Assembly: GCA_027493295.1 (NCBI GenBank)
Contig: JAPVWS010000464.1
Span: 1 to 41,983, forward strand
From: Candidatus Versatilivorator vitaminiformans
GTDB taxonomy: Bacteria; Acidobacteriota; Terriglobia; Versatilivoradales; Versatilivoraceae
DNA length: 41,983 nucleotides
Reading direction: 5' to 3'
Within the stretch, counting starts at the first letter, position 1. Each line of letters starts with the position of its first letter. The notes under the pieces were generated by a model, which saw only the letters and a program-made list of their open reading frames with translations, was not told where the DNA came from and made no database searches. This document shows positions 1 through 41,983 of the stretch, piece by piece. A program made the position numbers and the translations under genes.

Positions 1-45
1 GAGTCACGACATGCGCGGCGCGCCAGTTCTCCCGGTGGGGGGGCG

Positions 46-83
46 CCGCGCGTGCCGGTCTGGAGACCGGCGTTCCAAGCCGT
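46..83 (+). repeat. REP-like intergenic repeat, copy A (38-nt core)
   Basis: ccgcgcgtgccggtctggagaccggcgttccaagccgt is identical to 4046..4083. It contains an 8-bp stem (GCCGGTCT / AGACCGGC) and lies just downstream of the E1-beta stop. Confidence 0.9.
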
Positions 84-107
84 ACGTGCTTCCCGGCGGG
101 CTTTCCG

Positions 108-1088
108 TCAGTAGCGGACCAGGCGGCGGGCGGTCTCCGCCACCCGGGCGGCGTTCGGGAGCACCGCGTCCTCGAGTTCGGCGGCGTAGGGAACCGGGGT
201 GTCCGCCGCCGCGACCCGCGCCACCGGGGCGTCGAGGTCGCCGAAGAGATGCTCCGCCGCGAGCGCCGCGATCTCGCCGCCGAAACCACCGGTGAGGTTG
301 TCCTCGTGGAGCACCAGCAGCCGGCTGGTGCGGCGGACGGAATCGAAGAGCGCGTCCCGGTCGAGCGGGACCAGGCAGCGCAGGTCGATCACCTCGGCTT
401 CCACTCCTTCGGGGGCGAGTCCCTCCGCGGCTTCGAGCGCGACCCACACGGCGGCCCCGTAGGCGGCGATGGTGAGCGCATCCCCTGCCCGCCGGACCGC
501 GGCTTTCCCGAGCGGAACCACCTCCGGGGCGCTCTCGAACTCCTCGTTCGGGACCTTCAGGCTCCGGTAGAGGCGTTTGTGTTCCAGGAAGAGCACCGGA
601 TCGTCGTCGCGGATGGCGGCGCGCAGCAGGCCGGCGGCATCCGGCGCCGTTGCGGGGGCCGCGACCTTGATTCCCGGCGTGTGGGCGAAGTGCGCTTCCG
701 GATTCTGCGAGTGGAAGGGTCCGGCGCGGACTCCGGCGCCCGAGGGGCCGCGCAGCACCAGGGGAACCGCCGCGCCCGCGCGATAGCGGCTCTTGGCGGC
801 GAAGTTCGTGACCATGTTGAAGGCGCTCGCGATGAAGTCCATGAACTGGAACTCCACCACCGGACGCAGGCCGGCAAGCGCCGCCCCCACCGCCATCCCG
901 GTGAACCCCTCCTCGCTGATCGGGGTATCCATGACCCGGTCCGGGCCGAATTCGTCGAGGAAACCGTCGGTCAGGCGGAACGCCCCCCCGTAGACGCCGA
1001 TGTCCTCGCCGAGGAGGATCACCCGCGGGTCGCGTTCCATCTCCGAGCGAAGGGCCCGGCGGATGGCCTCGAAGTAGGTGACCGGCAC
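108..1088 (-). CDS. 2-oxoacid (pyruvate/branched-chain) dehydrogenase E1 component, beta subunit
   Basis: The last 327 aa of ORF 108..1508 read as a full-length transketolase-like E1-beta (VTYFEAIRRAL, ILLGEDIG.YGGAF, DTPISEEGFTG.AVGAA, PVVEFQFMDF, PVLFLEHKRLY, DTPVPY). The first 140 aa of the ORF are Arg/Gly-rich and overlap lipB. Start set at the in-frame GTG at 1088, 11 nt after the lipB stop. No clear SD, so the start is uncertain. Confidence 0.88.
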   Translation of the reverse strand: MPVTYFEAIRRALRSEMERDPRVILLGEDIGVYGGAFRLTDGFLDEFGPDRVMDTPISEEGFTGMAVGAALAGLRPVVEFQFMDFIASAFNMVTNFAAKSRYRAGAAVPLVLRGPSGAGVRAGPFHSQNPEAHFAHTPGIKVAAPATAPDAAGLLRAAIRDDDPVLFLEHKRLYRSLKVPNEEFESAPEVVPLGKAAVRRAGDALTIAAYGAAVWVALEAAEGLAPEGVEAEVIDLRCLVPLDRDALFDSVRRTSRLLVLHEDNLTGGFGGEIAALAAEHLFGDLDAPVARVAAADTPVPYAAELEDAVLPNAARVAETARRLVRY

Positions 1089-1099
1089 GTCGGGAACCG

Positions 1100-1806
1100 T
1101 CAGGGACCGGCGTTGGCGCGCGCCAATGGCAGGTCGTCCGGCGCCGGGACGAGCCGGCGGCCCAGGATCTCCGCGAACGCATCCGCGAGCCGGTCGGCGA
1201 CCGCGTCCAGCGGCACGGCGCGGCCGGTTTCCGCTGCGAGCGAGGTTGCCGCCGCATCCCGGATGCCGCACGCCACGATGTGCGAGAACCAGCCCAGATC
1301 GGTGGTCACGTTGAACGCCAGTCCGTGCGACGCCACCCAGCGGGAGACCCGGACCCCGATGGAGGCCAGCTTGCGGGGAGATCCTCCGGCGCCGCACCAC
1401 ACGCCGGTCAGTCCCTCGCGGCGGGTGGCCGCCGTTCCGAACCCCGCCGCCGTGTCGATGGCGGCCGCCTCCAGCGCCCGCAGGTAGGCGTGGACATCCT
1501 TCCGCCAACCGCCAAGATGGACGATCGGGTAAGCCACCAGTTGGCCGGGCCCGTGAAACGTCACATCCCCCCCGCGGTCCGTCTCGACGACCTCGGCCCC
1601 GCGTCCCGCGAGCGCGTCGGGCGACTCCAGCAGGTTCTCGCGGTGGGCGCTCTTCCCGAGCGTGTAGACGGGCGGGTGCTCGGTGAGCAGGAGGACATCG
1701 GGGATCTCGTCGCGCTGGCGGCGCCCGACCAGATCCCGCTGGAAGTTCCAGGCGGCCCGATAGCCGAGCGGGCGGAGATCGAGCCGCCAGAGCGGCGGCG
1801 CCGGGG

Positions 1807-1810
<4 letters not shown>
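1100..1810 (-). CDS. lipB: lipoyl(octanoyl) transferase
   Basis: The C-terminal 236 aa of ORF 1100..2311 match LipB by eye (LLLTEHPPVYTLG, DRGGDVTFHGPGQLV.YP, K...IGVRVSRWV..HG.A.NV). A TTG start at 1810 overlaps the lpdA stop (TTGA). It puts the start about 6 aa before the conserved N-terminal block, as in E. coli LipB. Confidence 0.9.
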
Positions 1811-3834
<2,024 letters not shown>

Positions 3835-3840
3835 CGGCGC

Positions 3841-3877
3841 CGGCCTGGAACGCCGGTCTCCAGACCGGCACGCGCAG
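3841..3877 (-). repeat. REP-like intergenic repeat, copy B (inverted)
   Basis: Reverse complement of the 38-nt core with 2 mismatches (cggcctggaacgccggtctccagaccggcacgcgcag). It is followed by a GC hairpin, gcgcagcgctccgcgctgcgc. Confidence 0.85.
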
Positions 3878-3942
3878 CGCTCCGCGCTGCGCCCGTTGTA
3901 ACTCCAACTACCCCCGTGGCGCGCGGGCCGGCCGCGTACCCA

Positions 3943-3966
3943 AGACCGGCGTTCCAAGCCGTTGCG
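3943..3966 (+). repeat. REP-like intergenic repeat, partial copy D
   Basis: agaccggcgttccaagccgttgcg is identical to 4065..4088. Confidence 0.8.
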
Positions 3967-4045
3967 TCGCCCGCGCTGTTGAACTCGACGCCGAGGTGGG
4001 AGCTACCTCTTCGGGGTGGAGTTGCGCCGTGCGCGGTGCGGAGCA

Positions 4046-4083
4046 CCGCGCGTGCCGGTCTGGAGACCGGCGTTCCAAGCCGT
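4046..4083 (+). repeat. REP-like intergenic repeat, copy C
   Basis: Identical to 46..83. Its upstream flank (about 4013..4045) also resembles the reverse complement of the flank of copy B. As a result, 3841..4083 forms a composite palindrome between the convergent thioesterase and nadE genes. Confidence 0.9.
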
Positions 4084-4100
4084 TGCGCATTCCTGTCCTC

Positions 4101-4940
4101 CTACCTCCACCAGGTGTCCTGAGGCACCACAGGGGTTCGGCGCTTGTGCTCGGTGGCGCGGTAGAGCGCGTCGATCCGGTCCGCGACGTCCGCGGGCACC
4201 GGCAGGCCCTCCAGGTAGTCGTCGATCGCCTGGTAGCTGATCCCGAGCGCCTCCTCGTCCGGCAGCCCCGGGCGCAGGTCCTCGAGGTCGGCGGTCGGGG
4301 ACTTGGCGACGATCGCTTCCGGCGCGCCGAGATGAGCCGCCAACCGGCGCACCTGGCGCTTGCTGAGCCCGAAGAGCGGACACACGTCCACTCCGCCGTC
4401 GCCGAACTTGGTGAAGAACCCGACGAGCGCCTCCGCGGAGTGGTCCGTCCCCACCACGAGTCCGCCCTCGAGGTTCGCGAGGTGGTACTGCACCGCCATC
4501 CGCATCCGGGCCTTCGTGTTCCCCCGCGCGTAGTCGCGGGCCGTTTCGGAACCCGCCTCCAGATGGTCCTTCGGCAGCGACGCTTCGAGGGCCCGGACTG
4601 CGCGGCCGATGTTCACGCTGACCACTTCCGACGGCTCGATCCACTCGAGGACTCGTTCGGCGTCGGCAGCGTCGCGCTGCTTGCCGTAGGGGAGCCGCAC
4701 CGCCACGAAGCGGTACGCCCCGCCGTCCCGATTCGCCGCGGCGACGGTCAGCGAAGCGAGCCGCCCGGTGAGCGCCGAATCCACACCGCCGGACACCGCG
4801 AGCCAGAGACTCCGCTGTCCGCTGGCCACCAGGTACGCCCGCAGGAAAGCCACCCGGTTCCGCACCTCGATCTCCGGATCGATCCGCGGGGAAACGCCGA
4901 GGCCGCTCCGGAGCGCGGGCGGGGCGGTGCGGTCCTTCAC
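4101..4940 (-). CDS. nadE: NH3-dependent NAD+ synthetase
   Basis: Collinear by eye with E. coli NadE (SGG.DS, FVAVRLPYG, ARGN.KAR.RM..QY, VVGTDH.AE...GFFTK.GDGG.D..PL..L.KRQ, PTADLED..P...DE.ALG..Y..IDDYLEG, TEHKRR). Start at GTG 4940 gives 279 aa, compared with 275 aa in E. coli. Confidence 0.92.
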   Translation of the reverse strand: MKDRTAPPALRSGLGVSPRIDPEIEVRNRVAFLRAYLVASGQRSLWLAVSGGVDSALTGRLASLTVAAANRDGGAYRFVAVRLPYGKQRDAADAERVLEWIEPSEVVSVNIGRAVRALEASLPKDHLEAGSETARDYARGNTKARMRMAVQYHLANLEGGLVVGTDHSAEALVGFFTKFGDGGVDVCPLFGLSKRQVRRLAAHLGAPEAIVAKSPTADLEDLRPGLPDEEALGISYQAIDDYLEGLPVPADVADRIDALYRATEHKRRTPVVPQDTWWR

Positions 4941-5189
4941 CCCGCGAATTATGGGGACTTGCGTCGCCCGAAGGCCGGGAAATCCCGAACGGTGAGCCGA
5001 ATCGCAATTCGGGTTATTGGATAATAGTCCCGACAAACCCGTGAAGGCATCCAGGAATGCCCTTTTTTCAATGAGTTATGGCGCCTCTCCGGGAATCCTT
5101 CCCTGGTGCGGGACTTGCGGTTCAACCTCGGTTCGGTTTGTCTCATAGAGCCCGAGCCAAATCGTCTCTCGTCAAGGAGGGCCTTGCCC

Positions 5190-8039
5190 ATGAAACGACA
5201 CCTGCTGCGATCGCTGACGGTCGCCGCACTGCTCCTGATTCCGGCGTCGCTCGCGGCGCAGATCACCGCCGGGCGGCTCGACGGCGCCGCCCAGGACGAA
5301 CAGGGGCTCGTTCTTCCGGGGGTCACCGTCACCCTCGAATCGGACGCCCTGCTCGGAAGCCGCATCGCGGTCACCGACATCGACGGTTCGTTCCGATTCC
5401 AGGGGCTGCCGGCGGGCAGCTACACCATGACGTTCGAGCTGGGCGGGTTCGCCACCGTGGTCCGCGAGGACGTGACGGTCATCACGGGACAGACGTTCAC
5501 CGTGAACCAGACGCTCTCGGTGGCCGCGGTCGCCGAGACGGTGACCGTCACCGGCGAGTCCCCGGTGGTGGACGTGAAGTCCAGCCGCTTCGGCGGAACC
5601 TTTGACGACACCGCCATTCTGGAGGTCCCGAACTCCACCGATCCGCACGCCATGCTGGCGCTCACCCCGGGCATCCGGATGCGCGGCTTCGACGTGGCGG
5701 GCTCCCACAAGGCCCAGCAGTCCGGTTTCGACGCCTTCGGGCTCCGCAACCAGAACCGCATCGTCATCGACGGCGTGGACTCCAACTTCAGCACCGGCGG
5801 TTTCGGCTTCTACATGGACAGCCTGACCGTCAACCAGTTCAACATCTCGAACGCCGGCGCCGACGTGGAGAACGCCTGGGCCGGGAACACGATCGTGATG
5901 GACATCAAGACCGGCGGTAACGACCTGTCCGCGCTGCTCTACGCCGACTATCTCGGGGAGAGCTTCGTGGGCGACAACCTGACGTCCGAACTCGAGGACC
6001 GGGGCGCGGGCACGAACCACATGCTCACCTACTGGGAGGCGCACGCCGACGTGGGCGGCCCGCTGCTGCGGGACAAGGCCTGGTTCTTCCTCGCCTACAA
6101 CAACAACCTGACCCACCGGGCGATTTCCGGCCTCGATCCGGAAGTCATCAAGGAAGAGGCCATCCTGCGCAACTACTACACGAAGGTGAACTTCGCACTC
6201 TCCGAGAAGGACGAACTGATCGGCTACAGCCAGTGGGGCCTCAAGAACCGGCCCAACCGCGGCATCAACGCCCTGAACTCGCCCGACGTCCGCCTCGCCC
6301 AGGACTCGTGGACCTGGGTCCACAAGGCCGAGTGGCAGCGGGTCTGGAGCGACCGGGCCTTCTCGAACGTGAAGGCCATGCACTACGGGGTCACCTGGCC
6401 CATGGTGCCGGCGGTGGAGCCGGACACCCATCCGCCCCGGATCGACCTGGACACCTCGCGGCGCACCGGCGCCGGGGTCTGGCCGTTCACCTACGACAAG
6501 CAGCGGCCACAGTTCGTCGGCATCCTGAACTACTACGTCCCCGACGCCGGCGGAAGCCACGACCTCAAGTTCGGGGTGGACTACATGGAGGACTCACGCC
6601 TCTTCTTCTCGAACAACGCCTCGGGATCCATCCAGTACCGGGACCGTCCGGCGGGCATCTCCGAGATTCTCTTCGTGAACACTCCGACGGCCGTATCGGA
6701 CACCCGGGACGCCAACCTGCACTTCTTCGCGCAGGACACCTGGCAGATCAACCCGCGGCTGACGATCACCGCGGGAATCCGGGTCGCACACCAGTACGGG
6801 TGGTACAACGGGGCGGACCTCGCGCCGGACTATCCCGAGTTCTTCCTGAGCGGGGTGTCCATCCAGCGGAAGGACATCTTCACCTGGACCGACTTCTATC
6901 CCCGCTTCGCCGTCACCTATGACCTCACCGGTGAGGGCCGCACGGTGGTGAAGGCCTCGGTCAGCCGCTACACCCACAACGTCGGCCCGGACGGCTTCGT
7001 GGCCGCGAATCCGGCGTCGCGCCAGCAGGTCGTTTTCCAGTTCCTCGACCCCAACGGGAACGGCACCTACGACGGCCAGCACGAACTCGGCGATTTGCTG
7101 AGCCAGTCGTCCGGAACCGGTCTTCCGGTCGGCCGTGTCGAGGGCGGCGTCCCGGTGGACTTCTCCAAGAAACGCTACTACGACGAAATCACGGCATCGA
7201 TCGAGAGCGAGATCATGCCGGAGACCAACCTGCGCCTCTCCTTCGTGCGCAAGATGGACCGGAACGTCTTCGACACCTACCGGGTGGATCTCCTCGACGC
7301 GCTGCTCAACAACGCCATCCTGTGCGGCGACGACGTCTTCCCCTGCCCGATCAACCCGATCAACGGACAGATGGTCACCACGTTGTCCCGTCCGCCTGCG
7401 GGGACCGGCACGGCGAACCAGGTCAAGACCGGCCCGGCGGGGCTCGATTCCAACGAGTACGACAACATCGAGATGGGTCTCAGCCGCCGGTTCCGCAGCG
7501 GGCTCTTCCTGCAGGGCAGCTTCCACTACCAGTGGCGGAACGAACTCGTCTGCTGCGGCAGCAGCGGGAGCGCCGACACCCAGGCCGACCCGTGGACGCT
7601 CGGCATCCAGGGCAGCGGGCTGAACTGGAACTCGGCGGTGAGCACCAAGCAGCAGCACACCAACTGGAACCTGAAGGCGATCGGCCGCTACCAGATTCCG
7701 AACATCGGGGCCGCGATCTCCTTCCAGTACCGCGCGCAGAGCGGCTGGGCCTATGCGCCGATCCTGCCGGTGGTGATTCCCGGCGGCGCCGGCACGAACC
7801 AGGTGCCGCTCTCCGACATGACCGAACGCTCCGACGACGTACTCATCCTCGACGTCCGCGCCGAGAAGGACCTCTCGTTCTGGGATCGCGACAAGCTGTC
7901 GATCTTCTTCGACGCCTACAACGTCACGAACTCCAACCCGGTCCTGAACCAGATCATCCGCGCCGGTTCCGCCTACAACCGGGTGATCGGCTTCCTGGAG
8001 CCGCGCACCTTCAAGGTCGGCGCGCGCTACCAGTTCTGA
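5190..8039 (+). CDS. TonB-dependent receptor-like outer-membrane beta-barrel with an N-terminal carboxypeptidase-regulatory-like domain
   Basis: AAGGAGG SD at 5174..5180. Signal peptide MKRHLLRSLTVAALLLIPASLAAQ. A CarboxypepD_reg-like block (GVTVTL......TD.DG.FRF.GLPAGSY...FEL.GF) is followed by a plug-like segment, a long Gly/Asn/Tyr/Trp-rich beta-strand region and a terminal aromatic (..GARYQF). Confidence 0.85.
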   Translation: MKRHLLRSLTVAALLLIPASLAAQITAGRLDGAAQDEQGLVLPGVTVTLESDALLGSRIAVTDIDGSFRFQGLPAGSYTMTFELGGFATVVREDVTVITGQTFTVNQTLSVAAVAETVTVTGESPVVDVKSSRFGGTFDDTAILEVPNSTDPHAMLALTPGIRMRGFDVAGSHKAQQSGFDAFGLRNQNRIVIDGVDSNFSTGGFGFYMDSLTVNQFNISNAGADVENAWAGNTIVMDIKTGGNDLSALLYADYLGESFVGDNLTSELEDRGAGTNHMLTYWEAHADVGGPLLRDKAWFFLAYNNNLTHRAISGLDPEVIKEEAILRNYYTKVNFALSEKDELIGYSQWGLKNRPNRGINALNSPDVRLAQDSWTWVHKAEWQRVWSDRAFSNVKAMHYGVTWPMVPAVEPDTHPPRIDLDTSRRTGAGVWPFTYDKQRPQFVGILNYYVPDAGGSHDLKFGVDYMEDSRLFFSNNASGSIQYRDRPAGISEILFVNTPTAVSDTRDANLHFFAQDTWQINPRLTITAGIRVAHQYGWYNGADLAPDYPEFFLSGVSIQRKDIFTWTDFYPRFAVTYDLTGEGRTVVKASVSRYTHNVGPDGFVAANPASRQQVVFQFLDPNGNGTYDGQHELGDLLSQSSGTGLPVGRVEGGVPVDFSKKRYYDEITASIESEIMPETNLRLSFVRKMDRNVFDTYRVDLLDALLNNAILCGDDVFPCPINPINGQMVTTLSRPPAGTGTANQVKTGPAGLDSNEYDNIEMGLSRRFRSGLFLQGSFHYQWRNELVCCGSSGSADTQADPWTLGIQGSGLNWNSAVSTKQQHTNWNLKAIGRYQIPNIGAAISFQYRAQSGWAYAPILPVVIPGGAGTNQVPLSDMTERSDDVLILDVRAEKDLSFWDRDKLSIFFDAYNVTNSNPVLNQIIRAGSAYNRVIGFLEPRTFKVGARYQF

Positions 8040-8055
8040 TCTGAACCAAGCGCCA

Positions 8056-8091
8056 GGGCGGTGGGCTCGCAAGAGCCCACCGCCCTTTTTT
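8056..8091 (+). terminator. rho-independent terminator
   Basis: A 13-bp perfect stem (gggcggtgggctc / gagcccaccgccc) with loop gcaa, followed by tttttt. It lies 16 nt after the receptor stop, between convergent genes. Confidence 0.8.
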
Positions 8092-8099
8092 CTTTCCCT

Positions 8100-9359
8100 C
8101 TACCGGCGCCGGAGCGCCAGGACGCGCTCGTTCTCCGGATCGAAGTGCAGCACCTGTGAAAGCCGGTAGGCAATCTCCCCCAGGTGGATCAGGGCGCAGG
8201 AAAGGTGGGCTTCCCGGGCGGGAGCGGTGGGGCGGGAGCGGTCGCGCACGCACTGAAGGAACTGGGCCATGTTCTGACGACCGGTCTCGGCCAGGCTCCC
8301 TTCCTTCATGCCCTCTCCCTTGTGCTCTTTCTTGCCCATGTAAACCTGAAAATATCCTCGCCGCGAGAGCACCATGTATCCCTCGGTCCCGTAGAAGGTG
8401 TTGCCGCTGTCATACCCATGGAGCCCGTAGGGTGTCCAGAGGCGTTCCTCGTAGAGGAGCACCTTTCCCTGCCCGTACTGGTAGGCCACCATCATGTTGT
8501 CCGGATATTCCCGCGCTCCCGCCAGGTCGATTTGGCTTCCGTGGGCGGTGATGCGCTCGGGGTGAGTGTCGACGCCCAGCGCCCAGCGGGCAAGGTCCAG
8601 ATCGTGGGCCCCGTCGTCGCCGATATCCCCATTGCTGTAGTCGCGGAAGAGCCTCCAGTTGCGATGAAATCGATTGGGGTTGAAGGGACGACGCGGGGCC
8701 GGACCCAGCCACCTGTCGTAGTCGACCCCCTCGGGAACCGGCCCATCCGGCGCCATCGGGCGCTCGATCTGCCGCTGCACGTTCCAGGCCTTGGTCGTCT
8801 TGACCTCGCCCAGGGTCCCGGCAGCCAGGATCTCGCCGGCCCGGGCCAGCAGCGGGCTGGCCCGCATCTGGGTTCCGTGCTGAAAGATTCGATTGTATTT
8901 GCGTTCCGCCTCGACCAGAAGCTGACCCTCCCGAAAGACGTGGCTGGCGGCCTTTTCGACATAGACGTCCTTGCCGGCCTTCATGGCTCGCAGGGCCATG
9001 GGAGCGTGCCAGTGGTGGGGAGTGGCGATGACGATGGCGTCGATAGAGGAGTCGGCCAGGACGTTGCGGAAGTCGCCTTCCAGCTTGGGCGTCTTGCCGG
9101 TCGCATTCTTGACAGTCTCACTTACCTTCTGCAGAACCGCCGGGTCCACGTCGCAGAGAGTCACGATGTGGGCATCGGTCCGGTTGGCCAGGGTCCTGAC
9201 GTGAAAGTGGCCCATGCCGTTGATGCCGATCACGGCCACATTCACCTTCTCGTTAGGCGAGCTGGATCCGGACCGGATTGCCAGAGTGCCCATCATCCCC
9301 AAAGCGGCCGATCCGCCCAGCGAGTAGGACAGGATCCTGCGACGAGTAATCGTTTTCAT
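8100..9359 (-). CDS. Gfo/Idh/MocA-family NAD(P)-dependent oxidoreductase with a twin-arginine signal
   Basis: MKTITRRRILSYSLGGSAALG is a Tat-like leader. It is followed by a Rossmann block (VAVIGINGMG), then D.VYVEKA and the C-terminal alpha/beta domain typical of the family. Start at ATG 9359. Confidence 0.9.
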   Translation of the reverse strand: MKTITRRRILSYSLGGSAALGMMGTLAIRSGSSSPNEKVNVAVIGINGMGHFHVRTLANRTDAHIVTLCDVDPAVLQKVSETVKNATGKTPKLEGDFRNVLADSSIDAIVIATPHHWHAPMALRAMKAGKDVYVEKAASHVFREGQLLVEAERKYNRIFQHGTQMRASPLLARAGEILAAGTLGEVKTTKAWNVQRQIERPMAPDGPVPEGVDYDRWLGPAPRRPFNPNRFHRNWRLFRDYSNGDIGDDGAHDLDLARWALGVDTHPERITAHGSQIDLAGAREYPDNMMVAYQYGQGKVLLYEERLWTPYGLHGYDSGNTFYGTEGYMVLSRRGYFQVYMGKKEHKGEGMKEGSLAETGRQNMAQFLQCVRDRSRPTAPAREAHLSCALIHLGEIAYRLSQVLHFDPENERVLALRRR

Positions 9360-9430
9360 AGTCCTGTATCTCCGTTGGCGCCGGCCGGCGGCGCCCTCTA
9401 TGCCTCTACCCTCTCCCCGCATCCCGCCGC

Positions 9431-10729
9431 TCAATCCTGCAACCTGTGGTCGGAACTCCTAGGCGCAAACAAGATCACGACGACTCCGACCCCGTAGATG
9501 AAACTGGTCACCCTTCCGATGCGGGCATAGTCCCCGTCGAAGTGAGCAATCAGCCATCCGGCCAACAACACGGCTACCGCCGTCAGGATGCGACCGAAAT
9601 TGAAGCTGACCCCGGCGCCGGTGGAACGGGCGGCGGTGGGAAAAAGCTCCGGCAGGAACAGCGGCAACCACCCGAAGTAGACGCCGGAGAAGAATCCCAG
9701 GACCGAAGCCCAAATCAGAAAAGTATCATCGGTGGGAGTCAGCAGCCAGAACATGTACTGACTGGAAAATAGAGCTCCCAGACTCATCAGCAAATAGGTG
9801 CGATGCCGGCCCACCAGGCTGGCGATGACGCCCCCCAGGAGGCTTCCGATCGTCCCTGTCAGCGATCGGCAAAACTGAACCCAGGCTTTCAGGTGAGGGT
9901 CGGGCGGATCGGCGGCGGCGCCGGCCTCGCCGGCCCAGGGGATCATCCAGTTGGAGGCGCCCCACCCCCCCAGCAAGGGAACGGTCCCCAATGCGATACC
10001 GATCAGGGTCAACCGTCGCAGAGGCGGCCGGAAGACCTCGGCGGTGGCTTTGGACGGCTTTCCCGGGTCGGGCCGCGGGGCCCGTCGTTGCGCCAACCAG
10101 CGGGGCGACTCCGGAACCGCGGCCAGCACGAACAGCCCCAAGACCACGGGCGCCGCCCCCACCACCATCACCCAGCGCCAGGTGTCCGGGGTGATTTCAA
10201 CTCCCGTGGCGGTCCAGGCCATCAGGAGCAGGCCCACGTTGGCTGCCGTCCCCATGATGCCCGCCAGGATCGGTCGCGAGAGATCGGACCAGGCCTCCGA
10301 GACAATGGCCACGCCATTGGGCCACATGCCTCCGATGCCCAGGCAGGTCAAAAACCGTATGACCAGCAACTCGAAGGGACTTTGGGCCCAATAGGCCAAT
10401 CCGGAAAAAACGGAGAGACACAGAATGCTCCACCCCATGGCCTTGACACGGCCGAACCGGTCTCCCAACCGGCCAAAGAGCCAGCCCCCCGCGGCGGCGC
10501 CGAAGAGAAAGGCGCACACGTACCAGGCGAACCACTTTCCAACCAGAGCCTCGTTGGTCGACTGAAGCAGGTCGATGGCTGCCGAACGCATGGCCAGGGC
10601 GGTGATGGACATCTGCACCCCGGCGAACATCCACCCCAGAAAGGCCGTCACCACGATCAGGTAGCGGCCCCCCGCGGATAGTGGCTGGGGAGCAGGACCC
10701 GGCAGTCCCGCTGCTGAAGCATCCGGCAT
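9431..10729 (-). CDS. MFS transporter
   Basis: About 12 hydrophobic segments, the MFS signature G.L.DR.GR (GRLGDRFGR) after TM2, and PESPRW at the central loop. Start at ATG 10729 (MPDASAAG); the upstream part of the ORF is Arg-rich junk overlapping the VOC gene. Confidence 0.88.
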   Translation of the reverse strand: MPDASAAGLPGPAPQPLSAGGRYLIVVTAFLGWMFAGVQMSITALAMRSAAIDLLQSTNEALVGKWFAWYVCAFLFGAAAGGWLFGRLGDRFGRVKAMGWSILCLSVFSGLAYWAQSPFELLVIRFLTCLGIGGMWPNGVAIVSEAWSDLSRPILAGIMGTAANVGLLLMAWTATGVEITPDTWRWVMVVGAAPVVLGLFVLAAVPESPRWLAQRRAPRPDPGKPSKATAEVFRPPLRRLTLIGIALGTVPLLGGWGASNWMIPWAGEAGAAADPPDPHLKAWVQFCRSLTGTIGSLLGGVIASLVGRHRTYLLMSLGALFSSQYMFWLLTPTDDTFLIWASVLGFFSGVYFGWLPLFLPELFPTAARSTGAGVSFNFGRILTAVAVLLAGWLIAHFDGDYARIGRVTSFIYGVGVVVILFAPRSSDHRLQD

Positions 10730-10764
10730 GGTTGTCACCTTTTTCCCTCGATTGTAGAGATTGG

Positions 10765-11175
10765 CTAAAACTTGACCCCCCGCCATTCGTCCCTGTCGGC
10801 GGTCACGTCCACCACGTTGCCGTCGGGGTCTTCGATCTTGAAGGCGCGATCGGGCAGCCGGCGGCGGTCCAGGTCGATGCGCTCCTTGACGGTCTTGGAG
10901 GCCTCGGCACCCCACTGGCGGCAGCGCTGCCAGGCGGCCTCCAGGTCCTCCACCATGACGCCGAAGTGCATATACTCGTCGCCCTCCTCGATGGTTGGTC
11001 GATCGCAGTCGGCGGGCTGTTGGATCAAGGTGATGTTGGTCACGCCGTCGCTCAGGTCCATGCCCAGCCGGCTGGGCCGATAGCCGATAAACTGCCACCC
11101 GAAGACACTTTCGTAGAAGCGGCGTGACTCCTCCATGTCACGGCAGCGGAGAGCCAGATGACGTATTCGAGCCAT
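10765..11175 (-). CDS. VOC (glyoxalase/bleomycin-resistance/dioxygenase) family protein
   Basis: The 136-aa product has IRHLALRCRDMEESRRFYESVFGW, HFGVMVEDLE and F.IEDPDGN.V, which are classic VOC-fold motifs. Confidence 0.85.
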   Translation of the reverse strand: MARIRHLALRCRDMEESRRFYESVFGWQFIGYRPSRLGMDLSDGVTNITLIQQPADCDRPTIEEGDEYMHFGVMVEDLEAAWQRCRQWGAEASKTVKERIDLDRRRLPDRAFKIEDPDGNVVDVTADRDEWRGVKF

Positions 11176-11265
11176 GATATACCTCCTGAATCAGCCTCTT
11201 CGTGGGTATCTTTTCTCCCCAGAGCCACTTGCAAGATTTAGCAGTGGGACAGTTACCGGGTATGG

Positions 11266-11330
11266 CCACAAAAGGCACAAAAACACAAATTGTGGCTTCT
11301 GTGCTTTTTGTGCCTTTTGTGCTTTTTGTG
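11266..11330. repeat. low-complexity hairpin built from degenerate CACAAAAG/CTTTTGTG units
   Basis: ccacaaaaggcacaaaaacac (11266..11286) pairs imperfectly with gtgctttttgtgccttttgtg (11301..11321). The right arm is a short tandem array (gtgctttttgt / gccttttgt / gctttttgtgg). The region is intergenic. Confidence 0.7.
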
Positions 11331-11469
11331 GTTAGACAGCATTTTTTGCAATTCCACCCGATATTGAAAAAGGCAGAACCTCAGGTTTGCCGGCAAGATG
11401 ACCTGCGCCACTGCGAATTCTGCAAAAAAGCTCCCGAGCCTGTCGATCTTCGGCTGAGGCGCGGTCGCG

Positions 11470-12813
11470 CTATATCAGCTCTTCGATCGGCCGGCCGGTG
11501 GTGTCGTCGAAGGAGTTGGCGATCTTGATGGGCCGGCCCACCGGGGTCATGTATTCCTTGGTCCAGTCGATTCCCATGGCCTTGTAAATGGTGGCGAAGA
11601 CGTCTCCCACCGAGATGGGACGCTCGGCCACGTATCCGCCCCTCTCGTCGCTGGCTCCGATGACCTGTCCCCCCTGCAATCCCCCTCCGCCCAGGACCAT
11701 GGACCAGCAGAAGGGCCAGTGGTCGCGGCCGTTGATAGGGTTGATCTCCGGGGTGCGGCCGAACTCGCCCATGGCCATCACGATGGTGGACTCCAGCAGC
11801 CCGCGCTGCTCCAGGTCCACCAGCAGAGCCGTCAGGGTCTGGTCAAGAGTGGGGCACAGCAGGGCCCGCAGCTTCTTGTCGTTCTCTCCTCCCGACCCCC
11901 GGCCGTGGGTATCCCAACCGCTGTCCAGATTGTAGCCGGCCGCGGTGACGAAGCGAGAGCCGGCTTCCACCAGGCGCCGGGCCAGCAGGGCGCTCTGTCC
12001 GAATCCGTATCGGCCGTAGGCATCCTTGGTCGTCTCCGACTCTTGAGAAAGATCGAAGGCCTTCTTCATGGCCGGAGAAAGGATCATCTCCATGGCCTTG
12101 TCCCGAAAGGTCTCCCGCGCCGCCCCTTCCGTCAGGACCTCCTTGCGGCGGTAGAGATCGTCCACCACCTGCAGAAAACCGCGGCGATCCTCGATCCGCT
12201 TCTCGGTGATGGATTTGGGAAGTGTGAGGTCCTTGAGCTTGAAGTCCTTCTTGCTGGGATCGGGGACCACCAGCGGATTGTAGGCGGCTCCCAGGGAAGA
12301 CGCTCCATAGTAGCTCTGGGTGAGATGGGGCGCGCCCAGCACGTAGGGAGGAATGTCGTTGCGAGGCCCCAGTTCCCTGGCAATGATGGACCCCACGCTG
12401 GCAAACTCCATGGCCGGGGCCGGGCGGTGACCGCTGGTGATGTACTCCCGGCCCAGGGGATGGTCCACTTCCTCGTGGGTCATGGAGCGAATGATGGACA
12501 GCTTGTCCATGTGGCGGGCCATCCGAGGCAGGATCTCGGAAACCTGGATTCCGGGCACGTTGGTGCCGATGGGCCGGAAACCGCTGCTGGGTTTCGGATC
12601 CCAGGTGTCGACCTGGCTGGGCCCCCCTTCCAGCAGGAGCAGGATACAGGCCTGGGCCTTGGCCGGGGAGGCCTTGACACCCGAAGCAGCCATCAGGCCC
12701 TTCATTTCGAGATACTGGCCCAGGTGGATCCCCACCAGGCTCAGAGAACCCACCCGCAGAAAGTGCCGGCGAGCCAGGCTCTCGCAGAAACTGTCGCATC
12801 CCCATCGGTTCAT
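11470..12813 (-). CDS. DUF1501 domain protein (sulfatase-like fold, Tat-type leader)
   Basis: RRHFLRVGSLSLVG leader, then blocks typical of DUF1501 proteins: LEGGPSQVDTWDPKP, GWDTH, GEFGRTP.IN...GRDHW and G.V.G.SD..G. Confidence 0.9.
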   Translation of the reverse strand: MNRWGCDSFCESLARRHFLRVGSLSLVGIHLGQYLEMKGLMAASGVKASPAKAQACILLLLEGGPSQVDTWDPKPSSGFRPIGTNVPGIQVSEILPRMARHMDKLSIIRSMTHEEVDHPLGREYITSGHRPAPAMEFASVGSIIARELGPRNDIPPYVLGAPHLTQSYYGASSLGAAYNPLVVPDPSKKDFKLKDLTLPKSITEKRIEDRRGFLQVVDDLYRRKEVLTEGAARETFRDKAMEMILSPAMKKAFDLSQESETTKDAYGRYGFGQSALLARRLVEAGSRFVTAAGYNLDSGWDTHGRGSGGENDKKLRALLCPTLDQTLTALLVDLEQRGLLESTIVMAMGEFGRTPEINPINGRDHWPFCWSMVLGGGGLQGGQVIGASDERGGYVAERPISVGDVFATIYKAMGIDWTKEYMTPVGRPIKIANSFDDTTGRPIEELI

Positions 12814-12835
12814 GACCGGGACTCTCCTTATGAGT

Positions 12836-15304
12836 TCAGTGGTTGTTCAGGAACTGTTCCGAGTTCACCACGGCCCACAGCAGATCCTCCACCGCCTCTC
12901 GCCGTGAATCCTGCCGCCGGATCATGTCTTTCAGCGCGGCCTGCTCGGCTTCCGTCGGGAAGCGGCACAGGGCGGCCAGGTACAGCTCTTCAATGATGGC
13001 CTCATCGGAAGCTTTATGCTGCAGCAGGCGGTCCACCCGTCCGCCCTCCCGGGAGAGCTTGGCGGTGAAGGTCGGACCCGCCAACTGGTGCAGGGCCTGC
13101 AGCAGGCTGGGCTTCATGTCGCGTTCGGGAATAAAGCTCAGGTCGGGCTTCCCGTAGACGTTGAAGAAGTTTCCGTCTTCTCCCTTCACGCCGCTCACGT
13201 GGGAGATGGCCCTCAAGAGCACCTCGGTGTCCAGGGGGCGTGGAAGCGCCCTGGAATAGTTGACCCGATCGTAGCGGTTGGTGGGGTTGGGATCTCCCGA
13301 TAGCTGATAGGTCCTGGACTCCACCATGAGACGAATGAGGGAACGCAGATCGTAGCCGCTCCTGACAAAGTAGCGGGCCAGGGCCTCCAGCAGCCGGGGA
13401 TGGGTGGCCAGGTTGTTGGAGCGAAAGTCATCCACCGGATCCACGATCCCCCTTCCGAAGAAATAGCCCCACATGCGGTTGGCCATGGCCGGGGCGAAGT
13501 AGGGGTTTTCCGGCGAGGTCATCCACTCGGCCAGCGCCAGCCGCCAGTCCTCCCTCCGGTCCTCGGGCACGGGACTTCCGTCCAGGAACCTGGGCTGAAC
13601 CTCCTGCTTGGTGCGGGGATGAATGACCTTGGCCCCCTTGCCGAAGGTCCCGTAGCCTTCGGGATCGTCCACGATCACGAAATCCACCTGGGGGAATCCC
13701 GGATGGAGGTTGCTGAGCCGCCCGAAGAAGGCGGTCAGACCCCAGAACTGATTCTGGCTCCAGGACTCGTAGGGGTGGTCGTGGCACTGGGCGCAGTCCA
13801 TCCGCCGACCCAGGAAGACCCGGACCTGCTCCCCCATGGCATTCTGCGGCAGAGGCACGGCCGTGCCTCCCATATCCTCGTAGTGGCGGGAGGGACCGTC
13901 GAAACCCTGGGCGGCCACCCGCTCCCGGGCGAACTGGTCGTAGGGCTTGTTCTCGGCAATGGCCCGGCGAACCCAGTCCTTGTAGACCGGGCTGATCACC
14001 CGCAGGAAGTCGTAGAAGCGCCAGGACCAGTGGTCCACGAACTCGGGCGATCGCAGCAGCAGGCCGATGAGCCGGCTCCGCTTCTGCGGGTCCGGGTCGG
14101 CCAGGAACCGGCGCACGCGATGAACGGGAGGCAGCCTGCCGGTCAGGTCCAGGCAGAGACGCCGCAGAAACTCGGCGTCGGAGGAGAGCGGCGAGGGAAC
14201 CAGGTGAAATTTGCGGGCCTTGGCGAAGACATGGTCGTCAATGAAGTTGTGGCGGGGAACCTCGGGGTAGGCCGCCACCGGCTCCTCGATTACACCCACG
14301 GTGGCGCTGGCGCTCTGCCCGCCGGCCAGCACCTGGATGGAGGTCTCGCCCACGCGCCGCCCCGTCAACCGGCCATCGGGTCCCACCGAAACCACTTCGG
14401 GGTTGTTGGACAGGTAACGCACCTGGCGGGTGAAATCCTCCCGGGTGCCGTCAGCCCAATGGGCGGTGACCAGCAGTTGCCTAGTCCCTCCCGTCTGCAA
14501 CACCACCTGACCGGGCGTGACCGCCACCCGCTCCAGCGCCGTGGATCGAGAGCCATTCCTGGACCCGTAGACCGCGCCCCCGGCGACCCAGTCCCGGATG
14601 CGCCCATAGTCGGGGGAGTCTTTCCGGAGCCGTTGGCCGCCCCCGTGGGGCACCTCCAAGCTGGCCTTGAGCAGCAACAGACTCTGATCGGGATCCTCCA
14701 TGTGGATCCGGGGCACCTTCTCGCCGGTCTCGGCCGTGAGGACGTGGAAGGCGCCGCCCTCCACGATCCAGCCGTAATCTTCCCGGGGAGCGGTGGCGTT
14801 CTTGGAGAGCTTGAACCCGCCCTGTCCGGTGACGCTGCCGTGACACTCGGTGCTGTTACAGCCCCGCTTGGTGAGAATCCTGGAGATGTCGCGATCGAAA
14901 CGGAGGGGAGGGCTCACGGCCGAATCCCGCACCTGCACGGCCGCTTGCAGAACCTGACCCGAAGACTGGACGGTCAGCAGCGTTTGCCCGTCGGATCGCG
15001 CCCTCACCCGGCCCCGGGCATCGATCTCGGCCAAGGCGGGATCGGCAAGGGTGAATCGGCTGCCCTCGGTCAGGTCACGCTCCAGACCGTCGGCATAGGT
15101 TCCGATGACCAGAAGCTGCTGGGCAGCGCCCTTGCCCCGCAGTCGCACCTCTTCGGGCAGGAGCCTGACGGAAAGCAGGCGGGCGGCGGGGGACAGCTCT
15201 GCGCCCCTCTTAAGGCCGGCGGACCCAAGAGTCGCCGGCCAGCCCAACAGTCCTATCAACAAGCCGATAGTGCAGAGATCGGACCGGGGGAGAATTCTCC
15301 CCAT
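12836..15304 (-). CDS. DUF1549/DUF1553 (PSCyt2/PSD1) protein with Ig-like (Big_2-type) domains
   Basis: GCNSTECHGS...GQGGFKLS, DCAQCHDHPYE..SQNQFWGL.AFF, NR.WG.FFGRGIVDP.DDF and a C-terminus ending DLLWAVVNSEQFLNNH are characteristic of this family. Two Ig-like segments flank the first Cys motif. ATG 15304 has an AAAGGAG SD 8 nt upstream; ATGs at 15334 and 15343 are alternatives. Confidence 0.88.
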   Translation of the reverse strand: MGRILPRSDLCTIGLLIGLLGWPATLGSAGLKRGAELSPAARLLSVRLLPEEVRLRGKGAAQQLLVIGTYADGLERDLTEGSRFTLADPALAEIDARGRVRARSDGQTLLTVQSSGQVLQAAVQVRDSAVSPPLRFDRDISRILTKRGCNSTECHGSVTGQGGFKLSKNATAPREDYGWIVEGGAFHVLTAETGEKVPRIHMEDPDQSLLLLKASLEVPHGGGQRLRKDSPDYGRIRDWVAGGAVYGSRNGSRSTALERVAVTPGQVVLQTGGTRQLLVTAHWADGTREDFTRQVRYLSNNPEVVSVGPDGRLTGRRVGETSIQVLAGGQSASATVGVIEEPVAAYPEVPRHNFIDDHVFAKARKFHLVPSPLSSDAEFLRRLCLDLTGRLPPVHRVRRFLADPDPQKRSRLIGLLLRSPEFVDHWSWRFYDFLRVISPVYKDWVRRAIAENKPYDQFARERVAAQGFDGPSRHYEDMGGTAVPLPQNAMGEQVRVFLGRRMDCAQCHDHPYESWSQNQFWGLTAFFGRLSNLHPGFPQVDFVIVDDPEGYGTFGKGAKVIHPRTKQEVQPRFLDGSPVPEDRREDWRLALAEWMTSPENPYFAPAMANRMWGYFFGRGIVDPVDDFRSNNLATHPRLLEALARYFVRSGYDLRSLIRLMVESRTYQLSGDPNPTNRYDRVNYSRALPRPLDTEVLLRAISHVSGVKGEDGNFFNVYGKPDLSFIPERDMKPSLLQALHQLAGPTFTAKLSREGGRVDRLLQHKASDEAIIEELYLAALCRFPTEAEQAALKDMIRRQDSRREAVEDLLWAVVNSEQFLNNH

Positions 15305-15351
15305 CCGCCCCGGACTCCTTTTCCCTGTTCTCATCCTGTCCATGCGGTCCT

Positions 15352-17352
15352 TCAGTTGCCCGGAGAAAGCACCTGGCTGACGGCCGGTCCGCCCTCCGCG
15401 GGATGGAGCACCATCATGGGGATTCGGGCCACGGGTATCGATGCTCCCATCTGTCCCTCCCAGATGGGCCGAAAGGGATCCTCCCCGGTCATCTTGCGAT
15501 AGCGGTTCAGCCGGCCGGGTTGAACCGGACGCAGGTGGAACCGGAGCCACCGGGGAGTGGCCGTTGGGGGCGCGTCCGGACGAACCGCCAGCAGCAGGGT
15601 GACCACCTGGTCTTCCGCGGCAAAGACCTCCTTGCGGCCCTGGTCCTGGGGCAGTCCCAGCTCCGGCCCCATATCGGCTCCCGGTAGCACCTCGACCCCC
15701 TCCGGGAGGTTGTCCACCGAGACCGCCAGGTCTCCGGCAAACCCCTCCTCCCGGCTGATAATGACGCTCACCTTCTTGGCCTCGCCGGGATAGAGATTGA
15801 CTCGATCCAGCTCGATCATCCAATCGAGCATTTCCCGGCCCAGAATGTTCAGAACCTCCGCCACCTCGACCTCGCCCACATGGGGCACCTGGGGACGCAC
15901 CAGGAGCCGATAGCGGAAACCGGCCCCGCCCTTGCGGCGGGTCACATCCCGAACCCGGATCAGGTAGGATCCGCTCTCCGGGAGGCTGAAGACCATCTTG
16001 GACTCTGCCGTCTTCCAGAACCACATGTTCTGGGAGGCCTGCCGCTTGTAAATGTTGTTGACCAGTTCCCGGCCTGCCTCATCGACGACCTCGATGCGCG
16101 GATTGAAGTAGGGATAGTGGCGCTCGGGAGTCTCGATCTCGAAAGCCAGGTCCAGCGCCTCCTCCAATTCGAAACGGAAGTGGTCCACGTCGGCGGGAAA
16201 GTCGATGGCTCCCTCGACAATGGAGGGAATGGCAACGGTGAGGGCCTGCCTGGCAGCGTCGTTGGGCTCCTGTTCCTGGACAATGGCGGCTGGGCCGGCG
16301 GCGGCAGGGCCGGTCGGGCTCTCCTCGCCGCTCAGACCCATCAGGTCCCTAAGCTGCTTTTCCAATACGGCCAGTGTAGCCTGGCGGGCCGATCCTCCCG
16401 ATCGAGCCTGCAATCGGACCAGGCGGTCCGACTCCAGCCTGCGGGTGAAACCTCGCTCCTGCCATCGGTTCGCGGCCAGCTTGTCAAGGCCCTGGGCCCG
16501 GACCAGCGGAGGAAAGTCGGCGGGCGCACCGATTTGCAACTGGTAGGTGGCGCCCGGCTCCCCCTTGACTCCCAAGGTGTACCAGCCGCCCTTTGCGAAA
16601 CGGTGGATCAGCCTGGGCTTGTAGGCCGAGATGAACTTGTGAAAGACGGCGGTATTGGCGGCGCCCAGCTTCACTCGGCGCTCGGCATCGAACCAGCTCT
16701 CGCCGGGCCCGGAGAGTTCCAGAGAAAACCCCGGAGCCCTCCGGAGGTCCCCCCACAAACGCTGCACGCCTTCCACCACCTCGAAGGCCAACTCCTGGTC
16801 CGGTCGGGCCTCGAACCGGTAGAAATCGACCTGACCCTCTTCGGCAATCCGCCCGCTGAGGGCCGAGGGAACGGCTATGGACTGAGCTTCCTTCGCAGTC
16901 CCATGCTCCTCGGCCGTCTCCTGGAGGGTGGGCATGGGAACCACCCAGAAGATCAGCTCGTTCGAGACGCCCTTGGACGAAACCAGCCTCAAGGCGTGGG
17001 GGCCCCGTTTGGCTCCCGGGTCGATATTGACGGCCGCCACCACCCTTTGCCCCGGGATGTCCTTGACCTTGCGCCCCTCCTTCATCCTGGCCGAGCCGGG
17101 CTCCACCCGGACTACCCGACCCTGGATGGCGTCGGTGTCGGCCCAGAGGGCTCTGGCCCCCTCCAGATTCCTTCCCAGGATCTCGATCTCCACACTGCTC
17201 CCCGGCTGCCCGCCCAGAGGAAACATGTGGATGGCTTCAGGATCGGTGGGCTGGAGCCCGGCGGCGCCGGATTCAGCCTGCGGAACTCCCGACAGGAGAA
17301 GCGCAATAACCACACAACCCCAATATCCTGCAGCCTTTCGCCGGAATGCCAC
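15352..17352 (-). CDS. secreted protein with two pre-peptidase C-terminal (PPC)-like domains
   Basis: Two segments have the PPC pattern (EA..IA.P....G.I...G.VDFYRFEA and EPNDAARQAL....PSIVEGAI.FP.DVDHFRFE). The signal-like N-terminus is AFRRKAAGYWGCVVIALLLSGVPQA. Start chosen at GTG 17352, which has GAGG 7 nt upstream; GTG 17373 is the ORF-track start. Confidence 0.7.
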   Translation of the reverse strand: MAFRRKAAGYWGCVVIALLLSGVPQAESGAAGLQPTDPEAIHMFPLGGQPGSSVEIEILGRNLEGARALWADTDAIQGRVVRVEPGSARMKEGRKVKDIPGQRVVAAVNIDPGAKRGPHALRLVSSKGVSNELIFWVVPMPTLQETAEEHGTAKEAQSIAVPSALSGRIAEEGQVDFYRFEARPDQELAFEVVEGVQRLWGDLRRAPGFSLELSGPGESWFDAERRVKLGAANTAVFHKFISAYKPRLIHRFAKGGWYTLGVKGEPGATYQLQIGAPADFPPLVRAQGLDKLAANRWQERGFTRRLESDRLVRLQARSGGSARQATLAVLEKQLRDLMGLSGEESPTGPAAAGPAAIVQEQEPNDAARQALTVAIPSIVEGAIDFPADVDHFRFELEEALDLAFEIETPERHYPYFNPRIEVVDEAGRELVNNIYKRQASQNMWFWKTAESKMVFSLPESGSYLIRVRDVTRRKGGAGFRYRLLVRPQVPHVGEVEVAEVLNILGREMLDWMIELDRVNLYPGEAKKVSVIISREEGFAGDLAVSVDNLPEGVEVLPGADMGPELGLPQDQGRKEVFAAEDQVVTLLLAVRPDAPPTATPRWLRFHLRPVQPGRLNRYRKMTGEDPFRPIWEGQMGASIPVARIPMMVLHPAEGGPAVSQVLSPGN

Positions 17353-17385
17353 GGCTTCGCCTCGATGGAACACGGATCTGGCGAA

Positions 17386-17414
17386 AGTATACCGGAGTGA
17401 GCCCCTCGTCTCAA
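17386..17414 (-). promoter_or_regulatory. candidate sigma-70 promoter for the PPC / DUF1553 / DUF1501 genes
   Basis: On the minus strand, TTGAGA (17414..17409), a 17-nt spacer, then TATACT (17391..17386). This lies 13 to 34 nt upstream of the two candidate GTG starts. Confidence 0.35.
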
Positions 17415-17460
17415 TCTTCGAGGATCATCCGCGAAGGGCTGCGAACGGAAAAGAGGAATC

Positions 17461-17500
17461 CACCAAGGAACACGAAGGACAACGAAGACACACGAAGAAG
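17461..17500. repeat. degenerate CACGAAG-unit low-complexity tract
   Basis: caccaaggaacacgaaggacaacgaagacacacgaagaag is the same style of purine-rich CAC(A/G)AAG units as 11266..11330, but without a matching second arm. Confidence 0.5.
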
Positions 17501-17571
17501 AATTGACTGCCTTCGCCGACATGCGGCGCCAAAATTCTTCGGCATTATCGAGACGGTGGCGGGCATGAATA

Positions 17572-17687
17572 GGGGACGTTGTTGAATTACTGGAATAACT
17601 TCGATCGGCCGCTGTTGAATTGCTTTGATTCAGTAACGTCTCCTACTGGCTCTTTACAGGTTATTCCAGTAATTCAACAACGTCCCC
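17572..17687. repeat. 116-bp palindromic element with perfect 28-bp terminal inverted repeats (MITE-like or structured RNA)
   Basis: ggggacgttgttgaattactggaataac (17572..17599) is the exact reverse complement of 17660..17687, with a 60-nt spacer. Hand-counted GC is about 45%, below the flanking sequence. Imperfect extra pairing is possible outside the arms (gggcat / atgccc). Confidence 0.9.
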
Positions 17688-17851
17688 GGCGCTCAAGGTT
17701 TATGCCCCTTCGCTGCGGCAGCGATTGAATGCATGCTTCAATGCGGCACTTGAAGGGTCCATTGCCAATTTCAGCAGCGTTGATCGCTTCAGGGCGAAGT
17801 GCATGTGAACATCTCGGCGGTGTCAATCCGGAAGGGTGGAGCGAAGGACTT

Positions 17852-18997
17852 TCAATTCAGACTCGACATGAAGCCCCGGGTGCTTCCGGATTTCCCCAGT
17901 TGTTCCACCACCTTCTCAATCAGGGAAATGAACCGGGACTCCATTGCGCCGGTTCGGGTCAAGATTGTGCCGTTCTCGTCGGCCAGCACGTAGGTAGGAT
18001 AGGATCTGGTACCCAGTAAACGCCCGAGGTCACTCTCCTTGCCCGCGTGCCAGTTCGTCCAAGGCATGGGTTCTTCCTGAATAAACCTGGTCACGGTCCC
18101 AAGCTCCTCGTCCGCGCTGATCGCGACCAGAGCGAACCGGTCCGCCGGCAGCTCGGCAACCAGTTCCCGAAGCTTCGGCAGATGTGCGATGCACGGCCCG
18201 CACCAGGTTGCCCAGAAATTGAGCAGCACGATGCGGCCCCGATAGTCCGACAGTGCTTCCTCGATGCCGTCGAGCCGCCTGCCCATCACGTCCGGCAAGG
18301 TGCGGGGCCGTAGGCTGCGAAATACCTCCGCCTCCGTGCCTGCCAACGCTTGAGATATTGGAGTGCCGGCAGCGTAGACCTGCATGATCTTCTCCTCCTT
18401 CCACGCAAGGTCATCGATCTTGTAGTCTTCCGGAATCTTGAAGACCGATGGTTCAGGCTCGGCGTACCGGATGTCGTAGAGTTCTCTGACTTGCCTTCCT
18501 CGACCCGAGCTGGTCTCCGTTTTGACCCTCAGGTTAGCGTCTTTCGCCACCCAGACTTTGCCGGCAGACTCCTCTGAATTGCCCGGGGACAAGACAGGCA
18601 TTGCCAGGCAATCGAGCCCTGCAATGACTCCTTCGTCAACTGCCTTGTCAGGCCTTAACACAAAAGGGCGGAACGGGCCTGGCCGGACCTGTTTAAGGGT
18701 TGCTTCCTTGAGATGGTGGTTCAAAACATAGGTTCTTCGAGTCGAGGAATCCATGAGAGTCGATCTATGCATTCTGCGATTCTTCCCTTTGACTCGCGCC
18801 ATGGTATCCAGCACCGAACCGGAGGAGGAACGGAAGTAGGTGCCCTCCTCCCGCATGACCTCCATTTCGCTTCCATCGGACTGAATGAGGTAGTGAACGC
18901 TTCGCTGCTTGGCGATTACGGGCACGAATTGAGCCCGCAGCTCGGTCTCCCAGCAGAACACAAAAACCAGGCAAGTGACCAAAGTGGTGATTTTCAT
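17852..18997 (-). CDS. secreted fusion protein: unknown N-terminal domain (paralog of 21980..22618) plus a C-terminal TlpA/ResA-like thioredoxin
   Basis: Signal peptide MKITTLVTCLVFVFCW. Residues about 25..200 share motifs with the 212-aa protein upstream of the repressor. The C-terminus has the thiol-disulfide oxidoreductase signature (VLLNFWATWCGPC....P.L, SYPTYVL.D..G). GAGAGGTG SD upstream of ATG 18997. Confidence 0.85.
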   Translation of the reverse strand: MKITTLVTCLVFVFCWETELRAQFVPVIAKQRSVHYLIQSDGSEMEVMREEGTYFRSSSGSVLDTMARVKGKNRRMHRSTLMDSSTRRTYVLNHHLKEATLKQVRPGPFRPFVLRPDKAVDEGVIAGLDCLAMPVLSPGNSEESAGKVWVAKDANLRVKTETSSGRGRQVRELYDIRYAEPEPSVFKIPEDYKIDDLAWKEEKIMQVYAAGTPISQALAGTEAEVFRSLRPRTLPDVMGRRLDGIEEALSDYRGRIVLLNFWATWCGPCIAHLPKLRELVAELPADRFALVAISADEELGTVTRFIQEEPMPWTNWHAGKESDLGRLLGTRSYPTYVLADENGTILTRTGAMESRFISLIEKVVEQLGKSGSTRGFMSSLN

Positions 18998-19089
18998 GCA
19001 ACACCTCTCTTTCTCTCGCTAACACTACCAGGCTGAGTGAATCGCCGGCGGTTGTGACTCGAACTTGGCTCCGAGTCCGCTTTTTCCCC

Positions 19090-19401
19090 CTATACCCCTA
19101 TAAACAGTCGAAACGGCGATGGATTACAATTTTTTTTCGGAGGGGCACTTCGGGACTGTCTGAAGCCCTGTGGCGAATACGATCGAGCGCGTGCATCAAT
19201 GCGGCGCTTGAGCAAAGCGATGGCAGGGTTCATGCGGACGGCGACATTGCTGCGGGAGACATGAAGGCGTCGAGAGATTTCCTTGTTGGAGAACCCTTGG
19301 TAGAGGCACAGCTTGATGACCTGGCGGCAGGTTCCTGGCAGCAGATCAATCATTTCCCTTTGGAGAGTCACCACACGGTCATCCTGTCCCCGGGGGATCA
19401 A
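19090..19401 (-). pseudogene. orphan sigma-70 region 4 (ECF-type) fragment
   Basis: LLPGTCRQVIKLCLYQGFSNKEISRRLHVSRSNVAVRMNPAIALLKRRI is a region-4.2 HTH. No region 2 is present, and the ORF's first 23 nt overlap the 3' end of the M56 gene. Confidence 0.55.
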
Positions 19402-21502
19402 GAACGAACTTGATGGTGATGGTGGTAACCACCTCGACCCATTCTCCCTGACGGAGGGTCGGTTTGTACTTCCACTGTTTCACCGCGTCTACAACCGAAG
19501 CAGCCACATGACCGTAAAGTCTCGGTTCTCCATCGATTGTCCTCAGGGCTTGGACTGAACCGTCTTTCCCAATGTTGGCTTCCAGCACCAACAATCCTTC
19601 GATTCCGATAGAGAACGCCCCGGATGGACAGGGCGGTTCCAACCGGTACAGGATCTTCTTCCGCTGCTCGTCCTCGTTGACCCGAACCCGCTCCGACGAT
19701 GGTTGTGAGTCGAACGCGGCGGGTGATCCAAATTTCAGGGCTTGCGTTGGAAACCGGCGCGGAGGTGCAGGGGCCGGAAACCTTGCCGGCACAGTTCCCC
19801 AGGTATCGCCGTCGGCGAACTGAACTCCCAACACGGCAACCGTGAAATCCTCGGGAATCTCTTCTATCGGGAAGTAGATGACATATGGATGAAACACACG
19901 ATTGTGCGGGTCCGAGCGTAGCCAATTTTGAGGAGGGAAGTGTCTAAATGGGCCACGAAGGAATCTTTGGGCACGTTTTCCAGGCATACGGTCGGTCGAG
20001 AACGAGCCGTGGGGTTCCAGGTCAAGCTGATACATCTCGGCGTGCACTGTACGCCGGAGGGAGGCATGGCGGAACTTCAACCGGACAGCAGTGATCTTCC
20101 TGGCCGTTCGACTGGATAAGCTGACACGCGGCAGGAGCAGGTAGACGCCTACCCGCTCGACCTTCATCGCCCTCAAACCGGCATCGGTGATGAGAATCGG
20201 ACTGCCTGGCGAATTTAGAAACGATATCGGTAATTCCGGACTCTGCTCGATTTGCTGCAAGGTGATAGTGGGAGGAGGAGATCCTATCCGGTTGTTACGC
20301 ATGGATTCATCGACCAACGGTCCGCATTCGCTGCCGGACATGCGCACCACCGCACTCACGTCTTTCGGAATCCCTTCCCGACTGGTTTGGATCCGTGGTG
20401 AGTATCTATTGGTCGCACCGCTCCAAGTCGCGTAGGCATCACGGTTCACAAAACCCGCGCCCAAGGAAAAGACGGCCAGCCCCCCCACCAGTCCAATGAT
20501 CAAGGCGCGTTCCGGGGCGCCGAGCTTTCTCGGTGGCTCGGTGGACAGGAGATGTTTCATCCGTCGCTTGAGGCTTGCGCCGCCAATGGAAGAAATTCCG
20601 ACCAGCCGCTGCTCCACGCAGGCCCTGGCAACCTTTAAAACTCCCGAGACATAGGTCTCCGGAGATTTCCCAAGCCGTATGACTTCCTCATCGCAGGCTC
20701 GCTCCCTCTCCTCGGACAACTTCCGGTCGATGAGCCAGGCAAGAGGATAAAACCACAGGACAGTCGTAATCGCTTTCTGGAGGACTACAGCCAGGTTGTC
20801 CCTGCGCTCCACATGTAGCAGTTCGTGGAGCATGACTGCTTCCAGTTCCTCGTCGCTCAAGCGGCTTGCGGCGGCTTCGGGCAACAAGACCGTAGGTTTC
20901 CGAATTCCCCAGAGTCCTGCTACGGTGACTTTGTCCGAAACGAGGATATCGACGTCCCGATTCAACAGAAGCCAGGAGCGGACTCGCTTCAGGACCTGCG
21001 TTTCTCTGGAAGAGACGAGCGCAAAGCGGGTCTTGACGGCCCAGGCCAGGTTCAAAGAGCCTCTCGCCCAACGAAAAGCAAAGAACGCCAACCCAGCCAG
21101 CCAGGTCAGCGTGAGCGCGCAATACAGTTCGTTGTGGTCTTCAGCGGACACGGGCTGACCGGCAACGGGCTGGCCCAGCAGCAAGGGCTTGAGGATTTCA
21201 TAAGCGGGTCTTCCCGGGTCGACGGCTTGAGCCCCATGGGTTGACTGTTCCGGGAGTGGGGGGGAAAGGGATGGCGCGGCGGAAGGAATTTCCGATACCA
21301 GCCATGCCAACAGGACCGAGGGAACGAGCAGCTTGAACGCGGCCAGCAGCCAGAACCAGTAACGGGTACTTGCCGGCGTCCGCTTGAGCAACCGGACACC
21401 CAATGCCAGCAATCCGACGAAGAGAGTTGCCTCCCAGAGGTGGACCAGGACATTGGGCCACAGCCAGGAAGACAACTCTGCCAGCCACGGGTGCGTGTTC
21501 AT
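19379..21502 (-). CDS. BlaR1/MecR1-like M56 metallopeptidase fused to a TonB C-terminal-like domain
   Basis: N-terminal TM segments and the zinc motif HELLHVERRD with downstream ERACDE. A further TM (ALIIGLVGGLAVFSLGAGF) is followed by about 300 aa I cannot assign. The C-terminus resembles TonB_C (G.LVLEA.I.KDG.V......I...........A.VDAVKQWKYKP....G). Confidence 0.88.
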   Translation of the reverse strand: MNTHPWLAELSSWLWPNVLVHLWEATLFVGLLALGVRLLKRTPASTRYWFWLLAAFKLLVPSVLLAWLVSEIPSAAPSLSPPLPEQSTHGAQAVDPGRPAYEILKPLLLGQPVAGQPVSAEDHNELYCALTLTWLAGLAFFAFRWARGSLNLAWAVKTRFALVSSRETQVLKRVRSWLLLNRDVDILVSDKVTVAGLWGIRKPTVLLPEAAASRLSDEELEAVMLHELLHVERRDNLAVVLQKAITTVLWFYPLAWLIDRKLSEERERACDEEVIRLGKSPETYVSGVLKVARACVEQRLVGISSIGGASLKRRMKHLLSTEPPRKLGAPERALIIGLVGGLAVFSLGAGFVNRDAYATWSGATNRYSPRIQTSREGIPKDVSAVVRMSGSECGPLVDESMRNNRIGSPPPTITLQQIEQSPELPISFLNSPGSPILITDAGLRAMKVERVGVYLLLPRVSLSSRTARKITAVRLKFRHASLRRTVHAEMYQLDLEPHGSFSTDRMPGKRAQRFLRGPFRHFPPQNWLRSDPHNRVFHPYVIYFPIEEIPEDFTVAVLGVQFADGDTWGTVPARFPAPAPPRRFPTQALKFGSPAAFDSQPSSERVRVNEDEQRKKILYRLEPPCPSGAFSIGIEGLLVLEANIGKDGSVQALRTIDGEPRLYGHVAASVVDAVKQWKYKPTLRQGEWVEVVTTITIKFVLDPPGTG

Positions 21503-21546
21503 GGGAGATAGCGCTCCTCACCTGCTGGCAGGCTCCTGTCCGGAAC

Positions 21547-21966
21547 TCACTCGGGCTTCGGATCCAAGTCAGCGGTCCCCGCTCGGCGGGTCTTTCTTTC
21601 CTTGAGGATCCCTTCCAGTTCCCTCAGGTCTTCCAGCGTCAGTTTGCCCGTGTCGGCCAGATGTGACATCACCGGTAGGGGGGAACCGCTGAACATCTCC
21701 AGAAAATCGTGCACCAAACGGCGGTAGGCCTGCCTTCGGGTGATGACCGGGACAAAGACATAAGCGTTCCCGATCTTTCGCTGTTTTCGCAGGGCTCCCT
21801 TTGCCTCCAGGCGAAAGACCAGCGTTTGGACGGTCGTATAAGCGAGCTTTTTGCTGACAGGCAGCTCCTCCAGAATCTCCCTGATGGACGCCCTGCCGAG
21901 TTTCCAGAGCGCTTCCATCGCCTTGAGTTCAAGAGGCGAGAGTTTGATATGGTTCCCCTTTGTCAA
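21547..21966 (-). CDS. BlaI/MecI/CopY-family transcriptional repressor
   Basis: LSPLELKAMEALWKLGRASIREILEEL.....AYTTVQTLVFRLEAKGAL......G.AYVF.P is the winged-helix N-terminal domain of the family. TTG start at 21966 has an AAAGGAGG SD 7 nt upstream and lies 14 nt after the preceding stop. Confidence 0.88.
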   Translation of the reverse strand: MTKGNHIKLSPLELKAMEALWKLGRASIREILEELPVSKKLAYTTVQTLVFRLEAKGALRKQRKIGNAYVFVPVITRRQAYRRLVHDFLEMFSGSPLPVMSHLADTGKLTLEDLRELEGILKERKTRRAGTADLDPKPE

Positions 21967-21979
21967 GAAGACACCTCCT

Positions 21980-22618
21980 TTACCTCTTATTGCCGAGAAC
22001 AGGACTGGTATTGGTGATCGTGTAGTCCTCCGGAATCGCAAAGACCGACGCACTCGGTTCCCCCTGCCGGATATTGAAGAATTCCCTGATCAGGCGGGCT
22101 CCACCAGGAAAGGTGACGTCAGACTTGACGATCAATTGCAGGGCCTCGGAAAACCAGGACCCACCGGGGGACAATTCTCCATTCACGAAGTTTGGTTTGC
22201 CCACGCACTCCACACCATTGATGACTCGTCTGCCCAAGGGTTCCGATCCTGGTGAAACCCTGAAGGGAGAGGGCAGCAGCGGGAGCGGCAACTGTCTCAT
22301 GAGCCGCGCGGTCTTCCGATCGTGATTGATGAGATAGACGTTGCCGGTGGCGGCATCCTTGAAGTGTGCCCGTCCGGTTGGCTGCCCATCCTCGACGTTG
22401 ATCCGGGTCCTCATCTCCGAACCTGAGGACGCACGAAACAGCACACCGGTGGACTCTTCCAGCAGTTCCTCCGAACCATCCGGCAGCGTTCGATAACTGA
22501 GCTCTTTGAATTGAGCTGTCAAGGGGAGCCACTGTCCTTGCAGTACCAGGGGAAGGGTCAATCCGAGAACAAGTGTGGCGCAAAACGACAGATATCTGCT
22601 CGTAGTCTTTCCGTTCAT
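21980..22618 (-). CDS. secreted protein of unknown function (paralog of the N-terminal domain of 17852..18997)
   Basis: ATG 22618 with a GGAGGTG SD. Signal peptide ..SRYLSFCATLVLGLTLPLVLQG. Motifs shared with the thioredoxin fusion: DGSE, FRASSGS, YLINH, REFFNIRQGEPSASVFAIPEDYTI. Confidence 0.75.
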   Translation of the reverse strand: MNGKTTSRYLSFCATLVLGLTLPLVLQGQWLPLTAQFKELSYRTLPDGSEELLEESTGVLFRASSGSEMRTRINVEDGQPTGRAHFKDAATGNVYLINHDRKTARLMRQLPLPLLPSPFRVSPGSEPLGRRVINGVECVGKPNFVNGELSPGGSWFSEALQLIVKSDVTFPGGARLIREFFNIRQGEPSASVFAIPEDYTITNTSPVLGNKR

Positions 22619-22718
22619 TGTTTCACCTCCAAAGGATCTGACGTCCCTGATAGAGTGCGATCCATAGTCACAACATCGGTCGAAGGGAAGACCGTTCATT
22701 CAAAGCAGGCAACTCTTC

Positions 22719-22762
22719 TATAGGGATAACGTAATTATACCTATATATGTAGTAGTCATCAA
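22719..22762 (-). promoter_or_regulatory. candidate sigma-70 promoter with an overlapping 27-bp palindromic operator
   Basis: On the minus strand, TTGATG (22762..22757), a 17-nt spacer, then TATAAT (22739..22734). The dyad tatagggataac-gta-attatacctata (22719..22745) matches at 10 of 12 arm positions and covers the -10 box. It sits in the most AT-rich patch of the window, about 100 nt upstream of the first gene of the repressor/protease operon. Confidence 0.45.
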
Positions 22763-22918
22763 CAAATTTTTTTATCCTGATGCGACCATCACAACGGTCT
22801 CTGATTAATCGATGGAGCCATTCCCACGCGCTAGGACCTCGAGTTGCAAGATACCCTTCTCTCGTGACCGCCACACATGTAGCCGCGAGGGGCGCCCGGC
22901 CTCTGCACCGGACTCCGC

Positions 22919-23998
22919 TTACCGGGCGCCGGCTAGCTGCATGGGGTGGTGGAGCCGGTAGTGCCAGGCCAGCACGTCCCGGCCGAAGTCTCCGTCGAAG
23001 TCTCTCCAGACGGAATGGCTGTGGTTGTTGTTGTTCTGGGTATTGTCGTATTCGATCAGAAAGGAAGGGGCCTGCACCCGGTAGTAGTCACCGGCTCCCG
23101 GTTTCACCGAGCCGGCCCAGGCGAAGAAGAGCTGGTCCGAAGGGGTTTTCCGGGCCTTTTGCATCCGTCGCTCGGCGACCTCGTCCGGAAGGATGTTGGC
23201 ATACTCGCCGATCAGGGCCATCAAGCGGTTCACCTGCGCGGCGGTCATTTCCGAGGCCGCCAACCCTGACGGCTGGCCTTCCAGCTTGGCCCGCGAATCC
23301 GCCTTGGTGAGGACATCGGGATAGGCAGTCTCGGCCACCACCGCCTTGCCGAGCTGCCTGGCGTTCAGAGACCGGACCAGGGCGCGCGCCAGGTCCTCCT
23401 CCTTGGCCAGGGCTCTCATGCCCTGGTAGCGGCCCGCCAGCACCCGGTGGGGGTTGGCTCCCAGGAAGGTGGGGCTGGCCGAAACCAGGTGACCCTCCTT
23501 GAAGGTGAAATTCAGGGAAATGTGGTGCCCCTCCACTCGGAAGCCCCAGGTCCCCTCGTGCGACGGCTTGCCGAAAACACTGAAGTAGTACTTGTCGATG
23601 TCCCGGTTTCCGGTAGTGTCCTTCTCCAGCACCCGCAGGATCTCCTCCAGGGTCTGGACCGCCATCACCTTGGCGAAGCCGGCCTGGCTCAGACCGGCGG
23701 CCAGCAGAGCATCGGCCAGTCGGCGCTGTTCGGGAGCCATGCCCTTGTAGTTCACCCCTTTTCTGGCGTAGCCGTATTCCCTGGCGAAAGCGCTGTCCGG
23801 GAAGAAGTGCCACACCGTCCGGGTCTGGTGGCTGAAGTCGTAGACCACCTTGGCCCGCTGCTCCTCCGTGAGCGAGTTCACAAACCGGGTGGCGGTTTCA
23901 TACAGGACCGTCTCGGTCCTGGTCCGGTGGTGGGCCGCCACAAGGGCCAGGGCGCAAACGGCCAGCGCGCAGAGTCGGAAAGTCGTGGGCTTGGTCAT
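22919..23998 (-). CDS. DUF3500 domain protein (secreted)
   Basis: Signal peptide MTKPTTFRLCALAVCALALVAA. The blocks W.F.P, YYFS.FG.PS....WG.R.EGHH.SLN, FLGANP and FLIEYDN.QNN.NH.H.VWRD are as I recall for DUF3500. Confidence 0.8.
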   Translation of the reverse strand: MTKPTTFRLCALAVCALALVAAHHRTRTETVLYETATRFVNSLTEEQRAKVVYDFSHQTRTVWHFFPDSAFAREYGYARKGVNYKGMAPEQRRLADALLAAGLSQAGFAKVMAVQTLEEILRVLEKDTTGNRDIDKYYFSVFGKPSHEGTWGFRVEGHHISLNFTFKEGHLVSASPTFLGANPHRVLAGRYQGMRALAKEEDLARALVRSLNARQLGKAVVAETAYPDVLTKADSRAKLEGQPSGLAASEMTAAQVNRLMALIGEYANILPDEVAERRMQKARKTPSDQLFFAWAGSVKPGAGDYYRVQAPSFLIEYDNTQNNNNHSHSVWRDFDGDFGRDVLAWHYRLHHPMQLAGAR

Positions 23999-24185
23999 GC
24001 AACCCTCCTGGTCATGTTGTTTGAGTTTCCTGAATCATACTCCAAGCGGGTCGCCGATCCTAGCCCGCATTTCTCACCAGGACGCTGGATTCTAATTGAA
24101 AGTCCATTGTTTTCAGCAACTTGTTGGTCCCATTGGAATGCCTTGCGGTTACAGACGGCGCTGGGCGTGCCCGGGCTAGTCCGCC

Positions 24186-24947
24186 TCACTCCTTGGCCTG
24201 CTGCAGGTAGTTCTTGACCGCCGGGCCCAGCACCGACTCGATGGAGACGGCGATGAAGCGAGCGCCCTTTTGCCGCCACGCCCGGGCGGTCTCAACGTCG
24301 CGCACCATGAGTCCCAGGGCCACATCGGTAGGGACCACGGCGTCGGCGATGCGCTGCATGGCTGCCTGGACCTCGGGGTGTTGGGCCTGACCCGGCAGGC
24401 CCAGCGACTGGGACAGATCGGAAGGCCCGATAAAGACCACGTCGATCCCGCCCACCTTCAGGATTTCGGGCAGGTGGTCCACCGCCCGGGCGGTCTCGAT
24501 CTGCAGCACCACCAGGGTCTCGGCGTTGGCCTGTTTGGTGTACTCCCCCAGGGACTGGGTCTGTCCGTAGTCGGCGGCCCGCACTCCCGCCAGACCGCGA
24601 ATTCCCAGGGGTTGGTATTTCACCGAGCGAACGGCGGCCTCGGCCTCGGCCGCCGTCTGCACCCAGGGCACCAGCAGTCCCTGGGCTCCGGTGTCCAGAA
24701 ACCTCAGGATAATGGGCTGCTGATTGGTGGTGACCCGAACGATGGGCGTCACCCCCCGCAGCTCCGCCGCCCGCGTCATGTTCTCGCAGTCCCGCGGCTC
24801 CACCGTCCCGTGTTCAGCGTCGAAGACCAGAAAGTCCCATCCCTGATATCCCAGGAATTCAATCAGTCCCGGATCGGGATAACGCACGAAACTCCCGTAG
24901 ACGGTCTCACCGGCCTTCAACTTGGCTTTGGTTGTGTTCTTCTGCAA
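24186..24947 (-). CDS. HpcH/HpaI-family class II (metal-dependent) aldolase
   Basis: The 253-aa product has G.F......P...E.L...G.DF...D.EHG, P.VRV, GA.G..VP.V.TA.EA...V...KY.P.G.RG, V.QIET..A, .IDV.FIGP.DLS.SLG. This is the family's TIM-barrel pattern. Confidence 0.88.
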   Translation of the reverse strand: MQKNTTKAKLKAGETVYGSFVRYPDPGLIEFLGYQGWDFLVFDAEHGTVEPRDCENMTRAAELRGVTPIVRVTTNQQPIILRFLDTGAQGLLVPWVQTAAEAEAAVRSVKYQPLGIRGLAGVRAADYGQTQSLGEYTKQANAETLVVLQIETARAVDHLPEILKVGGIDVVFIGPSDLSQSLGLPGQAQHPEVQAAMQRIADAVVPTDVALGLMVRDVETARAWRQKGARFIAVSIESVLGPAVKNYLQQAKE

Positions 24948-25012
24948 TAAAGCACCCCCTCTAATCTATCCTGCCTGTCCGGACCGGTCGATGAAGCCGG
25001 CCGTTTCGCATT

Positions 25013-26029
25013 TCATCCAGGGTTACCGACGCTTACCGGCCGGTTTTCCCGATAAGACCTCCAGGCCGCCAATCCCAGTTCCACCGCGCGCCGCCCGTCC
25101 CGGCCCGTGACCGGCGGCTTGGAGTCCTCCAGCACCGACCCGACAAACGCTTCCATCTCGGCCAGGTAGGACTCCTGGTAGCGTTCCAGGAAAAAATAGA
25201 GGGGGAGCGGGCCGCTAACCTCCTGGCTATTGCTGTAAACGGCTTGATGGGAGGTGTGGTTGCCCACCACCACCTGACCCTCGGAACCGAAAACCTCCAC
25301 CCGCTGGTCGTAGCCGTAAACGGCCCGGCGGCTGTTGTCGATGGCGCCCAGGGCGCCGTTGGCGAAGCGCAGCATCACCACCGCCGTGTCCAGATCGCCG
25401 GCCTCGCCGATGGCCGGGTCTATCAGCGTGCTTCCCGTGGCATAGAGCTCCTCGACCTCGTCGCCCGCCAGGAAGCGGGAGATGTCGAAGTCGTGGATGG
25501 TCATGTCCAGAAAAATTCCGCCCGAGGCCTTCACGTACTCGGCGGGGGGAGGTTCGGGGTCCCGGCTGGTGACCCGGACCAGGTGGGGTGTCCCGATCCT
25601 GCCGGCGGCCACCGCCTCCCGCGCCTGGTGAAAGCTGGGATCGAAGCGCCGGTTGAATCCCACCTGCAGCTTCACCTCGAACTCTCGTACCGCCTCCAGG
25701 GCGTCATCGATCTGCTGCAGATCCAGCGCCAGCGGCTTCTCGCAGAAAATATGCTTCCCCGCCGCCGCGGCCTCCCGGATCAGTTCGGGATGAGTGGGCG
25801 TGCTGGAGCAGATGACCACCGCGTCGATGGAGGGATCCTCCATAATGCGGGCCGTCTCCGGGGCGGAGGCGGGAATCCCGAAATCGGCGGCGCAGCGCTC
25901 GGCGGCCTTCAGGGAAATGTCCACCACCGCCGACAGGCGGGCTTGCGGAATGCGGCGGGTCAGATTGTGTGCGTGGATTCGCCCGATGCGGCCTGCACCG
26001 ATCAGGCCCAGGTTGAGCTGAGCAACCAA
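25013..26029 (-). CDS. iolG: Gfo/Idh/MocA oxidoreductase, likely inositol 2-dehydrogenase
   Basis: LGLIGAGRIGRIHA, H.FCEKPLAL, VGFNRRFDP and FLDM.IHDFD match myo-inositol 2-dehydrogenase-type members. It is immediately upstream of iolE/iolD homologs. TTG start at 26029 with GAGG 8 nt upstream. Confidence 0.78.
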   Translation of the reverse strand: MVAQLNLGLIGAGRIGRIHAHNLTRRIPQARLSAVVDISLKAAERCAADFGIPASAPETARIMEDPSIDAVVICSSTPTHPELIREAAAAGKHIFCEKPLALDLQQIDDALEAVREFEVKLQVGFNRRFDPSFHQAREAVAAGRIGTPHLVRVTSRDPEPPPAEYVKASGGIFLDMTIHDFDISRFLAGDEVEELYATGSTLIDPAIGEAGDLDTAVVMLRFANGALGAIDNSRRAVYGYDQRVEVFGSEGQVVVGNHTSHQAVYSNSQEVSGPLPLYFFLERYQESYLAEMEAFVGSVLEDSKPPVTGRDGRRAVELGLAAWRSYRENRPVSVGNPG

Positions 26030-26059
26030 GAATAGAACCTCACAGAGAACTACGCTCGA

Positions 26060-26947
26060 TTATCCGATCCCGATGGCCCTCAGATACTCCCGGGTTCGCC
26101 TGGCGATGGGCAGGGGCTTGTCGAAGGGAGCCGGATACATGTCCTGCTCCACGATGGCATAGCCGCTGTAGTCGATCTCCTGCAGCACCCGGCACAGGGC
26201 CGGGAAATCCACCACTCCCTGGGAAGGCTCGCAGAACAGGTCCATGCCCACCGCGTGGGCAAAGGGAATGTTCTCCTCGGCGACTCTCCTCTGCAGATCG
26301 GGCCGGACGCTCTTGAGATGGAGATAGGGAATCCGACGGTGGTGGCGCCGAAGAAAGCTGATCGGATCGCCTCCCCGGTAGGCATGATGGCCGGTGTCCA
26401 GACAGAGCACCACTCGCTCGGGATCGGTCTGGCTCAGCAGCCTTTCGATCTGGTCCTCGTATTCCACGTGGGTTTCGGCGTGAGGATGAAACACCACCTG
26501 CAGGCCGAACCGTTCCCTGACCAGGTCGACCACGTAATGGACCCGGTCGACCAGGTGCTTCCAGGCCTCGTCGTCCAGCTTGCCGGGAGCGGTGGGCTCG
26601 CCCGTCCAGAGATTGGTATAGGTGTCGTCGATCAGGATGAGGTACTCGGCGCCGAGATAGGCCAGGGACTCCCCCGCTCCCAGGATCTGCTTCTCCAGAC
26701 CCGGCCAGGCGGCGTCGTCTTCCAGGTGTCCCATGGCGAAGGTGCCCGAAGCCCGCAGACCGCGCATTGACAGCTCGTTCTGAAGCGTGGCCCGATCGGT
26801 GGGCAGATAGCCGTAGGGCCCCAGTTCCGTCCACTCATAACCCGCTTCGGCGATTTCGTCCAGGCAGCGTTGCCAGGGAATCTGCTTGTCGTCGCTGGGA
26901 AACCAGACACCCCAGCTATCGGGGGCACTGCCGATCTTGACGTCCAT
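26060..26947 (-). CDS. iolE: inosose dehydratase-like sugar-phosphate isomerase/epimerase (xylose isomerase-like TIM barrel)
   Basis: MDVKIGSAPDSWGVW......IPW...L.EIA.AGY..TELGPYG, FHPH..T.V, LDTGH and GY.G..IVEQD parallel B. subtilis IolE. ATG 26947 chosen. TTG 26977, which overlaps the iolD stop by 4 nt, is an alternative. Confidence 0.82.
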   Translation of the reverse strand: MDVKIGSAPDSWGVWFPSDDKQIPWQRCLDEIAEAGYEWTELGPYGYLPTDRATLQNELSMRGLRASGTFAMGHLEDDAAWPGLEKQILGAGESLAYLGAEYLILIDDTYTNLWTGEPTAPGKLDDEAWKHLVDRVHYVVDLVRERFGLQVVFHPHAETHVEYEDQIERLLSQTDPERVVLCLDTGHHAYRGGDPISFLRRHHRRIPYLHLKSVRPDLQRRVAEENIPFAHAVGMDLFCEPSQGVVDFPALCRVLQEIDYSGYAIVEQDMYPAPFDKPLPIARRTREYLRAIGIG

Positions 26948-26973
26948 GGCGGTTCCGGCCCTCCCCAACCGGT

Positions 26974-28878
26974 TCAATAATAGAAGCGCTGCAGCCGCGC
27001 TCTTTCGTTTTCGTACTCATCCCGGCGCTTGCGAGTTTCCGGATCCCCGCTCACCTCGGCCGCGGCTACATCCCACCAGATGCCGGCGCCCGGAGGCGTC
27101 CGATACTTTTCAGTATCCACCACGATGACGCAGGGCTGCGACTTCTTCCTGGCCTCCTGCAAGGCTTCCCGAAACTCGTCGGTGGTGTAGACATGCATGG
27201 CGTGGGCCCCCAGGCTCTGGGCATTGTGAGCGAAGTCGATGGGCACGAAGTCGGCATCCAGGCGATTGGTTTCCTGGTCGCGGGCCCGGAACTCGTTGCC
27301 GAAGCTGTGTCCCGCCCGAGCCAGTTGCAGGCCGCGAATGCACTGGTAGCCGTGGTTCTCGGAGATGACCAGGGTGATCTTCAGCTTTTCCTGAACGGCG
27401 GTCATCAGCTCCATGGGATTCATCAGATAGGTGCCGTCGCCCACAAACACGTACACTTCTCCTTCCGGCTGGGCCATGCGCACACCCAATCCCGCCGGGA
27501 TCTCGTACCCCATGCAGGAGTAGCCGAATTCCACGTGGCAGGTTCTGCCGCCGGTGGCATCCCACAGCTTCAGCAGATCGCCGGGGGGATTGCCGGCGGC
27601 AGCCACGACGGTATCCCCCGAACGGGCCTCCTGGTTGAGAACGCCCACCAGTTGGGCCTGGCTCATGGCTTCTCCCTCGACCGGCTGATAGACTTCGTTT
27701 TCCAGTTGACTCCGCCACTCCCGCTTCCATCCGGCAACTTCCCGGACATAGTCGGCCCGCGGCCTCACCCCGGCGGCCAGGGCCGCCTCGGTGAGGGCTT
27801 CCAGCCCGGCCCGAGCGTCCGCCAACAGGGGCACGGCCCCCTGCTTGTAGGCATCGTGAGGCCCCACGTTCAGGCTGATGAACTTCACCTCCGGGTTCTG
27901 AAAGGCGGATTGAGACCCGGTGGCGAAATCGGTGAGCCGAGTGCCCACGCAAATGAGCAGGTCGGCCTGGCTGGCCACCTTGCCGGCGCAGGGATTTCCG
28001 GTCACCCCGTAACCGCCCAGTCCCACTTCGGATTCCTCCCGCAAGGCGCCTTTTCCCGCAAAGGTCTCGCCCACGGGAATCCCGAGCTCGTTTGAAAAAC
28101 GCTGCAGCGCCTCGCAGGCCTCCGAGTAGTGGACCCCGCCGCCGGCGATCACCATGGGGCGCTTGGCCTGCTTCAACAGGCCGACCGCTTCCCGAACCCG
28201 GTCGGGATCGGGCAGGCGGCGCTCAACCAGCCAGGTCCTCTCTTCGAAAAAGGCCGCCGGGTAATCGTAGGCGTGAGCCTGCACATCCTGGGGCAGCGAC
28301 AGGGTGACGGATCCGGTCTCGACCGGATCGGTCAGGACCCGCATGGCCTCCGGCAGGGCCGTCAGGAGTTGCTCGGGCCGCGAGATCCGGTCGAAGAAAC
28401 GGCTGACGGGGCGGAAACAGTCGTTCACGCTCACATCGGCCGACACCGGATGCTCGAGCTCCTGCAGCACCGGGCCCTGGTGGCGGGTCACGTAGTAGTC
28501 CGAGGGCAGCAGCAGGACCGGCAATCGATTGATGGTGGCCGTGGCCGCCCCCGTCAGCATGTTGGTGGCTCCCGGCCCGATGGAGGAGGTGCAGGCCATG
28601 GTGGCCAGGCGGTAGTTGGCCTTGGCATACCCGGCAGCCGTGTGCACCATCGACTGCTCGTTGCAGGGCTGATAGTAGGGGAGATCGGCTCCGTATTCGT
28701 AGAGCGCCTGCCCCAAGCCGGCCACGTTGCCATGGCCGAAGATGCCGAAGATGGCCGGGATCAGGCGGCGGGACCGCCCGTCGCGCCTGCTGAACTGCAC
28801 CTGGAGGAATTTCACCAGGGCTTGCGCGACCGTCAGTCGAACCGTTCGCTGCGGACTCTGTTGCAACATCATCGTCAC
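26974..28878 (-). CDS. iolD: 3D-(3,5/4)-trihydroxycyclohexane-1,2-dione acylhydrolase (ThDP-dependent)
   Basis: Collinear by eye with B. subtilis IolD over the full length (RLTVAQALVKFL, IFGHGNV, NEQ.M.H.A..YAK, RPEQL, EFGYSCMGYE, GDG.YLM...EL.TA.Q, WWDVAAAEVS). Confidence 0.92.
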   Translation of the reverse strand: MTMMLQQSPQRTVRLTVAQALVKFLQVQFSRRDGRSRRLIPAIFGIFGHGNVAGLGQALYEYGADLPYYQPCNEQSMVHTAAGYAKANYRLATMACTSSIGPGATNMLTGAATATINRLPVLLLPSDYYVTRHQGPVLQELEHPVSADVSVNDCFRPVSRFFDRISRPEQLLTALPEAMRVLTDPVETGSVTLSLPQDVQAHAYDYPAAFFEERTWLVERRLPDPDRVREAVGLLKQAKRPMVIAGGGVHYSEACEALQRFSNELGIPVGETFAGKGALREESEVGLGGYGVTGNPCAGKVASQADLLICVGTRLTDFATGSQSAFQNPEVKFISLNVGPHDAYKQGAVPLLADARAGLEALTEAALAAGVRPRADYVREVAGWKREWRSQLENEVYQPVEGEAMSQAQLVGVLNQEARSGDTVVAAAGNPPGDLLKLWDATGGRTCHVEFGYSCMGYEIPAGLGVRMAQPEGEVYVFVGDGTYLMNPMELMTAVQEKLKITLVISENHGYQCIRGLQLARAGHSFGNEFRARDQETNRLDADFVPIDFAHNAQSLGAHAMHVYTTDEFREALQEARKKSQPCVIVVDTEKYRTPPGAGIWWDVAAAEVSGDPETRKRRDEYENERARLQRFYY

Positions 28879-28944
28879 CTCCCCTTCTCTCGAGACTACT
28901 CCAACCGAATTGTGCCGGCCGGGCTGCCAGCGCCCTTCAAGAGG

Positions 28945-30231
28945 CTACTGCCAACGGAACCACCGCAAGGCCAGCAGGAAACTGACACTTCCCCAAGCCG
29001 CCATCACCAGCACATCCGGCCAGTTGGCGGCGAGGGGAAGTCCTTCATTGATGTTGGCCCGCAAGGCGTCGTTGAGCGCCGTCAGCGGCAGCACCTGAAT
29101 GACCGGCTGCCAGAACTCGGGGAAGCGGGTGGCAGCGAAAAAGGTCCCCGAGAGCAGCCACATGGGCAGCATCACCAGGTTCATCAACCCCGAGACTCCT
29201 TCGATGGTCCGGGTGCGGGCAGCCACCAGCAGTCCGAGTCCCGCGAAGGACATGGACCCCAGCAGCGAAATGACCCCCAGTTCCAGGATCGAACCATGAA
29301 CGGAAACGCCGAAGGCCATCCAACCGAAGCTGATCACGGCCACCACCTCCAGCGCCAGGAAAATCAGGCGCGACAGCATGAAGGACAGCAGAAAGTGGGT
29401 CCTGCGCATGGGCGTGGCCGCCAGCAGCTTCAGCAGCTTGCGGGTGCGTGCCTGCACCACCGCGAAGCCCAGGCCCCACATGCCGCTCCCCATCAGGTTC
29501 AATCCCACCAACCCGGGAATCAGAAAATCGATGTAGCGGGCTCCGGCCTGGGCCTCGGCTTCGTCCCTGACCCGGGCGACATCTTCCCGTCCCATGCGCC
29601 GCTGCAGGGCGTCGTCCAAGACCAGCCGGGCAACCCGGCTGTCGGGCCGAGTCGGGTCGTAACGGTAAACCAGGCCCTCCGAATCCATATCAGGAAGGGG
29701 CGGAGAGGGGGAGACCGTCTCTCCGGCCTCGGGATTCCCGGTCGCCGCAGCCTCCGACGGAGCAGGCTGCAGCACCAGCGCCACCCTGCCCGTACGCAGT
29801 GCCCGCGCCGCCTCCTCCGGCGACAGCAGGACAGCCTCGATATCGGAACGCCCGTCCAGCCATTCCATCAGCCGGCCGGAATTCGAGCCCGGCCCCTGGC
29901 GCCCGTCGGCTTCCACGGCTACCTGGACAGTTGCCGGACCCGTTTCGCGGAAGGCGATTCCCAGCGCCACGGCCAGCAGAACGGGAAAAACGAAGACCCA
30001 GAAGACAGCCTCGGGTTCCCTCACGAACTCCCGAATCCTGGCCAGCGTGAGCTCCAGCAGCGGATTGACCGGGCGGTAGCGGCTGGCCCCGGGAAGCGGC
30101 CGTGCTGCGCCCGCATCGGACGCCTCGAGATCCGGGACGGCGCCGGTCAAGGGTCCGGTCTCCACCGCATCGGCAGGCGGCAGGGTCCGCTCCAGCGAGG
30201 GGCGGGGCTTGGCGCCGATGACATCAGGCAT
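28945..30231 (-). CDS. ABC-2-type transporter permease with a large loop after TM1
   Basis: REPEAVFWVFVFPVLLAVALG (TM1) is followed by a hydrophilic segment of about 140 aa and five further TM segments. The ABC-2 pattern is present (..R...G..E.L..TP.....L....L, PMWLLSG.FF). It overlaps the ATPase gene by 8 nt. Confidence 0.82.
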   Translation of the reverse strand: MPDVIGAKPRPSLERTLPPADAVETGPLTGAVPDLEASDAGAARPLPGASRYRPVNPLLELTLARIREFVREPEAVFWVFVFPVLLAVALGIAFRETGPATVQVAVEADGRQGPGSNSGRLMEWLDGRSDIEAVLLSPEEAARALRTGRVALVLQPAPSEAAATGNPEAGETVSPSPPLPDMDSEGLVYRYDPTRPDSRVARLVLDDALQRRMGREDVARVRDEAEAQAGARYIDFLIPGLVGLNLMGSGMWGLGFAVVQARTRKLLKLLAATPMRRTHFLLSFMLSRLIFLALEVVAVISFGWMAFGVSVHGSILELGVISLLGSMSFAGLGLLVAARTRTIEGVSGLMNLVMLPMWLLSGTFFAATRFPEFWQPVIQVLPLTALNDALRANINEGLPLAANWPDVLVMAAWGSVSFLLALRWFRWQ

Positions 30232-31186
30232 CTCGGAGCTTTCTCCCGGTGAGGGTCACAAAGACGTCTTCCAGAGTCGCCGTGTGTGTGGTCAAACCCA
30301 CCAGCCTGGCCTCCTGAATCTTCACTTCAGCCAGCAGGGCCGGCAGGGCTTCAGCCACGCTGGAGACGGTAAGCAGGTAATTTCCGTCGCGGCTCCGCAC
30401 CCCGCGTACGCCGGGCAGCCGGGAGAGCCGGTTGTCGTCGACGAAACCTTCCAGGCTGAATTCCACAATCTCATCGGCTCCCAACGATTCCACCAGGGCG
30501 TTGGGAGTGTCCAGCGCAATCACCTTCCCATGATCCATGATGGCCACCCGGTCGCACAGGCGGGAGGCCTCCTCCATGTAATGGGTCGTCAGCAGTATGG
30601 TACCACCCCGGGAACGAAACATTTCGATCAGATCCCAGAGCTGCAGCTTGGCTTGAGGATCCAGTCCGGTAGTGGGTTCGTCCAGGAAGAGCACGTCCGG
30701 AGCCGCCACCAGCGCACAGGCGATGGCCAGCCGCTGCTTCTGGCCACCGGAAAGCTTTCCCACCCGGGCGTCTCGTTTCTCCTCAAGCTCCACCAGTCGG
30801 ATGACTTCGTCGGGCTCCCATCCCCGCTTGTAAAGGCTGCGGAACATCGCAATGGTTTCCACCACCGTCAAGCGATCGGCAAACTGTGTTTCCTGGAGCT
30901 GTACCGCCAGACGTTCCCTCAGAGCGCGGTCATCGCCTTCCCCCCAGCCTTGGCCCAGCACCTCCACCCTGCCGCCGTCGGGATTGGTGAGACCCTCGAA
31001 GATCTCGACGGTAGTGGTCTTGCCGGCCCCATTGGGCCCCAGCAGGCCGAAACACTCTCCCATCCTGACTTCCAGGTGAATGCCGTCAACGGCTACCACC
31101 TCGCCGTAGCGTTTCACCAGGGACTCGCAACTGAGGGCAACTTCCCTGGAGGCGTTCGCGGGTTGCTTGGAGGCGGTTACAGGCAT
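30224..31186 (-). CDS. ABC transporter ATP-binding protein
   Basis: Walker A GPNGAGKTT, Q-loop, signature LSGGQKQRL, Walker B VLFLDEPTTGLD and H-loop TTHYMEEA. Start at ATG 31186 (MPVTASKQ). Confidence 0.92.
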   Translation of the reverse strand: MPVTASKQPANASREVALSCESLVKRYGEVVAVDGIHLEVRMGECFGLLGPNGAGKTTTVEIFEGLTNPDGGRVEVLGQGWGEGDDRALRERLAVQLQETQFADRLTVVETIAMFRSLYKRGWEPDEVIRLVELEEKRDARVGKLSGGQKQRLAIACALVAAPDVLFLDEPTTGLDPQAKLQLWDLIEMFRSRGGTILLTTHYMEEASRLCDRVAIMDHGKVIALDTPNALVESLGADEIVEFSLEGFVDDNRLSRLPGVRGVRSRDGNYLLTVSSVAEALPALLAEVKIQEARLVGLTTHTATLEDVFVTLTGRKLRDA

Positions 31187-31271
31187 GGGCGACCAGGAGT
31201 ATTCTGGGACCTTTCCGATCCACCCGAGCGCTAACCGGCCCCGCAGTGCGGGTGCAGACCGGAGGGCGAAT

Positions 31272-32267
31272 TTAGCGCCGCAGACTCCACTTGGGTGTGA
31301 CGCCGGGATTGGCGCAGGCATCGGGCCAACGCCCTTCCGCCACTCGAATCAGGGTCTCCACCGACAGGCGCCAGAAGGAGTCCTTGCTGATGTCGGAACA
31401 GCCGGCCACGTGAGGGGTCAGGACCACGTTGTCCATTTCCAGCAGAGGACTGGTGGGAGCCAGGGGTTCGGGCTCGAAGACGTCCAGGCCCGCCGCCGCG
31501 ATCCAACCTTCCTGAAGCGCCCGGATCAGGGCCTGCTCGTCCACGACCGGTCCCCGGCAGGTGTTGATGAGCACCGACTCCGGCTTCATCGACCGGAGCT
31601 GCGTTTCACCGATCAGGTGCCGGGTTCCCGAACTCAGGGGTGTGTGCAGGGAGACGAAATCGGATTGGGAGAGCAGGCTCTCCATCTCGACCGGACGGAC
31701 GCCTTCGGCCCTGATCACCTCCGGTTCCAGCAAGGGATCGCAAGCCAGGATCCGCAGCTTGAAACCCTGCATCTTGCGAGCCACGCTGCGGGCGATGCGG
31801 CCGAAGCCGATCAGGCCCAGGGTGTTTCCCCGCAGATGCCAGCGATGAATGTGCTCGCGGCGGTCCCAGCGCCCTTCCCTCAGGGCGCGATCGTGGGGCA
31901 CGATCTGGCGGATCACGGCAAACAGTAGACCGATGGCATGGTCGGCCACTTCGTCGAAGACGGCGGTGGGGGTATGGGCCACGACGACGCCCTGCCGGGT
32001 GGCGGCCTCTACCGGAACGTTGTCGAAACCGCTGCCGGTGCGCAGAATGACTCCGCAGCGGGACAGCTTTTTCAGGCGCTCGGCGGTAATGACCGGATTC
32101 CCGTAGAGCCACACCATATCGGCATCGGCCGCCGCCCCCAACAGCTCCTCTCCGGAAGTACAAGGGTGAATCCGCAAGTCCACCCCCGCCTGCTGCAGGT
32201 CCTGTTTGACCCAGGAGGGCACCGGAACTCCGTCCGCCTCCACGTAGACAACGGTTAACGGTTTCAC
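31272..32267 (-). CDS. D-isomer-specific 2-hydroxyacid dehydrogenase family protein
   Basis: NAD-binding GLIGFGRIARSVARK, then LL..SDFVSLH.PL...T.HLI, N..RG..VDE.AL..AL..G.I.AAGLDVFE.EP and TPH.AG. GTG start at 32267 with an AAGGAGG SD 7 nt upstream. Confidence 0.9.
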   Translation of the reverse strand: MKPLTVVYVEADGVPVPSWVKQDLQQAGVDLRIHPCTSGEELLGAAADADMVWLYGNPVITAERLKKLSRCGVILRTGSGFDNVPVEAATRQGVVVAHTPTAVFDEVADHAIGLLFAVIRQIVPHDRALREGRWDRREHIHRWHLRGNTLGLIGFGRIARSVARKMQGFKLRILACDPLLEPEVIRAEGVRPVEMESLLSQSDFVSLHTPLSSGTRHLIGETQLRSMKPESVLINTCRGPVVDEQALIRALQEGWIAAAGLDVFEPEPLAPTSPLLEMDNVVLTPHVAGCSDISKDSFWRLSVETLIRVAEGRWPDACANPGVTPKWSLRR

Positions 32268-32518
32268 GAAGCTACCTCCTTCAGATAGATCCACGCCGGG
32301 GCGGGTGAACCAGGCCTTCCATCGGGAAAGCCTTGTCCCGGTCCGGCATCGGATTCAAGGGCAAAGGAAAGCGGGGATTGCGATCTGCGCCGGCCGGACC
32401 CGTGAGCCTCAAACCGGCCTGCCGGCTTATCCTTGGAAACTCAGGGCTGCGGGACCACCTGTCTGTTGCGGCCCGACTTATAGCATGATCACCCGGGAGG
32501 CTCAAGGTCTATCGGCCT

Positions 32519-32546
32519 TTGGAAATCCAGCGGGACAGCGTACAAT
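32519..32546 (+). promoter_or_regulatory. candidate sigma-70 promoter upstream of the FG-GAP gene
   Basis: TTGGAA (32519..32524), a 16-nt spacer, then TACAAT (32541..32546). This would give a 5' leader of about 160 nt before ATG 32711. Confidence 0.25.
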
Positions 32547-32710
32547 GACGGGCCGTGGCCCGCGGAGATCCGGGAGCACGCCAAGTGCGACGGGGTCGGA
32601 ACAGCGCCACAAACAAGCACCCGTTCTCCCAGGGCCAGCCATGGTCGCTCTGGGCCGGGTCTGTTTACGTCCCGACGCCCGGGTCAAGCCATTGGGAGTT
32701 GGAGGAAGTG

Positions 32711-35593
32711 ATGAAATCACCAAAGCCTTTCCGTTTACACAGCCGACTCGGCTCTGCCTGGTGGATGCTGGCCGGAGTTCTCATTGCGGTTCCCTGGTCG
32801 CTTTTTTCCTCGGAGCCACCTTCGGCCCTGGTGTGGCGGGAACACACCTTTGAGGATTTTGCCGACGGGCGATTGGGCGACGGCGGGGCTAACACCTACG
32901 TCTCGGCTCGAGGCCGGGTCCAACTGGTGAACAGCTGGGATCTGAACCAGGACGGCTACCTGGACCTGGTGTTTTCCAATACCCATCCCCACCGGGAGGC
33001 GCTGGATGCGGCCATCTACTGGGGTAACGGCAAGGACTTCGACGGTTCGCGCCGCTCCTTCGTCCCCAACGACGGCGCCCAAAATGCGGCTGCCGCCGAC
33101 CTTGACGGGGACGGCCAGATGGACCTGGTCCTGGCCAACTACACCAACGGGACCTGGGACGGCATGGATTCATACGTCTACTACGGCGGCATCCAGGAGC
33201 TCAAGGCGCGCAAGGACGCGTCCCAATGGGGCTTTCATCCCTTCGCCCGCAAGGTGACGCTGCCCAGCCGGGCCGCCCAGCACGCGGCCGTCGAGGACCT
33301 CAACAAGGACGGCTTCCCCGACATCGTTTTCGCTTTCTCTGCCGGTTTCTGGGAATATCGGGCCGCCAGCGGAGGGTACGAGTCTCCCTCCAGAATCTAC
33401 TGGGGCTCGGCCAACGGCTACAGCGCTGACCACCAGACCGACATCCCGGCCCTGGGGGCCTCCTCGGTCGTTATCGGCGACTTGAACCGGGACGGTTGGC
33501 CGGACATCGTGCTGGCCAACCAGGGACAGGACGGCAATCCCGACGTGGACTCCTACGTCTACTGGGGCGCTGCCGAGGGATTCGACGCCGCTCGCCGGAC
33601 CAGCCTGCCCACCCACCAGGCCAACTGGGTGACTCTGGGGGACGTGAACAACGACGGACGCACGGACATCGTCTTTGCCAACGGCAAGGGCACCGCTTCC
33701 TATGCCTACCTCAACAGCTCCAAGGGCTTCGAGCCCGACCGGCGGCTGGAACTGGCCACCAGCAACGCCAAAGCCTGCGCCGTGGCCGATCTGAACCGGG
33801 ACGGCCGCAACGACCTCTTCTTTACCAACCACCACTCCAGCAACAACCGTCTGACCCATTCCTACCTCTATTGGGGAGGGGAGAAGGGTTTCAGCGACAA
33901 GGACCGGCAGGAATTCGAGACGGTAGGAGCCTGGGGAGTTTCGGTGGCCGACCTGAACCACGACCAATATCCCGAGATCATCGTCTCCAACTACAAGGAG
34001 CACTTTTCCTTCGACGTGCCCTCGGTGATTCTCTGGAATTCGGAGGGCACCTTCTCCGACGTGCGCCGCACTTCCCTCTTCACACAGGGCGCGGTCGGCA
34101 ACCTGGTCTCGGATTTCAACTGGGACGGCCATCCCGACCTGCTGTTCATGAACACCGTGTCCCGCTCCCGCGGGGGCGTGGTCCCCACCTATATCTACTG
34201 GGGCAACCGGGAGGGGCAATACACGCCGGAAGACCGCCTGGCCCTCCCCTCGGTCGACCCCTACGAGTGGGCCGCCGCCGACCTGAACGACGACGGCTGG
34301 GTCGACTTCCTGGTCTCCAACTTCGGGGAAACCGTCCGCTGGCGCCAGGAAAGCTATATCTATTGGGGGAGCTCCGAGGGCTTTTCGGTCGACAGCCGCT
34401 CGGCCCTCATGGGCGTGGGCAGCGCCGGGGCCTCCATCGCGGACCTGGACCAGGACGGGCACCTGGACGTCATCCTCAGCAACTCTCCCCGGCCGGAAGA
34501 CGGCGTCAAGGGAGCTTTCATCTATTGGGGGAATCCGGAGGGGTTCGTGGTGACCCAGCGGAGTGAAGTTCCCGGCGGCGGTACCTCCACCGTGGCCGAT
34601 CTCAACCTCGACGGCAGGCCGGACCTGGTCTTCGGGGGCAGCGAGGGAGTGGGAATCTTCTGGAACGACGGCAGCCGCGAATTCTCCGAGAGCCGCAAGA
34701 CCCTGATCCCCGACAGCAAGGGAATGCACGGATCCGAGGTGGCGGACGTCAACCGGGACTCCTATCTGGACGTGATCCTGACTCGGGGCGGTTCGCTGGG
34801 GAAACGCCAGACTACCGGTTTCGTCTATTGGGGGAATCCCAGCGGCGAATACAAGAGCGAGGGGAGACTCGAGTTCGCCACCGAGGGACTCATCACCCTG
34901 ACGGTTGGCGACGTCAACCAGGACGGCTGGCTGGATTTCATCTGCCCCAGCTACAACACCGGCTCCAGCCGGGCCACCATGACCAAGATCTACCTGGGGG
35001 GACCGGACGGCATCAGCTCCGACCGCATGTTCGAGCTACCCAGCAACGCCGGAACCGGCAGCATGGTGGCCGATTTCAACCGCGACGGCTACGCGGACAT
35101 CCTGATCATCTGCCACCGGTCCGAGGGCGATCCCAACCGGATCGGATCTTTCGGCGACCATGTGACCGATTCCTATCTCTACTGGGGCAGTCCGGAGGGT
35201 TTCCGAGCCGATCATCGCCTGGAGATCCCCGTGCGGGGCCCCCACTTCGATTCGGTGGTGGATCTCGGCAACATCTACGATCGGCGCCACGAGTTCACCT
35301 ATATCTCTTCGGCCTTCCACTATGGCGACCGGCAGCCCGCCGACCTTGCCTGGCGGGGGCAGACACCCCATGGAAGCAGCCTCCGCTTTCAGGTTCGCAC
35401 CGCCGCGGACGAACAGGGCCTGGAAAGGGCCCGCTGGGAAGGACCTGCCGGCCCCGGGTCCCACTTCGAGCACTCTTCGGCCCTGGCGGACCGTCCCGAC
35501 GGCCATGGCTGGATCCAGTACCGGGCCTTCCTGAACACTCCCCACGGCGCGGTTTCTCCCGTCCTGGAGGAGGTTGCCCTCACCTTTCGCTAG
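32711..35593 (+). CDS. FG-GAP/VCBS-repeat protein, 14 repeats (predicted double seven-bladed beta-propeller)
   Basis: GGAGGA SD at 32701 and a signal/TM segment WWMLAGVLIAVPWSLF. There are fourteen copies of a unit of about 65 aa. Each unit has a D[LFV]N.DG..D[ILF]..[SAT]N calcium-loop-like motif and a Y[IV]YWG..[EK]GF strand. Confidence 0.88.
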   Translation: MKSPKPFRLHSRLGSAWWMLAGVLIAVPWSLFSSEPPSALVWREHTFEDFADGRLGDGGANTYVSARGRVQLVNSWDLNQDGYLDLVFSNTHPHREALDAAIYWGNGKDFDGSRRSFVPNDGAQNAAAADLDGDGQMDLVLANYTNGTWDGMDSYVYYGGIQELKARKDASQWGFHPFARKVTLPSRAAQHAAVEDLNKDGFPDIVFAFSAGFWEYRAASGGYESPSRIYWGSANGYSADHQTDIPALGASSVVIGDLNRDGWPDIVLANQGQDGNPDVDSYVYWGAAEGFDAARRTSLPTHQANWVTLGDVNNDGRTDIVFANGKGTASYAYLNSSKGFEPDRRLELATSNAKACAVADLNRDGRNDLFFTNHHSSNNRLTHSYLYWGGEKGFSDKDRQEFETVGAWGVSVADLNHDQYPEIIVSNYKEHFSFDVPSVILWNSEGTFSDVRRTSLFTQGAVGNLVSDFNWDGHPDLLFMNTVSRSRGGVVPTYIYWGNREGQYTPEDRLALPSVDPYEWAAADLNDDGWVDFLVSNFGETVRWRQESYIYWGSSEGFSVDSRSALMGVGSAGASIADLDQDGHLDVILSNSPRPEDGVKGAFIYWGNPEGFVVTQRSEVPGGGTSTVADLNLDGRPDLVFGGSEGVGIFWNDGSREFSESRKTLIPDSKGMHGSEVADVNRDSYLDVILTRGGSLGKRQTTGFVYWGNPSGEYKSEGRLEFATEGLITLTVGDVNQDGWLDFICPSYNTGSSRATMTKIYLGGPDGISSDRMFELPSNAGTGSMVADFNRDGYADILIICHRSEGDPNRIGSFGDHVTDSYLYWGSPEGFRADHRLEIPVRGPHFDSVVDLGNIYDRRHEFTYISSAFHYGDRQPADLAWRGQTPHGSSLRFQVRTAADEQGLERARWEGPAGPGSHFEHSSALADRPDGHGWIQYRAFLNTPHGAVSPVLEEVALTFR

Positions 35594-35623
35594 GACGATC
35601 GCCGCCGGCAGCCATCCTGCCCC

Positions 35624-36415
35624 TCACTCGTCCCAGGTGCCGCGGGCGTTGATGCCGCCGTCCACGCACACGTACTCGCCGGTCATGAAGGACGCCCGGT
35701 CGCTCACCAGGAATACCAGCACGTTGGCAATCTCCTCCGGACCGGCCGTGCGGCCCAGCGGATGGGCCTGGCCCAGCGTGGCTCTCAGTTCAGCCACGTC
35801 ACCGCCCGAGGCTTCGAAGGCCTCCTGCTGCAGGGGCGTGTCCACGCCCCCGGGACAGATGGCCAGCACGCGGATGTTGTCGGTGGCAAAATCCAGAGCC
35901 AGGTTGCGGGTCAAGGAGAGAATGCCTCCCTTGCTGGCCGCGTAGGCCGGGACCTTCTTCATGGATTGGAGGCCCTGGACGCTGGCCATGTTGACGATCA
36001 CGCCCCCGCCCCTCTGCCTCATCTCCGGAATGGCGAACTTGGACATCAGGAAGAAGCTCTTGAGATTGACGTCGATGATTCGATCCCACAGTACCTCCGG
36101 GGTGTCCACGGCGTTCACGTAGGAGCTCGGTGGCTGGATTCCGACGTTGTTGACCAGAATGTCGACTCCCCTAAAGGTTTGGGCGGCATGGTCAACCACC
36201 TGGGCCGCCTCGCCGGAGTCGGCCACGTCGGCTGCCACCGCCTGGACCGCCAGCCCCTCTTCGTCGGCCATGGCCAGCAATTCCCGGTTGGCCGCTCGAT
36301 CGATATCGGCAAATACGACCGAGGCTCCCTCCCGACCCAGGGCCAGCGTGCAGGCGCGGCCAATGCCCTTGCCTCCGCCGGTCACAATTGCCACCTTGCC
36401 TTTCAACCCGTCCAT
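35624..36415 (-). CDS. short-chain dehydrogenase/reductase (classical SDR)
   Basis: TGGGKGIG cofactor motif, NNVG, catalytic S...YAASK, and PG.V.TP. Confidence 0.92.
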   Translation of the reverse strand: MDGLKGKVAIVTGGGKGIGRACTLALGREGASVVFADIDRAANRELLAMADEEGLAVQAVAADVADSGEAAQVVDHAAQTFRGVDILVNNVGIQPPSSYVNAVDTPEVLWDRIIDVNLKSFFLMSKFAIPEMRQRGGGVIVNMASVQGLQSMKKVPAYAASKGGILSLTRNLALDFATDNIRVLAICPGGVDTPLQQEAFEASGGDVAELRATLGQAHPLGRTAGPEEIANVLVFLVSDRASFMTGEYVCVDGGINARGTWDE

Positions 36416-36433
36416 GGAATGCCTCCTCTCATC

Positions 36434-37129
36434 TCATTGTAAGATCTCCCCCGGTGGCAGCGCCGGATCCCCCGGCGCCCCTCTCGGGCCGGAACTCTCG
36501 TCAACTTCCGGAATCAGGACGAGTCGGAACCGGACCTCCAATTCATCCTTCACCCGAATGGCGCCGGCGAAGGTACTCACCGGTCGAATGCCAAACAAGG
36601 TCTGCTTGAAGCGAGCCCTGCCCTTTACCCGCATCCCGCCCGGCCTGGGTTCCAGTTGGCCGCGAACGGCGAGAGGACGGGTGGTCCCGCGAAGAGTCAG
36701 ATGACCACGCAGAACAAAATCGCCCTCATGAATTTCCATCTGCCGGGAGTCGAACCGGATCAGCGGGTGCCGAATGCTATGCAGAACTTGCCGGCTCTGC
36801 ATCACCCTTTGGACTTCCGCGCGCTGGTCCTCGGCCAGTTCGGAATCCAGCACCTGAAGCTGCACCGCCTTGAAGCTGAGCTGAACCCTGTTTTGCTCGG
36901 GCGTGGCCGGATCGAAAGAGACCCGCCCCGAGGCCACCGGAGCACCGATCAGATGCCGGTGACCAAAACGGCCCAGCAGTCCGTCAGTACCCAGATGAAT
37001 GGAAACCCGGCTTTGTTCAGGGTCCACCAGGTAGCGGGCACCCTGAGCAACCGGGTCCGAACCGGATGAAGCCAACCCGGCCGCCAGCAACGCAACCCGG
37101 CAAACCACCAACGCAGCCGGCAGGATCAT
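36434..37129 (-). CDS. YceI-like (polyisoprenoid-binding) family protein
   Basis: Signal peptide, then Y.VDP..S.V.......G....FGH.H......SG.V.FD, HP.I.F.S, G.LTLRG.T.P..V and FKQT.FGI. This is the YceI beta-barrel pattern. Confidence 0.78.
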   Translation of the reverse strand: MILPAALVVCRVALLAAGLASSGSDPVAQGARYLVDPEQSRVSIHLGTDGLLGRFGHRHLIGAPVASGRVSFDPATPEQNRVQLSFKAVQLQVLDSELAEDQRAEVQRVMQSRQVLHSIRHPLIRFDSRQMEIHEGDFVLRGHLTLRGTTRPLAVRGQLEPRPGGMRVKGRARFKQTLFGIRPVSTFAGAIRVKDELEVRFRLVLIPEVDESSGPRGAPGDPALPPGEILQ

Positions 37130-37199
37130 CTTCTATGCCCGTTACAGTGGCAGGGGCCCGACCGTCCGATTGCGGGAGCTTTTTACGGTTCGGTCCGCC

Positions 37200-37601
37200 T
37201 CATGGACTTTGGGGGCGTTTGCTTTCCAGGTAGGAGGCAAAGCGGGGAACCGACACGCGCGCTCGTTCGTGCCAGCCTTCCGCGATCTTCTCGACTTCGT
37301 CGAAGGCTTCCAGTCGAAAGCGGATTTTCCGCCCCGCGACCTCGACGATGCGGGTCTTGAGGGTGACTTTCATGCCCAGAGGCGTGGGGGCCAGGTGTTT
37401 CAAGTCCATGGCCGTTCCCACCGTCTCTTCATCCTGTTGCAGCAACGGGGCAGCCGCCTGACGGGAGGCCATCTCCAGCCACAGGATCAGGGAGGGAGTC
37501 GAGAGCACCGGTTGGACCCCGGGGCCCATGAAGCCGATGCACACCGGCTCGGTGACCAACTGAGTCTGCTCCAACCGAATATCCTGTCCAGGATTCGCCA
37601 T
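37200..37601 (-). CDS. hotdog-fold thioesterase family protein
   Basis: VLSTPSLILWLEMASRQA, ..ETVGTAMDLKHLAPTPLGMKVT....IVEV.GRKIRF..EAFD..EKIAEG.HER has the pattern of small acyl-CoA thioesterases. Start at ATG 37601. Confidence 0.7.
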   Translation of the reverse strand: MANPGQDIRLEQTQLVTEPVCIGFMGPGVQPVLSTPSLILWLEMASRQAAAPLLQQDEETVGTAMDLKHLAPTPLGMKVTLKTRIVEVAGRKIRFRLEAFDEVEKIAEGWHERARVSVPRFASYLESKRPQSP

Positions 37602-37675
37602 GGGTCCTGGCCCGGGGCAGGTGGAATTTAACGGTCCCAAGGCCGCCCGGAATCTCTCCTAAGGACCATCCGGCT

Positions 37676-38692
37676 CTAACGGGAGGGCAGATGATATCCC
37701 GCTTTCTTGGTCCTTACCCGCTGGAGCTTGTCGCCCGAAGTGATGTAGAGCGTCTTGTTCTCTTTACCGCGGCCGAAACCCACGTTGGTCGGCAAATCGG
37801 GCGTACGAAGATAGTCGAGTTCCTTGCCCTCGGGAGAGTAGACGTAGATGCCGGGACGAGTCTGATCCCGGACCGCCACGTAGAGGTTCCCCTCCGCATC
37901 CACCACCAGTCCGTCGGGGCCGTCCTGCGGATAGTAGTCCACCAGCGTCTTCCTGAAGGTCGCAGTTCCCTCGGGACTCAGGTCATAGGCCAATAGGGCC
38001 ATTCTTCCCTTGTGGAAAGGAAGGTCCGGAGAAAACTGGAAGATGTCGAAGTTGCCGTTGTCGTTGGACACCACGTAGAGCGTCTTCTGGTCGGGCGAGA
38101 CGCAAACACCGTTGGGTTTTCCCGCATCGGTGATGATCTGATGAATCGATCCGTCGGGGTCGATCCGGTAGACCGCCATCACTCCCTGCTCCAGGGGCTC
38201 GTGGCCGACATAGCGGGGATCGGAGAAGTAGATTCGACCCTTGAGATCGATGCTGATGTCGTTGGGGGCATTGAACTGTCGCCCGTTATAGAAATTCCCG
38301 ATGATCACGCTCTTGCCGGTGTTCATGTCCGTCCGAGTGACGCGCCGCCCTCCGAAGTCCGCCCCTTCGGCCACGACCATGTTCCCCTGGGCATCGAATT
38401 TAATGCCGTTGGACATCCCGCTGGGGGATCGATAGACGCTGACCTCACCGGTCTTGGGGTCGTACTTCATGATGTGACCCGCTTGCATACCCGCGGTTCG
38501 GGTAAAGGTGATGTCACTGAAATAGATGGTGCCGTCGGGCGCGGCTGCCGCGCCCTCGGTGAGAACCCCTCCGGTGAACAGGGTTTCCAGGGTGTCGTGC
38601 TCAAAATAGGCGGACTCGCCTGCGGCAACAGCCCACCCGGCGCAATGCACCAGAGCCACCGATAAAAACAGAAACTGAACGGTTCGAAGCAT
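37676..38692 (-). CDS. SMP-30/gluconolactonase/LRE-like six-bladed propeller protein (secreted)
   Basis: Signal peptide MLRTVQFLFLSVALVHCAGWA. Family blocks TEG.....DG..YFSD, NG..FD..G, PND...D..GR.YF.DP, .PNG...SPD...LYV and .PDG...D..GN.Y.A. GGAGGAAGG SD before ATG 38692. Confidence 0.88.
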   Translation of the reverse strand: MLRTVQFLFLSVALVHCAGWAVAAGESAYFEHDTLETLFTGGVLTEGAAAAPDGTIYFSDITFTRTAGMQAGHIMKYDPKTGEVSVYRSPSGMSNGIKFDAQGNMVVAEGADFGGRRVTRTDMNTGKSVIIGNFYNGRQFNAPNDISIDLKGRIYFSDPRYVGHEPLEQGVMAVYRIDPDGSIHQIITDAGKPNGVCVSPDQKTLYVVSNDNGNFDIFQFSPDLPFHKGRMALLAYDLSPEGTATFRKTLVDYYPQDGPDGLVVDAEGNLYVAVRDQTRPGIYVYSPEGKELDYLRTPDLPTNVGFGRGKENKTLYITSGDKLQRVRTKKAGYHLPSR

Positions 38693-38912
38693 CGGCTTAC
38701 CTTCCTCCAGGCTCAAAAAACCTCAGGACAGTTATCGAAACGGTGCCGGGTATTCTATCAACCTCTGTCAAACGGCTCGGACAATCGCCCCTGATCCTCG
38801 TGCGCCTCTCTTTTTTTGAAGGAAAGCTCCGCGGACGCGATAGAATAACCAGGCGAATCCTCTGGCAACAGTGTTCACTTTCTTACGGCTGGTCCTTTCC
38901 GAGAGGATCGAG

Positions 38913-39926
38913 GTGAGCTTGACCACTCGTCCCCCAAGATCAGCGGCGCTTGGAGTCATTCTGGCCCTCTGCCTCGGGGGCTTGGCCATCCCGGCTATCT
39001 GCAGTGCGACGGCTCTCCAGAAGTCTCAAAAACCCTCGAAACCCCAACTCAAGCGGCGGTCTCGCCTGGATATCCTGCAAACGCTCATCAAGTCGAGGCG
39101 TTGGGACCAGGCCGAGAGGGTGGCCACCCGGCTCCTGGCCGGCTCCCCCCACAATCCGCAGGCCTTGTTCCTGGCGGGGATGGTCCAGTTTCGACAGGCC
39201 CGCTATGACCGCGCCATCCCCCTTCTGAAAAGAGCTCAGGACCTTCGGCCCGAAATTCCAGGTCTGGGCAAGACTCTGGCCATCTGCTACTTCTCGTCCA
39301 GGCAGCACCGGATGTTCGAGTCCCAAATGGAGCACGCCTTCCTCCAGACCCCGACCGATCCCGAGCTTTCCTTCTTCTGGGGACTCCACCAGACGTCGGT
39401 GAACGATAACCCCCAAGCCGCCGTCAGGGCTTTCGACAATGCTCTCCAACACAGACCCAGCTACGTTCAGGCCCTCTACCATCGAGGCCGCGCCTTCCAG
39501 AAAATGGGTCGAAAGGACAGGGCCCGCCAAGACTTCGAGGCAAGCATCGCCCTCATCGAGCAAACCTTCTTTCGGGGCTACAGCTATCCCTATCAGAGCA
39601 TGGCCCGCCTGTTGCTGGAAGACTCGCCCAAGGGGGCCCTTCGCTTTGCCCTGAAATCGGTGGAAGTCCAGCCAAAGCTGAAGAACACCCACGTCCTGGT
39701 CGGAGAAATCCACTGGCGCCTGGGCCAATTCAGGAAGGCCGCCCAGGCCTTTGAGGACGCCACCTACCTGGACCCGGAGGATTCCCGGCTGCACTACTGG
39801 CTACATCTCCTCTACCAGCGGCTGGGAAGAAAGAAAGCCTCGAAAACGGCCCTGGTGGAGTTTCACCGGTTGAATCCCTCAGACAGCGACGCCTCGCAGC
39901 CTGCCAGGCCAGTGGCCGCTCCTTGA
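38913..39926 (+). CDS. TPR-repeat protein (secreted or lipoprotein-like)
   Basis: N-terminus SLTTRPPRSAALGVILALCLGGLAIPAICSA, then several 34-aa TPR-like units (A.....G......Y..A...L..A..L.P). GTG 38913 has a GAGAGGA SD; GTG 38871 is the ORF-track start. Confidence 0.75.
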   Translation: MSLTTRPPRSAALGVILALCLGGLAIPAICSATALQKSQKPSKPQLKRRSRLDILQTLIKSRRWDQAERVATRLLAGSPHNPQALFLAGMVQFRQARYDRAIPLLKRAQDLRPEIPGLGKTLAICYFSSRQHRMFESQMEHAFLQTPTDPELSFFWGLHQTSVNDNPQAAVRAFDNALQHRPSYVQALYHRGRAFQKMGRKDRARQDFEASIALIEQTFFRGYSYPYQSMARLLLEDSPKGALRFALKSVEVQPKLKNTHVLVGEIHWRLGQFRKAAQAFEDATYLDPEDSRLHYWLHLLYQRLGRKKASKTALVEFHRLNPSDSDASQPARPVAAP

Positions 39927-40539
39927 ATCCTCCCAACGGGCTCATGCCCCGGCTTATGCCCACGGCTGACTGCCGGTGTCGCTTCGCGGCTCCACTCCAA
40001 CCGCCGGAGTTGCCGTCCGCACATCCGATAGTTCAAATGTCCCTGCCCCCGCAGTGTCGTGGGTTCGGGGAGAGCTGCGAAACTGCGGTTGGAGTCGTTT
40101 ACCCGTTGCCGCCGTCGAGAATTTTTCAAAGGGAAAGCTGAGCTTCAACACGCTGGGGATCGGCAATCCCTTCTCAGGGATCTGGCTCAAACAGCGCAAG
40201 AATCGTACGAAATGGTGGGTGGCGGCATCACCGCTTTGCATGATCGCGAATGGAACCATTGGGTTTTCGCAATAGTTCGAAAGCGGCGGCAGGATCTTTT
40301 CCGAGCGCGCCCAGGAACAGCGCTGACCCCCTGCAAGATCGAGAAAAGCCGACTCGGTTTCCCGCCTTCCCGCAGGGAATGCTTACTCAAAATGATCCAG
40401 TCGTCCAACCAAGTCCAGTAATGTGCATAAGTGTCTATGTAATCACCAGTTATAAAGACACTTAAGCACCCGCCCCTTTCCCATAGCAATTCGCATTGTA
40501 CCCTTGCATCCATCATTTTATGGGGGTATTATGGTAGGT

Positions 40540-41766
40540 ATGACACTGCTCAAACGACCCCCGCAACGCAAGCCACGCGGGAAGCATCCCGAAAACGCCC
40601 TCATGCCCGCCTTTGTGCGCAACGTCACCCGGGCCGGACGCTACTGCGACGGCCAGGGCCTCTATCTCGACGTCCGGCCCACGGGCAGCCGGGGCTGGGT
40701 GCAGCGCCTCACCATCCGTGGCCGCCGCACCGAGCTCGGGCTCGGCGGATTCCCACTGGTCTCGCTGAAGGAAGCCCGGGAGAGGGCCTTCGCCAACCGG
40801 AAGCTGGCCCGCGAGGGGGGCGATCCCCTCTCGGAGAAGCGCCGCACCGAGTCGACGCCGACCTTCGCGGAGGCGACCCGGCAGGTCTGGAAGCAGTTGC
40901 GCCCGGGGTGGCGCTCCCCCGAGCACGCCGAGCTGTGGCGGGGCAGCCTCAAGCGCCACGCCTTGCCCCGCATCGGCGGGATGCCGATATCGGAGGTCAC
41001 CAGCGCCGACGTGATCGGGATACTGGCCCCGATCTGGCACGACAAGCCGGCCACAGCCCGCAAACTGCGCCAGCGCATCCGGGCGGTCCTGGAGTGGGCC
41101 GTGGCGATGGATCTGCGGCCCGACAACCCCTGCGACCGGATCGGCCCGGTGCTGGGGTCGCAGGGCAATGGGGTGCGTCACATGCGGGCGTTGCCGCATG
41201 GGGAAGTGGCGGAGGCGATCCGGAATGTGCGCGGGTCGAAGGCGCGGCCTGTCGTGAAGCTGGCCTTCGAGTTGCTGGTGCTGACGGCGACACGCTCCGG
41301 CGAGGTAAGGGGGGCAGCCTGGACGGAGATCGACCGGGAGGCGGGCGTGTGGGCCATCCCGGCCCGGCGCACGAAGGGAAACCGCGAACACCGGGTTCCG
41401 CTGTGCGGGCGTGCCCTGGAGGTTCTTGAGGAGGCGCGAAGGCTGGGTCGCGGCAGCCCTCTGGTGTTTCCCAGCGTGGGGGGGAAGCCGATCGGAAGCA
41501 CGGCGATGTCGGAGTTGCTCAGTGAGTTGGGAATCGCGGCCGTGCCCCACGGCTTCCGGTCGAGCTTTCGGGACTGGGCGGCCGAGGAAACGGATCATTC
41601 TCGCGAGGTGGCGGAGGCTGCGCTGGCGCACAAGGTCCGCAACCAGATCGAGGCGGCCTACCGGAGGTCTGACCTGTTCGATCGCCGGCGTGGCCTGATG
41701 AACGACTGGGCGGCCTATCTGGCCCAAGGGGCGTCGTTGGATGGGGCACGCTCCCGGAGAAGCTAG
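40540..41766 (+). CDS. tyrosine recombinase, P4-like phage/island integrase with an Arm-type (DUF4102-like) N-terminal domain
   Basis: N-terminus F.RNV...GRY.DG.GLYL.V.P.GS..W..R....G.R.E.GLG..P.VSL.EAR. The catalytic region has ..TATRSGEVRGA.W..ID, HGFRSSFRDW and LAH......EAAYRRSDL (R...H.xR...H...Y). The start is uncertain: ATGs at 40504, 40531, 40540 and 40603. Confidence 0.9.
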   Translation: MTLLKRPPQRKPRGKHPENALMPAFVRNVTRAGRYCDGQGLYLDVRPTGSRGWVQRLTIRGRRTELGLGGFPLVSLKEARERAFANRKLAREGGDPLSEKRRTESTPTFAEATRQVWKQLRPGWRSPEHAELWRGSLKRHALPRIGGMPISEVTSADVIGILAPIWHDKPATARKLRQRIRAVLEWAVAMDLRPDNPCDRIGPVLGSQGNGVRHMRALPHGEVAEAIRNVRGSKARPVVKLAFELLVLTATRSGEVRGAAWTEIDREAGVWAIPARRTKGNREHRVPLCGRALEVLEEARRLGRGSPLVFPSVGGKPIGSTAMSELLSELGIAAVPHGFRSSFRDWAAEETDHSREVAEAALAHKVRNQIEAAYRRSDLFDRRRGLMNDWAAYLAQGASLDGARSRRS

Positions 41767-41770
41767 CGGC

Positions 41771-41792
41771 CGAGGTCGATGCCCCGACCTCG
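41771..41792. terminator. GC-rich hairpin between convergent genes (terminator-like, no U-tract)
   Basis: cgaggtcg-atgccc-cgacctcg is a perfect 8-bp stem, 5 nt after the integrase stop. Confidence 0.3.
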
Positions 41793-41824
41793 CTCCCGAC
41801 TCCGCTCCTCCCCCGCCCGGCGCA

Positions 41825-41983
41825 TCACCTCCAGTGAGCGCGCAAGGTCACGGCGAGCTGCTTGTAGTCCCGGGCCAACAGCCGCACCTGCCTCGCGAGC
41901 TGCTCGACCTGCCGCCGCAAGTCCTCGACCCGCTCGGCCTGCTGCTTCTGTTCCCGCTCGTACTGCCCCGACAACTCTCGCAA
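41825..41983 (-). CDS. 3' end of an ORF encoding a coiled-coil-like C-terminus (partial, runs off the window)
   Basis: My own translation of the minus strand gives LRELSGQYEREQKQQAERVEDLRRQVEQLARQVRLLARDYKQLAVTLRAHWR, then TGA at 41825..41827. It is heptad-like and charged. It is not in the ORF track because it is short, and I recognise no family. Confidence 0.3.
   Translation of the reverse strand: MRELSGQYEREQKQQAERVEDLRRQVEQLARQVRLLARDYKQLAVTLRAHWR

Follow-up and report, generated by a model that had tools for sequence, protein, structure and literature searches.

The window analysed here is a stretch of 41,983 nt from Candidatus Versatilivorator vitaminiformans. On its minus strand, a near-consensus promoter is followed, in this order, by the gene for a small secreted protein (A), a BlaI-type repressor gene, the gene for an M56 protease with a TonB_C tail, the remnant of a sigma factor gene reduced to region 4, and the gene for a second secreted protein (B) (Table 1). 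An initial annotation had described the promoter and these five elements, and all of them are present where it had placed them; its domain calls are also correct, with hits to Penicillinase_R, Peptidase_M56, TonB_C, Sigma70_r4_2 and AhpC-TSA/Redoxin. The 44 nt that it gave between the BlaI and M56 genes stand as well, but the TTG start codon of the BlaI gene, which has an AGGAGG ribosome-binding site ahead of it, lies 13 nt (AGGAGGTGTCTTC) past the stop codon of A and not 14. The G+C content is 0.56-0.59 across 17-23 kb, compared with ~0.62-0.67 in the flanks.

Table 1. Features of the locus, with positions in the window
Feature	Position	Strand	Evidence and remarks
Sigma-70-type promoter, TTGATG-17 nt-TATAAT	22734..22762	-	10/12 consensus matches; CTACTACA motif inside spacer
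Near-palindrome TACATATATAGGTA	22738-22751	-	Inverted-repeat search; overlaps -10 box
Inverted repeat TATAGGTATAA-N5-TTATCCCTATA, candidate operator	22719..22745	-	Inverted-repeat search; spans -10 box
A, 212-aa secreted protein, predicted single LolA-fold domain	21980..22618	-	AF2 and Foldseek; uncatalogued family
BlaI/MecI-type winged-helix repressor, 139 aa	21547..21966	-	Penicillinase_R (PF03965) E 7.5e-26, cut-off 22.6 bits
M56 protein, 707 aa	19379-21502	-	Peptidase_M56, HELLH and TonB_C
M56 (BlaR1-type) membrane zinc-protease module	20499..21502	-	Residues 1 to ~335; HELLH at 226-230
M56 periplasmic middle region	19700..20380	-	Clade-specific; predicted beta-sandwich core (~residues 415-575), Pro-rich linker
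TonB_C domain of the M56 protein	19379..19627	-	Residues 626-701; PF03544 E 2.9e-8, 34.5 bits against a 24.6-bit cut-off
ECF sigma remnant, region 4 only	19153..19428 (ORF 19090-19401)	-	Sigma70_r4_2 E 9.4e-10
ECF-type promoter candidate TTGTAATCCATCGCCGTTTCGACTGTTTAT	19087..19129	-	Upstream of B
B, 381-aa secreted protein	17852..18997	-	LolA-fold domain (~23-200) and TlpA/ResA-like thioredoxin (234-347, WCGPC)

The promoter, the BlaI repressor and the M56-TonB_C protease

A promoter scan of 5.4 kb found only two promoter-like sites, TTGATG/TATAAT included. Because shuffled sequences also yield ~1.8 such sites, the weight of this promoter lies in its conservation at the orthologous loci. Together with CTACTACA, it is kept upstream of A in the relatives L002-L007, lies ~730 nt upstream of A in L020-22 and L008, and is found upstream of the BlaI gene in L009. 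The candidate operator signals of the window's own clade are the half-site CTACTACA and the imperfect palindromes TACATATATAGGTA and TATAGGTATAA/TTATCCCTATA, the last of which has 11-nt arms that are 91% complementary and is partly conserved among the orthologues. Clear dyads are seen in relatives only, where the homologous promoters carry the TACA/TGTA-type sequences TCTACA-A-TGTAGA (L020-22), TAGTAG-ACT-CTACTA (L023) and TGTAATA-N8-TATTACA (L009); since their spacing differs among the lineages, one operator consensus cannot be derived across all of them. Rfam scans of the window and of 17.4-23 kb, aimed at a leader RNA in the 5' UTR of A (115 nt, conserved), found none. The sole Rfam match in these scans, RAGATH-5 at E 0.6, falls well under the threshold.

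The repressor matches the PDB structures of BlaI and MecI. As read from its sequence, it has not retained the N-F site at which staphylococcal BlaI is cleaved. The protease module scores 112.8 bits against the 31-bit cut-off of Peptidase_M56 (PF05569; E 2.4e-32), and the protein matches the BlaR1 cryo-EM chains 8exs/8exp at E 3e-6; the NCBIfam model blaR1_generic covers residues 116-329 only, at 81.9 bits against a cut-off of 400. A transpeptidase-like penicillin-binding sensor was searched for in the M56 protein, and there was no transpeptidase hit. Its middle region is covered by ~20 homologues and no more, and the AF2 model of the core has a pLDDT of 80-93; in a fold search against the PDB nothing was significant, the best matches being generic beta-sandwiches (E 0.07 at best). 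The TonB_C domain matches TonB2 (2k9k) at E 1e-8. The N-terminal anchor by which TonB-type proteins couple to ExbB/ExbD was not found in the M56 protein, where the protease module occupies that end and the full-length TonB models stay far below their cut-offs.

In its gene order the locus resembles BlaI/BlaR1 and MecI/MecR1 of Staphylococcus and Bacillus, CenIR of C. difficile and BlaI/BlaR of M. tuberculosis, in all of which a Penicillinase_R gene lies directly upstream of an M56 HExxH gene. As in other BlaIR systems, there is a promoter with candidate TACA-type motifs and an adjacent gene that is the likely regulated output. Unlike canonical BlaR1/MecR1, the M56 protein of the window has a clade-specific, predicted beta-sandwich and a TonB_C domain in place of the transpeptidase-like sensor. 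TonB1/TonB10 of Bacteroides thetaiotaomicron show the same arrangement of an N-terminal M56 and a C-terminal TonB_C domain, but the ~270-residue region between the two domains distinguishes the window's protein from other M56-TonB_C proteins. The initial annotation had supposed that the fusion itself was not new, and indeed it has been reported as the second commonest M56 architecture in a study of ~15,000 M56 proteins (preprint 10.64898/2026.04.08.717257). The same preprint places a BlaI gene in the vicinity of ~96% of M56 proteins and describes non-beta-lactam outputs under BlaIR control.

Proteins A and B and their LolA-like family

Protein A has a signal peptide for Sec export (by reading) and one domain of ~180 residues. 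Its AF2 model is all-beta, with a pLDDT of 82.8, and a Foldseek search of this model against the PDB returned 63 hits at E<=1e-3. LolA heads the list (E 1e-7, TM 0.5-0.6), and the matches to LolA, VioE and EPDR1 range from E 1e-7 to 1e-5 with TM 0.45-0.6. The model thus bears out the suggestion, made from the sequence by the initial annotation, of a LolA-like half-barrel: A is predicted to have the unclosed antiparallel beta-barrel of the LolA/LolB superfamily, which includes LolA, VioE, DUF1329, the ependymin-related proteins and the N-domain of RseB. It differs from the members of that superfamily in lying outside the Pfam and NCBIfam models, in not being encoded beside lolCDE, and in belonging to a family whose partner is a small disulfide-rich peptide. 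No match to A was found in Pfam or NCBIfam, and a search of the PDB by sequence, with A or with the family profile, gave nothing meaningful. When the curated LolA-clan models were run against 72 diverse members of the family, just two members matched, weakly, to DUF4412 (E 4e-4). No lol genes were called in the neighbourhoods examined around family members. In the literature, we found nothing relevant on LolA-like proteins with BlaI, on Versatilivorator, or on LolA-like and cysteine-rich proteins in Acidobacteria.

A profile search at E<=1e-3 collected 735 representatives of this family at 50% identity. With the N-terminal domain of B included, its records are all labelled Acidobacteriota or Terriglobia, or are unlabelled metagenome contigs. 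A near-invariant cysteine of the family corresponds to C138 of A. The conserved Cys13 raised the possibility that A is a lipoprotein, which we rejected on reading the sequence: this residue sits within the signal peptide's hydrophobic core, ahead of an AxA-type site (LQG/AEA before QW). Several long family members (P0115, P0122, P0097 and others) appeared to be fusions, but their N-terminal extensions are free of domains and look like mis-called starts; the only real fusions in the family are those to thioredoxin.

Protein B carries such a fusion. Over 196 positions it shares 65 identical residues with A (33%; BLASTP E 1e-28), in line with the ~30% estimated by eye in the initial annotation, and by this comparison A and the N-terminal part of B are paralogous, the match lying far beyond chance. 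Its C-terminal half hits AhpC-TSA (E 1.1e-15) as well as Redoxin and Thioredoxin_8, and a signal peptide can be read at its N-terminus. Against the PDB, B matches TlpA and DsbE at E 1e-16 to 1e-17 and TlpA 1jfu at E 1e-15. The equivalog cut-offs of NCBIfam are not reached by it (64.9 against 230 bits for TlpA, 59.1 against 170 for ResA). The exported WCGPC thioredoxin half is like the TlpA/ResA/DsbE oxidoreductases, including the TlpA-like proteins of Bacteroidetes with N-terminal beta-rich domains, but in B it is preceded by a LolA-fold domain. Apart from L024, the combination turned up only in three clusters at 50% identity (P0060, P0079 and P0181), and a metagenome scan with B as single-protein query found no relatives.

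The end of the M56 gene overlaps the 5' part of the sigma remnant, and in a tblastn search the full-length sigma factor of L009 (196 aa) aligns with the remnant at residues 110-196 only, so that sigma region 2 is missing. The ECF-type motif TTGT[AG]A-N10-16-TCGA-N1-2-GTT occurs eight times in 853 kb; seven of the occurrences lie downstream of the sigma gene or its remnant, and the eighth, in L040, precedes the sigma gene itself. We suggest that B is a separate sigma-type unit, which keeps its ECF-type promoter candidate behind a dead sigma gene. The exact B protein is present on 11 contigs (three of them are L017-L019), all with the gene layout of the window. It is intact in the window species and very close relatives (L016-L019) only, and is decayed in L002, L006 and L007. 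The initial annotation saw the repressor-protease pair bracketed by two paralogous domains, but these observations do not support a designed unit of that kind.

Relatives of the locus and a disulfide-rich partner

The linkage of A, BlaI and M56 is confined to A's own clade (47-100% A identity), in which every locus except L040 keeps it across three gene orders and several flanks. The order A-BlaI-M56 is found in the window, L001-L008, L016-L018 and L020-22; L009 has the order sigma-A ... BlaI-M56; and the order is BlaI-M56-peptide-A in L023. In L004 and L007, CarboxypepD_reg repeats replace the periplasmic part of the M56 protein, and A is still linked to BlaI-M56. The exception, L040, is a member of the A clade (59% identity) that has an ECF sigma neighbour without BlaI or M56, and neither BlaI nor M56 was ever seen beside distant family members in the neighbourhoods examined. 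The co-occurrence with M56/BlaI pairs that had been anticipated thus holds for the A clade, L040 apart, and does not extend to the distant members. All four genes (A, BlaI, M56 and B) are intact ORFs in the window and in L016-L018; the contig of L019, which ends inside the M56 gene, covers only that part and B.

The usual partner of the LolA-fold family is a small ORF upstream: in nearly all relatives for which upstream DNA is available, a family member lies directly downstream of it. This ORF encodes a mini-protein with a signal peptide, followed by 39-68 aromatic-rich residues with 6-10 cysteines and ending in GCCxC or RGCxCW. All of the DNA retrieved contains 5,862 ORFs that reach 40 aa; 23 of them have the motif CCxC / GCxCW at the C-terminus, and each of these 23 is located upstream of a family member on the same strand. 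No model in Pfam or NCBIfam describes either the LolA-fold family gene or the mini-protein gene. In the window, a motif search, tblastn and a six-frame reading of 17374-17860 revealed no such cysteine-rich ORF, so that the window does not supply the ligand proposed for A and B. The peptide and the LolA-fold gene form a cassette that stands under an ECF sigma factor in L040 and under a BlaI-type promoter in L020-22, L008 and L023; L009 has a sigma version without the peptide.

A proposed switch and its alternatives

The balance of these observations tips, if only somewhat, towards a joint reading in which the window carries an ordinary BlaIR-type M56-TonB_C switch with A as its regulated cargo, the family of A pairs with mini-proteins, and B forms a separate unit. 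A, blaI and the M56 gene lie in a row behind a single conserved promoter, and we regard A as the regulated cargo because it is the operon's non-regulatory product. On the paradigm of BlaR1/BlaI and CenIR, BlaI would repress the promoter of the A operon through the overlapping TACA/CTACTACA-type sites; an envelope signal, received by the M56 protein on its periplasmic side, would activate the cytoplasmic zinc protease; and BlaI would then be inactivated and the operon derepressed. Judged from sequence, the unusual part of this switch appears to be its presumably co-transcribed output gene, A, which encodes a periplasmic protein of predicted LolA fold and not a beta-lactamase or PBP.

As gene adjacency suggests, the LolA-fold protein may bind the mini-proteins in the periplasm as their carrier, chaperone or neutraliser. 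The thioredoxin of B would then serve their disulfide chemistry, and the window locus would have lost its mini-protein gene. This partnership would account for the thioredoxin fusion at least as well as the envelope redox stress proposed in the initial annotation. An extended version, to which we would give only a small chance, sees a candidate two-gene envelope cassette not described before, consisting of a periplasmic carrier and a knottin-like secreted peptide, that is wired according to lineage to an autoregulated ECF sigma factor or to BlaI/M56, with the mini-protein as the possible ligand of the M56 sensor in the BlaI-linked clades. The thioredoxin fusion of B could, within such a cassette, be a dedicated disulfide-processing carrier variant. 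If the peptide is indeed the ligand, the circuit would be a peptide-sensing one with a proteolytic read-out.

Among the rival explanations, it is improbable that the genes have no joint function and that the locus is a decaying mobile island in which rearrangement has put the BlaI-M56 pair, the LolA-like gene, the thioredoxin fusion and the dead sigma gene side by side. The G+C dip at 17-23 kb and the sigma remnant would fit such a patchwork. So would the decay among the relatives, in which the M56 gene is fragmented (L001), frameshifts occur (L005 and L023) and only remnants of B are left (L002, L006 and L007), and the transposase or integrase genes that adjoin several of their loci, L040 even looking plasmid-like. 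The many decayed copies imply that the locus may be under weak selection. Against it stand the association of A, BlaI and M56, which holds over A identities of 47-100% despite three gene orders and varied flanks, the conserved promoter common to the relatives, and the four intact genes in the window and L016-L018.

It is more doubtful still that A is an accessory sensor, which gates the proteolysis of BlaI by binding the M56 protein on its periplasmic side or by presenting a ligand to it there. RseB gates the cleavage of RseA, and its N-domain belongs to the LolA-superfamily fold class. Like the RseA/RseB/DegS-RseP control of sigma-E, the locus has a protein of predicted LolA class beside a membrane proteolytic system, with ECF sigma factors near relatives; A adjoins BlaI-M56 throughout its clade but for L040, and neither A orthologues nor the M56 middle domain extend beyond one shared narrow clade. 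Against this stands the fact that the linkage of A outlasts the swap of the whole M56 periplasmic part for CarboxypepD_reg repeats, while the L040 protein and the more distant family members do without M56 altogether. The A locus also lacks an adjacent anti-sigma gene and site-1/site-2 proteases, and A itself has no second RseB-type domain and no MucB_RseB hit in Pfam, RseB not being among its top 50 fold hits. Finally, A and the middle region of the M56 protein are not homologous. The IPEDF string that had seemed to connect them does exist, but a profile-profile comparison of the A family with this region by hhalign gives a probability of 0.1%, and the resemblance is put down to chance. Of the two roles that the initial annotation had considered for A, regulated cargo fits this evidence and a ligand-presenting, RseB-like partner does not; the role of output is thus favoured over that of gatekeeper.

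The least probable reading makes the mini-protein of the peptide-bearing relatives an auto-inducing or competitor-derived signal for the M56 periplasmic domain and the LolA-fold protein its carrier or sink; the window would be a listener-only locus that has lost the peptide gene. In its favour, the peptide is exported to the compartment of the M56 sensor, L020-22 and L008 show the order promoter-peptide-A-BlaI-M56, reminiscent of an auto-induction loop, and in L023 the M56 gene is followed at once by a dyad-bearing promoter that directly precedes the peptide and A. On the other side, swapping the sensor part leaves the linkage of A intact, and the peptide/LolA-like pair is widespread without BlaI/M56 and also occurs under an ECF sigma factor, so that its basic function does not need M56.

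Among BlaR1-like M56 proteases, those whose sensor is not a penicillin-binding one are far more numerous than the canonical ones, and for almost none of them is a signal or output known. With A as the regulated cargo, the window provides a clean example of such a switch with an identifiable output, a periplasmic protein of predicted LolA fold, and its relatives show that the output module is exchangeable, standing under ECF-sigma control in some and under BlaI/M56 control in others. A possibly weightier by-product is the uncatalogued family itself, with its near-obligatory partner peptide of 6-10 cysteines. Should the two bind each other, they would constitute a carrier-cargo system of the periplasm of a new kind, in a little-studied phylum that abounds in soil, and orphan BlaR-like sensors of one class would have a candidate ligand in the mini-protein.

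The window module and its genes

The five minus-strand elements that the initial annotation had read between positions 22762 and 17852 are all present, as judged from the ORF list and domain scans. The gene for the BlaI-type repressor has a TTG start 13 nt past the stop codon of A, the 212-aa secreted protein, and is preceded by an AGGAGG site. The paralogy seen by eye between A and the 381-aa protein B holds, the N-terminal half of B sharing 33% identity with A across 196 residues (E 1e-28), and domain scans bear out the WCGPC thioredoxin domain at the end of B, which is TlpA/ResA-like. Because only residues 110–196 of a full-length 196-aa sigma relative can be aligned to the window, the sigma-70 region 4 ORF is a remnant. 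Among the related loci fetched for comparison (L001–L040, with L016–L018 from the window's own species), B is intact only in the window's species, L016, and L024, and it is present only as remnants in L002/L006 and L007. The G+C content is 0.56–0.59 across 17–23 kb of the window, about 0.62–0.67 in the flanks, and 0.70–0.73 at 1–5 kb, and this low-G+C module (17000–23000) may have been acquired horizontally. All close relatives have kept the gene for a 673-aa protein that lies downstream of the module, and the orthologues of this protein in L002 and L016–L019 have no Pfam domain on record. The window also encodes a PSCyt2/PSD1 and DUF1501 pair, which is better known from Planctomycetes.

Features of the window module and of related loci
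Feature	Location	Strand	Remarks
Sigma-70-like promoter, TTGATG-17-TATAAT	window 22762-22734	minus	upstream of A
A, 212 aa	window 21980-22618	minus	signal peptide by reading
BlaI-type repressor, 139 aa	window	minus	Penicillinase_R E 7.5e-26; matches BlaI and MecI structures
M56 protein, 707 aa	window	minus	44 nt after repressor gene
Sigma-70 region 4 ORF	window 19090-19401	minus	no other sigma region
TTGT[AG]A-type motif	window 19087-19129	minus	also L009 6874, L040 5850 and 6544
B, 381 aa	window 17852-18997	minus	signal peptide
673-aa protein	window 15352-17373	minus	signal peptide by reading
PSCyt2/PSD1 (DUF1549/DUF1553-type) protein, then DUF1501 protein	window 11470-16024	minus	Pfam labels of syntenic L016/L017 genes
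Mini-protein ORFs	L012 5737-5949; L013 5753-5989; L020 6428-6670; L023 6732-6968		also in L026-L039
ECF sigma, mini-protein, A-like protein	L040 5933-7615		sigma full-length; A-like protein 59% identical to A
M56/CarboxypepD_reg fusion	L004 8117-10816; L007 8072-10816		in frame
Broken M56 gene	L001 9217-10283		several frames; promoter and peptide both missing
Frameshifted M56 gene	L023 4233-6334		near residue 111
Tandem duplicate cassette	L026 92-2177		peptide-LolA-like, peptide-LolA-like
One peptide, two LolA-like paralogues	L033 6-1916		in this order

The M56 protein and the proposed switch

The M56 module of the 707-aa protein (E 2.4e-32) contains the HELLH motif and matches BlaR1 cryo-EM chains, and the TonB_C domain (E 2.9e-8) matches a TonB2 structure (E 1e-8); no domain was assigned to the region of about 270 residues between them. 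The suspicion that the fusion is not new proved justified: a 2026 preprint about CenIR of C. difficile (10.64898/2026.04.08.717257) ranks M56-TonB_C second in frequency among 254 M56 architectures, and B. thetaiotaomicron TonB1 and TonB10 are the same fusion, so it is already known, though uncharacterised. In the same survey (10.64898/2026.04.08.717257), a penicillin-binding domain is present in only about 6% of M56 proteins, and about 96% of all M56 proteins are encoded within five genes of a BlaI gene. On the most economical reading, the window encodes a BlaIR-type derepression switch that is ordinary for the M56-TonB_C class, and A would be its cargo, transcribed along with the repressor and M56 genes.

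The middle region of the M56 protein is clade-specific (no more than about 20 homologues extend over it), and its model has a confidently predicted beta-sandwich core with no significant match in the PDB. Since hhalign shows no relationship between this region and A (probability 0.1%), the IPEDF string that had seemed to link the two is a chance resemblance. The sensor part has proved plastic in evolution. Within the sister clade, L021 keeps the TonB_C coding sequence (alignment over M56 residues 1–701), which the gene call splits off as a separate 81-aa ORF, and TonB_C is missing from L020 and L022, where the alignment reaches residue 627 only. In L004 and L007, the first ~361 M56 residues are joined to a CarboxypepD_reg protein, the orthologue of which sits downstream of M56 in L002; this fusion is a natural sensor-domain swap by deletion. 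The same region in L005 contains a frameshift. The broken M56 genes of L001 and L023 reflect either decay or assembly errors of long-read metagenomes.

The LolA-fold family and its changing regulation

The AlphaFold2 model of A is all-beta (pLDDT 82.8), and LolA structures rank first among its matches (8orn, 8chx, 4ki3; E 1e-7, TM 0.5–0.6), followed by VioE, DUF1329, and ependymin-related proteins; the LolA-like guess of the initial annotation is therefore right at the level of the predicted fold. By sequence, A belongs to no curated LolA-clan family and has no match in Pfam or NCBIfam, and 72 diverse family members searched against Pfam gave no family except two weak DUF4412 matches. Each of the 52 close homologues of A is unnamed or labelled Acidobacteriota, and the genome matches come from MAGs of Terriglobia, Candidatus Versatilivorator among them. 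A profile search across 1.84 billion representatives collected 735 proteins (E<=1e-3), of which nearly all are stand-alone and about 200–225 aa long. P32, A35, and G66 (A numbering) are invariant across the broad family, and G48, G58, R62, G135, E187, P188, and the single cysteine C138 of A are shared by 90% or more of the members.

Conserved linkage of the domain to BlaI/M56 is a trait of the A clade only (47–100% identity), where L040 is the single exception. The order is A-BlaI-M56 in L016–L018, L002/L006, L003, L004, L005, L007, L001, L008, and L020–L022, sigma-A ... BlaI-M56 in L009, and BlaI-M56-(peptide)-A in L023, with varying flanking genes. Members at <=37% identity (L010–L015, L025–L039) never have BlaI or M56 nearby. 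L040 has neither gene; it appears to be a 32-kb circular element that carries ParA-like, Tn3, IS91, and integrase genes, and the sigma-peptide-A cassette may move on plasmids. It had also been proposed that A is an RseB-like co-sensor of M56, and this is disfavoured because the M56 sensor domain has been swapped and because L040 and the distant members have such proteins with neither BlaI nor M56. The observations of the initial annotation were thus confirmed and its interpretation only partly supported, the LolA fold standing, the co-sensor being disfavoured, and the IPEDF link falling.

The conserved promoter before A consists of a -35 box, CTACTACA, and GGTATAAAT, and in the Versatilivorator clade it is kept in front of A. 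In L020–L022 and L008 it lies about 730 nt upstream of A, ahead of the peptide, and the perfect dyad TCTACA-A-TGTAGA comes after it; in L009 it lies upstream of BlaI, inside the dyad TGTAATA-N8-TATTACA; and in L023 TAGTAG-ACT-CTACTA is found between the M56 gene and the peptide. TACA/TGTA-type sites are known for BlaI, MecI, and CopY, and since the dyad spacing varies, these dyads are candidate operators of this type by analogy. A second motif, TTGT[AG]A-N10-16-TCGA-N1-2-GTT, occurs eight times in 853 kb, only beside this ECF sigma gene or its remnant. Seven copies lie just downstream of the gene or remnant: one precedes A (L009), one the peptide (L040), and the others B (the window and L016–L019). 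The remaining copy is also in L040, where it precedes the sigma gene. The motif is likely to be the cognate ECF promoter, including an autoregulatory copy in L040; with this motif before it and only a sigma remnant nearby, B stands behind a sigma-type promoter with a dead local sigma gene.

Disulfide-rich mini-proteins paired with LolA-fold genes

In the sister clade, the conserved promoter and A are separated by a small ORF, and a scan of all fetched DNA found a similar ORF upstream of distant LolA-fold members. It is absent from the window, L002, L004, L007, L009, and L010. A second scan added 16 metagenome loci, 14 of them with enough upstream DNA to judge. In 12 of the 14, the ORF lies 15–72 nt upstream of the LolA-fold gene; in the other two, a second LolA-fold paralogue intervenes and the ORF is 810 nt upstream. 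Six-frame translation of all sources gave 5,862 ORFs of 40 aa or more, 23 of which have a C-terminal CCxC[ATSW] or GCxCW, and every one of these 23 precedes a family member encoded on the same strand. The mini-proteins have a signal peptide and 39–68 further residues ending in GCCxC[AT] or RGCxCW, with 6, 8, or 10 cysteines (always even), 9–25% aromatic residues, and neutral to acidic charge, and they match nothing in Pfam or NCBIfam. That they are the signal of a peptide-sensing M56 circuit in the sister clades is improbable.

In the Sulfotelmatobacter-like context (L012, L014, L015, L026–L032), a divergent HhH-GPD glycosylase gene precedes the cassette, and genes for a highly conserved 74-aa protein (MAVSSIQLGQVWRSDADGQDYLVTKVY...) and a DedA/VTT-domain membrane protein always follow it, about 800–1900 nt past the LolA-like start.

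The most interesting element, the pairing of LolA-fold proteins with mini-proteins, lies outside the window, and the window's two paralogues led there. From these sequence comparisons, the family of A and B most likely consists of periplasmic LolA-fold proteins that bind putative disulfide-rich mini-proteins, and the thioredoxin domain of B could plausibly act on the disulfides of such a partner. The LolA-fold/mini-protein cassette has been put under ECF-sigma or BlaI/M56 control in different lineages.
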